Assembly: GCA_902627595.1 (NCBI GenBank)
Contig: CACOJO010000003.1
Span: 12,306 to 76,305 of the forward strand
Direction: 5' to 3'
Length of the DNA: 64,000 bases
Source of the DNA: an uncultured SAR86 cluster bacterium
Lineage (GTDB): Bacteria; Pseudomonadota; Gammaproteobacteria; Magnimaribacterales; AG-339-G14
This document shows positions 1-64,000 of the stretch, one piece after another. The stretch's first letter is position 1; each line of letters starts with the position of its first letter. The position numbers and the translations under genes were made by a program. The notes beneath the pieces were generated by a model. The model ran no database searches. It saw nothing but the letters and a program-made list of their open reading frames with translations, and was not told the DNA's origin.

Positions 1-503
1 TAATTTTCTTTTTTCTCCAAAGGATTGAGTTCCGGGGTAATAAATCCAACAGTCATTCCCAAACCTTTGAAAATTGGAGACATCCAGTTAGCATCTCTCT
101 TGGCTAAATACTCATTTGCTGTAACTACAATGACACTTTTCCCAGTAAGCGCATTTAGATAGCAAGGTAAGGTTGCGACCAATGTCTTACCTTCTCCAGT
201 TGCCATTTCAGCAATCATGCCTTTGTTTAAAATAGCGCCACCTATCAATTGGCAATCATAATGGCGAAGACCCAAAAATCTTTTACTTGATTCTCTGACA
301 GCTGCAAAAGCTTCTGGAAGCAAATCTTCTAAATTCGCACCATTTGCTAGGTTTTCTTTTAGTTTGCTTGAGGTATTTTTTAGTTCTTCATCTGTTAAGG
401 ATTGAAACCATTCTTCTAAATTGTTTATTGAATTAACGACACTTCCGAGTTGACGTAAAACCCGCTTATCTTTACTTCCAAATAAGAATGATAAAAAGGA
501 CAT
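1..503 (-). CDS. secA: Preprotein translocase ATPase SecA, 5' part (runs off window start)
   Basis: Manual translation from ATG at 503: [19 protein letters not shown]...[12 protein letters not shown]...[17 protein letters not shown] (Walker A). Not in ORF track because truncated. Confidence 0.96.
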
Positions 504-505
504 TT

Positions 506-1426
506 TTATCCAAGACTAGGGTCGATGATTGGTTCTATGTAATCGATTATAGGATTATCACTTTCAGAAGAAATAAGCTCCCAAGAATCTGGAACTTCAA
601 TTAATTTTCTTAAAAGTAAGTTGTTTTGCGTATGTCCAGATTTATAACCCTCAAATTCTCCAATGAGATTATGTTGCAACAAATATAAGTCTCCAATTAC
701 ATCTAAAATTTTATGCTTAACCAATTCGTCTTTGGATCGTAAACCTTCCTCATTCAAAATCTCATTATCTTTAATGGCGATAGCATTTTTTTGGCTAGCA
801 CCTAAGGCAAGAGAATTCTTTTTTAATTCTTCAAATTCTTCCATAAAACCATATGTTCTCGATCTTGCTATTTCTTTCAAATAGGTAGTTGAGTTAAAGT
901 CAATTGTTGTGGTTCGAGAATGACCTTTACGCGCTTCATCATCATAGACAAGCGAGTGGGTTACTTTAAAGCCGTCATAGGGTGATAATTTTGCATAAGC
1001 ACCATTGTCTGTAGTTATTGAGATTTCTTTTTTAATTTTTATAAATTTTTTTGGTTTAGTTTGTTCTTTAATTCCTGCAGACTGAATCAAAAATACAAAA
1101 GGGCTGGCACTACCATCCATAATAGGTACTTCACAATCGTTTATCTCCACGGTGACATTGTCTATTCCTAGACCAGCAAAGGCAGACATCATATGTTCCA
1201 CAGTGGCAATTTCAATTTTTCCATCTTTTAATGTTGTTGCCATTGAAGTAGGTCCCACATTCTCAACTACTGCTTTTATTTCTACGTGAGGTTTTAAATC
1301 AACTCTTTTGAATATCACTCCTTGATCTTCTTGAGCGGGAAGAAGATTAATTGTAATTTTTCTTCCTGAATGAAGCCCAACTCCCGTAGCTTTGATAGGA
1401 TTAGTGAGTGTTCTCTGTACCAACAT
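506..1426 (-). CDS. lpxC: UDP-3-O-acyl-N-acetylglucosamine deacetylase
   Basis: QRTL...GVGLHSG N-terminus, TVEH, PIMDGSA, HKILD, SGH motifs. Start moved to MLVQRT at 1426 to avoid overlap with rlmB. Confidence 0.96.
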
Positions 1427-1430
1427 TGCT

Positions 1431-2129
1431 TTAAGTTCTTTGTTTTCTAGCTTCAAATAGAATAACAGAACAAGCATTAGATACGTTAAGACTTTCTATT
1501 TGCTTATTCATTGGAATTCTTATCATATCATCTACATCTTTTTTTAAATTAGGCTTTATACCTATGTCTTCAGAGCCCATTATAATAGCCGTCGGCATTT
1601 TGTAATCACATTCGTAATAGTTTTTTTCAGCAGTTCCATCACACCCAAGAATGTTGAAATTTAAGTTTTTAAGATTTTTAAGTACATACTTGATGTTATT
1701 CACAATTACAAAAGGCACAATCTCTGAAGCACCTTTAGAAACCTTTCTAACAGTTTCAGTTAAATGACATGCCCTATTTTTACTGACCACTACGGCATCA
1801 ACATCTGCAGCTAAAGCAGTTCTCAATATTGAACCTACGTTTTGTGGATCCATGACATGATCTAAAATTAAGATTAGAGAATTCTTTTTTTGATCAATTA
1901 ATTTTTCTAAAAAATTTATATCTTTAACTACAGATGGTTTGAAAATAGCTGAGAGTTTTTTATCTTTATTGAACAAGATCGGTATATTTTTTTCCTTTGC
2001 TACAGAAATCAATCCCAAAGTTTTTTTATCATTTTTATTTTTTGGAACATAAAGCTCTTCAATTTGTTGAGGAACGTTATCAAGTAAAGTTTTGATAAAG
2101 TTTTGATCTAAAGATTCCAAATTTTTCAT
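1431..2129 (-). CDS. rlmB: 23S rRNA Gm2251 2'-O-methyltransferase (SpoU/TrmH family)
   Basis: LDHVMDPQNVGSILRTA, MGSED, ESLNVSNA SPOUT motifs; follows rnr as usual. Confidence 0.88.
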   Translation of the reverse strand: MKNLESLDQNFIKTLLDNVPQQIEELYVPKNKNDKKTLGLISVAKEKNIPILFNKDKKLSAIFKPSVVKDINFLEKLIDQKKNSLILILDHVMDPQNVGSILRTALAADVDAVVVSKNRACHLTETVRKVSKGASEIVPFVIVNNIKYVLKNLKNLNFNILGCDGTAEKNYYECDYKMPTAIIMGSEDIGIKPNLKKDVDDMIRIPMNKQIESLNVSNACSVILFEARKQRT

Positions 2130-2131
2130 GG

Positions 2132-4012
2132 CTAATTTATTACTCTTAGATCTATTCTTTTTCTAGAAGTTTCCACGGATTTTATTTTAATTTTAAATTT
2201 ATCACCCAAAGCATAGATATCATTTTTATTTGCTGATACTAAAGAATGAGCCTTTGCATCGTGAACATAATAAGGCGATTTCTTAAGATTCCTTATATGA
2301 CAAAATCCCTCAATATTTAGATCATTTATGTGCATAAATAATCCAAATTCTAATACTGAAACAACTTCCCCAATGAACTCCTTGCCAATATGTTCTTCGG
2401 CACATTTGCAACTTAAATATTTAGAAGATTCTCTAACAATTTTTTCTGCCTCTCTATCTTTCTCACTACAGACTAAAGCTATTTCGTCTATTTCATCTTG
2501 AGAGTAGGAGCTTACCTTTTTGTCAATTATAGACTTTATGACTCTGTGGGTTACCAGATCAGCATATCTTCTAATTGGAGAGGTGAAATGGCAATATTCT
2601 TCAAGCCCAAGTGCGAAATGATTACTTTCCTTTCCTGAATAAACAGCTAGCTTCATGCTTCTTAAAATTTGATAAATCAAAGAGAAGGATTTATCTTTTT
2701 GCTTAATTTCTTTCAGCCAATCATTTAGTTTTTTCCTAGGATTCGCCTCATTCATGCCTTTGCGCAGACCTCTGGTTTTGAGAAATTCTTTTAGATTTTC
2801 TAATTCATTTAAATCAGGATTATCATGATGACGAAACGGAATTGGAGTTTTGAGTTTTTTGGTTAACTTAGCAGCACAAATGTTTGCCAAAATCATGGCT
2901 TCTTCTATAACTTCATTTGCCATTAAGTGATTTATTGATTTGAACTTTATAATTTTATTTCCCTTACCAAAAGGCCTGTATTCAGGAAGATAAAAATCTA
3001 TAGCTTTTCTTTTTCCTCTTATTTTTCGTCTCAAAATGTGTATTTTTTTTAGAATTCTTAAATTAGAGAGAACATTTTCAGATAGAGCAATCTGACCTTT
3101 TTGATAAAATTTTTCTACTTCGTCATAGGTGAGACGGCTTTTAGAACAAATAACGGAATTGAAAAATTCAAAAGATTTTAGCTCTCCCGCTTTATCAAGA
3201 TAAATTTCACAGGTCAAAACTAACTTATCTTCATTAGGCCTCAAGGAACAAAGTTGATTTGATATAAGCTCCGGAAGCATTGGCACGACTTTTTTTTCAA
3301 AATATACCGAAGTTCCTCTAGACAAAGCTTCTTTATCAAGTTGAGAGTTTATTGCTACATATTCGGAAACATCTGCAATAGCAACATATAAAACATAGCC
3401 ATCGGGACTTTCCTTTGCATAAACAGCGTCATCAAAATCTTTAGCATTGTTTCCGTCAATAGTGACAAAATCTAAACTTCTAAGATCTTTTCTTGACTCG
3501 ATGTCTTGCAAAGAAATTTCTTTATTAATCTTGTTGCATTCATTGATGACAGGTTTGGACCATTCGGTAGAAAGATCAGATCCACTGGTAGCAAAAATAA
3601 AAGCCTCCTCAAAAACATCATTACTTTTCAGAGTCTTGATAGGTTTTGCCTTCGGCTTATACTTCAGGGAAGGTTGAGAGGTTATTTTTACTTCACAGAT
3701 ATCATTCACTTTAAGATTTTTTAAATTCTTGCCTTCTAGCAATATTTCAAGATGAAAACTTTTATCTAAACTAGTTAGAAAAGTCTTGCCTTTGTGCTTT
3801 TTAATAACGCCTGTGAGCTCTCTAGTATTTCTTTTGATAACTTCTTTAATTTTTGCCTTGCTTCCAGGCATTTTTTGACAGACCACATCATCTCCCGGAA
3901 AAACTTTGAACATTTCTCTTTTAGATAAGGAAAGATACTCTTCATCTGAATACTTAACTCTTCCTCTGCCAGATTTATTCAAAAATATCCTAGCTTTGAA
4001 ACTTTCTTTCAT
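2132..4012 (-). CDS. rnr: Ribonuclease R (short form, lacks N-terminal HTH and basic C-tail)
   Basis: TIDGNNAKDFDDA catalytic motif, HFTSPIRRYADL, C-terminal S1 domain; rnr-rlmB synteny. Confidence 0.9.
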   Translation of the reverse strand: MKESFKARIFLNKSGRGRVKYSDEEYLSLSKREMFKVFPGDDVVCQKMPGSKAKIKEVIKRNTRELTGVIKKHKGKTFLTSLDKSFHLEILLEGKNLKNLKVNDICEVKITSQPSLKYKPKAKPIKTLKSNDVFEEAFIFATSGSDLSTEWSKPVINECNKINKEISLQDIESRKDLRSLDFVTIDGNNAKDFDDAVYAKESPDGYVLYVAIADVSEYVAINSQLDKEALSRGTSVYFEKKVVPMLPELISNQLCSLRPNEDKLVLTCEIYLDKAGELKSFEFFNSVICSKSRLTYDEVEKFYQKGQIALSENVLSNLRILKKIHILRRKIRGKRKAIDFYLPEYRPFGKGNKIIKFKSINHLMANEVIEEAMILANICAAKLTKKLKTPIPFRHHDNPDLNELENLKEFLKTRGLRKGMNEANPRKKLNDWLKEIKQKDKSFSLIYQILRSMKLAVYSGKESNHFALGLEEYCHFTSPIRRYADLVTHRVIKSIIDKKVSSYSQDEIDEIALVCSEKDREAEKIVRESSKYLSCKCAEEHIGKEFIGEVVSVLEFGLFMHINDLNIEGFCHIRNLKKSPYYVHDAKAHSLVSANKNDIYALGDKFKIKIKSVETSRKRIDLRVIN

Positions 4013-4082
4013 CGATTTAATTATACTGCCCTTGATAATCTGTAAAGCGATTTAATTTTTTAATGTATATTGATAGAAAAAT

Positions 4083-4559
4083 ATGACTACTCCAGACCTG
4101 AGCGATAAGTATCCGCATGTAGATTTTTTAAATTTACAGTTTATAAATTTTGGTACAAAAGGTTTTTTTTCGGGCAAAATTGAAACAGCAGTTTGTCCTG
4201 ATGATAATTCAAAAGTTAAGCAAATTCTTGGAGAAGGGGGTGATGGAAGAATTTTAATAGTAGATGGCAAAGGCAGTACCAATGTTGCTTTGATGGGAGA
4301 TATGATAGCTGAGTCTGCAGAAAAGAATAATTGGCAAGCGGTCATCATCAACGGTTGTGTAAGGGATGTTGAGGCTCTTTCTAATTTCAAGATTGGAATA
4401 TTTGCATTGGGCTCAGTTCCAAAAAAAAGCAAAAAAAGGAATCTAGGAGAAATTGGAGTGAATATTAATTTTGGAGGTGTATCAATTGAGCCTGGAAACT
4501 GGGCTTATGCCGATGAAAGTGGGATATTAATTTCTAAAGAGCAGTTGGATTTTGATTAG
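4083..4559 (+). CDS. rraA: RraA family protein (RNase E regulator / HMG aldolase-like)
   Basis: TPDLSD, DDNSKV, ILIVDGKGS, ALMGD, GCVRD, YADESG motifs. Confidence 0.88.
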   Translation: MTTPDLSDKYPHVDFLNLQFINFGTKGFFSGKIETAVCPDDNSKVKQILGEGGDGRILIVDGKGSTNVALMGDMIAESAEKNNWQAVIINGCVRDVEALSNFKIGIFALGSVPKKSKKRNLGEIGVNINFGGVSIEPGNWAYADESGILISKEQLDFD

Positions 4560-6991
4560 ATTTTTATCTCTTCTGTAATTGAAATATCACTTACAGAAGT
4601 TCCGATATGAATGACATAATCTCCTTTTACAATTTCCCACATAGATTTTTTTTCGTTCCATTCAGAGAGATCTCTTTTACAAACTTTTAAAGTCAATTTT
4701 TTTGAATTATTTTTTTTGAGTTTTAATTTTTTAAAATCTACGAGCTTCTTTTTTGGTGTTTCAGCTTTAATTTTTTTTCTTTCAAGATAACACTGCACAG
4801 TTTCAAAGGTAGAAAAGTTTCCAATGTTCTTAAGTTTCACTTTAACTTCTATTTTGTTTTTCTTTTTCAGGAGAGAAACTTTTTTTAATTTAAATTTTGA
4901 GTAGGACAAACCGTGCCCGAAAGAAAAAAGAGGATTAATATCCTTCTTTTCGTACCATTTATATCCAATTAATAATTTTTCCTTGTAATCCATTTGGAGG
5001 TCTTTGCCCGGATAACATGAATATGCAGGTGTATCTGAAAGTTTTTTAGGGTATGTGGTAGGCAATTTACCACTTGGACTTTCCTTGCCAAATAATATTT
5101 CAGCCAATGCATTTCCAAATTCTTGTCCAGGAAACCAAGTTTGTAAGATAGCTGGACAAGATTTTATCCAAGGCATGCTTATTGGAGATCCTGTATTGAT
5201 AACCAGAACTGTATTTTTATTAGCAGCCAAAATCTTTTTAATCAATGAGTCTTGCTCGCCTGGTAGATTTAAACTTTTTCTATCATTTCCTTCAGTTTCC
5301 CAATCAGAATTTGTACCTACAACAAGGATGACTGCATCGGATTGCTTTGCAGTATTTACTGCTTCTTCAAGCAAATCAGTTGAGTCAGGAGGTCTGCAGC
5401 CAAATTGAATTGCGGGAAATCTTCCCTCAAATTCATACTCAATCTCAACTAAATATTCCTTTCCCTTAGAAAGCTTTATCTTGTTCCTCTTTGGAGCGCA
5501 TGCAAAACCAAAAAAAGCGTCTCCCTTTTTTTGAGAGGACCAGTTATCAACTACCACTTTTCCATTTATTTTTATTCTGGATAAGCCAATGCTAAAAACT
5601 TCAAATTCAAATTCACCTGAAATTATCGGTTTGTAGATAGTAGAAAACTTTACAGATAATTCGGGTCTTTCTTTCTCATCTAAAAACTCTCTCGCAAATC
5701 CTTGAAGCGCCCAAAACCTACTTCCACTTAAAATTTGTTTTTCGATTGGCTCTCCATCAAAAGTTTTTCCTCGAAAAAACTCTACTTCAAAGCCTTTTTC
5801 TTTTTTTCCTGGAATATAAGAGATTTCTTTTTCTAAAGCTGGAAAATATTTGTCAATATGACAGCCCTTCGCATAGTTTATTTTTACTTTTTCTTCTTTC
5901 AAGTAGTTCGAAATACCCTCTAATGGATGAATTTCATAATGAGGTTTTAACCCCGCACTTCCTCCGCCAATTATTTGGCTATCCTTAACATTTGGTCCTA
6001 TGACAGCAATTTTGGAAATTTTAGTTTTTTCAAGGGGCAAGATTTCTTCATTTTTTAAAAGAACCATGCCTTCAATAGCAGTTTGTTTAATAAGTTCGCG
6101 ATGTGACTTTTTGTCAATACTTTTTTCTGAAACTCTTTTTTTGTCAAACCTTTTGGTAAATTTTGCAACCTTCAGAATTCTTTTTACTTTATCGTCTATC
6201 TTTTCTTCATCAACTAATCCATCTTTAACTGCTTCAAAAAGGTTTTTCCCCCAAGTTTTTGCAGGACCTGGCATCTCTAAATCAAGACCACCATTTGCAT
6301 TTTCTACAGTCTCTAAAGCAGCTCCCCAGTCGCTAACTACATAACCATCAAATTTCCATTCTTTTTTTAAAATTTTATTAATTAATTCGTCATGAGAACT
6401 ACAATAAATATTATTTACCTTGTTGTAAGCTGACATCACCACTTTGGCTTTAGCTTCTTTAATCCCCATTTCAAATGGATATAAATAAAGTTCTCTCAAG
6501 GTTTTTTCATCTATATTGGAACTTACTAAATGTCTTTCGTACTCTGTATCATTTCCAACAAAGTGTTTTAAACATGCTGCAACTCCTTTGCTTTGAACCC
6601 CAGAAACATAAGCACAAGCAATTTTTGACGTTAAAACTGGATCTTCCGAATAACATTCAAAATGGCGTCCACCAAGCGGGTGGCGATGTAAATTAATCGT
6701 AGGGGCAAGAAGAACATCGACATCTTTAAAAACAGCTTCTTCTCCTGTAGCTGAACCAACTTTTTTAATTAAGTTTTCATTCCATGTAGCTCCTAAAAGA
6801 ATTGGACTAGGAAAACAAGCTGAAGTTTGAGGTGTATTTGAGTCACCTCTCACACCATTAGGCCCATCGGACATCTTAATTTTTGGTATCCCATATTTTC
6901 TAATATCTGGCGTGTACCAGTTATCAAAACCTGATAACAGAGATATTTTCTCTTCTAAAGATAAAGCGGATATTATTTTTTTCAATTTCAT
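4556..6991 (-). CDS. GH3 beta-glucosidase with PA14 insertion and Fn3-like C-terminus; no signal peptide
   Basis: SDGPNGVRG, GGRHFECYSEDP, KHF, VVSDW (nucleophile Asp), GLDLEMPG, VLLKN, PSGKLP, FGHGLSY motifs. Confidence 0.92.
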   Translation of the reverse strand: MKLKKIISALSLEEKISLLSGFDNWYTPDIRKYGIPKIKMSDGPNGVRGDSNTPQTSACFPSPILLGATWNENLIKKVGSATGEEAVFKDVDVLLAPTINLHRHPLGGRHFECYSEDPVLTSKIACAYVSGVQSKGVAACLKHFVGNDTEYERHLVSSNIDEKTLRELYLYPFEMGIKEAKAKVVMSAYNKVNNIYCSSHDELINKILKKEWKFDGYVVSDWGAALETVENANGGLDLEMPGPAKTWGKNLFEAVKDGLVDEEKIDDKVKRILKVAKFTKRFDKKRVSEKSIDKKSHRELIKQTAIEGMVLLKNEEILPLEKTKISKIAVIGPNVKDSQIIGGGSAGLKPHYEIHPLEGISNYLKEEKVKINYAKGCHIDKYFPALEKEISYIPGKKEKGFEVEFFRGKTFDGEPIEKQILSGSRFWALQGFAREFLDEKERPELSVKFSTIYKPIISGEFEFEVFSIGLSRIKINGKVVVDNWSSQKKGDAFFGFACAPKRNKIKLSKGKEYLVEIEYEFEGRFPAIQFGCRPPDSTDLLEEAVNTAKQSDAVILVVGTNSDWETEGNDRKSLNLPGEQDSLIKKILAANKNTVLVINTGSPISMPWIKSCPAILQTWFPGQEFGNALAEILFGKESPSGKLPTTYPKKLSDTPAYSCYPGKDLQMDYKEKLLIGYKWYEKKDINPLFSFGHGLSYSKFKLKKVSLLKKKNKIEVKVKLKNIGNFSTFETVQCYLERKKIKAETPKKKLVDFKKLKLKKNNSKKLTLKVCKRDLSEWNEKKSMWEIVKGDYVIHIGTSVSDISITEEIKI

Positions 6992-7033
6992 TTCTTTGTT
7001 AAGGAGTATACTTTGTAAAAACCTTTTTTGAGA

Positions 7034-7393
7034 ATGCCTTTTTTTATTGTTTTATTTTTTTACATTACAATTTCCATATATCAGATTAGTGCAGTAGCAG
7101 ATGCTTTAAAACTAATCTTTATGGTTCAAAGCACTTTTTTAGAAGGCATATTATTTATCATTTCCCTTTTTCTCACTTTTACTCCTATTTTAGGACCGAT
7201 ACTAGGGATTGTTGGCGCTACTTTTGTTTGGGAATGGAATATCTTTTTTTCAGCCATGTTATTTTTTTGGCCTTATTTGATTGGTTTTTTATTTTTAATT
7301 TTAAGAAGAAATAAATTAAATCGACGCAAACCAGAAAATAAAAAGCAAGATATAGAGGATGCTCAGATAATCGAAGAAGAAAAATTTAAGTAG
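7034..7393 (+). CDS. Hypothetical small membrane protein with charged C-terminal tail
   Basis: About 120-codon ORF filling the gap; several hydrophobic segments followed by RRNKLNRRKPENKKQDIEDAQIIEEEKFK. ATG at 7034 preferred over TTG at 7028. Confidence 0.75.
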   Translation: MPFFIVLFFYITISIYQISAVADALKLIFMVQSTFLEGILFIISLFLTFTPILGPILGIVGATFVWEWNIFFSAMLFFWPYLIGFLFLILRRNKLNRRKPENKKQDIEDAQIIEEEKFK

Positions 7394-7399
7394 TTTCGG

Positions 7400-7472
7400 A
7401 GCTGGCGATTGGATTCGAACCAACGACCGCCTGATTACAAATCAGGAGCTCTACCAACTGAGCTACGCCAGC
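7400..7472 (-). tRNA. tRNA-Thr(TGT); CCA not encoded (followed by CCG)
   Basis: GCTGGCG/CGCCAGC acceptor stem, D arm, CTGAT-TTGTAA-TCAG anticodon arm, GGTTCGAATCC T loop. Confidence 0.96.
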
Positions 7473-7516
7473 AAATCAGATGGAGATGATATATTAATTA
7501 AAAAAAAATTTGCAGA

Positions 7517-8305
7517 TTAATTTATTTTTATTGAAACTTCTCCAGAAGAAATTTTTCTTATTTCTTCATTTATTTTTACCTTTAGCATCCCATCAGAATC
7601 AACATCTAAAGCTAATACATTAGAGTCATCATAGTTTGAAAGATAAATTTTTTTATCCTTTAAAAAATTTAATTTGTTAAATTCTTTTTCATAATAAACA
7701 AACCCCTTTTTTTCGAAATTATTTTTATTTGAAATTATTTCGTTTGCTATGTTGGCGATTATTTCATTTCTATCAAAAACAATTTTTTTAGCTTCTAATT
7801 TTAAAGAGGTCCAATCACGTTTAATTTTTGAATTACTTGTCATAAAAACATTTAAGCCAATTCCAACAACAATCAAATTGTTTTGGTCTCTAGTTAAAGT
7901 CTCAATTAAAATTCCTCCAACTTTTTTTTTGTTTAGATAAATATCATTTGGCCATTTAATTTTCGTGTGAATATTTTTCTTTAAAAGAACATTATGAATT
8001 GCGATAGCTGTTACTAAACTGAAAGAGCTAAAGTTTCTCAATTCATGATCCGTAGTAAAACTCAAAGACATATAAATATTTTCATTTTTTGGACTTTGCC
8101 ATTGTTTTAAATTTCTACCTCTACCTTTGGTTTGGCTTTCAGCTAGGCAAAGACATATTTTTTTTGTATTTGCAGAGTTAATTAGATAATCGTTAGTTGA
8201 TTCTACTTCTTCAAAAATAGACAAATCCCAGTCAATATCGCTATTTTTTTTTAGAAAATTTAATATTTTTTCTTCTTTTAAAGTATTTTGTTTGACATCT
8301 TCCAT
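7517..8305 (-). CDS. birA: Biotin--[acetyl-CoA carboxylase] ligase lacking the N-terminal HTH
   Basis: STN, AESQTKGRGR, KWPND, KKVGGILIE, GIGLN motifs. Confidence 0.93.
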   Translation of the reverse strand: MEDVKQNTLKEEKILNFLKKNSDIDWDLSIFEEVESTNDYLINSANTKKICLCLAESQTKGRGRNLKQWQSPKNENIYMSLSFTTDHELRNFSSFSLVTAIAIHNVLLKKNIHTKIKWPNDIYLNKKKVGGILIETLTRDQNNLIVVGIGLNVFMTSNSKIKRDWTSLKLEAKKIVFDRNEIIANIANEIISNKNNFEKKGFVYYEKEFNKLNFLKDKKIYLSNYDDSNVLALDVDSDGMLKVKINEEIRKISSGEVSIKIN

Positions 8306-8320
8306 ATGTACTCAGAGAAT
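8292..8320 (+). promoter_or_regulatory. Putative sigma70 promoter for tRNA-Tyr, overlapping the birA start
   Basis: TTGACA(8292-8297)-17 nt-GAGAAT(8315-8320), 13 nt before the tRNA. Confidence 0.55.
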
Positions 8321-8333
8321 ACACAACTCTATA

Positions 8334-8417
8334 GGAGGGGTTGGGGAGCGGTCAAACCCATCTGACTGTAAATCAGACGCTTCGGCTTCGCAGGTTCGAA
8401 TCCTGCCCCCTCCACCA
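8334..8417 (+). tRNA. tRNA-Tyr(GTA)
   Basis: GGAGGGG/CCCCTCC acceptor stem, CTGTAAA anticodon loop, long variable arm, GGTTCGAATCC, encoded CCA. Confidence 0.97.
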
Positions 8418-8423
8418 AAAGTG

Positions 8424-8452
8424 TTGCAATTAAGCAAAAATTTAAGTATAAA
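8424..8452 (+). promoter_or_regulatory. Putative sigma70 promoter for tRNA-Thr-tuf-tRNA-Trp-secE
   Basis: TTGCAA-17 nt-TATAAA followed by GC-rich discriminator GCCG. Confidence 0.7.
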
Positions 8453-8532
8453 GCCGTTCGGAGCAACGGGTGTTGAGAGTGATTTATTAATCTACTTTTT
8501 ATCTTGCCGTCTCCTAAATTATTAAGGGACCT

Positions 8533-8608
<76 letters not shown>

Positions 8609-8637
8609 TTAAGAAAGTTTTTTAAAGAGGAAGAAAA

Positions 8638-9831
8638 ATGTCAAAAGAAAAATTCGAAAGAACCAAGCCGCATTTAAACGTGGGAACAATCGGTCACGTT
8701 GATCATGGTAAAACTACTTTAACCGCTGCGCTCACAAAAGTTTGTGCTGAAGTTCAAGGTACTGGTGAAGCAATTGCTTTTGATGGAATTGATAATGCTC
8801 CAGAAGAAAAAGAAAGAGGAATAACAATTGCAACTTCTCATGTGGAATATGACTCACCTGCCAGACACTATGCTCATGTAGATTGTCCAGGTCATGCAGA
8901 CTACATCAAAAATATGATTACTGGCGCTGCGCAAATGGACGGAGCTATTTTGGTTGTGAATTGTGCTGATGGTCCTATGCCTCAAACTAGAGAACATATT
9001 CTTTTAGCTAGACAAGTTGGAGTGCCTTATATTGTTGTTTACTTGAATAAAGCAGATCAAGTAGATGATGCAGAGCTTATTGAGCTTGTAGAAGTAGAAG
9101 TTAGGGATTTATTGAATGAATATGAGTTCCCTGGAGATGATACTCCTATTATTGTCGGCTCAGCTTTAAAAGCTCTTGAAGGAGAAGACTCAGAACATGG
9201 TAAGCAATCCGTAGTTAAATTAGTAGAGGCTTTAGACTCTTACATCCCAGAACCAACAAGAGAAACAGACAAACCTTTTTTAATGCCAATAGAAGACATT
9301 TTCTCCATTCAAGGACGTGGAACTGTTGTTACTGGAAGAATTGAAAGAGGGGAAGTTAAAGTGAATGATGAAATGGAAATTGTTGGTATAAGAGATACTG
9401 AAAAGACAGTTTGTACAGGAGTAGAAATGTTCAGGAAGCTTTTAGATGAAGGTAAAGCTGGAGAGAATGTTGGAGTTCTTTTAAGAGGTACAAAAAGAGA
9501 AGATGTAGAAAGAGGACAAGTTCTTTCGGCGCCTGGTTCAATTACTCCTCACACCAAATTTGAAGCTCAAGTATATGTGCTAAGCAAAGAGGAAGGTGGA
9601 AGACATACTCCTTTCTTCAAAGGGTACAGACCTCAATTTTACGTAAGAACAACCGACGTTACAGGAGAAGTTACGCTTCCAGATGGTGTAGAGATGGTTA
9701 TGCCAGGTGACGATGTTGCTGTGACAGTAGAGTTGATTTCACCAGTAGCAATGGAAGATGGTATGAAGTTCGCCATTCGTGAAGGAGGCAGAACTGTAGG
9801 TGCTGGAGTAGTTTCTAAAATTATTCAATAG
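8638..9831 (+). CDS. tuf: Elongation factor Tu
   Basis: [33 protein letters not shown] upstream. Confidence 0.99.
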
Positions 9832-9905
9832 GCCAGTAGCTCAATTGGTAGAGCGGCGGTCTCCAAAACCGCAGGTTGGGGGTTCAATTCCCTCCTGGCC
9901 TGCCA
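9830..9905 (+). tRNA. tRNA-Trp(CCA); first 2 nt overlap the tuf stop codon
   Basis: AGGCCAG(9830-9836)/CTGGCCT acceptor stem, CTCCAAA anticodon loop, GGTTCAATTCC, G-CCA end; exactly 76 nt. Confidence 0.97.
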
Positions 9906-9954
9906 GAAAGAGAAGCCCTCTTATTATAAAAGAGCATGGCATGAGTGGAGTTAG

Positions 9955-10296
9955 ATGTTTTTAAGTAAAAGTCTTTGGTTAGTAGGATTAGCAATTATTG
10001 CAACTGCAGTGTGGGGCAATTCTTATTACAATGATCTTGGACTCCTCTACAGAGTCCTTGGGGTTATTGTTTTATTTATTTTAGGGCTTTTCGTTCTAAG
10101 ATTTACTGAATTTGGTTCGCTTGCATTTGAAACTATTAAACAATCTACTACCGAAATTAGAAAAGTAGTTTGGCCAAATAGAACTGAAACTACCCAAACT
10201 ACTCTAATTGTCGTGGGAGTGGTCATAATTGCTGCTCTGATTTTATGGGGTCTAGACTCTCTATTTTCTTTTTTAATGAGTTTAATTTTAGGTTAA
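9955..10296 (+). CDS. secE: Preprotein translocase subunit SecE
   Basis: EIRKVVWP motif, three hydrophobic segments, position before nusG. Confidence 0.95.
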   Translation: MFLSKSLWLVGLAIIATAVWGNSYYNDLGLLYRVLGVIVLFILGLFVLRFTEFGSLAFETIKQSTTEIRKVVWPNRTETTQTTLIVVGVVIIAALILWGLDSLFSFLMSLILG

Positions 10297-10299
10297 TTT

Positions 10300-10833
10300 A
10301 TGTCTAAATCTTGGTACGTAATAAATTCTTATTCTGGCTATGAAAATAAAGCCAAGGAACAACTTCTTGAAAGAATTAAACTTGAAAACAAAGAAGATTA
10401 TTTTGGAAGAATAGAAATTCCAACCCACGAAATAGTTGAATTAAAGGGTGGTAAAGAAAAAATTACCGAAAAAAAATTTTTCCCCGGTTATATTTTGATT
10501 GAAATGGAAATGAATGATGATACATGGCATTTGGTAAAAGAGACCCCAAGAGTAGTTGGTTTCATTGGCGGATCGAAAAATAATCCAAAATCAATAACTG
10601 ATGCCGAGGCGGCAAAGATTTTAAATCAAATGGAACATGGCATTGAAGATACTTCGCAAGGAACTGTATATGAACCTGGAGAAATGATTAGGGTAATTGA
10701 TGGTCCTTTTAATGACTTTAGTGGTGTTGTGGAAGAAGCAGATAACCAAAAAGGTAAGGTAAAGGTAGCAGTAATGATTTTTGGGAGATCAACTCCAGTC
10801 GAGTTAGATTTCTCTCAAATTGAAAGAGGATAG
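10300..10833 (+). CDS. nusG: Transcription termination/antitermination factor NusG
   Basis: WYV...SGYE, FFPGY, KOW motif [18 protein letters not shown]. Confidence 0.98.
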
Positions 10834-10835
10834 GG

Positions 10836-11264
10836 ATGGCAGAAAAAAAAATAATGACCTATATAAAGCTTCAAGTCCCAGCAGGAGCTGCATCTCCAAG
10901 TCCACCCGTAGGTCCAGCTTTAGGTCAACACGGGGTTAATTTGATGGACTTTTGTAATGCATTTAATTCTAAAACCAATGAATTGGAAAAAAATCTTCCA
11001 GTCCCCGTTGTGATAACAGTCTATGAAGATAGAAGTTTTGATTTTATTGTTAAAACTACACCAGCAAGTGTTTTGCTTAAAAAAGCAGCAGGTCTTTCAA
11101 AAGGAAGTCCTACTCCTAACTCAGAAAAAGTTGGAAAAGTATCAAGAAAACAATTAGAAGAAATTGCAGAGGCAAAAATGGCAGATTTAAATGCGACTGA
11201 TATGGATCAGGCTGTAAAAATCATTGAAGGTAGCGCAAGAAGTATGGGGATAGAGGTAGATTAA
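10836..11264 (+). CDS. rplK: 50S ribosomal protein L11
   Basis: [13 protein letters not shown] motif. Confidence 0.99.
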
Positions 11265-11920
11265 TGTCTCAAGAAAATAAAAAATATTTGATAGAGGAAG
11301 CTTTAACTGAATTAAATTCTAAAGCTTCAGAAAAATTCACCGAGTCTTTAGATATATCAATAAATTTGGGGATAGACGCTTCCAAATCTGATCAAAATGT
11401 TAGAGGAGCTTCAAATCTTCCTCATGGAAATGGTAAATCTTTTAAAGTTGTTGTTTTTGCTGAAGGAGACGAAGCTAAACAAGCTAAAGAAGCTGGAGCA
11501 GATAAAGTGGGCATGGAAGATTTAGCTGATGAAATTAAATCAGGCAATATGGATTTTGATGTCGTTATTGCAACTCCTGATACCATGAGAATTGTAAGTC
11601 CTTTAGGTCAGATACTTGGACCGAAAGGTTTGATGCCAAATCCAAAATCGGAAACTGTTACTAAGGATATTCCAAATACAGTAAAAAACGCAAAATCAGG
11701 ACAAATTAGGTACAAATCAGATAAACAAGGTATAATCCACGCCCGTATTGGACAGATAGGTTATACAGAGGAACAACTAAAAGATAATTTAGAAGCTTTT
11801 TTAACTGACGTTAAAAAGGCAAAACCTCCTTCTGCTAAAGGAATATACATCTCTAAAGTAACTTTATCTTCTACTATGGGTAAAGGATTTGAAATCGATA
11901 CGACAAAACTCAATTTTTAA
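11264..11920 (+). CDS. rplA: 50S ribosomal protein L1 (N-terminally short)
   Basis: [23 protein letters not shown] motifs. Confidence 0.98.
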
Positions 11921-11980
11921 TCATTAAATGAATTTGTTTTTACATATAAGAATTTTAAGCTGTTGTAACTTCGTTACAAC

Positions 11981-12040
11981 CGTCTTAGACCGTAGGAGTT
12001 TGATTTTATCAAACTTAATATTTCCTGCGCAGATAGCTCA
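11981..12040 (+). promoter_or_regulatory. L10 leader (rplJ autoregulatory RNA)
   Basis: AGACCGTAGG...AGTTTGAT/ATCAAACT...TAATA...CCTGCGCAGA, the typical L10-leader core upstream of rplJ. Confidence 0.8.
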
Positions 12041-12107
12041 AAAGGCTCTTTCTTTTTGGGCAAAAGGTTCCTTTTTTGAAAAAGTTTTCAAAGGAGGGTT
12101 TTAATTA

Positions 12108-12626
12108 ATGTCACGCTTGGATAATAAGAAAGTTCTTGTTGAGGATCTTAACAAAATCGCTCAAGAAGCATTTTCTGTGATTGCGGTTGATTATCGTGGA
12201 ACCAATGTTCCTGAATTAACTAATCTCAGAAAAGAAGCTAAAAATCAGTCTGTTCATCTTAAAGTAATTAAAAATACTTTAGCAAAAAGAGCTTTAGAGA
12301 ATACTAAATTCGACTCTCTAAACGATATACTCACTGGTCCGACACTTTTAGCTTTTTCTATGGATGATTTTCAAAGTGCAGCAAAACTCATAAAGGATTT
12401 TGCTTCAAATGAAGAATCATTCGAAGTAAAAGGACTTTCCATAGGAGAGGGCTTTCTTGAGCCAAATGAGCTCAAAGCCTTAGCTTCTCTTCCTTCAAAA
12501 GAAGAAGCAATTTCCATGCTTTTGGGTTTAATGCAGGCTCCACTTAATAAACTTGCCAGTACTTTGAATGAAGTTCCATCACAATTGGTAAGAACTATTA
12601 ATGCAGTGAGTCAAATAAAATCTTAA
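12108..12626 (+). CDS. rplJ: 50S ribosomal protein L10
   Basis: DYRG, KNTLAKRA, GPTLLAFS, LPSKEE; SD GGAGG. Confidence 0.98.
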   Translation: MSRLDNKKVLVEDLNKIAQEAFSVIAVDYRGTNVPELTNLRKEAKNQSVHLKVIKNTLAKRALENTKFDSLNDILTGPTLLAFSMDDFQSAAKLIKDFASNEESFEVKGLSIGEGFLEPNELKALASLPSKEEAISMLLGLMQAPLNKLASTLNEVPSQLVRTINAVSQIKS

Positions 12627-12652
12627 GTATCTAAGTAAAACGGAGAAAAATA

Positions 12653-13033
12653 ATGGCTGTAACTAAAGAAGAAATACTTGACGCAATATCAGAGATGAGC
12701 GTCATGGATGTTGTTGATTTAGTAAAACTAATGGAAGAAAAATTCGGTGTCACTGCTGCTGCGCCAGTTGCCGCTGCTGCTGCACCCGCTGCAGGCGGAG
12801 AAGCCGCCGCCGCTGAAGAGCAAAGTGAATTTGAAATTTTCTTAGCTGATGTTGGTGAGAAGAAAATCGATGTCATTAAAGCTGTAAGAGCAATCACGGG
12901 TTTAGGTTTGAAAGAAGCCAAAGCAATTGTTGATGGAGCTCCTGCTTCAGTAAAAGAAGGCGCAAATAAAGATGAAGCTGAACAAGCTAAATCTCAGCTA
13001 GAAGAAGCTGGCGCGAAAGTAGAACTAAAATAA
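12653..13033 (+). CDS. rplL: 50S ribosomal protein L7/L12
   Basis: [10 protein letters not shown] hinge, [19 protein letters not shown]. Confidence 0.99.
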
Positions 13034-13056
13034 CATCACTTATAGGCTAAATTTAT

Positions 13057-16000
13057 ATGGCAAGTACATACTCGTTTGCAGAAAAAAAGAGAATAAGAAA
13101 AAGTTTTGAAAAGATATCTAGTGCAATGTCGCTTCCTGATATTTTGGAGATACAAACAGACTCATACGATTATTTTTTACAAAATATACCAGATACAACT
13201 AAGAGAAAAAATCAAGGTTTAGAAAGCGTTTTTCAATCCATTTTTCCGATAAATAGTGTATCTGGCAATGCAAGAATTGAGTATCTTGGTTACCACCTGA
13301 AAGATCCTGAATTTGACGTTCAAGAATGTCTTCCTCGAGGGAAGTCTTATGAAGCTGCTCTTATAATAACTTGTAGGATTATCTTTATTGACAAAACTAC
13401 AGGAGAGGAGAATTTAAAAAGCGCTCGAGAGGAGAAAGTTTATATGGGAACCATCCCTCTTATGACGGACCATGGAACCTTTGTGATAAATGGAACTGAA
13501 AGAGTAGTTGTTTCTCAACTTCATAGATCTCCAGGATTGATATTTGATCATGACAGAGGTAAAACCCACTCGTCGGGAAAACTCTTGTATTCTTCCAGAG
13601 TCATTCCGTATAGAGGGTCATGGTTAGACTTTGAATTTGATCACAAAGATTTAGTTTACATTCGTATCGACAGAAGAAGAAAGCTTTATGCAACCATTTT
13701 GTTAAGAGCTATAGGTTACTCTTCGCAAGAAATTTTGGAAAAATTTTATGAAAAGGAAACTTACCTAATTGGTTCAAATAATTATTCTCTCAAAGTAATT
13801 CCAAGAAGAATGGTTGGAAAGATAGCTCCTTCAGATATTAAAGGTAATCAGGGAGTTATTATAGAAGCAGGAAAGAGAATTACTGCAAGACATATTAGAT
13901 TGATTGAGTCTAGCAAAATAAAAACTTTAGAAGTTCCAAAAGAAAGCCTTTTCAATCAGACAATAGCTGAAGATATTATTGATCCTTCAACAGGAGAAAT
14001 TGCAATAACATGCAATACACAAATTGATGAAGATGTTCTTATAAAATTACATGAACTAAAACTAAAAGAAGTTGATGTACTCTATATTAATGAACTTGAA
14101 TCTGGTCCTTATATTTCAGATACTTTAAGGTCTGATACAACTACCAATTCTTTAGAGGCTCTCGCAGAAATTTATAGAATGATGAGGCCGGGCGAGCCAC
14201 CCACCAAGGAGGCCGCCACTTTATTATTTGAAAATTTATTTTTCAACCCCGATAAATATGACCTTTCCGATGTTGGAAGAATGAAATTTAACAAAAGACT
14301 TGGAAGAGAAGAATTAATCGGAAAAGGCACTTTAGATAACGATGATATCTTAGAGGTGATAAAAACTCTGGTAGATATCAGAAATGGAAAGCAGAATTGT
14401 GACGACATAGACCATCTTGGAAACAGAAGAATTAGATCTGTAGGTGAGATGGTTGCAAACCAAGTAAGAGTTGGCTTGTTAAGAGTAGAAAGAGCTGTTA
14501 GAGAAAGACTAAATATCGCTGAGGCAGAAGAACTTGGTCCTGCAGATTTAATAAATGCAAAACCTATTACTGCAGCTATAAATGAATTCTTTGGATCTAG
14601 TCAACTTTCTCAGTTCATGGATCAGGTTAACCCCTTAGCAGAGGTTACACATAAAAGAAGAGTCTCAGCTTTAGGTCCTGGCGGACTAACCCGAGAAAGA
14701 GCTGGTTTCGAGGTAAGAGACGTTCATCCTTCACACTATGGCAGAGTTTGTCCAATCGAAACACCTGAGGGTCCTAATATCGGACTAATTAACTCTTTAT
14801 CTGTATATGCAAAAGTTAATGATTTTGGTTTCATTGAAACTCCTTACAGAAAAGTTGAAAACGGAAAGGTGACTGATGAAATTCAATATGTATCTGCAAT
14901 CGAAGAAGGAGAGTTTGTTATAGCTCAAGCCTCAGTAAAGTTAGACAAAAACAATAAATTTGTTGAAGAGTTGGTTCCAGTCCGTTATAGAAATGAATTT
15001 GAATTGATGACTGTTGATAGAGTCGACCTTATGGATGTCTCACCTCAACAGGTAGTATCCATTGCTGCGGCTTTAATACCATTTTTAGAACATGACGATG
15101 CCAATAGGGCTTTGATGGGATCAAACATGCAACGTCAAGCGGTTCCAACGTTGTCAACAGAAGCTCCATTAGTAGGTACTGGAATGGAAAGACTTGTAGC
15201 ACAGTATTCTGGAGATTGTATCATTGCCAAAAATTCTGGAACCGTAGAAAAGGTTGACTCAGGAAAAATAGTTATTAGAAAAAATTTAAAAGAGATTAGC
15301 GCAACAGACTCTGCAGTAGATATCTATAACTTAATAAAATATACAAGGTCAAATCAAAATTCATGCATTAATCAAAGACCAATTGTAAGTGAAGGCGATA
15401 GAATTTCTGCAGGAGATATCTTAGCTGACGGTTCTTCTATTGATTTGGGAGAACTAGCACTGGGCCAGAACATTAAAGTAGCTTTCATGGCATGGCATGG
15501 TTATAACTTTGAAGACTCAATTTTAATTTCTGATAAATTAGTCAAAGAAGATAAGCTTACTAGTGTTCATATAATAGAAGAAACCTGTACTGCAAGAGAC
15601 ACAAAACTTGGCCCAGACGAAATCACAGCAGACATTCCTAATGTAGGTGAATCTGCATTATCTAAACTTGATGAATGTGGAATAGTGCATATTGGAGCAG
15701 AGGTAAATGCTGGAGATATCTTAGTTGGCAAAGTGACCCCGAAAGGTGAGACGCAACTTTCTCCTGAAGAAAAGCTTTTAAGAGCTATTTTTGGAGAGAA
15801 AGCATCTGATGTGAAGGATACCTCCTTGAGAGTTAAAGCTGGACAAGATGGAACCGTCATTGATGTTCAAGTATTTACGAGAGAAGGTTTAGAAAAAAAT
15901 TCTCGTGCCGAAGTAATAGAGTCAGTATCTTTAGCAGAAATTCAAAAAGATATTGACCAAGAATTGAGCATAGTTTCTGAAGCAACTATTAATTCCCTTA

Positions 16001-17133
16001 TGCCTTCACTTGAGGGTAAAAAAGTTATTAGTGGTAGAGGAATCTCAAAAGGAGAGGCTTTAACAAAGGAATTTCTTAAAAACTTACCTTCATCAGAATG
16101 GTTCAAACTCAGAATGCAAGACGAAAAGATTAACGATTTAATAAAAGAATCAAAAGACAATCTTAAAAAATATGAAGATATGCTCAAAGAAAGGTTTGAA
16201 GTTAAAAAGAGAAAAATTGTCTCTGGCGATGACTTACCTCCAGGAGTCCAACAGGTAATTAAGGTTTACTTAGCCGTTAAAAGAAAAATTCAACCAGGCG
16301 ACAAACTCGCTGGAAGGCACGGAAATAAAGGGGTAATTTCTGTGATTATGCCTGTAGAGGACATGCCCTATGATGAAAATGGTGAGCCTATTGATGTTGT
16401 ACTTAATCCATTAGGAGTTCCGTCTAGAATGAATGTTGGTCAGCTTTTAGAAGTTCATTTAGGCTGGGCATCTAAAGAGTTAGGAAAAAAAATAGGAGAA
16501 CTAGTAGACAAATCAAAAAATCTTTCAGAGGTTAAAACTTTTGTTGAAAAAATATACTCTTCTACAGGCAAAAAAGAAGAAATAGACAAATTATCTGATA
16601 AAGAATTTAAAGAGCTATGTGAAAATCTAAAATTAGGAGTGCCAATGGCTACACCTGTTTTTGATGGTGCATCCGAAGAGGAAATCAAGAAGATGCTAGA
16701 ACTAGCTGACTTACCATCATCAGGACAAACTCAGCTTTATGACGGCAGAACAGGCGAGGCTTTTGATAGACTAGTTACCATTGGATACATGTATATTCTA
16801 AAATTAAATCATTTAATCGAAGATAAAATGCATGCCCGATCCACAGGTTCATATAGTTTAGTTACTCAACAACCACTCGGAGGTAAAGCTCAATTTGGAG
16901 GTCAAAGACTTGGTGAGATGGAAGTTTGGGCTTTAGAAGCTTACGGAGCTGCAAACACTCTTCAAGAGATGTTAACTGTAAAATCAGATGACGTTCCTGG
17001 TAGAACTAAAGTTTACAAAAATATAGTTGATGGCAATTATGAGATGGAAGCTGGTATTCCAGAATCTTACAATGTTTTAACCAAAGAGGTCAGATCATTA
17101 GGAATCGATATAGACTTCGATGAGGTAGATTAA
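13057..17133 (+). CDS. rpoB: RNA polymerase beta subunit
   Basis: 1358 aa; [30 protein letters not shown]. Confidence 0.99.
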
Positions 17134-17137
17134 ATTT

Positions 17138-20100
17138 ATGAAAGATTTATTAAAGCTTTTTAAACAAGAAGAAGAAAACAATTTTAATTCAATTAAAGCT
17201 GGACTAGCATCAGGTCAGCAAATCAGATCTTGGTCTTTCGGAGAAGTTAAAAAACCTGAAACCATAAACTATAGAACCTTTAAACCAGAGAGAGATGGTT
17301 TATTTTGCGCAAAAATATTCGGTCCAGTAAAGGACTACGAATGTATTTGTGGAAAATATAAAAGAATGAAACATAGAGGTGTAGTTTGTGAAAAATGTGG
17401 GGTTGAAGTAACGCTAGCTAAAGTAAGAAGAGAAAGAATGGGTCACATAGAACTCGCAGCTCCTGTTGCACATATATGGTTTTTAAAATCTCTTCCATCA
17501 AGAATATCTTTGCTTTTAGACAAAACATTAAGAGAAGTTGAAAGAATTTTATATTTTGAGTCTTTTGTAGTCACAGACCCTGGAATGACTGATCTTGAGA
17601 AAGGTCAGATTCTCGATGAAGAAGAATATTTTGAGAAACTTGAAGAGTTTGGAGAGGAATTTTCTGCAGGTATGGGAGCAGAATCTGTAAAAATTCTTCT
17701 TTCTGAAATGAATTTAGAAAATGAAATAACTGAGGTTCAAGAACAAATAGACTCTACAAATAGTGATGCCAAGAAAAAGAAACTTTCCAAAAGACTAAAA
17801 ATTCTTAAAGCCTTCACTTCATCCAATAATAAACCAGAATGGATGATTTTAGATGTTTTACCTGTTTTGCCACCTGACTTGAGACCTTTGGTGCCTCTAG
17901 AAGGCGGAAGGTTCGCAACCTCTGACCTTAATGATCTTTATAGGAGAGTTATTAATCGTAATAACAGGCTGAAAAGATTAATCGAGCTTAACGCCCCTGA
18001 GATTATTGTCAGAAATGAGAAGAGAATGCTTCAAGAGTCTGTAGATGCACTTCTTGATAATGGAAGGAGAGGCAGAGCTATAACTGGTTCAAATAAAAGA
18101 CCTTTGAAATCATTGGCAGACATGATTAAAGGAAAACAAGGAAGATTCAGACAAAATCTGTTAGGTAAAAGGGTAGATTATTCCGGAAGATCAGTAATAG
18201 TTGTAGGACCTACCCTAAAACTTCATCAGTGTGGATTACCTAAAAAAATGGCTTTGGAGCTATTTAAACCATTTGTTTTTGGAAAACTTCAACAACTTGA
18301 ATTAGCTACAACCATTAAAGGCGCTAAAAGAATGGTTGAAAGAGAAGAGCCAGAAGTTTGGGATATTTTGGCAGATGTAATAAGGGAACACCCTATTCTT
18401 CTAAATAGAGCGCCAACTTTGCACAGACTTGGAATTCAAGCTTTTGAACCAACCTTGATAGAAGGAAAAGCTATTCAACTTCATCCCCTCGTATGCAAAG
18501 CTTACAACGCAGACTTTGATGGGGATCAAATGGCTGTTCACGTTCCTCTTACTTTAGGAGCCCAGTTGGAGTGTAGAGCTTTAATGATGGCTAGTAATAA
18601 TATTCTTTCGCCTTCTAATGGCAAACCAATAATTGATCCTTCTCAAGATGTTGTCCTAGGTATCTATTACATGACTAGAGAAAAGGTAGCAGCCAAAGGT
18701 GAAGGCTCTGTTTTTGCTGATATAAATGAAGTTCATAGAGCTTATGACAGTGGGAATGTTGATCTTCAAGCAAAAGTAAAAGTTAGAATGGCAAACAAAG
18801 AAAAACAATTAAATATTATTGATACTACGGTTGGAAGAGCGATTCTTTCAGGTATTCTTCCAGAAGAACTTGATTTTGATCTCATAAATAAACCTCTAGA
18901 TAGTAAATCAATATCCTCTCTTATAAATATGTCATACAGACACAGTGGTTTAAAGGAAACGGTAATATTTGCAGACAAGTTAATGTACTTTGGTTATGAA
19001 TATTCTACTAAATCTGGCTCTTCAATATGTGTTGATGATTGTGTGATTCCTACAGACAAGGAGGAAATCATTTCTAGTGCTGAGTCCGAAGTGAAAGAAA
19101 TAGAATCTCAGTATTCATCTGGACTTGTAACTCAAGGTGAAAAGTACAATAAAGTAATCGATATTTGGTCTAGAGCAAACGAAAAAGTTGCCGGCTCACT
19201 AATGGATACAATCTCAACAGAAAAAGTTGAGGACAGAGAAGGAAATTCTATAGACCAAAAATCTTTTAACTCAGTATTTATGTATTTAGACTCTGGGGCT
19301 AGGAGCTCACCCGCACAAGTAAGACAGCTTGCTGGCATGAGAGGGCTAATGGCGAAACCGGACGGTTCAATAATTGAAACTCCTATTACAGCAAACTTTA
19401 GAGAAGGCTTAACGGTTCTTCAATACTTTACGTCTACTCATGGAGCTAGAAAAGGTTTGGCTGATACAGCATTAAAGACTGCAAACTCAGGTTATTTAAC
19501 AAGAAGGTTGGTAGATGTTGCTCAAGATCTTGTTATCAGAGAAGAAGATTGTGAAACAAAAGAAGGTATAGAACTAAGATCAATTATTGAAGGTGGCGAA
19601 GTAGTTCAACATTTAAAAGATAGAATTTTGGGTAGAGTTTTAGCCGAACCATTATCCTCTAAAGATGGTTCATTTAAAATTTCTAAAGGGACTTTAATAG
19701 ATGAAGCATTAGCCGAACAAATTGAACAAAACAACATAGACATTGCAAAAGTGAGGTCTCCAATAACTTGTGAAACAAGTTTTGGAATTTGTTCAAAATG
19801 TTACGGTAGAGACCTAGGAAGAGGTAATCTTGTTGATCCTGGTGAAGCAGTTGGAATTGTTGCCGCTCAATCAATTGGTGAACCCGGGACTCAACTTACA
19901 ATGAGAACTTTTCACATCGGAGGAGCAGCATCTAGATCTTCTGAAGAAGATAGAATTCAAGCTAAGTACGATGGGACAGTAAAATTTAGAAATCTTAATT
20001 CGCTTCAAAATAAATCTAAAAAGCAAGTTTGTATCTCTAGATCTGCAGAATTAGTTCTATTTGATGAAAATGAATCTGAAAAAGAAAGGTATAAAATTCC

Positions 20101-21310
20101 TTATGGAGCCGAAATAAATGTCAATGAAGGCGCAGCGATTAAATCAGGAGAATTATTGGCAACATGGGATCCATTAAATCACCCAATAATCTCTGAAGTT
20201 AAAGGTAAAGTTAATCTTAGAGATATGGAAAATGGAATAACCATTAGAGAGGTAACTGATGAGTTAACAGGTTTATCAAGTGTCGAGATTTTAGATGCAT
20301 CTGAAAGAACTTCTGCAGGAAAAGATATGAATCCTATGGTCGTTATAACAGACTCTAAAGGAAAAGAGGTCATGCTTCCTGGAGGCAAGAGACCCGCAGA
20401 ATACAAGTTAGAGCAAAAATCTCTTGTAAATGTAAGTGATGGGCAATCTATAGAAATAGGAGATGTTCTTGCAAGAATTCCAAAAGAATCTTCTAAAACA
20501 AGAGATATTACCGGAGGTCTTCCCAGAGTCGCTGACTTGTTTGAAGCAAGACAGCCTAAAGAAGTAGCTATTCTAGCTGAAATAAGTGGAGTAGTTTCTT
20601 GGGGAAAAGAGACTAAAGGAAAAAGAAGGCTTGTTTTAACCGGAAAAGAAGGCAAGGAAGAAATTGTCCGTGAGACTCTAATACCTAAAACGAGAAGTAT
20701 TAATGTTTTTGAGGGAGAAACAGTTACTAAAGGCGATGTAATAAGTGAAGGCTCTTTGAGTCCACATGACATTCTTTCTTTGAAAGGTGTAGAAGAACTA
20801 ACTGAATATGTAGTTAATGAAATTCAAGATGTATATCGTTTACAAGGTGTTGAAATAAGTGATAAGCATATCGAGTGTATTCTCAGACAAATGCTTAGAA
20901 AGGTTGAAATTACTGAATCTGGAGATACAGATTTAATTATTGGTGATCAATTAGAACTGTCTGAAGTATTACAGCAAAATAAAAAAATATCTTCTAATGG
21001 AGGGATCCCAGCCAAATTTAAGCGACTTTTATTAGGAATCACTAAAGCTTCTTTAGCTACCGAGTCTTTTGTTTCTGCTGCTTCTTTCCAGGAAACTACA
21101 AGAGTTCTGACGGAGGCTTCTGTAACTGGGAAGATAGACAAGCTGAGAGGGCTCAAAGAGAATGTTGTAATAGGAAGGCTTATTCCTGCCGGTACTGGTT
21201 ACGGCGTTTCGCATGGCCAAGCAGATCTAGTTTCAGATATCGAATCCGAGCTAAGCGAAGTAATTGCGGATACTGAAACTAATCAAAATGAAACTGAAAG
21301 CGAAGAATAG
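17138..21310 (+). CDS. rpoC: RNA polymerase beta' subunit
   Basis: NADFDGD catalytic motif, N-terminal Zn ribbon, QLTMRTFH. Confidence 0.99.
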
Positions 21311-21311
21311 T

Positions 21312-21340
21312 TTGACCAAATTAAAATGTCTCATTAAAAT
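21312..21340 (+). promoter_or_regulatory. Putative sigma70 promoter of the str operon
   Basis: TTGACC-17 nt-TAAAAT then discriminator CGCGCAC; ATG only 14 nt after the -10. Confidence 0.75.
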
Positions 21341-21354
21341 CGCGCACTTGAATT

Positions 21355-21726
21355 ATGGCAAGAGTTAACCAACTAATAAGGAAACCAAGGAAAGTTAAGA
21401 AGTCCAAAAGCGACGTACCTGCGCTAGTGGGTTCCCCTCAAAAAAGAGGAGTTTGCACTAGGGTTTATACAACTACTCCAAAAAAACCTAATTCGGCTTT
21501 AAGAAAAGTTTGTAAAGTAAGATTAACTTCAGGATATGAAGTTATCTCATACATTGGTGGAGAAGGTCATAACCTTCAGGAACACTCTGTTGTTTTAATT
21601 AGAGGCGGTCGAGTTAAAGACCTTCCAGGAGTTAGATATCATACTGTCAGAGGTACTCTTGATACTACTGGTGTTGAAGACAGGAAACAACGTAGGTCTA
21701 AATATGGATCTAAGAGGCCTAAATAA
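21355..21726 (+). CDS. rpsL: 30S ribosomal protein S12
   Basis: [21 protein letters not shown]. Confidence 0.99.
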
Positions 21727-22196
21727 TGCCTAGAAAAGGACCAGTTCCAAAAAGAGATGTAATCCCAGATCCTAAATATGGGAATGTTAAACTTGCTAAA
21801 TTTGTTAATAATCTCATGCAAAGAGGAAAAAAAAGTACGGCAGAAAAAATCATTTACTCAGCTTTAGACCAAGTGTCATCAAAATCAAAAAGAGATCCAC
21901 TTGAGGTTTTTGAAGAAGCATTAGATCAGGTTGGTCCTCAAGTTGAAGTCAAATCTAGAAGAGTAGGTGGCGCTACATATCAGGTTCCTTTAGAAGTAAA
22001 AACTTCACGACGTCTTGCCTTAGCTATGAGATGGATTGTTTCAAGTGCTAAGAAAAGATCTGAAAAAAACATGTCCACAAAACTCGCAGGAGAATTAATT
22101 GATGCTGCTGATGGAAGAGGAGAGGCGGTAAAAAAACGTCAGGATACTCATAAAATGGCTGAAGCAAACAAAGCTTTCTCTCACTTTAGATTTTAA
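21726..22196 (+). CDS. rpsG: 30S ribosomal protein S7
   Basis: [22 protein letters not shown]. Confidence 0.99.
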
Positions 22197-22199
22197 TCA

Positions 22200-24314
22200 A
22201 TGTCTGCGAGAAAAGTTCCTTTAAACCTCTATAGAAACATTGGCATTTGCGCGCATGTAGATGCGGGTAAGACTACAACAACTGAAAGAGTACTTTTTTA
22301 TACTGGAATATCCCACAAAATAGGTGAAGTTCATGATGGCGCTGCCACAATGGATTGGATGGAACAAGAACAAGAGAGAGGTATTACCATTACTTCAGCC
22401 GCCACGACTTGCTTTTGGAAAGGCATGAGAAGTCAATTTAATGAACATAGAATTAATATAATCGATACTCCGGGTCACGTAGATTTTACAATTGAAGTAG
22501 AAAGATCTTTAAGAGTTTTGGATGGCGCTGTAGTTGTTTTTTGCGGAAGTTCCGGCGTAGAACCTCAATCAGAAACTGTCTGGAGGCAAGCAAACAGATA
22601 CAAAGTTCCTAGAATAGCTTTTGTAAATAAAATGGATAGAGCCGGAGCTGACTTTTTAAGAGTTGTTGGCCAAATTAAAGATAGGTTAGGCGCTACTCCT
22701 GTTCCAATACAACTTCCTATAGGCGCAGAAGATGATTTCAAAGGAATCATTGATTTGATGAGAATGAAAGCTCTCTATTGGGATGGAGATGATATGGGAA
22801 CGTCTTATAGAGAAGAAGATATTCCTTCAGATCTTCTTGATCAGTCTAATGAATATAGAGAAGCGATGCTTGAGTCAGTTGCAGAAGCAAGTGAAGAATT
22901 AATGGAAAAATATCTGGAAAACGGCGATTTAACTCTTGAAGAAATAATTCAAGGTATCAGGATTAGAACTTTGAGCAATGAAATAGTTCCTACTATATGT
23001 GGCTCTGCCTTTAAAAATAAAGGTGTTCAACCAATGTTGGATTGTGTAATTGATTTTCTTCCTTCACCTGATGAAGTAGAAGCAATACAGGGTATTTTGG
23101 AAGATGAAGAAACAACAGATCAAAGATCATCAAGTGATGAAGAGCCTTTTTCTGCTTTGGCCTTTAAAATTGCGACAGACCCTTTTGTTGGAACTTTAAC
23201 ATTTGTAAGAGTTTATTCTGGCGTTTTAAATTCTGGAGATGCCGTTTATTCTCCTGCTAAAAGATCCAAAGAGAGAATCGGAAGAATGCTTCAAATGCAT
23301 GCCAATAATAGAAGTGAAATATCAGAAGTAAGAGCAGGAGACATAGCTGCAGTTATTGGTTTAAAAGACGTTACAACAGGAGATACTTTATGCGATCTTA
23401 AAAAACCAATTATCCTAGAAAAAATGACTTTCCCTGAACCTGTTATTTCAGTTGCTGTTGAACCTAAAACAAAAACGGATCAAGAAAAAATGTCGACAGC
23501 CTTAGGAAGACTTGCTCAAGAAGATCCATCCTTTAGAGTAAATTCTGATGAAGAGTCCGGTCAGACAATTATTTCGGGCATGGGAGAACTTCATCTAGAT
23601 GTCCTTGTTGATAGAATGAAAAGGGAATTTGATGTTGAAGCTAACATCGGTAAACCTCAGGTAGCATACAGAGAAACTATAAAGAAAGATGTTGAATCTG
23701 AAGGAAAGTTTGTCAGACAATCTGGAGGGAAGGGTCAATATGGTCATGTTTGGTTAAAAATAGAACCTTTAGCTGAGTCTGAAAAAGAAGATGAAAATGA
23801 AGTGTTTCAGTTCGTTAATAAAATTGTAGGAGGAACTATTCCAAGGGAATTCATTCCAGCAGTTGAAAAAGGTGCTTTCGAGCAAATGCAATCAGGAATA
23901 TTAGGCGGCTTTCCTTTGATCGATGTAAAAGTGACTGTTTATGATGGATCTTTTCATGACGTAGATTCTTCAGAAATCGCTTTTAAAGTTGCTTCCTCGA
24001 TGGCTTTAAAAGATGGAGCACTAAAAGCTAATCCAGTGATACTTGAACCAATAATGAAGCTAGAAGTTGTAACTCCTGAAGAGTATATGGGCGATGTTGT
24101 TGGAGATTTGAACAGAAGAAGGGGAATAGTCCAAGGTATGAATGATATTCATGCTGGAAAGGTTCTAGATGGAGAAGTTCCTCTTGCAGAAATGTTTGGT
24201 TATGCAACTGATTTAAGGTCTGCCACTCAGGGAAGAGCAACTTTCACAATGGAGCCTTTGAAGTATTCAGAAGTCCCTGCAAATGTTGCAGAAGCACTTA
24301 TAAATAAAGGTTAA
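22200..24314 (+). CDS. fusA: Elongation factor G
   Basis: [28 protein letters not shown]. Confidence 0.99.
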
Positions 24315-24321
24315 TTTCTTA

Positions 24322-24350
24322 TTGACAGTCTCTAAGGGCAGGCATAGAAT
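24322..24350 (+). promoter_or_regulatory. sigma70 promoter of the S10 operon
   Basis: TTGACA-17 nt-TAGAAT followed by GC-rich TGCCGC. Confidence 0.85.
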
Positions 24351-24437
24351 TGCCGCTCTTTTGCGTATTTATATGTAAAAGACCGATTTTTTTCGGAATG
24401 TTCTTTAAAAATTTTGTTGTTTAAATAGAGGTATGCT

Positions 24438-24758
24438 TTGCAAAGCCAAAATATAAGAATTCGTCTAAAAGCTTTTGATAACAAGTTGATAGATAAGTCT
24501 GCTAAAGAAATTGTAGAGACTGTTAAAAGAACTGGTGCAGTTGTAAAAGGACCCATCCCCATGCCTGTGAGAAAAAGGCAAACAACAATTTTAATTTCTC
24601 CCCATAAAGACAAGGACGCTCGAGATCAATACGAGATTAGAACTTACAAACGTATTATGGACATAATAAAACCTACTGAAAAAACAGTGGATGCGCTAAT
24701 GAAACTAGATCTTTCTGCTGGGGTAGACGTACAAATATCTCTGGATGAGCTCAACTAA
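24438..24758 (+). CDS. rpsJ: 30S ribosomal protein S10 (TTG start)
   Basis: [35 protein letters not shown] 5 nt before TTG. Confidence 0.98.
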
Positions 24759-25401
24759 AAAAATGATTGGATTAATTGCAAGAAAAGAAGGAATGAGCAG
24801 AGTTTTTACTGAAGAAGGGAAATCTGTTCCTGTTACGATATTGAAAATTCATTCAAATATTATTTCTCAAATTAAAACTTCTGAAAAAGATGGTTATGAT
24901 GCTATTCAAATATCAGCAGTAGAGCAATCAGAAAAAAATCAATCTAAAGCTGAAATAGGCCATTTGAAAAAAAACAATATTTCCTTCAAAAAACTTTCTC
25001 AAGAATTTTCTTTAAATTTAACTGAAGAAGAAAATCTTGATATTGGTTCTGAATTAAAAGCCGACATATTCGAAGAAGGCCAATTCGTTGACGTAATAGG
25101 AAAAACAAAAGGAAAAGGCTTTGCAGGTACAGTTAAAAGATGGAATTTTGCAACTCAAGACGCTACTCACGGAAACTCACTTGCCCATAGAAAACCAGGA
25201 TCAATAGGACAATGTCAAACTCCCGGAAGAGTCTGGAAAGGAAAAAAAATGTCAGGACACATGGGTAACGTTAGACAAACTACACAAAATTTAAAAGTTC
25301 AAAAAATTGATTTAGAAAATAACTTCATTTTAATCAAGGGAGCTGTTCCTGGTCCTAATGGATCAGAAGTTACCATCAAACCGTCAGTTAAAAAATCATG
25401 A
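24745..25401 (+). CDS. rplC: 50S ribosomal protein L3
   Basis: [27 protein letters not shown]. Confidence 0.98.
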
Positions 25402-26012
25402 AATTACCTTTCTTAAAATCTTCTAAAACAACTGAGGCTGAAGTTTCAGAAAAAATCTTTGGAGTTGAGATTAACAAAGATCTTATCGCTCAACTTATTA
25501 AAATCTATATTGAAAATAGTCACCCAGGCACAAAAGCTCAAAAAAACAGATCTGCCGTTCGAGGAGGTGGAAAAAAACCTTGGCGTCAAAAGGGAACTGG
25601 AAGAGCTAGAGCAGGAACATCTAGAAGTCCACTCTGGCGTGGAGGAGGAGTCGTATTTCCTGCTTCAACTAAGTCAGCAAAACCAAAAAAACTAAACAAG
25701 AAAATGTATAAATCTGCAATGCGATCCATTTTTTCATCTCTTGCAAAGGAAAATAGAGTTTTTTTATCAGACCAAATAAACATAGAAAATCCAAAGACAA
25801 AGGATTTTGTGGATTTTTTAAAGAAAAATGAACTTAAAGAAGGTCTTTTTATTGTTGATGAGATTTCAAATAATCTTAATTTAGCTTCAAGAAACTTACC
25901 AAATGTAAATGTAACTAACTTGAACACGTTGAATCCTATAAATTTATTGAAGTTTAACTCAGTAGTGATTGCTGAAAACTGTCTTAACCTTATTGAAGAA
26001 AAATTATCATGA
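25398..26012 (+). CDS. rplD: 50S ribosomal protein L4
   Basis: KPWRQKGTGRARAG. Confidence 0.98.
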   Translation: MKLPFLKSSKTTEAEVSEKIFGVEINKDLIAQLIKIYIENSHPGTKAQKNRSAVRGGGKKPWRQKGTGRARAGTSRSPLWRGGGVVFPASTKSAKPKKLNKKMYKSAMRSIFSSLAKENRVFLSDQINIENPKTKDFVDFLKKNELKEGLFIVDEISNNLNLASRNLPNVNVTNLNTLNPINLLKFNSVVIAENCLNLIEEKLS

Positions 26013-26311
26013 GTACTGTTATTCCAAATAAAATTATTGAATCAGCTCTAGTTTCTGAGAAATCTTCTTTGGTTGGACAAAACGCAAACACATACGTATT
26101 CAAGGTAAATACTTCTGCAACAAAAAATCAAGTAAAAAAAGCTATAGAAGCAAAATTTGATGTAAATGTTACAAAAGTAAACATTTTGAATGTAAGAGGG
26201 AAGACAAAAAGAATGATGAACCTTCGAGGCAAGATCAGAAAAAAATCTGATTGGAAAAAAGCCTATGTTTCCCTAAAACCAGAACAACGAATAGAAATTA
26301 TTCAGGAATAA
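26009..26311 (+). CDS. rplW: 50S ribosomal protein L23
   Basis: [21 protein letters not shown]; operon position. Confidence 0.97.
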
Positions 26312-26312
26312 A

Positions 26313-27137
26313 ATGGCAGTAGTAAAGGCAAAACCAACGTCACCAGGAAGAAGATTTAGAAGTCTTCAGATTGGAAAAGATTTATATAAAGGCAGGCCTT
26401 TATCCTCTCTTGTAACTAAAAAAAGTAAAACCGGCGGCAGAAATAATGCAGGAAGAATTACAACACGCCACATTGGTGGTGGGCACAAGCAACACTATAG
26501 GATTATTGATTTCAAAAGAAACAAAGATAATATTCCTGCAAAGGTAGAAAGAATCGAATATGATCCTAATAGATCAGCATTTATAGCTTTATTGCTTTAT
26601 AACGACGGGGAAAGAAGATACATAATTGCTCCTAAAAACCTTAAAGTAAATGATGAAGTGCTTTCTGGAGAAAAGGCATCGGTAAACGTTGGAAATACAT
26701 TAGTTCTTAAAGATATTCCTGTTGGAACAATTCTTCACTGTGTAGAGCTTAAACCAGGAAAAGGAGCGCAACTAGCACGAAGTGCTGGAACTTATGTGCA
26801 ATTTGTTGCTAAAGAAGGGCAATACGCAACTCTAAGACTCAAAAGTGGTGAGGTTAGAAAAGTTTTAACTGAATGCAGGGGAACAATTGGAGAAGTCTCA
26901 AATCAAGAACATTCGCTAAAATCTTTCGGTAAAGCTGGAGCCAAAAGATGGATTGGAGTGAGACCCACTGTTAGAGGCGTAGCGATGAATCCCATTGACC
27001 ACCCACACGGAGGAGGAGAAGGAAAGACATCAGGAGGAAGACATCCTGTTTCTCCATGGGGAGTTCCTACTAAAGGATACAGAACCAGAAGCAATAAAAG
27101 AACAGACTCACTAATTGTTAGGAGAAGGAAGAAATAA
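26313..27137 (+). CDS. rplB: 50S ribosomal protein L2
   Basis: [25 protein letters not shown]. Confidence 0.99.
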
Positions 27138-27409
27138 TGGTTAGATCGGTAAAAAAAGGTCCTTTTGTAGATCATCATCTTGAAGAAAAAATTCAAAAGG
27201 CGATTGAAGAAAAAAGTAGAAGACCAATAAAAACTTGGTCAAGGAGATCAATGATTACGCCCGAAATGGTGAATTTGACTATTGCAGTTCATAACGGCCG
27301 TGCTCATGTACCTATTCTTATAAAAGAAGACATGGTTGGACATAAATTAGGCGAATTCGTCCCAACAAGAACATTCAAAATGCACTCTGGAGATAGACAA
27401 GCGGGTTAA
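27137..27409 (+). CDS. rpsS: 30S ribosomal protein S19
   Basis: [16 protein letters not shown]. Confidence 0.99.
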
Positions 27410-27411
27410 TT

Positions 27412-27753
27412 ATGACTGAAGTAAAAGCAAAGCTTAGTAGATTAACTATTTCGCCTTATAAAGTAAGGTTAGTGGCTGATCAAATCAGAGGTAAAAGGGT
27501 TGAGGAGGCCATAGACATATTATCTTTCAGTAAGAAATCTTCTGCATCAAACGTACTCAAGCTTTTGGAATCAGCAATCGCTAATGCCGAAAACAATAAA
27601 GGTTTGGATATTGATGATCTTTTTATTTCAGAAATTAAAGTCGATGAATCTTTTATTCTAAAAAGAATTCAAGCAAGAGCTAGAGGAAGAGCGGATAGAA
27701 TCCAAAAACGTAGTTGCCATGTCAACATAACTTTAGGGAGTGAGAAAAACTAA
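27412..27753 (+). CDS. rplV: 50S ribosomal protein L22
   Basis: [27 protein letters not shown]. Confidence 0.98.
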
Positions 27754-28404
27754 ATGGGACAAAAAGTAAACCCAATAGGGATTAGATTAGGAATTTCACG
27801 AAAGCATAACTCAACTTGGTATGCTGAAAAAGATAAGTATCAAGAACTTCTACTTAACGATTTTGCTGTCAGAGAGTTCCTTAAAAAAGAACTTGATAAT
27901 TCTTTTGTAAGCAAAATTGAAATTGAACGTCCTTCTCAAAGTGGAAAAGTAACCATCCATACTTCAAGACCAGGAATGATCATTGGAAAAAAAGGTGAGG
28001 ACATAGATCGTTTAAGAGATGAGCTTACCAAATTAATGGAAGTTCCAGTTAGTTTGAATATTCAAGAGATCAGAAAACCCGATTTAGATGCTCAATTAGT
28101 TGCTGCAAATATTGCGGTTCAACTTGAAAGACGTGCAATGTTTAGAAGAGTTATAAAAAGAGCTGCACAAAATACTATGCGCCAAGGAGCTCAAGGAGTA
28201 AAAGTTAGAGTAGCAGGAAGATTGGGTGGTGCGGAAATTGCGAGAGCTGAATGGCACAAGGAAGGGAGAGTTCCTCTTCATACTCTTAGAGCAGATATAG
28301 ATTATGGCCTTGCAGAAGCAAAAACGACTTATGGAATCATTGGAGTAAAAGTTTGGATTTGTAGAGGAGAAATGTCTACAAAATCCAAAAAAACTGATAA
28401 CTAA
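27754..28404 (+). CDS. rpsC: 30S ribosomal protein S3
   Basis: [26 protein letters not shown]. Confidence 0.99.
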
Positions 28405-28409
28405 AAATT

Positions 28410-28823
28410 ATGTTTCAACCTAAAAGAACAAAATATAGAAAACAAATGAAGGGCCGCAACAGAGGTCTTGCTCAAAAGGGGAATTCTCTCGATTTTGGAG
28501 CTTTTGGCCTTAAAGCCACGTCTCGAGGACAAATTACTTCAAGACAAATTGAGGCTGCTAGAAGAGCCATGACTAGACATGTTAAGAGGGGCGCAAAAAT
28601 TTGGATAAGAATCTTTCCTGATAAACCAATTACAAAAAAACCTCTTGAAGTTAGACAAGGTAAAGGTAAGGGAAATGTTGAGTACTGGGTTTGTCCCATA
28701 AAACCAGGAAGAATTCTTTATGAGATGGAAGGCGTCGATGAATCAATTGCAAGAGAGGCTTTAACTTTAGCAGCTGCTAAATTACCAGTTGGGACAAAAT
28801 TTGTTCAAAGGAGATCAGTTTAA
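28410..28823 (+). CDS. rplP: 50S ribosomal protein L16
   Basis: [22 protein letters not shown]. Confidence 0.99.
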
Positions 28824-28993
28824 TGGCTAAGAAAAAAATAAACTTGTCTGAAATTGAAAAACTCAATATGGAATATTTGGATTTGAAATTAAAAAATAGT
28901 TCTGGTTCGCTTAAAGAGACTCACAAATTATCTGAATTAAGAAAAGATATAGCAAGATTAAAAACTAAAGAAAGAATGGAAATAGAAAAATGA
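28823..28993 (+). CDS. rpmC: 50S ribosomal protein L29 (56 aa, below ORF-track cutoff)
   Basis: Manual translation [64 protein letters not shown] motif; between rplP and rpsQ. Confidence 0.93.
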   Translation: MAKKKINLSEIEKLNMEYLDLKLKNSSGSLKETHKLSELRKDIARLKTKERMEIEK

Positions 28994-29253
28994 ACGAAGC
29001 AATTGAAAGAACTTTAGTTGGATCCGTAATAAGTATTTCTGGAGATAAGTCTAGAGTAGCTCTTATTCAAAGAAGTGTTAAACACAAAACACTTGGAAAG
29101 ATTATAAAACGTTCTTCAAAAATCAGTTTTCATGATCATGACAACACATGCAACTTAGGAGACAAAGTAAAAATTAAGGAATGTAAGCCTTACTCAAAAT
29201 CAAAATCTTGGAAACTTGTCGAAGTTTTAAGAACTTTTGAGGGGGTTGAATAA
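28990..29253 (+). CDS. rpsQ: 30S ribosomal protein S17
   Basis: HD...[18 protein letters not shown]. Confidence 0.96.
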
Positions 29254-29255
29254 AA

Positions 29256-29624
29256 ATGATTCAAACTCAAACCATTCTTGAAATTGCAGATAATAGTGGA
29301 GCAAGAAAAGTTATGTGCATAAAGGTTCTTGGTGGTTCAAAAAGAAGATACGCTCGGGTTGGAGATATTATCAAAGTTGCTATTAAAGAAGCTATTCCGA
29401 CCGGAAGAGTAAAAAAAGGTCAGGTTGCTGAGGCAGTAGTAGTCAGAACAAAAAAGGATATTAAAAGGGAAGACGGTTCTAGCATTAGATTTGATGATAA
29501 CGCAGCAGTTTTAGTTAATACCCAAAAACAACCAATTGGTACCAGAATTTTTGGCCCTGTATCAAGAGAGCTTAGAAGTAAAGACTTTATGAGAATCATT
29601 TCTTTAGCTCCGGAGGTCATATAA
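29256..29624 (+). CDS. rplN: 50S ribosomal protein L14
   Basis: [23 protein letters not shown]. Confidence 0.99.
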
Positions 29625-29626
29625 TT

Positions 29627-29938
29627 ATGAAAAAACTCAGAACTGGAGACGAGGTTATTGTGATATCCGGAAAAGATACTGGAAAAACTGGAACTCTTTC
29701 TAAATTTATCTCAGAAACAAAATGCATTGTCTCTGGAGTTAAAATCGTTAAAAAACATCAGAAGCCGAACCCTCAGCTTAATATTCAAGGAGGCATTCTT
29801 GAAAAAGAATCGCCAATTGACGTTTCTAACCTGGCTATTTACAACAAGAAATCCAAAAAAGCAGACAAAATTAAAATTGAAATTAAAAAAGATAAAAAAA
29901 TAAGAGTATTTAAATCGGATGGTAAAGAAATCAAATGA
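29627..29938 (+). CDS. rplX: 50S ribosomal protein L24
   Basis: [17 protein letters not shown] motif, [14 protein letters not shown]. Confidence 0.98.
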
Positions 29939-30483
29939 GTACTTCAATTTTAAAAAAAACTTATCTTGAAAAGGCTGTTCCGAACTTAAAGGAATCTTTA
30001 GGTTTTAAGTCTAATATGGCAGTACCTAAAATAACTAAAGTAACTCTCAACATGGGTTTAGGGCCTGATGCAGTAAACGACAGAAAAGTTATTGATACTG
30101 CAATTGAAGATCTTAGACTCATCTCTGGACAGCAGCCAGTCAAAACGCTTGTAAGAAAGTCAGTAGCAAGTTTTAAAATTAGAGATGGCTATCCTATAGG
30201 TTGCAAAGTGACTTTAAGAGGGGAAAGAATGTATGATTTTTTAGATAGACTCTTGAATATCGCAATCCCAAGAGAGAGAGATTTCAGAGGGCTTAGCATC
30301 AAGTCTTTTGATGGACAAGGCAACTACACCATGGGGATAAAAGAGCATATTATTTTCCCGGAAATTGATTATGACAAAGTCCAAAAAATCAGAGGCATGG
30401 ATATAAGTATTACTACTTCTGCAAGAAACGATAAAGAAGGCTTGTCCTTGCTTAAAGAACTAAATTTCCCATTTGTTAGTTGA
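29935..30483 (+). CDS. rplE: 50S ribosomal protein L5
   Basis: [24 protein letters not shown]. Confidence 0.99.
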
Positions 30484-30491
30484 GGTAAAAA

Positions 30492-30797
30492 ATGGCAAAA
30501 AAATCAATGATAGCTAGAGAAATAAAGAGACAAAAAACAGTTGAACGCTTTGCTGTTAAAAGGGCAGAGCTAAAAAAGATAATTGCTGACTCTCAATCTT
30601 CTGAAGAAGAAAAGTTTGTTGCTAGAGAGAAATTGCAAAAACTTCCAAGAGATGCAAATCCAATTCGTCTTCAAAGAAGATGTCAGATAACAGGAAGACC
30701 TCATGCTGTTTACAGAAAATTCGGTCTTTCGAGGAATAAATTAAGAGAATTAGCTATGAGAGGCGATGTTCCAGGATTAGTAAAATCAAGCTGGTAA
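30492..30797 (+). CDS. rpsN: 30S ribosomal protein S14 (long, Zn-independent type)
   Basis: [29 protein letters not shown]. Confidence 0.99.
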
Positions 30798-30802
30798 GAA
30801 TT

Positions 30803-31198
30803 ATGAGTATGCAAGATCCAATTTCAGATATGATAGCAAGAGTTAAAAATGCTCAATCCAGAGGTCACAAAGAAGTGATTCTTGACTCCTCTAAAATTAA
30901 GTTCGGTATATGTAAGGTCCTCGAATCAGAAGGTTATATTAAAAAAGTCGAGCTAGTAGGAGAACAACCTAAGCAGGAAATTAAAATTATTCTTAAATAT
31001 TTCGAGGACTTACCTGTTATAAAAGAATTTGATAGGGCAAGCAAACCAGGGCTTCGCAAATACTTTTCCTTCGATCAAATTCCTCTCGTTAAAGGAGGTT
31101 TGGGTACAGCTATCATGACAACCAGCAAAGGAGTCATTACCAGCGATCAAGCAAAAAAAGAAAAAGTGGGCGGCGAACTAATCTGTACGGTATTTTAA
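30803..31198 (+). CDS. rpsH: 30S ribosomal protein S8
   Basis: DPISDM, SKPGLR, TSKG, VGGELIC. Confidence 0.98.
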   Translation: MSMQDPISDMIARVKNAQSRGHKEVILDSSKIKFGICKVLESEGYIKKVELVGEQPKQEIKIILKYFEDLPVIKEFDRASKPGLRKYFSFDQIPLVKGGLGTAIMTTSKGVITSDQAKKEKVGGELICTVF

Positions 31199-31199
31199 A

Positions 31200-31739
31200 A
31201 TGGCAAGAAATATAAATAGAAAATTACCTCTCTCTGATGGTGCAAAAGCGTCAATAGCTGAAGATGTTCTATCGATTTCTGGAGCGAAGGGAGAGCTTTC
31301 TCTCAATGTGCACGATACTGTTAAAGTGTCTTTGGAAGAGGATTCAATTCTCTTCAATCCAAAGGATTTGGAGGATAAAACCTCTATTTCAATGACAAGC
31401 ACTATGAGATCTCTTACTTTGAATATGATAGAAGGAGTCACTAAAGGTTTTGAGAAAAAACTTGAAATTAATGGCGTAGGTTACAGGGTAAAAGTATCAG
31501 GAGCTAATCTTGAACTCTCACTAGGCTATTCACACCCAATTAACTACAAATTGCCTGATGGAGTTACTGCTGAAGCTCCTACCAATACAGAATTAGTTTT
31601 AACATCGACAAACAAGCAACTACTAGGTGATACAGCCTCAGAGATAAGAGCTTTTAGACCTCCCGAACCCTATAAAGGAAAAGGAGTTAAATATTCTGAT
31701 GAACATATAAAAAGAAAAGAATCTAAGAAAACCGCCTAA
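31200..31739 (+). CDS. rplF: 50S ribosomal protein L6
   Basis: [22 protein letters not shown]. Confidence 0.98.
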
Positions 31740-31740
31740 A

Positions 31741-32088
31741 ATGAAAAAGATTGACGCAAGAAATAGAAGAGCAAGAAAACTGAGAAGTTTGTCTATAGGC
31801 CTTAATGTAAATAGACTGGCTATATTCAGATCTGCAAAACATATATATGCACAAGTTTTCTCAGTCGACGGAAAACAAATACTTGCACAGGCTTCTTCAC
31901 TAGATAAAGAATTAAAAGATATCAATGGAGGAAACGTTCAAGCAGCTGAGAAAGTTGGCGAATTAGTTGCAAAAAGGGCAATTGAGCAAGGAATAAAGAA
32001 AGTTTCTTTTGATAGATCAGGCTATAAATACCATGGAAGGGTGAAGTCTCTTGCCGATGGTGCTAGATCTCAGGGATTAGAATTTTAG
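31741..32088 (+). CDS. rplR: 50S ribosomal protein L18
   Basis: [22 protein letters not shown]. Confidence 0.98.
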
Positions 32089-32096
32089 AGAAGAAT

Positions 32097-32579
32097 ATGG
32101 AAGAGAATTTTGAACAAACCACAGAAGTTTTAGAAGAAAAATTAGTTGGCGTAAATAGAGTTGCCAAAGTTGTTAAAGGAGGAAGATTATTTGGTTTTAC
32201 TGCCTTAACTGTAGTTGGTGATGGAAAGGGAAAAGTTGGATTTGGTAGAGGAAAAGCAAGGGAAGTGCCAATAGCAATTCAAAAGGCATTAGAAAGTGCC
32301 AGAAGAAATATGGTTAATGTCGACCTGAATGGATCAACTATTCACTACGCAGTTAAAGCTAAACATGGCTCGGCAACTGTTTACATGCAGCCTGCTTCAC
32401 CTGGTACAGGAATTATTGCTGGAGGAGCAATGCGAGCAGTTTTAGAGCTTGCTGGCGTAAAAGACGTATTAGCTAAATCATATGGCTCGACAAATCAAAT
32501 TAATGTTGTAAGAGCTACTTTCAAAGGTTTGTCGGAAATAGAATCACCTGAAAAAGTTGCATTAAGAAGATCAAAATAA
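32097..32579 (+). CDS. rpsE: 30S ribosomal protein S5
   Basis: [18 protein letters not shown]. Confidence 0.99.
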
Positions 32580-32581
32580 TC

Positions 32582-32770
32582 ATGGCCGAAGAAAAAACAA
32601 TTTTTGTAAAACAGATTAAAAGCGTCACTGGCTCAAAAAGAAATCAGAGACTCTCCTTAAAGGGATTGGGCTTAAGAAAAATCAATCACGTGGTACAAGT
32701 TAAAAATACAAAAGAAAATCTTGGCATGATAAATAAATGCAGGCATTTAATAGAGGTAATCGAAAAATAA
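32582..32770 (+). CDS. rpmD: 50S ribosomal protein L30
   Basis: LKGLGLRKINH, GMINK; operon position. Confidence 0.95.
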   Translation: MAEEKTIFVKQIKSVTGSKRNQRLSLKGLGLRKINHVVQVKNTKENLGMINKCRHLIEVIEK

Positions 32771-33198
32771 TGAAACTTAATGAATTAAATCCTAATTTAA
32801 AAAACAAACCTACTAAAAGAGTCGGCCGAGGAGCAGGTTCTGGCTTAGGCAAAACTTCTGGAAAAGGCCATAAGGGTCAAAAAGCAAGATCTGGTGGAAA
32901 GGTTCGTCCTGGATTTGAAGGTGGACAAATGCCAATTCAACAAAGATTGCCTAAATTTGGCTTTACCTCTAGATCATCAAAATACAAAACACATATCAAG
33001 CTTGGTGATTTAAACAATTTGTCTGAAGAGATTATTGATTTAGATGTATTAAAGACAAATAAACTAATTTCAAGAATAACAAAAGAAGTTAAGGTAATTA
33101 ATTCTGGTGAATTGAAAAAACCTATAAAAATAAAAGGTTTAAAAATTTCAAAAACTGCTTCAGAAGAAATTAAAAAATCTGGAGGCGAGGTAGTTTAA
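32770..33198 (+). CDS. rplO: 50S ribosomal protein L15
   Basis: RVGRGAGSGLGKTSGKGHKGQ, FEGGQMP; start at MKLNEL (32770). Confidence 0.98.
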   Translation: MKLNELNPNLKNKPTKRVGRGAGSGLGKTSGKGHKGQKARSGGKVRPGFEGGQMPIQQRLPKFGFTSRSSKYKTHIKLGDLNNLSEEIIDLDVLKTNKLISRITKEVKVINSGELKKPIKIKGLKISKTASEEIKKSGGEVV

Positions 33199-34502
33199 TG
33201 GCAGCTATTAATCCTAAATCTTCTGGTCTTTCAGAACTTTGGTCTAGATTAAGATTTGTCTTACTAGCACTTATCATCTATAGAATTGGTACTCACATAC
33301 CTGTTCCTGGGATAGACCCTGTAAAGATCTCTTCTTTATTTGATCAAAATCAAGGTACCTTACTTGGTTTGTTCAATATGTTTTCTGGAGGTGCTTTGGA
33401 AAGAATGAGTATCATGGCTTTGAACGTTGTTCCTTATATAACAGCAGCTATTGTTATGAACCTTTTAGAAGCGACTACTCCAAGTCTAAAGAAAATGTTT
33501 AGGCAAGAGGGCGAACAAGGAAGAAGAAAAAGAACTCACTATGTGCGTTTAGGAACTTTGCTTTTAGCAATTTTTCAATCAATGGGTTTTGCCATCGCTC
33601 TTTCATCACAAGGAATGGCAATAGATCCCGGAACGATGTTCATTTTCACTGCAGTAGTTTCTTTTGTTACAGGTACAATGTTTTTAGTCTGGCTAGGAGA
33701 ACAAGTTAATGAAAGAGGGATAGGAAATGGTATCTCACTAATTATTTTTGCAAGTATTGTCTCCGGTCTACCAAGCGCAATTGGACAATCTTTTGAAGGA
33801 GCTAGACAAGGAGAAATTAGTCTTATTCTTTTGCTCACAGTAGCTTTCATGGCAGTATTAGCGATTTCTTTTATTGTTTGGGTGGAAAGAGCTCAAAGAA
33901 GAGTTTCTGTAAATTACGCTAGAAGAAACCCCAATCAAATGGCTATGGGTCAAGCTTCGCATGTTCCATTAAAAGTAAATATGTCAGGAGTTATTCCTGC
34001 TATTTTTGCAAGTAGTATAGTTCTTTTTCCTGCTTCTATTAGTTCATGGTTTGGACAAAGCGAGGGGATGGAGTGGTTGCAAGAAGTATCTTTAGCATTA
34101 AGTCCTGGTCAGCCTCTATACGTGGTAGTTTTTTCTATTTTGATTGCTTATTTTTGCTTTTTTTATACAGCTATTCAGTTTCCTGCAAAAGATATTTCAG
34201 ATAATCTAAAAAGATCGGGAGGTTTCCTCCCAGGAATAAGACCCGGAGCTCATACAGAGGAATACATTGATAATGTTATGTCTAGACTCACAGTTTGGGG
34301 TTCTATTTATATGATCATGATTTGTTTGCTACCTCAGTTTTTAATTGTTTCTGCTAACGTTCCATTTTATTTAGGAGGAACTTCACTTTTAATTGCAGTA
34401 GTAGTGGTAATGGACTTCATGGCTCAGGTACAATCACACCTTTTATCAAGCCAGTACCAATCTTTGATGAAGAAAGCTAACTTAAAAGGGTTTAAAAGAT
34501 AA
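33198..34502 (+). CDS. secY: Preprotein translocase subunit SecY
   Basis: [28 protein letters not shown]. Confidence 0.99.
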
Positions 34503-34504
34503 AG

Positions 34505-34621
34505 ATGAAAGTAAGAGCATCAGTAAAAAAAATATGTAAAGACTGCAAACTTGTTAAAAGACGAGGCACTGTTTACGTAATTTGTAAAACTGATCAAAAA
34601 CATAAACAGAGGCAAGGATAA
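34505..34621 (+). CDS. rpmJ: 50S ribosomal protein L36 (Zn-binding type; below ORF-track cutoff)
   Basis: Manual translation [38 protein letters not shown]. Confidence 0.98.
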
Positions 34622-34977
34622 TGGCAAGGGTAGCAGGAGTAAACATACCTGATAAAAAACAGGCTTGGATATCTTTAACGCATATTTTTGGAATAGGCAG
34701 AACAACTGCCCTTAAGATTTGTGAATCCACAGGAATTAAGTTTGATACAAAAATTTCTGCATTAAGCGAACAAGAATTAGAAAAACTTAGAAAAGAAGTT
34801 GGAAATTTCCTTGTAGAAGGTGATTTAAGAAGAGAAATTAGCACTAATATAAAAAGACTCATGGATCTTGGCACTCTAAGGGGAATAAGGCATAGAAAAA
34901 GATTACCTGTAAGAGGTCAAAGAACAAAGACAAATGCTAGGACAAGAAAAGGACCTAGAAAACCAATTAGAAGATAA
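34621..34977 (+). CDS. rpsM: 30S ribosomal protein S13
   Basis: [27 protein letters not shown]. Confidence 0.99.
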
Positions 34978-34979
34978 AA

Positions 34980-35369
34980 ATGGCAAAAGAGAAAGGAAAA
35001 AAGACAAAAACTAATAAGTCTGTTGCAAGTGAAGGCATCGCTCATATACTTGCAACTTTTAATAATACGATTATTAATATAACCAATAAAAAAGGAGATA
35101 CTATTTCTTGGTCAAGCGCAGGCTCAAATGGATTCAAAGGATCAAGAAAAAGCACTCCTTTTGCTGCTCAAATTGCCGCAACAAAGGCTGGGGAGCAAGC
35201 TATAAGCCAAGGATTATCGGAAGTAGAAGTTGAAGTTTCTGGTCCTGGATCAGGCAGAGAATCAGCTGTAAGAGCTTTGAATGGATGTGGTTTAAAAATA
35301 ACAAAGATTTCAGATGTCACGCCCATCCCTCACAATGGGTGTAGACCTCCTAAAAAGAGGAGAGTGTAA
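34980..35369 (+). CDS. rpsK: 30S ribosomal protein S11
   Basis: [25 protein letters not shown]. Confidence 0.99.
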
Positions 35370-35371
35370 TT

Positions 35372-35992
35372 ATGGCTAGATATAGAGGACCAAAAATTAA
35401 GCTATCCAGAAGAGAAGGAACTGATCTCCAGTTAAAAAGCGGATATAGATCATACGAGTCTAAAGCAAGGTCTGAAAATCCTCCGGGTGTTCATGGACTT
35501 AAAAGAGGAAGATTATCTGATTATGGAATGCAATTAAGAGAAAAGCAGAAAGTCAAAAGAATGTATGGCGTATTAGAAAAGCAATTTAGAAATTACTATA
35601 AGAGAGCAGCACGCCAAAAAGGTGAAACAGGCACCAATCTATTAATTTTTTTAGAGACAAGGCTTGATAATGTTGTTTATAGACTTGGATTTGCATCAAC
35701 AAGAGCTGAGGGCAGACAGCTTGTCAGTCACAAATCTGTTTTAGTAAATGGAAAAAATGTAAATATTCCTTCTTATCAAGTAACTGAAGGAGATGAAATT
35801 TCTATAGCAGAAAAATCTCAGACGCAAAAAAGAATTACACAGGCTTTATCTTTAAGCGAACAAAGAGAAGAGTGTGAGTGGGTATCAGTAGATAAATCTA
35901 AATTTACTGGTACTTTTAAAAATTTACCAACGAGAGAGTTGCTAAGTAGCGAAATTAATGAAAACTACATAGTAGAGCTTTATTCAAGGTAA
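35372..35992 (+). CDS. rpsD: 30S ribosomal protein S4
   Basis: [24 protein letters not shown]. Confidence 0.99.
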
Positions 35993-36014
35993 TAAATTTA
36001 AATTAGAGGATCAT

Positions 36015-37007
36015 ATGACAGACAATTTTGACATTATCAAGGACTTTCTAACCCCAAAAGAAATCATTGTGGAAGAAGTAAACCCTAATCATTCAAAAAT
36101 TATTTTAGAGCCTTTAGAAAGAGGATTCGGACATACTTTAGGCAACGCTTTAAGAAGAATTATTTTATCTTCAATACCTGGTTCTTGTGTTGTAGAAGCA
36201 AAAATTGATGGTGTATTACATGAATTTTCAACAATCGATGGAGTTGCTGAAGATGTTATAAATATTCTTTTAAATTTAAAAGGTATTGCTGTAAGAATGA
36301 TGGATGTTGAAGAAGCAGAATTATCTGTTGAGAAATCAGGAACAGGAAAATTGATTGCTGACGACTTTGAACTTCCTGCAGGAGTAGAATTAATAAATCC
36401 AGATCATCATATTGCCACTCTTGCAGATAATGGCAGTATTAAAATGTCTCTCAAAGTACAAAAAGGTAGAGGTTATGATCCAGTTATAATTTCATCTACT
36501 GAAGAAGGAGAAAGTAAAGAAGTTGGATTATTAAGATTAGACGCTTCTTATTCACCAATCGAAAAAGTGGCATATCAAGTTGAAAATACAAGGGTGGAAA
36601 ATAGAACAGATTTGGATAAACTTATTTTAGATGTTCATACCAATGGAACGATTGATCCAGAAGAAATTTTAAGACTAGCTGCGACTATTTTACAAAGACA
36701 ACTCGTTGCATTTGCAGAATTAGGATTTGAAACCGAAGAAGAAGAGGAAGAGGAGATACCCCCAGTTGATCCAATCATGCTCAGACCTGTTGATGAATTA
36801 GAACTTACAGTCAGGTCAGCAAATTGTTTGAAAGTAGAAAAAATCTATTACATTGGCGATCTTGTTACAAGAAAAGAGACAGACTTATTAAAAACCCCTA
36901 ATCTCGGAAGAAAATCCTTAAATGAGATTAAGGATGTATTGGCAGCTAGGGGACTATCTCTTGGATTAGAATTAGATAACTGGCCGCCTTCAAATATTGA
37001 AAGTTAA
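36015..37007 (+). CDS. rpoA: RNA polymerase alpha subunit
   Basis: [37 protein letters not shown]. Confidence 0.99.
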
Positions 37008-37414
37008 TGAGTAATTTAAAAAAAGGCAGAACCTTAGGTAGAAATAGCTCCAGAAGAAAGGCGCTATTTCAATCTTTAGCAATATCACTTATTGAATATG
37101 AAGGTATCAAAACTACGTTACCTAAAGCCAAGGATTTAAGATCTTTCATAGAACCTCTAATTACCCTTGCAAAAGAGGATACTCTAAGCAATAGAAGGGT
37201 TGCATTTTCAAAGTTAAGAAATAAATCCGCAGTTGGAAAACTCTTTTCTGATTTAGGTCCAAGATTTAAAGAAAGACCAGGTGGGTATTCGAGGATTATA
37301 AAGATTGGTTATAGAAAAGGTGATGCTGCTCCATTAGCCTTTATTGAGCTTGTTGATAGATCTATAGAAAACGAAAACGATATAAAAACAGATGCAGAGG
37401 CTGAAAAAGCCTAG
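37007..37414 (+). CDS. rplQ: 50S ribosomal protein L17
   Basis: [23 protein letters not shown]. Confidence 0.98.
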
Positions 37415-37435
37415 TTTAAAATCTTTTTAACCAAT

Positions 37436-40237
37436 TTATAAAAACTTTCCAGTATAGGACTTTTTGCATTTAGCTAGTTGGCTAGTATTTCCAGCAGCAA
37501 CTATCTCTCCTCCTTCATTTCCACCCTCAGGACCAATATCAATGATCCAGTCAGAATTTCTTATTACATCTAAATTATGTTCAATTACCACAATTGTATT
37601 TCCTTGAGAATTTAATTTGTGCAAAACATCCATTAGAAGTTGAACGTCATGAAAATGCAAACCAGTTGTAGGTTCATCTAACAAGTAAATAGTTTTTCCT
37701 GTAGAAGTTTTAGAAAGCTCTTTAGCTAGTTTAACTCTTTGAGCTTCTCCTCCAGATAAAGTAGTAGCGGGCTGTCCTAATCTCAAATAGCCAAGCCCCA
37801 CTTGATTTAAAGTATCAAGTTTTTTCTTAATTTTTGGAACGGCTTCAAAAAATATAGTTGCTTGTTCAACAGTCATATCTAAAACTTCAGAAATATTTTT
37901 GCCCTTATATTTGATTGTTAAGGTCTCGTTGTTATACCGTCTTCCATTGCAAACATCACATTTAACATAAACATCAGGCAGAAAATGCATTTCTACTTTT
38001 ATCATTCCATCTCCTTCACAAGCCTCACATCTTCCTCCTCTGACGTTAAAACTAAACCTTCCTGGTTTATATCCCTTCGCTCTTGCCTCTTGAGTTCCAG
38101 CAAATAGTTCTCTTATCGGAGTAAAGATACCTGTATAAGTGACTGGATTAGATCGAGGAGTCCTACCAATAGGACTTTGACTTATTTCAATAACTTTATC
38201 GACAAGTTCCGTTCCTTCTATTTTTTCAAAAGCCTCAGTTTTCATGGAACTTTTACTTAGAATATTTGAAAGAGCTGGATAAAGTGTTTGATTTATTAGA
38301 GTAGATTTTCCGGAACCAGACACTCCTGTGATGGAAATTATATTTCCAAGAGGAATTTCCAAATCTACATTCTTTAGGTTATTTCCTGAACATCCTGATA
38401 ACTTAATTTTTCCTATATCTGCAATTTGTTCTTTTTTTTCTATTTGAATTCTTTTTTTTCCAAAAACATATTGAGAAGTGAGTGAATTTTTGGCCTTTTT
38501 AAGAGATTCTATATTTCCAGAAAAACAAACTTCTCCACCATGAATACCTGCTTTTGGACCTATATCAATAATGTGGTCTGCTTCTTCTATTGTTTCTTGG
38601 TCATGTTCTACAACTATTACAGTATTTCCCAACTCTTTTAGTCTTTTAAGAGTAGATAAAAGTTTTTTATTATCTCTTTGATGTAAACCTATAGATGGCT
38701 CATCAAGTATGTAAGTTACGCCCACTAGACCTGCGCCAATTTGTGATGCAAGCCTTATTCTTTGTGCTTCCCCTCCACTTAAGGTTTCAGCACTTCTTGA
38801 AAGAGTGAGGTAGTTAAGGCCAACATCAGAAAGGAAAGTCAAACGTTCTTTTATTTCCTTAATTATTTTAACTGCTATTTCTCCTTTGACACCAGATAGT
38901 GACAGTCCTTTAAAAAAACCAAGAGCATCTCCAATTGTCATGCCAACAATTTCTGGGAGAGAATATTTATTTATAAAAACACTTCTTGCTTCTAAATTTA
39001 ATCTAGTACCGTTGCACTCGTCACACAAAGTGTTAGTCATAAATTTTGCATAATATTCTCTTCTAAAATTAGAGTCAGTATCTCCAAGCCTTCTTTCAAT
39101 ATTTCTTACAACTCCTTCAAAAGGCTTAAATATTTCTCTTTTGTAACCTCTCTTAGAAACATAACTAAAATCAACTTCATCATCGCTTCCATAGAGAATA
39201 ATCTCTTTTTCATTTTTTAATAAATCTTCGAAGGGAGTGTCAAGAGAAAACCCAAAAGTTTGGCTGACTCTATTCAAAAGGTATCTATTATGATACGTGT
39301 GACTGGCATCCCAGTCTTTGATAGCTCCTTGATTGAGACTTAGTTCTGGTCTAACAATCAACTTCGAAAGATCAATTGTTGATTTATATCCTAAGCCATC
39401 ACAAGATGGACAAGCCCCTGATGGACTATTGAAAGAAAATAACCTTGGTTCCAGTTCTTGAATACTAAAACCACATTTAGGACATGCCATTTTTGTTGAA
39501 AATGCATCAAAGCTTTTTTCATCATCCATATTTTGAATTTCTATCAAACCATTGGACTCAGTGACACAAGTTTCAAGAGACTGAATAAGCCTACTATTAT
39601 TTTTTGAATCTACAGTAAGTCTGTCAACAACTATTGATATTGAATGTTTTTTGTTTTTATCAAGCTTAATTTGATCACTCAAATCATAGACAACTCCGTT
39701 TATAGTTACTCTTACATATCCTTTCATTAATAAATCATTGAATAAGTTTAAGTGCTCGCCTTTTTGTTCTTTTATTAAAGGAGCCAAAATGAACACCCTT
39801 TTTTTATTAAAATTTCTCAGTATTTTTTTGCCTATCTGATCAATAGTTTGACCCTCAAGGGAAATATTATGTTCTAGGCATTTTGCTGTTCCTGATCTTG
39901 CATAAAGCAATCTCAGATAATCATAGATTTCAGTTACAGTCCCAACTGTTGATCTGGGATTATGGGAGGTTGATTTTTGTTCAATCGATATAGCAGGCGA
40001 TAAACCCTCAATCGTATCAACTTCTGGCTTATCCATAACAGAAAGAAATTGTCTTGCATATGCAGATAGAGACTCTACATATCTTCTTTGACCTTCAGCA
40101 TATAAAGTATCAAAAGCAAGTGATGATTTTCCAGATCCTGACAAACCAGTTATTACTGTCAATTTATCTCTAGGTATATTTAAATCAATATTCTTAAGAT
40201 TATGCTGCTTAGCACCTTTTACTTGAATAAATTTCAT
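37436..40237 (-). CDS. uvrA: Excinuclease ABC subunit A
   Basis: Two Walker A motifs ([16 protein letters not shown]), LSGGEAQR signatures, Zn-finger Cys pairs. Confidence 0.98.
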
Positions 40238-40284
40238 TTATTTAATTTTTCTTTTAGATTAGACTAACTTATCAGATAACAATT

Positions 40285-40728
40285 ATGGCTCAAAGCGGAA
40301 TAAATAAGGTTATATTACTTGGAAATTTAGGACAGGATCCTGAAGTTAGATATACAGCCGGTGGGGTCCCAATAGCAAATATTTCTATTGCTACATCAAA
40401 CAGTTGGAAGGACAAAAATTCTGGCGAAATGGTTGAGCAGACAGAGTGGCATAAGATTGTTTTTTTTAATCGTTTAGCAGAAATTGTTGAACAATATCTT
40501 AAAAAAGGCTCAAAAATTTATGTTGAAGGACAATTGAGAACTAGTAGCTGGGAAGATAAAAATACTGGTGAGAAGAAATATAGGACTGAGATTGTTGCTA
40601 GAGAAATGCAGATGCTCACTCCAAAAGGTGAGCTGAGTCAACAAAGCCAAGACTCAGAATTTGATCATTCTCCCCAAAATTCTCAAGAAGAAAACGTACC
40701 TTGGGACGACGAAGATATTCCTTTTTAA
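40285..40728 (+). CDS. ssb: Single-stranded DNA-binding protein (short linker)
   Basis: [19 protein letters not shown]-terminal DDEDIPF. Confidence 0.98.
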
Positions 40729-41948
40729 TATTCATATTTTGAAAGAATCAAACTTACGTTAGTTCCTCCAAATCCAAAACTGTTACTCATAAAAGAACTA
40801 AATTCTTTTTCTAGAGATTTATCAGGGATATTTATACCGTCAGCTTCAGGAATAGGATTAGCTAAGTTTTTATTACCGGCGATGAAATTTTGATTCATCA
40901 TAAGAATGCTGTAAATACATTCTTGTACACCTGCAGCTCCTAAAGTGTGGCCAGTTAAAGATTTTGTTGAACTTACTATGGGAATATCATCTTTAAATAC
41001 AGTTTTTATTGCATTAAGTTCAATCGGATCTCCAGCTGGAGTAGATGTTCCATGAGCATTAAGATAGTCAATAGAGTTAAGGCCACTCATTTCTAAAGAC
41101 TTTCTCATACAATTCTTTGCTCCCTCTCCAGAGGGTGCAACCATATCATCCCCATCAGAAGTAGCTGAATAACCTTTTATTTCTGCGTATATTTTCGCCT
41201 TTCTTGATAAGGCATGTTCCAATTCTTCAACAATTACAATGCCGCCGCCTCCTGAAATTACAAAACCATCCCTATTTTCATCAAAAGGTCTTGATGCTTC
41301 TGTAGGATTTTCGTTGAAATTACTTGATAACGCGCCCATTGCGTCAAATAATCCGGACTGAGTCCAATGTTCGTCCTCTGCTCCTCCAGCAATAATAACA
41401 TCTTGATTGCCAAGTTGAATTTGCTCCCAAGCAGAACCTATACAATGAGCACTTGTAGAGCAGGCGGATGAAATAGAAAAATTTACTCCCTTGATTTTCA
41501 TAGAAGTAGCTAGACAAGCAGAAACAGTACTGCCCATAGTTTGAGTAACTCTGTATGGACCAACTCTTTTAACTCCTTTTTCTCTTAAAATATCTGCCGC
41601 ATCAACTTGACTTCTGGATGATGCACCTCCCGAACCCGCTATGACGCCTATTCTATCGGTTTCAAAAATACTATTAGGCAAGCCTGAGTCTTTAATTGCA
41701 TCCAAAGCACTTAAATATGAATAAGCAGCAGCTTCCCCCATAAACCTGAAGATCTTTCTATCTATAAGGTCTTTCAAGTTAATTTCTACTGAGCCAGAAA
41801 TTTTACTTCTAAAACCCAAACTATCGTATTCTTCATTTTTAGATATTCCTGAATCACCATCTTTTAAAGATTTTGATATCTCTTCCAAAGAAGTTCCGAT
41901 ACAAGAAATAGAACCCATACCTGTAACTACTGCTCTTTTCTTAGTCAT
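40725..41948 (-). CDS. fabB: Beta-ketoacyl-ACP synthase I
   Basis: [28 protein letters not shown]; start probably [10 protein letters not shown] (41948); follows fabA. Confidence 0.93.
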
Positions 41949-41949
41949 T

Positions 41950-42471
41950 TTAAAAATTTTGTGGATCTTCAAATAATCCTACTCTTAAATCTTTTGCAGA
42001 ATAAATTTCTTTTCCGTCAACAAACATAAGCCCATCGGCAAATCCAATTACAAGTTTTTGTTTCCTTATCTTTTTTATACTGATCTTATACTCAACTAAT
42101 TTAGCTTTTGGTAAAACTTGACCATAAAATTTTACTTGTCCAGAACCAAGAGCTCTGCCAATACCACTATTTCCTTCCCAAAGAAGATAAAAACCAAGTA
42201 ATTGCCACATTGCATCTAGTCCTAAGCAACCCGGCATGACTGGATCAGTAGAAAAGTGGCAGTCAAAAAACCATAGGTTGGGATTTATGTCTAATTCTCC
42301 TTGAATCTCGCCATTTGAATAATCACCTCTTGACTCATTAATCTCAACAATTCTATCCATCATTAACATTTCATTATTTGGCAATCTTCCATTTCCAGGA
42401 CCAAATAAGTTGCCATTTGAACAAGCAATCAATTCATCTTTAGAAAAATTATTTTTGTTTTTTAAATCCAC
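41950..42471 (-). CDS. fabA: 3-hydroxydecanoyl-ACP dehydratase/isomerase (GTG start)
   Basis: [24 protein letters not shown] motif. Confidence 0.97.
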
Positions 42472-42503
42472 GGTTTATTAAATTATCTCACTTTTCTTAA
42501 AGA

Positions 42504-42532
42504 TTGCGACAAGAGGCTTTATCCTATACTAT
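42504..42532 (+). promoter_or_regulatory. Putative sigma70 promoter of rplU-rpmA-obgE-proB
   Basis: TTGCGA-17 nt-TACTAT then TCGCA. Confidence 0.6.
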
Positions 42533-42558
42533 TCGCATCTATTTTGTAATTTGTAAAG

Positions 42559-42876
42559 ATGTATGCAGTAATAAAAAGCGGAGGAAAGCAACATAAAGTT
42601 TCTGAAGGAGAAGAAATTCTACTTGAAAAGATATCTTTAGATGAGGGCGAAGTTATAGAATTTTCTGAAGTTTTAGCTATAAATAAAGATGGCGCTTTAA
42701 ATGTTGGCAGGCCACTTTTAGAGGGAGCAACAGTAAAAGGAAAGGTTATAAATCATTTCAAGACAAAAAAAATTAACATCATTAAGATGAAAAGAAGAAA
42801 GGACTATAGAAAAAAGCAGGGACATAGACAAAATTTAACAAAGGTAAAAATTGAATCTATAAATTATGGCGCATAA
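42559..42876 (+). CDS. rplU: 50S ribosomal protein L21
   Basis: [15 protein letters not shown]...GHRQ. Confidence 0.99.
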
Positions 42877-43126
42877 GAAAGCAGGCGGAAGCTCTAGAAA
42901 CGGAAGAGACTCAGAGTCTAAAAGACTCGGAGTAAAAAGGTATGGTGGTCAGGCAGTTTCTGCTGGAGAAATCCTTGTAAGACAAAGAGGAACTAAATTT
43001 CATCCTGGTCAAAATGTAGGTATCGGAAAAGATCATACTCTTTTTGCAAAATGTGCTGGAAAAGTTTTCTTTAATAGAAAAGGAAAAAATCTCAAGCAAT
43101 TTGTCAATATAGAATCCTCATCATAA
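42866..43126 (+). CDS. rpmA: 50S ribosomal protein L27
   Basis: [22 protein letters not shown]. Confidence 0.99.
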
Positions 43127-43130
43127 TGTC

Positions 43131-44141
43131 ATGCGCTTCATCGATGAAGCAGTAATAGAAATTTCATCTGGAGATGGCGGAAACGGCTGTCTAAGCTTTC
43201 GTCGAGAGAAATTTATACCTAAGGGAGGACCAGACGGAGGAGACGGTGGCAAAGGCGGTGACATAAATTTTATTGCAAAAGACTCTTTACACACTTTGCA
43301 AGATTTTAAACTCAAGAGAAAGTATAAAGGCCAAAATGGTCGACAAGGCAAGGGTAAAAATATGCATGGAAAAGATGGTATCGATACGCTCCTTGAGGTA
43401 CCAATGGGAACTATGCTGATAAATGATGAAACAGATGAGCTTCTTTGCGATCTTATAAATTCTAATCAAACATATACTGCAGTTCGAGGAGGAAAAGGCG
43501 GGCTTGGAAATGCCAGATTTAAGTCGTCAACCAATAGAGCTCCAAGAAAAACTACAGAAGGAAAAAATGGAGAAACTTTAAAAGTCAGATTAGAGCTAAA
43601 AGTCTTAGCAGATGTTGGACTTCTTGGGAAACCTAACGCAGGAAAATCCACTTTAATTTCAAAAATATCTTCTGCTAAACCTAAGATTGCTGACTATCCT
43701 TTTACAACTTTAAGTCCTAATCTTGGAGTAGTTAAAATAAATAGTTATTCGAGCTTTGTTGTGGCTGATATTCCAGGCTTAATCCCAGGAGCTTCAGAAG
43801 GCATTGGATTGGGAATTGATTTTTTAAAACATCTTTCTAGGGTAGAAATACTTTTACATCTCATAGATATAGAGGAAGGTAACTTAAAAAAAATAAAACA
43901 AGATTACGATGATATAAATGCGGAATTAAAAGGCTTTGGAAATGAACTTAGTCAAAAAGAACAATGGGTTGTAATTAGCAAGATAGACAAACTTTCTGAA
44001 AGCGAAATAAAAAGTTTAAAAAAAGAAGCAAAGAAACTTTTTAGCAGAAAAAATGTCTTTTATGTATCATCAATCACGGGAGCAGGTTTAAAAAAAATAA
44101 TCGAAAACATAGGAAAGAAATTATCTAGTGAAAAAAATTAA
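43131..44141 (+). CDS. obgE: GTPase Obg/CgtA
   Basis: GGPDGGDGG, GKPNAGKS, YPFTT, DIPG. Confidence 0.98.
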   Translation: MRFIDEAVIEISSGDGGNGCLSFRREKFIPKGGPDGGDGGKGGDINFIAKDSLHTLQDFKLKRKYKGQNGRQGKGKNMHGKDGIDTLLEVPMGTMLINDETDELLCDLINSNQTYTAVRGGKGGLGNARFKSSTNRAPRKTTEGKNGETLKVRLELKVLADVGLLGKPNAGKSTLISKISSAKPKIADYPFTTLSPNLGVVKINSYSSFVVADIPGLIPGASEGIGLGIDFLKHLSRVEILLHLIDIEEGNLKKIKQDYDDINAELKGFGNELSQKEQWVVISKIDKLSESEIKSLKKEAKKLFSRKNVFYVSSITGAGLKKIIENIGKKLSSEKN

Positions 44142-44913
44142 TCTTGAAAAATTAATAATAATTAAAGCTGGTTCAAGTTTAACAACTTTGTCTTCAGGAT
44201 TACCCAATTTGAAGTTTATAAAATCAATATCTGAGCAGATACACTCGCTTCATCAAAAAGGCTTCTATATTGTTTTAGTGTCTTCAGGTGCTATTGCGCA
44301 AGGAATGAAGATATGGAATTTATCTTCCAAACCTAAATCAGTAGATTTTCTCCAAGCTTTGTCAGCTTCTGGTCAAATAGGCTTGATAAATAGTTATCAA
44401 AAAGAATTAAAAAGATTTAATTTAATTGCAGCTCAAGTTTTACTAAGCCATTCTGATTTTGGTGTCAAAAATCGTTCAGAAAATGCTAAAAATAGCATTT
44501 CTAATTTAATCAAACTTGGAGCTATTCCAATTATCAATGAAAATGACTCAATATCTACAGAAGAAATTTTAAACGGAGATAATGATAGGCTAAGTGGAAA
44601 AGTTGCAACTTTATTAAAATCAAAAAAACTTTTTATTTTGACTGATCAAAACGGTGTATTTGATAAAAATCCAGATCAGAATATTGAAGCAAGATTGATT
44701 AGCAGGATTAATCTTAATAAATTTGATCCAAAATCAGTATCTTTTGGTGCCTCTGGAATTTTAGGAAGAGGGGGCATGACAACAAAAATCAAAGCCGCAA
44801 AAGAATATCTAAAAAAGAATAATGAAGTTTGGATTTTGAATGGCAAAAAAGAAGGTATTGTGGAAGATGTACTCGCGAATAAACCTTATGGAACAAAAAT
44901 ATTTTTAGCCTAA
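44128..44913 (+). CDS. proB: Glutamate 5-kinase without PUA domain
   Basis: VSSGAIA, PIINEND, GDNDRLS, GGMTTKI; follows obgE. Confidence 0.9.
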   Translation: MKKINLEKLIIIKAGSSLTTLSSGLPNLKFIKSISEQIHSLHQKGFYIVLVSSGAIAQGMKIWNLSSKPKSVDFLQALSASGQIGLINSYQKELKRFNLIAAQVLLSHSDFGVKNRSENAKNSISNLIKLGAIPIINENDSISTEEILNGDNDRLSGKVATLLKSKKLFILTDQNGVFDKNPDQNIEARLISRINLNKFDPKSVSFGASGILGRGGMTTKIKAAKEYLKKNNEVWILNGKKEGIVEDVLANKPYGTKIFLA

Positions 44914-45168
44914 GTTTTTGATAGACTTGCTTAATCTGGATTTCTGGCGAGCGACCGCGTTTTTAGGTAGAACTTTCTTGTTTGCTAATTTATCTAAAAC
45001 CTTTTGAGTTGATATAAAGAGATCTTTAGCTTTAGACGAGTCATTTTCTTTGATAGCGTCTTCAACATTTTTTATCATTGTTCTCATAGATGCTCTTTGA
45101 GAACTCTTTAAAGCGTTTCGAGAATTTGCTTGTCTAGACCTTTTCTTAGCTGATTGAATATTTGCCAT
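44905..45168 (-). CDS. rpsT: 30S ribosomal protein S20
   Basis: MANIQSAKKR, KNAVARQKSRL. Confidence 0.98.
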   Translation of the reverse strand: MANIQSAKKRSRQANSRNALKSSQRASMRTMIKNVEDAIKENDSSKAKDLFISTQKVLDKLANKKVLPKNAVARQKSRLSKSIKNLG

Positions 45169-45176
45169 AGGAGGCG

Positions 45177-45205
45177 ATAATGAAGATTATTTAGTTTAAT
45201 GTCAA
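45177..45205 (-). promoter_or_regulatory. Putative sigma70 promoter of rpsT (near-leaderless)
   Basis: Minus strand TTGACA(45205-45200)-17 nt-CATTAT(45182-45177)-CGCCTCCT-ATG. Confidence 0.7.
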
Positions 45206-45984
45206 CTTTCTAACTTGATTTTTACTAACAAAAAAATCTTATAAACTAACCTGGTGAGTTCGTTTGCCAATCGAAAAGGAACCATAAGCCAATATCTCTT
45301 ATAGAAAGCAAATTTATATTCACTTTTTGCTTGTATGTAGGAATTTCCTAAATGTAAATCTTCTTTAAGATAAACTGGAGCAGGTGTAATGCTTAGAGAT
45401 CTTAGATTTAAAAGCCAATCTCTATCCATAGCATGATCAATAGGAAGACTCATTATATCCAATCTTTGTAAAATATTTTTAGCTCCTAATCTATTAATTA
45501 AATAACACCCAGTTCCAGACTTAAATCCCAAATTAAGAGCTAAATAAAAATTTTTATGAATTTTTTTTAATTTTATTGGTAAACCCTTCTCTTTAGTTTT
45601 ATCACTACCACCGCTTAGTCTTAACAAATCAAAATTTATTCCGGAATTAAGAGCGCTATCGATTATTTTCTTAATATTTTCATCAAACTCAATATCATCT
45701 TCACAAACAAGGGCATAATCTTCATTTGAATTTAAAAATTTTTTTAGTACATTGAGATGGCTGAAATAACAACCTAATTCTCCAAGATTGGTTTTTTTAC
45801 CATGCAACAAATTATATTTAAGTTCTGAATAATTTTGATGGGGTAAAGATATTCTCTTGCCGTCTACGGCTACTTCCAATTCAAATTTTATACCGACTTT
45901 CTTGAAGGTTTCTGTTGCAGAAACCAACCTATCATGTGCTCTTTCAAGATTAATTAAATACGCAATCACTTCTGAAGTATACAT
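45202..45984 (-). CDS. Glycosyltransferase family 25 (LPS/LOS biosynthesis type)
   Basis: YLINLERAHDR, AVDG, GELGCYFSH, ALVCEDD, GTGCYLI, PID motifs. ATG at 45984 is the first start that does not lie deep inside tmRNA. Confidence 0.88.
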   Translation of the reverse strand: MYTSEVIAYLINLERAHDRLVSATETFKKVGIKFELEVAVDGKRISLPHQNYSELKYNLLHGKKTNLGELGCYFSHLNVLKKFLNSNEDYALVCEDDIEFDENIKKIIDSALNSGINFDLLRLSGGSDKTKEKGLPIKLKKIHKNFYLALNLGFKSGTGCYLINRLGAKNILQRLDIMSLPIDHAMDRDWLLNLRSLSITPAPVYLKEDLHLGNSYIQAKSEYKFAFYKRYWLMVPFRLANELTRLVYKIFLLVKIKLES

Positions 45985-46333
45985 GGTGGAGGCGGCGGGT
46001 ATCGAACCCGCGTCCATCAATCTATCCCTATCAGCTCTACATGCTTAGATTCATCTTTTAAGTTCCTTTTTAAATCTCCGATGAGCAGGATAAATAAAAA
46101 GTATTCTGTAAAAACTTATTAGAAAAATTACAGAAAAATTTTCCTAAGCAATCTATTATTCGACTTTCATTTACCCTAATAGATATCAGGTAAAGAAAGC
46201 TAACCGAATTATGCGGCTAGTGCGTAGTTTGCTTTATTGCCAACTAATTTTTTTGTAACTTTTTTTACGAGTTTGTTACCAGCTCGACATGCACTTTAAG
46301 TTCAAAAACAGATGTCTAATCCATTTCGCCCCC
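45984..46333 (-). ncRNA. ssrA: tmRNA (350 nt); tag reading frame 46241..46209 = GNKANYALAA*
   Basis: 5' GGGGGCG pairs with 3' CGCCTCC-ACCA including G3.U70; GGTTCGATACC T loop; tag ending YALAA-stop; adjacent to smpB. Confidence 0.96.
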
Positions 46334-46358
46334 TGAGTGGTTGTCTATTTTAATTAAT

Positions 46359-46835
46359 TTATGAAAAGTTTCTATTAAGTTTTGAGGTTTTGGCTTTTTC
46401 TTTTTTCCATTCCCTTTGCCTTATGCTCTCTCTTTTATCAAACTTTGATTTACCCTTTCCTAAACCTATTTTTATTTTTATCAAATTATCTTTCCAAAAA
46501 ATTTTTAAGGGTAAGCAAGTCAGGCCTTTTTCTTGAGTTCCTTTAAAAATTTTTGATAACTCAGATTTAGTCAAAAGTAACTTTCTCGTTCTTAATGGAT
46601 CTACTGAATGAGTCACTTGATTTGATGGAGAAATGGACATCCCTATAAGCCAAGCCTCTCCTTTTCTCATAACGATGTAGCTATCTTTAATATCTACTTT
46701 GGAAACTCTTATTGATTTTACTTCCCAGCCCAACAAAGAGATACCTGCTTCGAAATTCTCACCTAGTTCGTAATTAAATCTTGCTTGTCTATTTTCAATT
46801 ATAGGTTTGTTATTTATTTTCTTGTCTTGAACCAT
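46359..46835 (-). CDS. smpB: SsrA-binding protein
   Basis: NRQARFNY, EAGISLLGWEVKSIR, DPLRTRKLLL, GKGK..DKRE. Confidence 0.97.
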   Translation of the reverse strand: MVQDKKINNKPIIENRQARFNYELGENFEAGISLLGWEVKSIRVSKVDIKDSYIVMRKGEAWLIGMSISPSNQVTHSVDPLRTRKLLLTKSELSKIFKGTQEKGLTCLPLKIFWKDNLIKIKIGLGKGKSKFDKRESIRQREWKKEKAKTSKLNRNFS

Positions 46836-46877
46836 TCTTTTAGTATAACTTGTAATCAGATTATAAATTTTTTAGTA

Positions 46878-48215
46878 ATGGGTAACGAAAAGGTTTGGCA
46901 AGGTAACACGACTTTTATTCTTGCTGCTGCCGGTTCAGCAGTAGGGCTTGGAAACATATGGAAGTTTCCTTATATGGTAGGCTCTAATGGCGGGAGTGCC
47001 TTCGTAATTATCTACTTGATTTGTATTTTTGCCATTGGTCTTCCGGTTATGGTTTCAGAAGTTTTAATTGGAAAATATGGGAGAAAAAGCCCAATTAATT
47101 CGTTAAAAAACTTATCTAGCGAGTTTAATTTAAATGCTAATTGGAAATATTTAGGTATTTTAGGTGCTTTATCTGGAGTTTTAATACTCTCTTATTACAG
47201 TGTTTTTGCTGGAATGTCATTTTCTTATATTTTTAATATATTTCCATCAAATTTATCCGATCCATCTAATTATTCCTCAAATTACTTCAAAGAGTTTTCA
47301 TCTTCTCCTTTAAGTCTTATTTTTTGGCATTCTCTTTTTATAATTATTACTTGTTTTATTGTCGGTTTGGGAGTTGTAAAAGGAATTGGCAGGTCTGTTA
47401 ATTTGCTAATGCCTTTTCTTTTTATTTTTATAATTTTAGTTTCCATTTATTCCTCTTTTACTGGTGATATAAAAAGCACTTTAAAATTCTTATTTAGTCC
47501 AGACTTTTCAGCAATTAGTCCCCAAGTAGTAATTAGCGCAATGGGACAGGCTTTTTTCTCTCTTTCTATTGGAATGGGTGCAATTATGGCATATGGAGCT
47601 TATATGCCTGAAAAACAACTAATTGGTAAAACTGTAATTACCATCATTTTTTTAGATACTTTTGTTGCTTTAGCTGCTGGGATAGCTATTTTTCCTATAG
47701 TATTTAGCAATCCTTCCATAGAAGTTTCTGCAGGACCTGGTTTAATTTTTGAGACTTTACCAGTAGCTTTTTACTCATTACCATTTGGAAGTTTTTTTTC
47801 CATTATTTTTTTTATTCTTGTATCAATAGCAGCTTTAAGCTCAGCTATTTCACTTCTTGAGCCTTTTACGGCTTGGATGGAAGAAAAAGGATTTATCAAT
47901 AGAAAATTTATAGTTGTAATATTAGGAATATTAATTTGGTTTTTAGGTCTAGCGAGTATCTTTTCCTTTAATGTTTGGTCAGATATTAAGCTCTTCAATT
48001 TAAACTTTTTAGAACTGTTAGACTATTTGACGAACAATATTATGCTGCCACTGGGAGGATTTTTTGTTGCCTTGTTTGTAGGATGGATTTTACCAAACAA
48101 CTTAATTAACCAAAGTTTAGCTTTTGGAAAGTTTAGACTTAAGCTTTTTTATTTTTTTCTGAAATATATATCTACAAGTTCAATAATACTTATCTTTCTT
48201 TATTCAGCTTTTTAG
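46878..48215 (+). CDS. Sodium-dependent transporter, neurotransmitter:sodium symporter (NSS/SNF) family
   Basis: AAGSAVGLGNIWKFPY, GQAFFSLSIG, GPGLIF; start at MGNEKVW (46878) avoids overlap with smpB. Confidence 0.93.
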   Translation: MGNEKVWQGNTTFILAAAGSAVGLGNIWKFPYMVGSNGGSAFVIIYLICIFAIGLPVMVSEVLIGKYGRKSPINSLKNLSSEFNLNANWKYLGILGALSGVLILSYYSVFAGMSFSYIFNIFPSNLSDPSNYSSNYFKEFSSSPLSLIFWHSLFIIITCFIVGLGVVKGIGRSVNLLMPFLFIFIILVSIYSSFTGDIKSTLKFLFSPDFSAISPQVVISAMGQAFFSLSIGMGAIMAYGAYMPEKQLIGKTVITIIFLDTFVALAAGIAIFPIVFSNPSIEVSAGPGLIFETLPVAFYSLPFGSFFSIIFFILVSIAALSSAISLLEPFTAWMEEKGFINRKFIVVILGILIWFLGLASIFSFNVWSDIKLFNLNFLELLDYLTNNIMLPLGGFFVALFVGWILPNNLINQSLAFGKFRLKLFYFFLKYISTSSIILIFLYSAF

Positions 48216-48573
48216 CTTCTTCTTCTATTTCATCATTTGAAGATGTATTTAATTTTCTCTCCCATGATTTAAGTTTGTTATCTTCAAATAATAAAGAATG
48301 ATGAACTTCTCTTAAGACTTCGTTTCCAATAATTTCAAATCCTATGTAGTCCCATTGATTTGCGTTAAAAGGGTCTCTAATGGATGGAGTTCCCATAATA
48401 TATTGCACTTGAGTTTTAGTTAAACCTGTTTCCAACTTTGAAAGCATACTTAAACTGATTATATTCCCCTGAGCAACAGGAACTTGATAAAAATCACTTG
48501 CACAAGAATATGTGAAAAAAAGAGATATAATAAGAGAGATTTTGAAAAATTTCACGACAGAATTTAAACACAT
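48190..48573 (-). CDS. bamE: Outer membrane assembly lipoprotein BamE (OmlA/SmpA)
   Basis: Signal peptide with Cys (FFTYSC), QGN, GLTKTQVQYIMGTP, WDY; divergent from fur. True start may be GTG at 48555. Confidence 0.9.
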   Translation of the reverse strand: MCLNSVVKFFKISLIISLFFTYSCASDFYQVPVAQGNIISLSMLSKLETGLTKTQVQYIMGTPSIRDPFNANQWDYIGFEIIGNEVLREVHHSLLFEDNKLKSWERKLNTSSNDEIEEEAKKLNKER

Positions 48574-48581
48574 ATTTAATT

Positions 48582-48989
48582 ATGAGCGAAGATAAAAATT
48601 TACGAAAAGCTGGACTTAAAGTAACTTTACCAAGAGTAAGAATTTTAGAAATTTTTGAAAACTCTGAAGAAAAGCATCTAAGTGCTGAAGATATTTATAA
48701 TAAAATTAGAGAAGCTGGAGATGAGGTAGGGCTAGCCACAGTATACAGAGTGCTAACTCAATTTGAGTCTGCTGGAATTTTGATGAAACAAAATTTTGAA
48801 GATAATTACTCAGTTTATGAACTTGTTTCTGATGATCATCATGATCACATGGTCTGTATTGACTCTGGAATGGTTATTGAATTCAAAAATGATCTAATTG
48901 AGGAAGAACAGGAAAAAATTGCTAAAGATCATGGATATGAAATTGTAGATCATAAATTGGTTCTTTATGTAAAGCCATTAAATGACTAA
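48582..48989 (+). CDS. fur: Ferric uptake regulator
   Basis: GLKVTLPR, HLSAED, GLATVYRVLTQF, HHDHMVC. Confidence 0.97.
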   Translation: MSEDKNLRKAGLKVTLPRVRILEIFENSEEKHLSAEDIYNKIREAGDEVGLATVYRVLTQFESAGILMKQNFEDNYSVYELVSDDHHDHMVCIDSGMVIEFKNDLIEEEQEKIAKDHGYEIVDHKLVLYVKPLND

Positions 48990-49509
48990 AAATACTGATA
49001 AAGAAAAAAAATCATCTGAAGAAACCAATGGCTCAAACGGCGCTGAGAAGGATTTGTCGGATGAGAGAGGTGAAGAAAATAAGGTTTTATCAGAATTAGT
49101 TAAATCTCTAGAAGAAAAGGTTCTTAGATCTCAGGCAGACGTCGAAAATATAAGAAAATCATCTCAAAAAGAAATTTTAAAAGCTAGGCTTTTTTCGGCG
49201 GAGTCAATCACGAGAGAGCTCCTTACACCGATTGATAATTTACAAAGAGCTTTGGATCATTCAAAAGACGAAATACCCACAAGCTTAGTTGAGCTCGTTT
49301 TAAAAGAAATCGCACAAGCGCTTTTAAAAAATAACGTTGAAGAAATAAACCCTTTGGGAGAAAAATTTAACCCAAATTTTCATGAAGCCTTGTCTGTTCA
49401 AGAAGAAAAAAAGAAAGAACCCGATGAAATCCTAGAAGTAGTTCAAAAAGGTTATAAAATTCAAGATAGAATTATCAGACCAGCTCTAGTGATTGTTAAT
49501 AAAATTTAG
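48982..49509 (+). CDS. grpE: Nucleotide exchange factor GrpE
   Basis: ADVENIRK, DNLQRAL, FNPNFHEA, VQKGY..DRIIRPALV. Confidence 0.95.
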   Translation: MTKNTDKEKKSSEETNGSNGAEKDLSDERGEENKVLSELVKSLEEKVLRSQADVENIRKSSQKEILKARLFSAESITRELLTPIDNLQRALDHSKDEIPTSLVELVLKEIAQALLKNNVEEINPLGEKFNPNFHEALSVQEEKKKEPDEILEVVQKGYKIQDRIIRPALVIVNKI

Positions 49510-49517
49510 TTTTTTTA

Positions 49518-49543
49518 CTTGTTTTTTTTAGATTAGCCCATAT
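49518..49543 (+). promoter_or_regulatory. Putative sigma32 (heat-shock) promoter of dnaK
   Basis: CTTGTT...GCCCATAT resembles the CTTGAA...CCCCATnT consensus, just upstream of dnaK. Confidence 0.5.
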
Positions 49544-49575
49544 CTAAATACTTAGAAAATGATGAGGAGCTATAT

Positions 49576-51504
49576 ATGTCTAAAATAATCGGTATTGATT
49601 TAGGAACTACTAATTCTTGTGTAGCTGTACTTGAAAGCGGTCAGCCTAAAATTATAGAAAATTCTGAAGGAGATAGAACAACCCCCTCAGTAGTTGCTTA
49701 CACAGATAATGAAACTATCGCAGGACAAAGTGCTAAGCGTCAAGCGGTTACCAATCCTGAGAATACCCTATATGCCATAAAAAGATTAATCGGAAGAAAG
49801 TTTGATGGTGAGATAAAAAAAGAAGCAGAGTCTGCTCCTTTCAAAATTATAAAGGCTGATAATGGGGATGCCTGGGTAGAAGTGAAAGGGGAGAAATTAG
49901 CACCACAACAAATCTCAGCTCAGGTTTTAACAAAAATGAAAAAATCAGCAGAAGATTATTTAGGACACGAAATAAAAGAAGCTGTAATCACTGTTCCTGC
50001 TTACTTTAACGACTCTCAAAGACAAGCAACTAAAGATGCAGGAAAGATAGCAGGTTTAGAGGTTAAGCGTATTATCAATGAGCCAACCGCAGCAGCTCTT
50101 GCATTTGGTATGGATAAGAAAACTGGAGATCAAAAAGTTGCTGTATACGATTTAGGTGGTGGAACATTCGACATTTCCATAATTGAACTAGCTGAAATCG
50201 ATGGAGAAAAACAGTTTGAAGTTCTCTCTACTAACGGAGATACTTCTTTAGGTGGTGAAGATTTTGATAATGTTTTAATTGATCATCTTGTTGACGAGTT
50301 TAAAAAAGAACAAAATTTTGACTTAACACAAGACTCTTCTGCTATGCAGAGGCTCAAAGAGGCAGCTGAAAAGGCAAAAATAGAACTATCTTCCAATCAA
50401 CAGACTGAAATAAATCTTCCTTACATTACGGCAGACTCTTCTGGCCCAAAACATTTGTTACTAAAGTTAACAAGAGCTAAGTTGGAGTCTTTAGTTGGCG
50501 ATCTTGTTTCAAAGACTTTAAAACCAGTTGAGATTGCATTAAAAGATGCCAAGGTTTCAACTTCAGAAATTAGCGATGTTATTTTAGTTGGAGGCCAAAC
50601 AAGAATGCCTTTAGTTCAAGACAAGGTGAAAGAATTCTTTGGGAAAGAACCAAGAAAAGATATCAATCCCGATGAAGCTGTAGCAGCTGGGGCCGCGATA
50701 CAAGGTGCAGTTTTAGCAGGCGATGTAACTGATATTTTACTATTGGACGTTACACCATTGACATTAGGGATTGAAACTATGGGAGGGGTTATGACTCCTT
50801 TAATTGAAAAAAATACTACAATTCCTACTAATAAATCTCAAATTTTTTCCACTGCGGAAGATAACCAAACAGCTGTTACAGTTAATGTGGTTCAAGGAGA
50901 AAGAAAACAGGCTAAAGACAATAAACAATTAGGTCTATTTAACTTAGATGGAATTCCTGCTGCTCCAAGAGGAATGCCACAGATTGAAGTATCTTTTGAT
51001 ATCGACGCAAATGGAATCCTGAATGTATCTGCAAAGGATAAAGCAACCAATAAAGAACAATCAATAACGATACAAGCTTCTAGCGGGTTATCAGAAGAGG
51101 AAATTGAAAAAATGGTTCAAGATGCAGAGTCAAATGCAGAAGAAGACAAGAAGTTTGAAGAATTAGTTCAAGCAAGAAATGCAGCTGATACTCTCATTCA
51201 TGGTTGTAAAAAAACCTTGGATGAGTCCGCCGAAAAAGTTGAAGCTGCTGAAAAAGAAAATATAGAAAAAGCTATTCTGGATCTTGAAGAAGTCTTAAAA
51301 GGAGAAGATAAAGATGAAATAGAAGAGAAGACAAAATCTCTTGCAGATGCATCTTCTTCTCTAGCTCAAAGGCTCTATGCTGAACAACAACAAGATGCCC
51401 AAGCTAATACAGCAAATCAGGATAATTCAAATCCTGATGACTCAAACTCTAACGAAGAGGTTGTTGATGCTGATTTTGAAGAAGTGAAAGAAGAGAAAAA
51501 CTAA
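49576..51504 (+). CDS. dnaK: Chaperone DnaK
   Basis: [34 protein letters not shown]. Confidence 0.99.
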
Positions 51505-51522
51505 TTCTCCCAACCAAACATC

Positions 51523-52599
51523 ATGAGTAAGAAAGACTATTATGATGTTTTGGGCGTAAGCAAAAGCGCGTCTAAAGACGAGCTAAAAAAAGCTTACCGA
51601 AAGCTAGCCATGAAATATCATCCGGATAGAAATCCAGATGATGAAAAAGCTTCTGAAAAGTTTAAAGAGCTATCAGAGGCATATGAAATCCTTTCAGACG
51701 ATCAAAAGCGCCAAACTTATGATAATTTTGGCCACGATGGAGTAAATTCTTCTTTCTCAAGCTCACAAGGAGCTGCTGATGCATTCAGTGACATTTTTGG
51801 TGACATTTTTTCAGATATATTTGGTGGAGGTTCTGGATCAAGAGCATCATCAAGAGGCGCTGATTTAAGTTATAACTTAGAGATTAATCTCGAAGAAGCA
51901 GTTTTTGGAAAATCACTAAATATTGAAATCCCTTCAAATGAGAGATGTAACGGTTTATGGAATAGGTGTTCTTACTGCGGAGGTGCCGGAGTAATAAGAC
52001 AACAACAAGGTTTTTTTTCAATGCAACAAACCTGTCCTCATTGCAGAGGCGAAGGCGAAGTTCATGATTCAAATTGCTCTATTTGTAATGGAGTAGGATA
52101 TACAAATAAAAATAAAAAGCTTTCCGTGAAAATTCCTGCAGGAGTAGATGATGGGGACAGAATTAGATTGTCTGGAGAAGGAGAACATGGAAGAGGCGGC
52201 AATCGAGGAGATCTTTATATTTCCATTAATGTAAAAAAGCACTCAATCTTTGAAAGAGATGGAAGACATCTATATTGTGAAGTTCCTCTGAATTTTGTAG
52301 ACGCTGCATTAGGAGGTTCAATAGAAGTTCCCACGTTAGTTGGAAAAGCAAAAATCAAAATTCCTTCTGGAACTCAAAGTCATAAAATATTTAGACTTAA
52401 TGGAAAGGGTATCAAACCTTTAAGAGGTGGCAGAGTAGGAGACATCCTGGTTAGAGTAATTGTTGAGGTTCCAGTAAACTTAAACTCAAAACAGAAAGAT
52501 TTATTGAACGATTTCAAAGCGAATATGTCTCATGAAGATAACTCACCTTTAATGAGTTCATGGTTAAATTCAGCAAAAGATTTTTTTAAAAACTTATGA
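51523..52599 (+). CDS. dnaJ: Chaperone DnaJ (first Zn-finger repeat degenerate)
   Basis: J domain with HPD, DIF repeats, three intact CxxCxGxG motifs, C-terminal domain. Confidence 0.97.
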
Positions 52600-53402
52600 C
52601 AACAGAAATACCTTCTGAGCTTCGAACAAAGTTCATTTTAGTAGGAGCAACTGGAAAGCTAGGTAGATCGATTTCATCTAATAATGCCGGAGTTACTTAT
52701 GGTATATGTTCAAAAGATAATCCTCTTTTGGGAGAGGTTATAGGAGGCATACAAGAACCTTTAATCTCTTCATTATCAGGAGTAAGTCTTAAGATTGCTA
52801 ATAATCCTTTGGTAATTGATGCGTCATATCCTGAAAATTTTGATGACGTTTATGATTTTTGTTACAAAAATAAAATTCCCTTAGTGCTTGCCTCTACAGG
52901 TCATACCAAACAACAACTCATTCAATTAGATAAATTGGCAAAGAAAGTCGCTGTTTTAAAAGTACCTAACTTAAGTGAAGGGATTGCATTCTTTAAAACC
53001 CGTATCCTTCAACCCATAATTCGTGATATTAATTTCAAGACAAACAAAATATTTATGAATAGCGATACTGTTGAGCATGATATCTCGGATGTAAAAATTA
53101 AAATTATTGAAACACACCACGATAAAAAGAAAGATGCCCCTTCGGGAACAGCTATTGATTTGAAAGAGTATATTTTAAAAGGTCTGGAACATATGGACTC
53201 AGAAATAGAAATCAAATCTATCCGAGATAAGTCATCTATAGGAAAACATGAAGTTATTTTTAGATTTAAAAATGAAGAGTTTTCTGTGTCTCATAATGCC
53301 TTAAGTAGAGAAATTTTCGGTCAAGGCATTTCGCTTGCTGAGCGTATTATGGATAAAAAACCAGGTATTTACTCCATGACAAGCTTGCTAGAAGATTTTT
53401 AG
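52596..53402 (+). CDS. dapB: 4-hydroxy-tetrahydrodipicolinate reductase (divergent)
   Basis: [34 protein letters not shown]; follows dnaJ. Confidence 0.88.
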
Positions 53403-53464
53403 AGCTAGCTCTTTATTCTTATATCTCAATATGTTCTAATTCGCTTTCTGTTTTATAACAGAAT

Positions 53465-53561
53465 AAATACGCACTCGATTGGATAGAGTATTAGGGTGCT
53501 GATATTGCTCAATATCAGTTTAATGCTTAGCCACGAGGAGGAATAACCCAGCCTTCGGGCT
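53465..53561 (+). promoter_or_regulatory. rpsB leader (t44 / S2 autoregulatory RNA)
   Basis: GGGTGC, CTGATATT/AATATCAG hairpin, GGAGGAATAACCC and AGCC-TTCG-GGCT hairpin upstream of rpsB. Confidence 0.7.
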
Positions 53562-53580
53562 AATAAAAAAGGAGCAATAA

Positions 53581-54390
53581 ATGGAAGTATCCATTGAACA
53601 AATGTTAAAGGCCGGTGTTCACTTTGGCCATCAAACAAGATTTTGGAATCCCAAAATGGAGCCATTCATTTTCGGTGATAGAAACAAAGTACACATTATC
53701 AACTTGGAAAAGACCTTAGAGTGTTTAGAGCCAGCAGTTGATTTTTGTAAAAAACTTTCAGCCTCAAATAATAGAATTTTGTTTGTCGGTACAAAAAGAG
53801 CAGCAAGAAGAGTAATTAAGGAAGAAGCAGAAAGATGCAATATGCCATTTATAAACTATAGATGGTTAGGAGGCATGTTAACTAATTACAAAACTGTAAG
53901 GTCTTCTATAAGAAGGTTAGAAATCTTAAATACTCAAGAGGAAGAAGGAAAATTTGAAGAGCTAACAAAAAAGGAAGTACTAGGAATAAAAAGAGAAATG
54001 GAAAAACTCGACCGTTCTATTGGAGGCATTAAAAATATTGGAGGTTTGCCAGAGGCACTTTTTGTTGTTGATGTAGAAAATGAAAAAATAGCTATTGCAG
54101 AAGCAAAAAAAATGGGTATTCCTATAATTGGGATTGTAGATACAAATTCCAATCCAGATAATATTGATTACATCATTCCAGGAAATGATGATGCTATTAG
54201 ATCAATATCTCTTATATCCAGAATAATTTCTAATGCTTGTTTAGAAGGGGCAGAAATATCAGGCGTAACAAGAGCTACAAAAGATGGACCTGTGGTCGTA
54301 AAAAAGACTTCATCAGCTGAAGAAAATACATCTGAAACTAAAAAAGATGAATTATCCGAGTCAAATGAACAATCTGAAGAGGAAAAATAG
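53581..54390 (+). CDS. rpsB: 30S ribosomal protein S2
   Basis: [26 protein letters not shown]. Confidence 0.99.
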
Positions 54391-55245
54391 ATGACAATAA
54401 AAGCAACAGACGTAAAAAATTTAAGAGAAAAGACCGGACTTGGAATGATGGAGTGCAAGAAAGCTCTCGAAGAAGCAAATGGTGATATAGAAGAAGCTAT
54501 TACTAATCTCAGAAAAAATAGTGCTTTGAAAGCTGAAAAGAAATCATCAAGAACAGCTGTAGAAGGAATAATTTCAGCTCGAAAATCTGAAAAAGGGATA
54601 ATTTTTACAGAAGTAAATTGTGAAACAGATTTTGTCGCAAAAGATGAAAATTTTTTAGATTTTTGTCAAAACTCTTTGGATTATGCATCTGAAAATTCTA
54701 CAAAAGAAAATCTTTTAGATTTAGTTTCTAAAGGAATGGAAGAACAAAGAATGTCATTGGTCCAAAAAATAGGTGAAAATATAATAGTTAGGAATGTAAA
54801 GGAAATCAGTGGAGAAATAGCAGATTTTTATATTCACTCTAATAAAAAAATAGCTGCTGGAGTTTCTTTAATAAATGGCGATGAAAGCCTTGCAAAAGAT
54901 ATAGCAATGCACATTGCAGCTACTAATCCTTTAGTTTTGTCACCTGAAGATCTTGATAAAGATTACGTCAGCAAAGAGCGTGAGATTTTTATGTCTCAAG
55001 TAGAAGGAGAAGATAAGCCTCAAGAAATTATTGAAAAAATGGTAGAAGGAAAACTGAAAAAGCAACTCTCTGATGTAAGTTTATTAAAACAACCTTTTGT
55101 AAAAGATCCTTCTAAAACAATTGAGACTCTTTTGTTAGAGTCTGGCTCTGAGATAGAAAAGTTTGTGAGATTAGAAGTAGGCGAGGGAATAGAAGTTGAA
55201 AAAAAGGATTTTGCAGAGGAAGTAAAATCCCAATTAAAAGGCTAA
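54391..55245 (+). CDS. tsf: Elongation factor Ts
   Basis: LREKTGLGMMECKKAL, EVNCETDFVA, DIAMHIAA. Confidence 0.98.
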   Translation: MTIKATDVKNLREKTGLGMMECKKALEEANGDIEEAITNLRKNSALKAEKKSSRTAVEGIISARKSEKGIIFTEVNCETDFVAKDENFLDFCQNSLDYASENSTKENLLDLVSKGMEEQRMSLVQKIGENIIVRNVKEISGEIADFYIHSNKKIAAGVSLINGDESLAKDIAMHIAATNPLVLSPEDLDKDYVSKEREIFMSQVEGEDKPQEIIEKMVEGKLKKQLSDVSLLKQPFVKDPSKTIETLLLESGSEIEKFVRLEVGEGIEVEKKDFAEEVKSQLKG

Positions 55246-55297
55246 AAAATGCCAAGGCCATTAATGGATAAGAAATTGGTTTCTTGGCGCATAATTG

Positions 55298-55855
55298 ATG
55301 ATTACTGAAACAGAACAAGAAACCAAAGAACAGATGCACAAGACCATCTCTTCTTTAGAGACTAAGTTTCAAAGAATAAGAACAGGCAGAGCAAACCCAG
55401 CATTGCTTGACTCGGTTGAAGTAGATTATTACGGATCAAATACACCAATTAGTCAAATGAGCAATATAGCGGTTGAGGATGCTAAAACTTTATCTATTGT
55501 TCCATGGGAAAAAGACCAGGTTCAAAATATTGAAAAAGCTATTCAATCCTCTGATATTGGACTCCAACCAGCAACCTCGGGAGACGTCATCAGAGTAATT
55601 ATTCCTGAACTAACTGAAGAAACTAGAAGAGATTTGATTAAAGTTGCAAAATCAGAGGCTGAAAACTCTAAGGTAGCTATCAGAAATCAAAGAAGAGATG
55701 CTAACGCTTTACTTAAGGAGTTTTGTAATGAAAAAGAAATATCTCAAGATGAACTCAGACGGGGAGAGGACTTGATACAAAAACTTACAGACAATTTTAT
55801 TGAAAAGATTGATGATCTTTTAGAAAAGAAAGAGAAAGATCTTTTAGAAATTTAA
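55298..55855 (+). CDS. frr: Ribosome recycling factor
   Basis: IRTGRANP, LTEETR, VAIRNQRRDAN. Confidence 0.98.
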   Translation: MITETEQETKEQMHKTISSLETKFQRIRTGRANPALLDSVEVDYYGSNTPISQMSNIAVEDAKTLSIVPWEKDQVQNIEKAIQSSDIGLQPATSGDVIRVIIPELTEETRRDLIKVAKSEAENSKVAIRNQRRDANALLKEFCNEKEISQDELRRGEDLIQKLTDNFIEKIDDLLEKKEKDLLEI

Positions 55856-55857
55856 AA

Positions 55858-56559
55858 ATGAAAAAAAACCTCAACCATGTAGCAATTATCATGGATGGTA
55901 ATAACAGATGGGCAAAAAGTAGAGGACTCTCATCTAAAGAAGGCCACAAGGAAGGAGTAAAAAAGGCGAGACTTGCAGTTGAATGTGCATTAGAAAACAA
56001 AATTCATTTTCTAACTCTATTTGCATTCAGCACAGAAAATTGGCTAAGAGATGAAGTTGAAGTAAAAGATTTGATCTCTTTATTCTTTGAGGCATTAGAA
56101 GAGCAAACTCCTAAGTTGATTGATGAAAATGTTAAATTAAACTTTATCGGAGATATATCAAGATTTAATAAGAAACTTATTAAGCAGATAGAGAGATCTG
56201 AAAAAGATACAAAAAAATATACTCCTAAATTGAATCTAATAATTGCAGCAAGTTACGGAGGAAGATGGGATATTCTGAATGCTGCAAATAAGTTTTACTC
56301 CGACTCCAAAAATAAAAACGTAAATCTAGATGAGTCAAATTTACAAAATTACTTAGAAACAAAAAATTATCCCGATCCAGATTTGATTATTCGCACCGGC
56401 GGAGAAAAAAGACTCAGTAATTTTTATTTGTGGCAATCATCCTATTCTGAACTTTATTTTTCGGAAAAATACTGGCCTGATTTTGAAAAAGGTGACTTTA
56501 AGATAGCTATAGAAGATTTTCATAAGCGTAAAAGGAAATATGGAGCGGAGTCAGGATAA
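55858..56559 (+). CDS. uppS: Undecaprenyl diphosphate synthase
   Basis: HVAIIMDGNNRWA, AFSTENW, IRTGGEKRLSNF. Confidence 0.97.
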   Translation: MKKNLNHVAIIMDGNNRWAKSRGLSSKEGHKEGVKKARLAVECALENKIHFLTLFAFSTENWLRDEVEVKDLISLFFEALEEQTPKLIDENVKLNFIGDISRFNKKLIKQIERSEKDTKKYTPKLNLIIAASYGGRWDILNAANKFYSDSKNKNVNLDESNLQNYLETKNYPDPDLIIRTGGEKRLSNFYLWQSSYSELYFSEKYWPDFEKGDFKIAIEDFHKRKRKYGAESG

Positions 56560-56561
56560 CT

Positions 56562-57242
56562 ATGAAAAGAATTTTCACTGGTTTAATCCTCGGCTTTGCT
56601 GCTCTTTTATTTGTCTTCTATACAGAAGATATTTTCTTTGAAGTTATTCTATATGCCATCTTAGCTTTTTCAATTTATGAACTGATTAAAAATAAAAGAA
56701 AAGTTAATTTATTTATTTGGATTATTTTAGTTGCGATTTTAATTAACATTATTTTGGTTCAATTAATAAATGACTCCTTTTCAAGAGCAATGTTTTTTTC
56801 TGCTTTGATTATCTCTGTTCTTTCTGATGTTTTTGCTTTAGTTTTTGGCAGGCTCTTTGGGAAAAATTATATTTTTCCAGAGATAAGTCCAAATAAAACT
56901 TTGGAAGGAACAATTTTTGGCTTATTTTTACCTGGCCTGATAATTTTAACTTTTTCTTTTTTATTCACAGAAAACATAATTCCTGGAATTACATATTTTA
57001 ACTATTACTTTTCTTATCTTTCATTAATAAATCAATCAGGCTATTACACGACTTTTTTTGTAATCACTTTTTGCTCTTTGATAAGTATTTTTGGAGATTT
57101 AATTGCTAGTAAATCAAAAAGACTAATGAATATTAAGGATTTTGGAAGCTTGCTCCCTGGTCACGGCGGAATTTTGGACCGAATAGATAGCCATTTATTT
57201 TGTATTCCATTATTTTTATTTCTTAACTATTTGACTCTATGA
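56562..57242 (+). CDS. cdsA: Phosphatidate cytidylyltransferase
   Basis: ISPNKTLEG, KDFGSLLPGHGGILDRIDS. Confidence 0.95.
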   Translation: MKRIFTGLILGFAALLFVFYTEDIFFEVILYAILAFSIYELIKNKRKVNLFIWIILVAILINIILVQLINDSFSRAMFFSALIISVLSDVFALVFGRLFGKNYIFPEISPNKTLEGTIFGLFLPGLIILTFSFLFTENIIPGITYFNYYFSYLSLINQSGYYTTFFVITFCSLISIFGDLIASKSKRLMNIKDFGSLLPGHGGILDRIDSHLFCIPLFLFLNYLTL

Positions 57243-58384
57243 GGAAAATTATAATTTTAGGATCTACCGGATCAGTTGGAAAAGCTGCTTTCGATTTTAT
57301 TAGTAAAAATAAAAAAGATTTTGAGGTTGTATGTTTAGTTGCCTCTTCAAATGAAAAAGTTATAAATAAGCAAGCTGAAAAATATGTAAATTGCAAAACA
57401 TATTTAGAAAATCCTAAAAAAGCAAATTACTCAAAAAAGTCATTAACAAAGGATAAGCTTTTAGAGCTTATTGCAAGTAATAAAGTTGACACTGTAATTG
57501 CAGCAATTTCAGGATCAAAGGGACTAGATCTTATTCATCATTCTATTTCTTGTGGCAAAAGAGTTTTGATTGCAAACAAAGAGCCTTTGGTAATGGCTGG
57601 TGAGTTTTTAATAAATGAAACGCAGAAAAGTGGAGCTGAAATTATTCCTATTGACTCTGAACACTGTGCAATTCATCAGATTATTAAAGGCAGAGATTTA
57701 GATAGTATTTCAAAAATTATACTTACTTGTTCGGGCGGTCCATTTCATTCCTTGTCTCGCAATAAGTTCAAGGTAATTACTAAAAAACAGGCTTTAAACC
57801 ATCCAGTATGGAAAATGGGAAGCAAAATTACAATTGACTCATCAACTCTTATGAATAAAGCACTTGAAATAATTGAGGCTAAGTTTTTGTTTGAAATAGA
57901 GCACAAAAAAATTGAGGCAATTATTCATCCTGAGAGTTTAATACATTCTTTTGTAGAGTTTGATGATGGAACAATTTTAGCATCTATGGCCGAGCCAGAT
58001 ATGAAAATACCAATTTCATACGGACTGTCTTATCCTAAAACTAAAAAAAATGGTTTAAAAAAAATTGATATGACTCAGTTAAAAGAACTTACTTTTAAAA
58101 AAATTGACCGAATAAAATTTCCATCAATAGATTTTGCTTACTTTGCTATTGAGAAAGGTAAGGGAATGCCAATCTTTTTAAATGCTGCTAATGAGGTGGC
58201 TGTAAATCATTTTTTGAAGGACAATATACAATTCCTTGATATTTATAGACTTATCTCTGTGGTTTTGGAATATGCAGATAAAAACAATATAAAGTTGAGT
58301 TCTGTATCATTGGAGTCAATACAAGATTTTAATAAAGAAGCAATAAAAATATCTAATCATATTTCAGAACAATTAATTAAATGA
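57239..58384 (+). CDS. dxr: 1-deoxy-D-xylulose-5-phosphate reductoisomerase
   Basis: LGSTGSVG, ANKE, PIDSEH, HPVWKMGSKITIDS. Confidence 0.97.
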   Translation: MRKIIILGSTGSVGKAAFDFISKNKKDFEVVCLVASSNEKVINKQAEKYVNCKTYLENPKKANYSKKSLTKDKLLELIASNKVDTVIAAISGSKGLDLIHHSISCGKRVLIANKEPLVMAGEFLINETQKSGAEIIPIDSEHCAIHQIIKGRDLDSISKIILTCSGGPFHSLSRNKFKVITKKQALNHPVWKMGSKITIDSSTLMNKALEIIEAKFLFEIEHKKIEAIIHPESLIHSFVEFDDGTILASMAEPDMKIPISYGLSYPKTKKNGLKKIDMTQLKELTFKKIDRIKFPSIDFAYFAIEKGKGMPIFLNAANEVAVNHFLKDNIQFLDIYRLISVVLEYADKNNIKLSSVSLESIQDFNKEAIKISNHISEQLIK

Positions 58385-59712
58385 TTTTTTTTACCTACTT
58401 ACTCTCTTTTTTAACCCTAATCTCTATCATTGTTTTTATTCATGAGCTTGGGCATTTTTTCTTTGCTAGGCTCTTCGGTGTAAGAGTATTGGACTTTTCC
58501 ATTGGATTTGGAAAGTCTGTTAAAAGCTGGCAAACAAAAAAAAATACAATTTTTAATCTAAGAGTCTTGCCCTTTGGGGGATACGTAAAAATGCATGGAG
58601 AAGAGTCCTTAGACAAATCACGAGAAAGTGACTCCTATAATTCTAAAAAATATTACCAGAAACTTCTAATTACCTTAGGAGGACCTTTGTTTAACTTTAT
58701 TTTGGCATTGGTAATATTTTTTTCTATAAATTTATATGGAGTTTATAAAATTTCTCCAATTATAGGAGACGTTATACCCAGCTCTGATGCTCAAATAATC
58801 GGCTTGCAGAAAAATGATGAAATTCTAGAAATAGATGATATTAAAATAAGCTCATATTCAGACGCACAAGTTGCTCTTTCAAAAAGACTTGGGGATACAG
58901 GTTTAATTTCCTTTAAAGTAAAAAGAGGACAAAATTTTTCTTCTCATAAAATCGATATTAAAGACTGGCTAAACACCGAACAACCATCAAATTTATTAGC
59001 AATTTTGGGAATCGTTCCACCTCTCGAACCAATCATAGGAGAAGTAATTAATTCAAGCCCAGCTGAAAATGGTGGGATAGTTTCAGGCGATAAAATCATT
59101 CAGATAAACAATAGTAAAATATTTTTTTGGTCTGATATAAAGAAGCAGATCAATGACTCAGGCGGCAACGAAATAGAAATTAAGGTCTTGAGAAACCAGA
59201 AAGAAATAGATCTACTTATCAAGCCAGTTTTATCTGAGGACAATTTCAATTGGCAAATAGGAATTACATCATCATATGTTTTAAATTCAAATATTAGAAA
59301 GTTTAAAAGTTATGGTATTTTAGAGTCTCTTGCTAATTCATTTAGACAAACTTATGAAGTAGTTCAAAATTCTATTTTATTTATTGGCAAGATGATCTCA
59401 GGTTCAATTTCTCCAAAGAATCTAGGAGGTCCGGTTATGATTGGTCAATATGCAGGTGAGTCTGTAATTTATGGTGGCTTATATTCTTTTATATATTTGA
59501 TTGCATTCATTAGCATTAGCCTTGGCATTGTTAATCTTCTTCCTTTGCCTGTTCTTGATGGAGGACAAGCTTTAATTCTTACAGTTGAGAGATTGATAGG
59601 GAGAGATTTGCCTAATTGGCTTTTAGAGTTTTTTTATAAAATAGGGACAGCAACACTTATCTTTATTTTTATATTCGTTTTTTTCAACGATATTTTTAGA
59701 ATTTTGAGTTGA
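58381..59712 (+). CDS. rseP: Intramembrane metalloprotease RseP
   Basis: HELGH, GGYVKM, two PDZ-like segments, NLLPLPVLDGG. Confidence 0.96.
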   Translation: MIFFTYLLSFLTLISIIVFIHELGHFFFARLFGVRVLDFSIGFGKSVKSWQTKKNTIFNLRVLPFGGYVKMHGEESLDKSRESDSYNSKKYYQKLLITLGGPLFNFILALVIFFSINLYGVYKISPIIGDVIPSSDAQIIGLQKNDEILEIDDIKISSYSDAQVALSKRLGDTGLISFKVKRGQNFSSHKIDIKDWLNTEQPSNLLAILGIVPPLEPIIGEVINSSPAENGGIVSGDKIIQINNSKIFFWSDIKKQINDSGGNEIEIKVLRNQKEIDLLIKPVLSEDNFNWQIGITSSYVLNSNIRKFKSYGILESLANSFRQTYEVVQNSILFIGKMISGSISPKNLGGPVMIGQYAGESVIYGGLYSFIYLIAFISISLGIVNLLPLPVLDGGQALILTVERLIGRDLPNWLLEFFYKIGTATLIFIFIFVFFNDIFRILS

Positions 59713-59722
59713 TGAGATAAAT

Positions 59723-62047
59723 ATGAAATCTATTTTATTTATATTTTTAATTCTTTTTTCTTCTTTGAGTTTAAGTCAAGATGAAGACTCGTGGGTAATT
59801 GACGATATAAGAATTTCTGGATTACAAAGAGTTTCTGCAGGTAGTGTCTTTGCAGTAATGCCACTCGGGCTGGGCGATCTTATAAATGCTGAAAAATTTA
59901 AAGAAATTACACTTTCAATTTTTGAGACAGGAAAATTTGACGATATAAAATTAGGACGGGATGGGAATGCTCTTCTCATAGACCTGGTCGAAAGACCCAC
60001 AATTGATGAAATTTTCATAGAAGGGAACAAACAAATTAAAACTGATGCTTTACTTGACGGGCTTAAAAAATCTGGAATTTCTGAAGGCTCACTTTATAAA
60101 AGATCCGTTTTTGAAAGCTTGAGTGTTGAACTTGAAAGACAATACTCATCACAGGGAAAGTATTCTGCCTCTGTCGAAGTAAAGACTGAAAATTTACCAA
60201 AAAATAGAATTAAATTATCAGTAATTATTGATGAGGGGCAGTCGGCTTCTTTGATGAAAATAAATATAGTTGGCAACACAGTATTTTCCGATGAAGAAAT
60301 TATTGATGAATTTAAGCTAAAAGAAAAAAATTGGCTTTCTGTATTCAGCAGAGGTTCTGGCTATTCTAGGGAAAATCTTAAGGGGGATTTAGAGACTCTA
60401 GAGTCAATTTATAAAAATAATGGTTATTTAAAATTTGACGTACTTTCCACGATAGTTTCAATTTCAAAAGATAAAAAAGATTTATTTCTCACAATTAAGG
60501 TAAACGAAGGGGAAGTCTATAAAGTGAATGAAGTAAAGCTTGCAGGCGATCTAGAAGAAAAAGAATTATTCGTAAGAAGTTTAATTGCAATTCCTATTAA
60601 TGAAATTTACATAGAGGGCATTCTCAAGGCTACAGAAGACAATATAACTTATTTACTGGAAAATTTAGGCTATACAAATGCCGAGGTTTCTACATCAAAA
60701 GATATAAACGAAGAGGACAAAACCGTTTCTCTTACATTATTTGTCGATCCTGGACAAAGAACCATGGTCAACAGAATAGTTTTTGAAGGAAATGAGAGAA
60801 CTCATGATGTTGTTTTAAGAAGAGAAATGAGGCAAATGGAGAAAAGTTGGGTCTCTAACAATCTTCTGGAAACATCAAAATTAAGGTTAAACAGACTGGG
60901 TTTTTTTAAAAATGTTGATTATGAGAAAAAACAAGTTCCAGGTTCTCAAGACGAAGTAGATATAGTTTTTACTGTTGAGGAACAATATTCAGGTTCAATA
61001 GGGGGATCTCTAGGTTACGGCGCATATGGTCTCAGCTTAGGGGCAAATTATTCTGAAAAAAATGCTTTTGGAACCGGAAATTCTGTTTCTGTGGGAATAA
61101 ATTACAGTGAATGGAGACAAGATATATCTTTTAACTTCTTTGATCCATATTTCACAATCGATGGAATTGGTCTTGGATATGGTGCTTATTATAGAAAAAC
61201 GGATTATGGGAGTTTTAATATTGCTGCTTACAATACCGACTCTTATGGGGGTAATGTAACTTTTAAGCTGCCTATTAGCGAAATAGAGCAACTTGGGCTT
61301 TCTTTGGAATTGGATAATACTAAACTTAAAACAAACTTATATAGTTCAAGACAACTTCAAGATTTTTACAATTCTGAAGGTTTTAATTTTGATACTATAA
61401 CTGCCGCTATTAGTTGGGCTGAGATTACTCTTGATAGAGGTATCTTCCCTACAAACGGAATGAGCAATACCATTTCTTTAAATTTTACCTTACCGGGAAG
61501 CAATTTAAATTACGGACGTTTTATTCATGATCTTAAATTATTCAGGCCTTTACCACTTGGATTGATATTTGGTTACAGATCTAGAATTGGAGCTCTTTTT
61601 ACTTACGGGGACACTGAGACAGCGCCTCCTTATCAACATTTCTACGCTGGAGGAATGAGATCTGTAAGAGGATTTAAGCAAAATTATCTAGGACCAAAAG
61701 CGTCTTATAACACCGGATTTGGTCCAAGTAATCCAAGACCTATCGGAGGAACATATAGTTTGACCGGAGGGCTGGATTTAATTATTCCACTTAATTTCGT
61801 TCCAGATCCTAGGTCAATTAGAGGCTCTGTATTTCTGGATTATGGAAATGTTTTTAGCGATGGCTGTAAATCTTATGAGGTAAATTGCTTTGAATTTGAT
61901 TTTTCCGAATTAAGATATTCAATAGGTGTGGGAATTACATGGATTACTGCTTTAGGCCCATTATCATTTGCCATAGCATCTGTATTTAACGACTCGCCTA
62001 ATGATAGAACTGAAACTTTTCAATTTGAAATAGGCACGCAATTTTAA
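59723..62047 (+). CDS. bamA: Outer membrane protein assembly factor BamA
   Basis: POTRA repeats (DIRISGLQRV), VRGF motif, C-terminal FQFEIGTQF. Confidence 0.97.
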   Translation: MKSILFIFLILFSSLSLSQDEDSWVIDDIRISGLQRVSAGSVFAVMPLGLGDLINAEKFKEITLSIFETGKFDDIKLGRDGNALLIDLVERPTIDEIFIEGNKQIKTDALLDGLKKSGISEGSLYKRSVFESLSVELERQYSSQGKYSASVEVKTENLPKNRIKLSVIIDEGQSASLMKINIVGNTVFSDEEIIDEFKLKEKNWLSVFSRGSGYSRENLKGDLETLESIYKNNGYLKFDVLSTIVSISKDKKDLFLTIKVNEGEVYKVNEVKLAGDLEEKELFVRSLIAIPINEIYIEGILKATEDNITYLLENLGYTNAEVSTSKDINEEDKTVSLTLFVDPGQRTMVNRIVFEGNERTHDVVLRREMRQMEKSWVSNNLLETSKLRLNRLGFFKNVDYEKKQVPGSQDEVDIVFTVEEQYSGSIGGSLGYGAYGLSLGANYSEKNAFGTGNSVSVGINYSEWRQDISFNFFDPYFTIDGIGLGYGAYYRKTDYGSFNIAAYNTDSYGGNVTFKLPISEIEQLGLSLELDNTKLKTNLYSSRQLQDFYNSEGFNFDTITAAISWAEITLDRGIFPTNGMSNTISLNFTLPGSNLNYGRFIHDLKLFRPLPLGLIFGYRSRIGALFTYGDTETAPPYQHFYAGGMRSVRGFKQNYLGPKASYNTGFGPSNPRPIGGTYSLTGGLDLIIPLNFVPDPRSIRGSVFLDYGNVFSDGCKSYEVNCFEFDFSELRYSIGVGITWITALGPLSFAIASVFNDSPNDRTETFQFEIGTQF

Positions 62048-62128
62048 AAAAAATAGGAATTTTCTGTTTCAAAAAGGTAAACTTCACTACTTTTTGATTT
62101 AATATGACTATTTAGGGAAGGAGTTAAT

Positions 62129-62653
62129 ATGAAAAACATTAAAAATATAGTTATCTTTTCATCTTTATTACTTTTTGGAAATTCTGCTTTATTATCCGAG
62201 GGCATTGCTGTAATAGATTACAATGCAATTTTCTTAGGTACAGACCTTGCTAGAGAAAGGATTGATGATTTAAGGGACTCATCGGATTACAAGGAATTAA
62301 CTGATGAAGCTCAAGCTAAAGACAGTGAACGAATAAAATTAGCTGAAAAGTTAAAAAAAGATGAGGCAACTCTTTCCGATGCTGAGAAAGAAGAAATGCT
62401 CAAAAAAATTCAAACTCTATATCAAAGTATTCAACTACTATCACAGCAAATCCAAGCTAAAGAACAAGAAGTTACTCAAAAACTTCAGGCAGATCAGGCT
62501 GAAGTTGTTCAAAAGGTTGTTAATGAACTTATAAAAGCAAAAAAAATTAAAATGCTTCTTAACTCTCAGGCTCTGTTAGCTTTTGATAGGTCAGATGAAA
62601 AAATAAATTTAACCCCTGAAGTTGTAGATTTAATAAATAAAGAACAGAAATAA
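62129..62653 (+). CDS. skp: OmpH/Skp family periplasmic chaperone
   Basis: Signal peptide, IAVID, coiled coil, NLTPEV; between bamA and lpxD. Confidence 0.85.
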   Translation: MKNIKNIVIFSSLLLFGNSALLSEGIAVIDYNAIFLGTDLARERIDDLRDSSDYKELTDEAQAKDSERIKLAEKLKKDEATLSDAEKEEMLKKIQTLYQSIQLLSQQIQAKEQEVTQKLQADQAEVVQKVVNELIKAKKIKMLLNSQALLAFDRSDEKINLTPEVVDLINKEQK

Positions 62654-62662
62654 ATACTTAAT

Positions 62663-63637
62663 TTGTCAAAAAATAAATATAAGTTATCAGAAATAGCTAA
62701 TTATTTAGATGGAGAATTAATTGGAGAGCCTACAAAGGAAATTGTCGAGATAAGTCCCTTAAGGGAAGCAAAAGAAGGTTCCATATCTTTTATTTATAAT
62801 AAAAAATTTCTAAAAGAACTCAAGCATACAGAGGCATCTGCGGTCCTCTTACCCGAAGAATTTAAGAAACTTTGCAATGTCGACTGTATTGTTGTTAAAA
62901 ATCCGCATGTTGCTTATGCAAAACTTACACAATTATTTAATCTTAAAAATAGAATAAATTCTTTGAAAGACTGTTCTGAAAAATTTTTGTCATCAAAAGA
63001 TTTAAAGATTGGTAATAATGTATTTATTGGGGAGAATGTAAAGATAGGAAAGGGCACTACTCTGAATCAAGGTTGTTTCATAGGAGATAATGTTGAAATT
63101 GGAGCCAATTCTTACTTATTTCCAAATGTTATTTTGTACCACTCAACTTTAATTGGTAAGGACAACATCATCCATGCAAATTCAGTTATAGGCTCGGATG
63201 GTTTGGGATTTGCAAAAAAAGAAGACACATGGGAAAAAATCGAGCACCTAGGCAATGTGGAACTTGAAGATGATGTTGAAATTGGCGCCGCTTGTACTAT
63301 CGATAGAGGATCTTTAGGGACCACTTTAATTAAAAAAGGAGTAAAACTAGATAACCAAGTTCACATTGCGCACAATTGCACTATTGGGAAAAATACAATT
63401 ATTGGAGCAAAAACAGCCATTGCTGGAAGTACTCTTATTGGCGATGATTGCTTGATTGGGGGAGGTTGTGGAATAGTTGATAATATAGAAATTGAAAGTA
63501 AAGTTAGGATTAATCCAATGACGTATATTACAAAATCAATTAAAGAGTCGGGAATATATTCAGGAGCAGGAGTTGTCTTGGAACATTCTAAATGGCTAAG
63601 GCATATTGCTATCCAAAAAAAGAATTTTAATGATTGA
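62663..63637 (+). CDS. lpxD: UDP-3-O-(3-hydroxyacyl)glucosamine N-acyltransferase
   Basis: Hexapeptide repeats, [27 protein letters not shown] start. Confidence 0.95.
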
Positions 63638-64000
63638 TATAGAAAAGATAAAAACGCTTCTTCCTCACAGATATCCTTTTCTTTTGGTAGATAGGGTAGA
63701 GAAACTTGTTGAGCATAAGTACATTCAGGCATACAAAAATGTAACAAACAGCGAACCGTTTTTCTTGGGACACTTCCCGAATAGATCTGTAATGCCAGGA
63801 GTACTTATACTGGAGGCTTTAGCTCAGGCTTCAGGAATTTTAGGTTTTGTTTCAATGAACAAAACTCCTGAAGAAGGATCTATGTACTATTTTGTAGGAG
63901 CAGATAAATTACGCTTTAAAAATCCGGTTATTCCTGGAGATAAGCTTACTCTTGAGTCAACAAAAATTTCTGAAAAATCTGGAATATGGAAATTTGAGTG
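63630..64000 (+). CDS. fabZ: 3-hydroxyacyl-ACP dehydratase FabZ, 5' part (runs off window end)
   Basis: Manual translation [22 protein letters not shown]...[25 protein letters not shown]. Confidence 0.96.

Follow-up and report, generated by a model that had tools for sequence, protein, structure and literature searches.

How does a bacterium make its elongation factor Tu when the stop codon of the gene is also the start of a tRNA? In a 64,000-nt stretch of SAR86 DNA (the window, which denotes this whole stretch throughout), the TAG that ends tuf supplies the first two bases of the tRNA-Trp gene (trnW), and a canonical RNase P cut in front of the tRNA is predicted to leave an mRNA ending ...CAA-U. 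The original prediction likened this arrangement to mitochondrial tRNA punctuation, in which the truncated mRNA would either be mended to UAA by poly(A) addition or be routed to trans-translation and decay, and proposed that EF-Tu output is thereby coupled to tRNA-Trp processing. Here we examine the junction, its history and the machinery that would act on it.

Anatomy of the junction

The tuf stop codon lies inside tRNA-Trp by two bases. The gene ends ...AAA ATT ATT CAA TAG GCCAGTAGCTCA..., with GCCAG directly 3′ of the TAG, and the 7-bp acceptor stem of the tRNA (AGGCCAG/CTGGCCT) requires both A9830 and G9831. ARAGORN and Rfam (RF00005, 9830–9902; 72.5 bits, gathering score 29) begin the tRNA at the same base. 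Every detail of the proposed overlap that we checked was correct (Table 1). The isolated 76-mer did not adopt a cloverleaf on folding, and the identity of the tRNA thus rests on these two programs; minimum-free-energy folding with the 5′ strand occluded was uninformative for the same reason. The geometry of the predicted RNase P cut is sound, and RNase P RNA (rnpB) of the normal type A is present in the source genome (G000; 1.14-Mb assembly, 85% complete). This genome holds one tuf and one tRNA-Trp gene, and a check for further copies gave one DNA match per genome in 21 of 21 matching relatives from the same family (f1) and in 6 of 6 from a second family (f2); f1–f4 and the g-numbers are working labels for families and genera of the order. 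EF-Tu is likewise single in the relative G017 (one contig, 97% complete), and tuf is single-copy in the more distant genomes G266, G268 and G269. As originally described, tRNA-Thr precedes tuf and no tuf follows fusA in the window. The open reading frame (ORF) 3′ of tRNA-Trp is presumably secE, which in the usual gene order precedes nusG.

The last tuf codons (9803–9826) could form a 9-bp AU/GU-rich hairpin that ends 3 nt before the predicted cut and might protect the cut tuf 3′ end. Farther upstream, two weak hairpins without an Rfam match are possible in the 115-nt spacer between tRNA-Tyr and tRNA-Thr (8418–8532). A tRNA-Gly gene usually stands between these two; it is absent here, and both tRNA-Gly genes of G000 are on contig C8.

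Table 1. Features of the window that bear on the tuf–tRNA-Trp junction.
Feature	Position	Strand	Basis or remark
RNB-family exoribonuclease (RNase R/II type), sole one found in the genome	2132..4012	-	match G000:C3:14827-15798 = window 2522-3493
Best sigma-70-like site (10/12), 5′ of tRNA-Tyr; putative 5′ end of a Tyr-Thr-tuf-Trp transcript	8292..8320	+	motif scan, not above chance
tRNA-Tyr(GTA), same cluster, upstream	8334..8417	+	ARAGORN
tRNA-Thr(GGT), end 29 nt 5′ of tuf start	8533..8608	+	ARAGORN, gap listing
tuf (EF-Tu, 397 aa), sole copy found in the assembly	8638..9831	+	ORF list, single-copy search
TAG stop = tRNA-Trp position -1 (T) and positions 1-2 (A, G)	9829..9831	+	sequence, ARAGORN, Rfam
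Predicted RNase P cut, between the two bases	9829..9830	+	inferred from tRNA position 1; rnpB present
tRNA-Trp(CCA), CCA end encoded, sole copy found	9830..9905	+	ARAGORN, Rfam
ORF 3′ of tRNA-Trp, putative secE by position	9955..10296	+	ORF list
tmRNA, tag frame GNKANYALAA*	45984..46333	-	ARAGORN, Rfam
smpB, identified by inspecting its translation	46359..46835	-	25 nt upstream of tmRNA

Conservation and history in the order

A search pattern blind to the base at position -1 was run on 266 genomes of the order and matched 77. The exact two-base overlap (-2) was present in 57 of these, representing 10 genera of f1 and f2, and in genus g10 all 20 matches read stop-T-AGG without overlap (19 TAG-TAG and 1 TAA-TAG); 20 further f1 and f2 genomes (50–85% complete) gave no match and were left out of the tally. 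None of the 169 f3 and f4 genomes matched the tight junction, and spacers in those inspected were 37–76 nt long. An assembly error that had swallowed a spacer between the TAG and the tRNA can be rejected, given the identical overlap in 57 genomes of 10 genera and the RNA-library contigs that cross the junction without a spacer.

The order consists of four families in two sister pairs. In a tree of 21 genomes built from seven concatenated proteins (2,571 columns), f1 and f2 form a clade and g10 is nested among the overlap-bearing genera, with g22 as its sister and then g20 (UFBoot 100 for both placements). RedeBAC7D11 and Magnimaribacteraceae have been reported as sister families of the SAR86 order (PMC11582366), and we infer that they correspond to f1 and f2. 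Family f2 includes both overlapping and reverted junctions and is likely the family of the cultured SAR86 strain HIMB1674. The simplest history of the sampled junctions is one gain in the ancestor of f1 and f2 and one loss in g10 through duplication of the TAG—that is, one loss among 11 genera with a tight junction—and on this history the overlap is old and stable, yet dispensable. The tuf–trnW spacers of four outgroup loci (L123, L125, L126 and L127) carry either a terminator-like hairpin (f3) or TATA(A/C)T followed by AGGAGATCG (f4), which suggests that trnW was formerly regulated on its own, prior to loss of the spacer.

Recurrence in other lineages

The overlap also occurs outside the order. 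A GTDB-wide scan for gaps of up to +4 yielded 67 of an estimated ~130 loci; it required T at -1 and is blind to gaps of 0 or -1 with TAA or TGA. Among the loci returned, -2 was the commonest tight-junction state (48), followed by +4 (12), +1 (4), +2 (1) and +3 (1), with one spurious hit. Twelve of the 48 were SAR86-like, 14 were labelled Pelagibacteraceae and 22 had other labels (Pseudomonadales, including Pseudohongiella and Azotimanducaceae chromosomes, Burkholderiales, Nitrosomonadales, Rhodospirillales, Micropepsaceae and Pirellulales), although several of the loci outside SAR86 and SAR11 are on short contigs of metagenome-assembled genomes and may be mislabelled. In the SAR11 genus of G266, 90 of 121 genomes matched, with gaps of +5 or +6 (75), -2 (12), +8 (1), +3 (1) and +1 (1). 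The overlap was absent among the matches listed in a separate SAR11 search (150 of 214), and a class-wide sample gave a tight junction in 35 of 401 genomes and the overlap in 3 (1 of 397 outside the SAR86 order); this list and these tallies include three unpublished genomes (G331, G442 and G839), none of which has the overlap. Metagenomes contributed eight stretches with a gap of 0 (7) or -1 (1), from a scan that has no matching -2 count and so allows no ratio to -2. The -2 state was also found in genomes of 3.5, 4.5 and 7.4 Mb (G268, G269 and G270, respectively). As judged from these junctions, the overlap has arisen repeatedly yet is rare, and the genomes that carry it need not be small; streamlining alone is therefore insufficient to account for it.

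Where T stands at -1, tight junctions (L041–L107) more often place the back-up T-AG in frame (gaps of +1 and +4, 16 loci) than out of frame (+2 and +3, 2 loci), in lineages that are not independent. Short tuf–trnW spacers of SAR11 (L210–L249) are often complementary to the 5′ strand of tRNA-Trp or to the last tuf codons, with apparent covariation (AGCTAC/GTAGCT versus AACTAC/GTAGTT; ACACT/AGTGT versus ACGCT/AGCGT). In 37 of 40 hand-picked, non-overlapping spacer types, pairing with the tRNA 5′ strand exceeded the shuffle mean, 9 of them at p ≤ 0.1, in kin that are not independent. Such pairing could form a leader hairpin, slowing the folding of the tRNA or hiding the AGGAG at its 5′ end.

Stops inside other tRNAs

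tRNA-Trp begins with AGG in every locus that we read. U is the commonest -1 base of bacterial pre-tRNAs (~60%; PMC10465520) and precedes 17 of the 29 tRNAs of G000. Once a spacer and the old stop have been deleted, the T-AG at the tRNA boundary is thus a ready stop, and chance makes it cheaply. Stop triplets are also available deeper in the molecule, at positions 8–10 of 20 of the 29 tRNAs.

Two further genes use such positions. The stop of ispE lies 10 nt inside tRNA-Gln, at tRNA positions 8–10 (L036:1478-2338, - strand; G000:C3:126413-127338), and the stop of an msrAB fusion lies 10 nt inside tRNA-Val(GAC) (L035:449-1784, + strand; G000:C2:68949-70284). For each gene, 41 genomes were searched, and 30 of them supplied the loci compared. 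The ispE junctions showed offsets of -10 (20), -21 (1), 0 (3) and +5 to +19 (5), with one locus truncated; the msrAB junctions showed -10 in 15 loci (g1) and -2, formed by T-AG as in tuf, in 3 (g3), with no tRNA in the other 12. Position 9 of tRNA-Gln is A in all 21 overlapping ispE loci and G in all 8 non-overlapping ones, and the ispE stop therefore seems to have been created by a change in the tRNA itself. Stops inside tRNAs are, in the genomes compared, a habit of family f1 with genus-dependent offsets. In G000, 3 of 29 tRNAs overlap the upstream ORF and 5 more lie within 0–5 nt of an ORF of at least 100 aa; most do neither, and tRNAs do not serve as mRNA ends genome-wide as in mitochondrial punctuation. 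Among the close neighbours are a MerR-like ORF that abuts tRNA-Pro with a gap of 0 (G000:C6:66854-67365), an aspartate kinase gene that ends 2 nt before tRNA-Ser (G000:C2:26052-27374) and secG, which ends 2 nt before tRNA-Leu (G000:C3:113966-114375).

These comparisons bear on whether the overlap was selected as a regulatory device. On that account, ribosomes at the stop codon would govern the access of RNase P by shielding the acceptor stem of tRNA-Trp, an arrangement evolved repeatedly in bacteria with a single tuf, including SAR86 and SAR11. A fall in tuf translation would then both release tRNA-Trp and trigger tmRNA-driven destruction of the tuf mRNA, balancing EF-Tu against tRNA supply, and EF-Tu, as the carrier of tmRNA, would help to clear its own message. 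That the overlap has been kept for so long, and has arisen more than once at this single junction, speaks for such a role, as do the single-copy state of tuf in five genomes (G000, G017, G266, G268 and G269) and the SAR11 spacer pairing, which hints that folding of the junction matters. Against these points stand the genus-wide reversal in g10, the similar overlaps at ispE and msrAB, whose offsets are -2, -10 and -21, and the 169 f3 and f4 genomes that lack a tight junction. Moreover, a terminating ribosome would cover the acceptor stem equally well with spacers of +1 to +6, which means that the overlap is not needed for such control. We consider selection for this role unlikely, and a tuf-specific regulatory coupling finds no support, given the genus-variable offsets at ispE and msrAB and the undoing of the tuf overlap in g10.

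Transcripts and promoters

The overlap itself forces tuf and tRNA-Trp to share a transcript for at least 2 nt. Because any tuf mRNA that has a stop contains tRNA bases, and because no terminator-like site was found on the + strand within tRNA-Trp, the two genes are probably co-transcribed. The RNA data consisted of contigs from 21 runs, none of which held half of the query words. Among the matches listed from the five runs compared with the junction (X1–X4 and X7; 24 of 406 and 24 of 58), none had an A-rich unaligned end beyond 9829–9830, and no clustering of ends was reported; because such contigs cannot show transcript ends or rare tails, this counts neither for nor against tailing. Two contigs of run X4 span the junction with no spacer and at least 31 nt on each side (9694–9901, 29 differences; 9727–9875, 9 differences); they derive from relatives, could partly represent DNA and are no proof of a single transcript. 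A record from run X1 (9625–9852, 1 difference) reaches 23 nt into the tRNA and falls below the 31-nt bridging rule.

The overlap would be nearly silent if mature tRNA-Trp came mostly from transcripts that no longer translate tuf, arising either from a promoter inside tuf or as decay intermediates in which RNase E has already cleaved farther upstream, with full-length non-stop tuf mRNA being rare. tRNAs are stable, and few cuts would be needed to supply them. A promoter-like site (9/12) does lie inside tuf at 9341–9369, and the outgroup spacers—two in f3 with terminator-like hairpins and two in f4 with TATA(A/C)T, as recognised by eye—suggest that trnW control was once separate. However, the promoter-like sites are no more frequent than expected by chance (6, against 4.7 ± 2.2 in shuffled sequences), every translatable tuf mRNA must extend into a tRNA without a terminator-like site, and Escherichia coli RNase P has been reported to cut the secG–leuU transcript directly (PMC2241853). 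A conserved -10 element for a leaderless tRNA (TAAAAT, 9816–9821) was also considered and rejected, its first base being T, C, A or G in different genera across the 57 junctions. We therefore regard such a bypass as rather unlikely.

Processing and rescue machinery

The truncated mRNA was originally given two possible fates, and the gene inventory favours one of them. The trans-translation branch is fully encoded: the tmRNA and SmpB genes are both in the window (SmpB by eye only), and the genome holds ClpX and both RF1 and RF2 in addition to the RNB-family exoribonuclease. Alternative rescue factors were not found—ArfA in none of five genomes, and a third RF-1-domain protein of the ArfB type in none of 41 genomes, where the same search detects a third such protein in G269 and G270.

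The other fate, poly(A) repair, is contradicted in the source family. No protein scored above the cut-off for the poly(A) polymerase PcnB in any of 26 f1 genomes (G000 and 25 others at least 85% complete), and the CCA-adding enzyme is the sole member of the PolyA_pol family in G000. Whereas relatives carry pcnB after dksA, G000 has dksA abutting folK on an unbroken contig (G000:C1:141300-142500), and the absence of pcnB is therefore real in this assembly (5 of 14 pcnB regions were used in the comparison, with L208–L209 among those left out). Other overlap genera in the same search gave 0 of 5 (g8), 0 of 2 (g20), 0 of 2 (g21) and 1 of 1 (g5), for a total of 1 of 36 overlap genomes, versus 68 of 68 non-overlap genomes; all 63 f3 and f4 genomes tested keep the gene. 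A strict antagonism between pcnB and the overlap was nevertheless dropped, as pcnB was found in less complete overlap genomes (g22, 2 of 2; g20, 1 of 1, G208) and in the Pseudomonadales-type overlap genomes G268 and G269. The SAR11 genome G266 gave no pcnB above the cut-off. Within f1 and f2, pcnB has apparently been lost several times. In the genomes compared, the overlap persists with or without pcnB, and stop completion by poly(A) polymerase thus cannot be a general solution.

In human mitochondria, the first tRNA bases complete the stop in uncut RNA at MT-ND2/TRNW and MT-ND1/TRNI, and RNase P removes them (PMC9674279). The anatomy at MT-ND2, where tRNA-Trp forms the in-frame stop, matches that of tuf, and here too the 5′ cut of the tRNA would truncate the stop to U. 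If A residues then completed ...CAA-U to UAA, a mature and translatable tuf mRNA would result; pcnB does co-occur with the overlap in g5, g20, g22, G268 and G269. All five genomes searched also encode PNPase, an enzyme able to add A-rich tails, and tailing by it is the sole remaining route to such completion. Mitochondria, however, translate the cut and polyadenylated mRNA (PMC9674279), whereas f1 has a tmRNA, yielded no poly(A) polymerase and probably translates the uncut transcript; judged by gene content, tuf–trnW departs from mitochondrial punctuation at the poly(A) polymerase step. Repair by tailing is further opposed by the absence of pcnB from all genomes searched in f1, g8 and g21 in contrast to its presence in all 68 non-overlap genomes, by the clean deletion at the syntenic slot and by the G266 result. 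The -10 overlaps at ispE and msrAB could not be mended by tailing without codon loss, and in E. coli PAP I has been reported to promote decay of the upstream mRNA (PMC2241853). We judge this form of repair very improbable.

The conflict between stop and tRNA would disappear altogether if cleavage fell after the UAG and a Thg1-like 3′–5′ polymerase rebuilt A1 and G2 of the tRNA, and 5′ tRNA repair does exist in some organisms. The Thg1 family was found in none of five overlap genomes (four of them 96–97% complete), with a Methanosarcina control positive, and the rnpB present is a normal one. Such a stop-sparing cut is scarcely credible.

A probable spacer-loss end-point with proposed trans-translation of the cut mRNA

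The explanation that we favour, and consider probable, is that the tuf stop is a tolerated end-point of spacer loss, and that the RNase P cut leaves a stop-less mRNA that is cleared by tmRNA–SmpB and exonucleases and not repaired. EF-Tu would be translated from uncut tuf–trnW RNA, with RF1 reading the UAG; bacterial ribosomes in vitro are reported to terminate at a stop formed by flanking tRNA sequence, and a stop-less end to block release (PMC9674279), which is the reason for placing translation before the cut. Each cut at 9829/9830 would release one tRNA-Trp, expose a 3′ end and close the life of that mRNA. By its footprint, a terminating ribosome would occlude the acceptor stem's 5′ strand, leaving RNase P to work between ribosomes or once translation wanes. 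Ribosomes still in transit would reach ...CAA-U and be rescued by tmRNA, with the protease and RNase R action described for this system (PMC8012679). A small amount of EF-Tu ending SKIIQ-AGNKANYALAA would be produced and then degraded, and if EF-Tu output is coupled to the supply of tRNA-Trp at all, this would be a by-product that does not explain why the overlap exists. In a toy model built on assumed rates, losses of output ranged from <1% to 57%, set mainly by mRNA lifetime and the number of tagged ribosomes, which demonstrates no more than that the cost could be tolerable.

Comparisons of junctions lend this explanation a graded series of spacers from +8 to -2 (in SAR11, GTDB and metagenomes), the reversal in g10 and the ispE and msrAB overlaps; by analogy and gene content, it is also consistent with the independence of the overlap from pcnB, the failure to find ArfA or ArfB, the secG–leuU precedent in E. 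coli and termination in vitro. Two observations from the same comparisons count against it: the overlap has been retained on the sole EF-Tu gene since the ancestor of two families, which is long for a pure cost, and -2 is the commonest tight state and is found in larger genomes as well.

Relation to known systems and significance

Overlap of a coding sequence with a downstream tRNA is already a known class, which tuf–trnW joins. Hudson, Lau and Williams (2014) reported 250 same-strand overlaps with an upstream coding sequence among 115,660 tRNAs and tmRNAs as candidate non-stop mRNAs—for example, smpB–ssrA in Carsonella and an FtsW/RodA-family gene with tRNA-Ile in Helicobacter—and presented the non-stop consequence as predicted, not measured (PMC4131195). 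As in those cases, a functional coding sequence runs into a valid same-strand tRNA gene, whose maturation should remove the stop; unlike them, the tuf overlap affects the sole EF-Tu gene, is fixed across two families and has a dated reversal and a repeated origin. The term 'tuf' is absent from the main text of that study (PMC4131195), and no paper describing a tuf/tRNA-Trp overlap was found in the literature searched, which left out most subscription papers and supplements.

Two other systems share parts of the proposed pathway. At secG–leuU of E. coli, one RNase P cut separates mRNA from tRNA and the upstream mRNA has a half-life of <30 s (Mohanty and Kushner, PMC2241853). A single transcript with one cut between its parts is probably shared with tuf–trnW, but a 14-nt spacer keeps the secG stop intact and the decay uses PAP I (PMC2241853), which was not found in f1. 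The mRNA of arfA is cut by RNase III and autoregulated as a non-stop message (PMC4131195, PMC10107115); as proposed for tuf, programmed cleavage delivers the message to trans-translation, but the product of arfA is a rescue factor that senses tmRNA capacity.

The present analysis adds a history of gain and reversal, convergent origins in other lineages, the distribution of pcnB and overlaps at two more genes, ispE and msrAB. The explanation makes a precise and falsifiable signature available, namely tuf 3′ ends at 9829 and EF-Tu ending SKIIQ-AGNKANYALAA, and sister genera provide a natural control in which the -2 junction can be set against a +1 TAG-TAG revertant. More generally, the conserved tRNA positions -1/1/2 and 8–10 are ready-made stops once spacers vanish. 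If ribosome occupancy does govern RNase P access at this junction, it would be a new tie between tRNA maturation and translation. For these abundant marine bacteria, overlap of a coding sequence with a tRNA now extends to the single EF-Tu gene, and such junctions can be kept by bacteria without a poly(A) polymerase, which marks a difference from mitochondrial punctuation.
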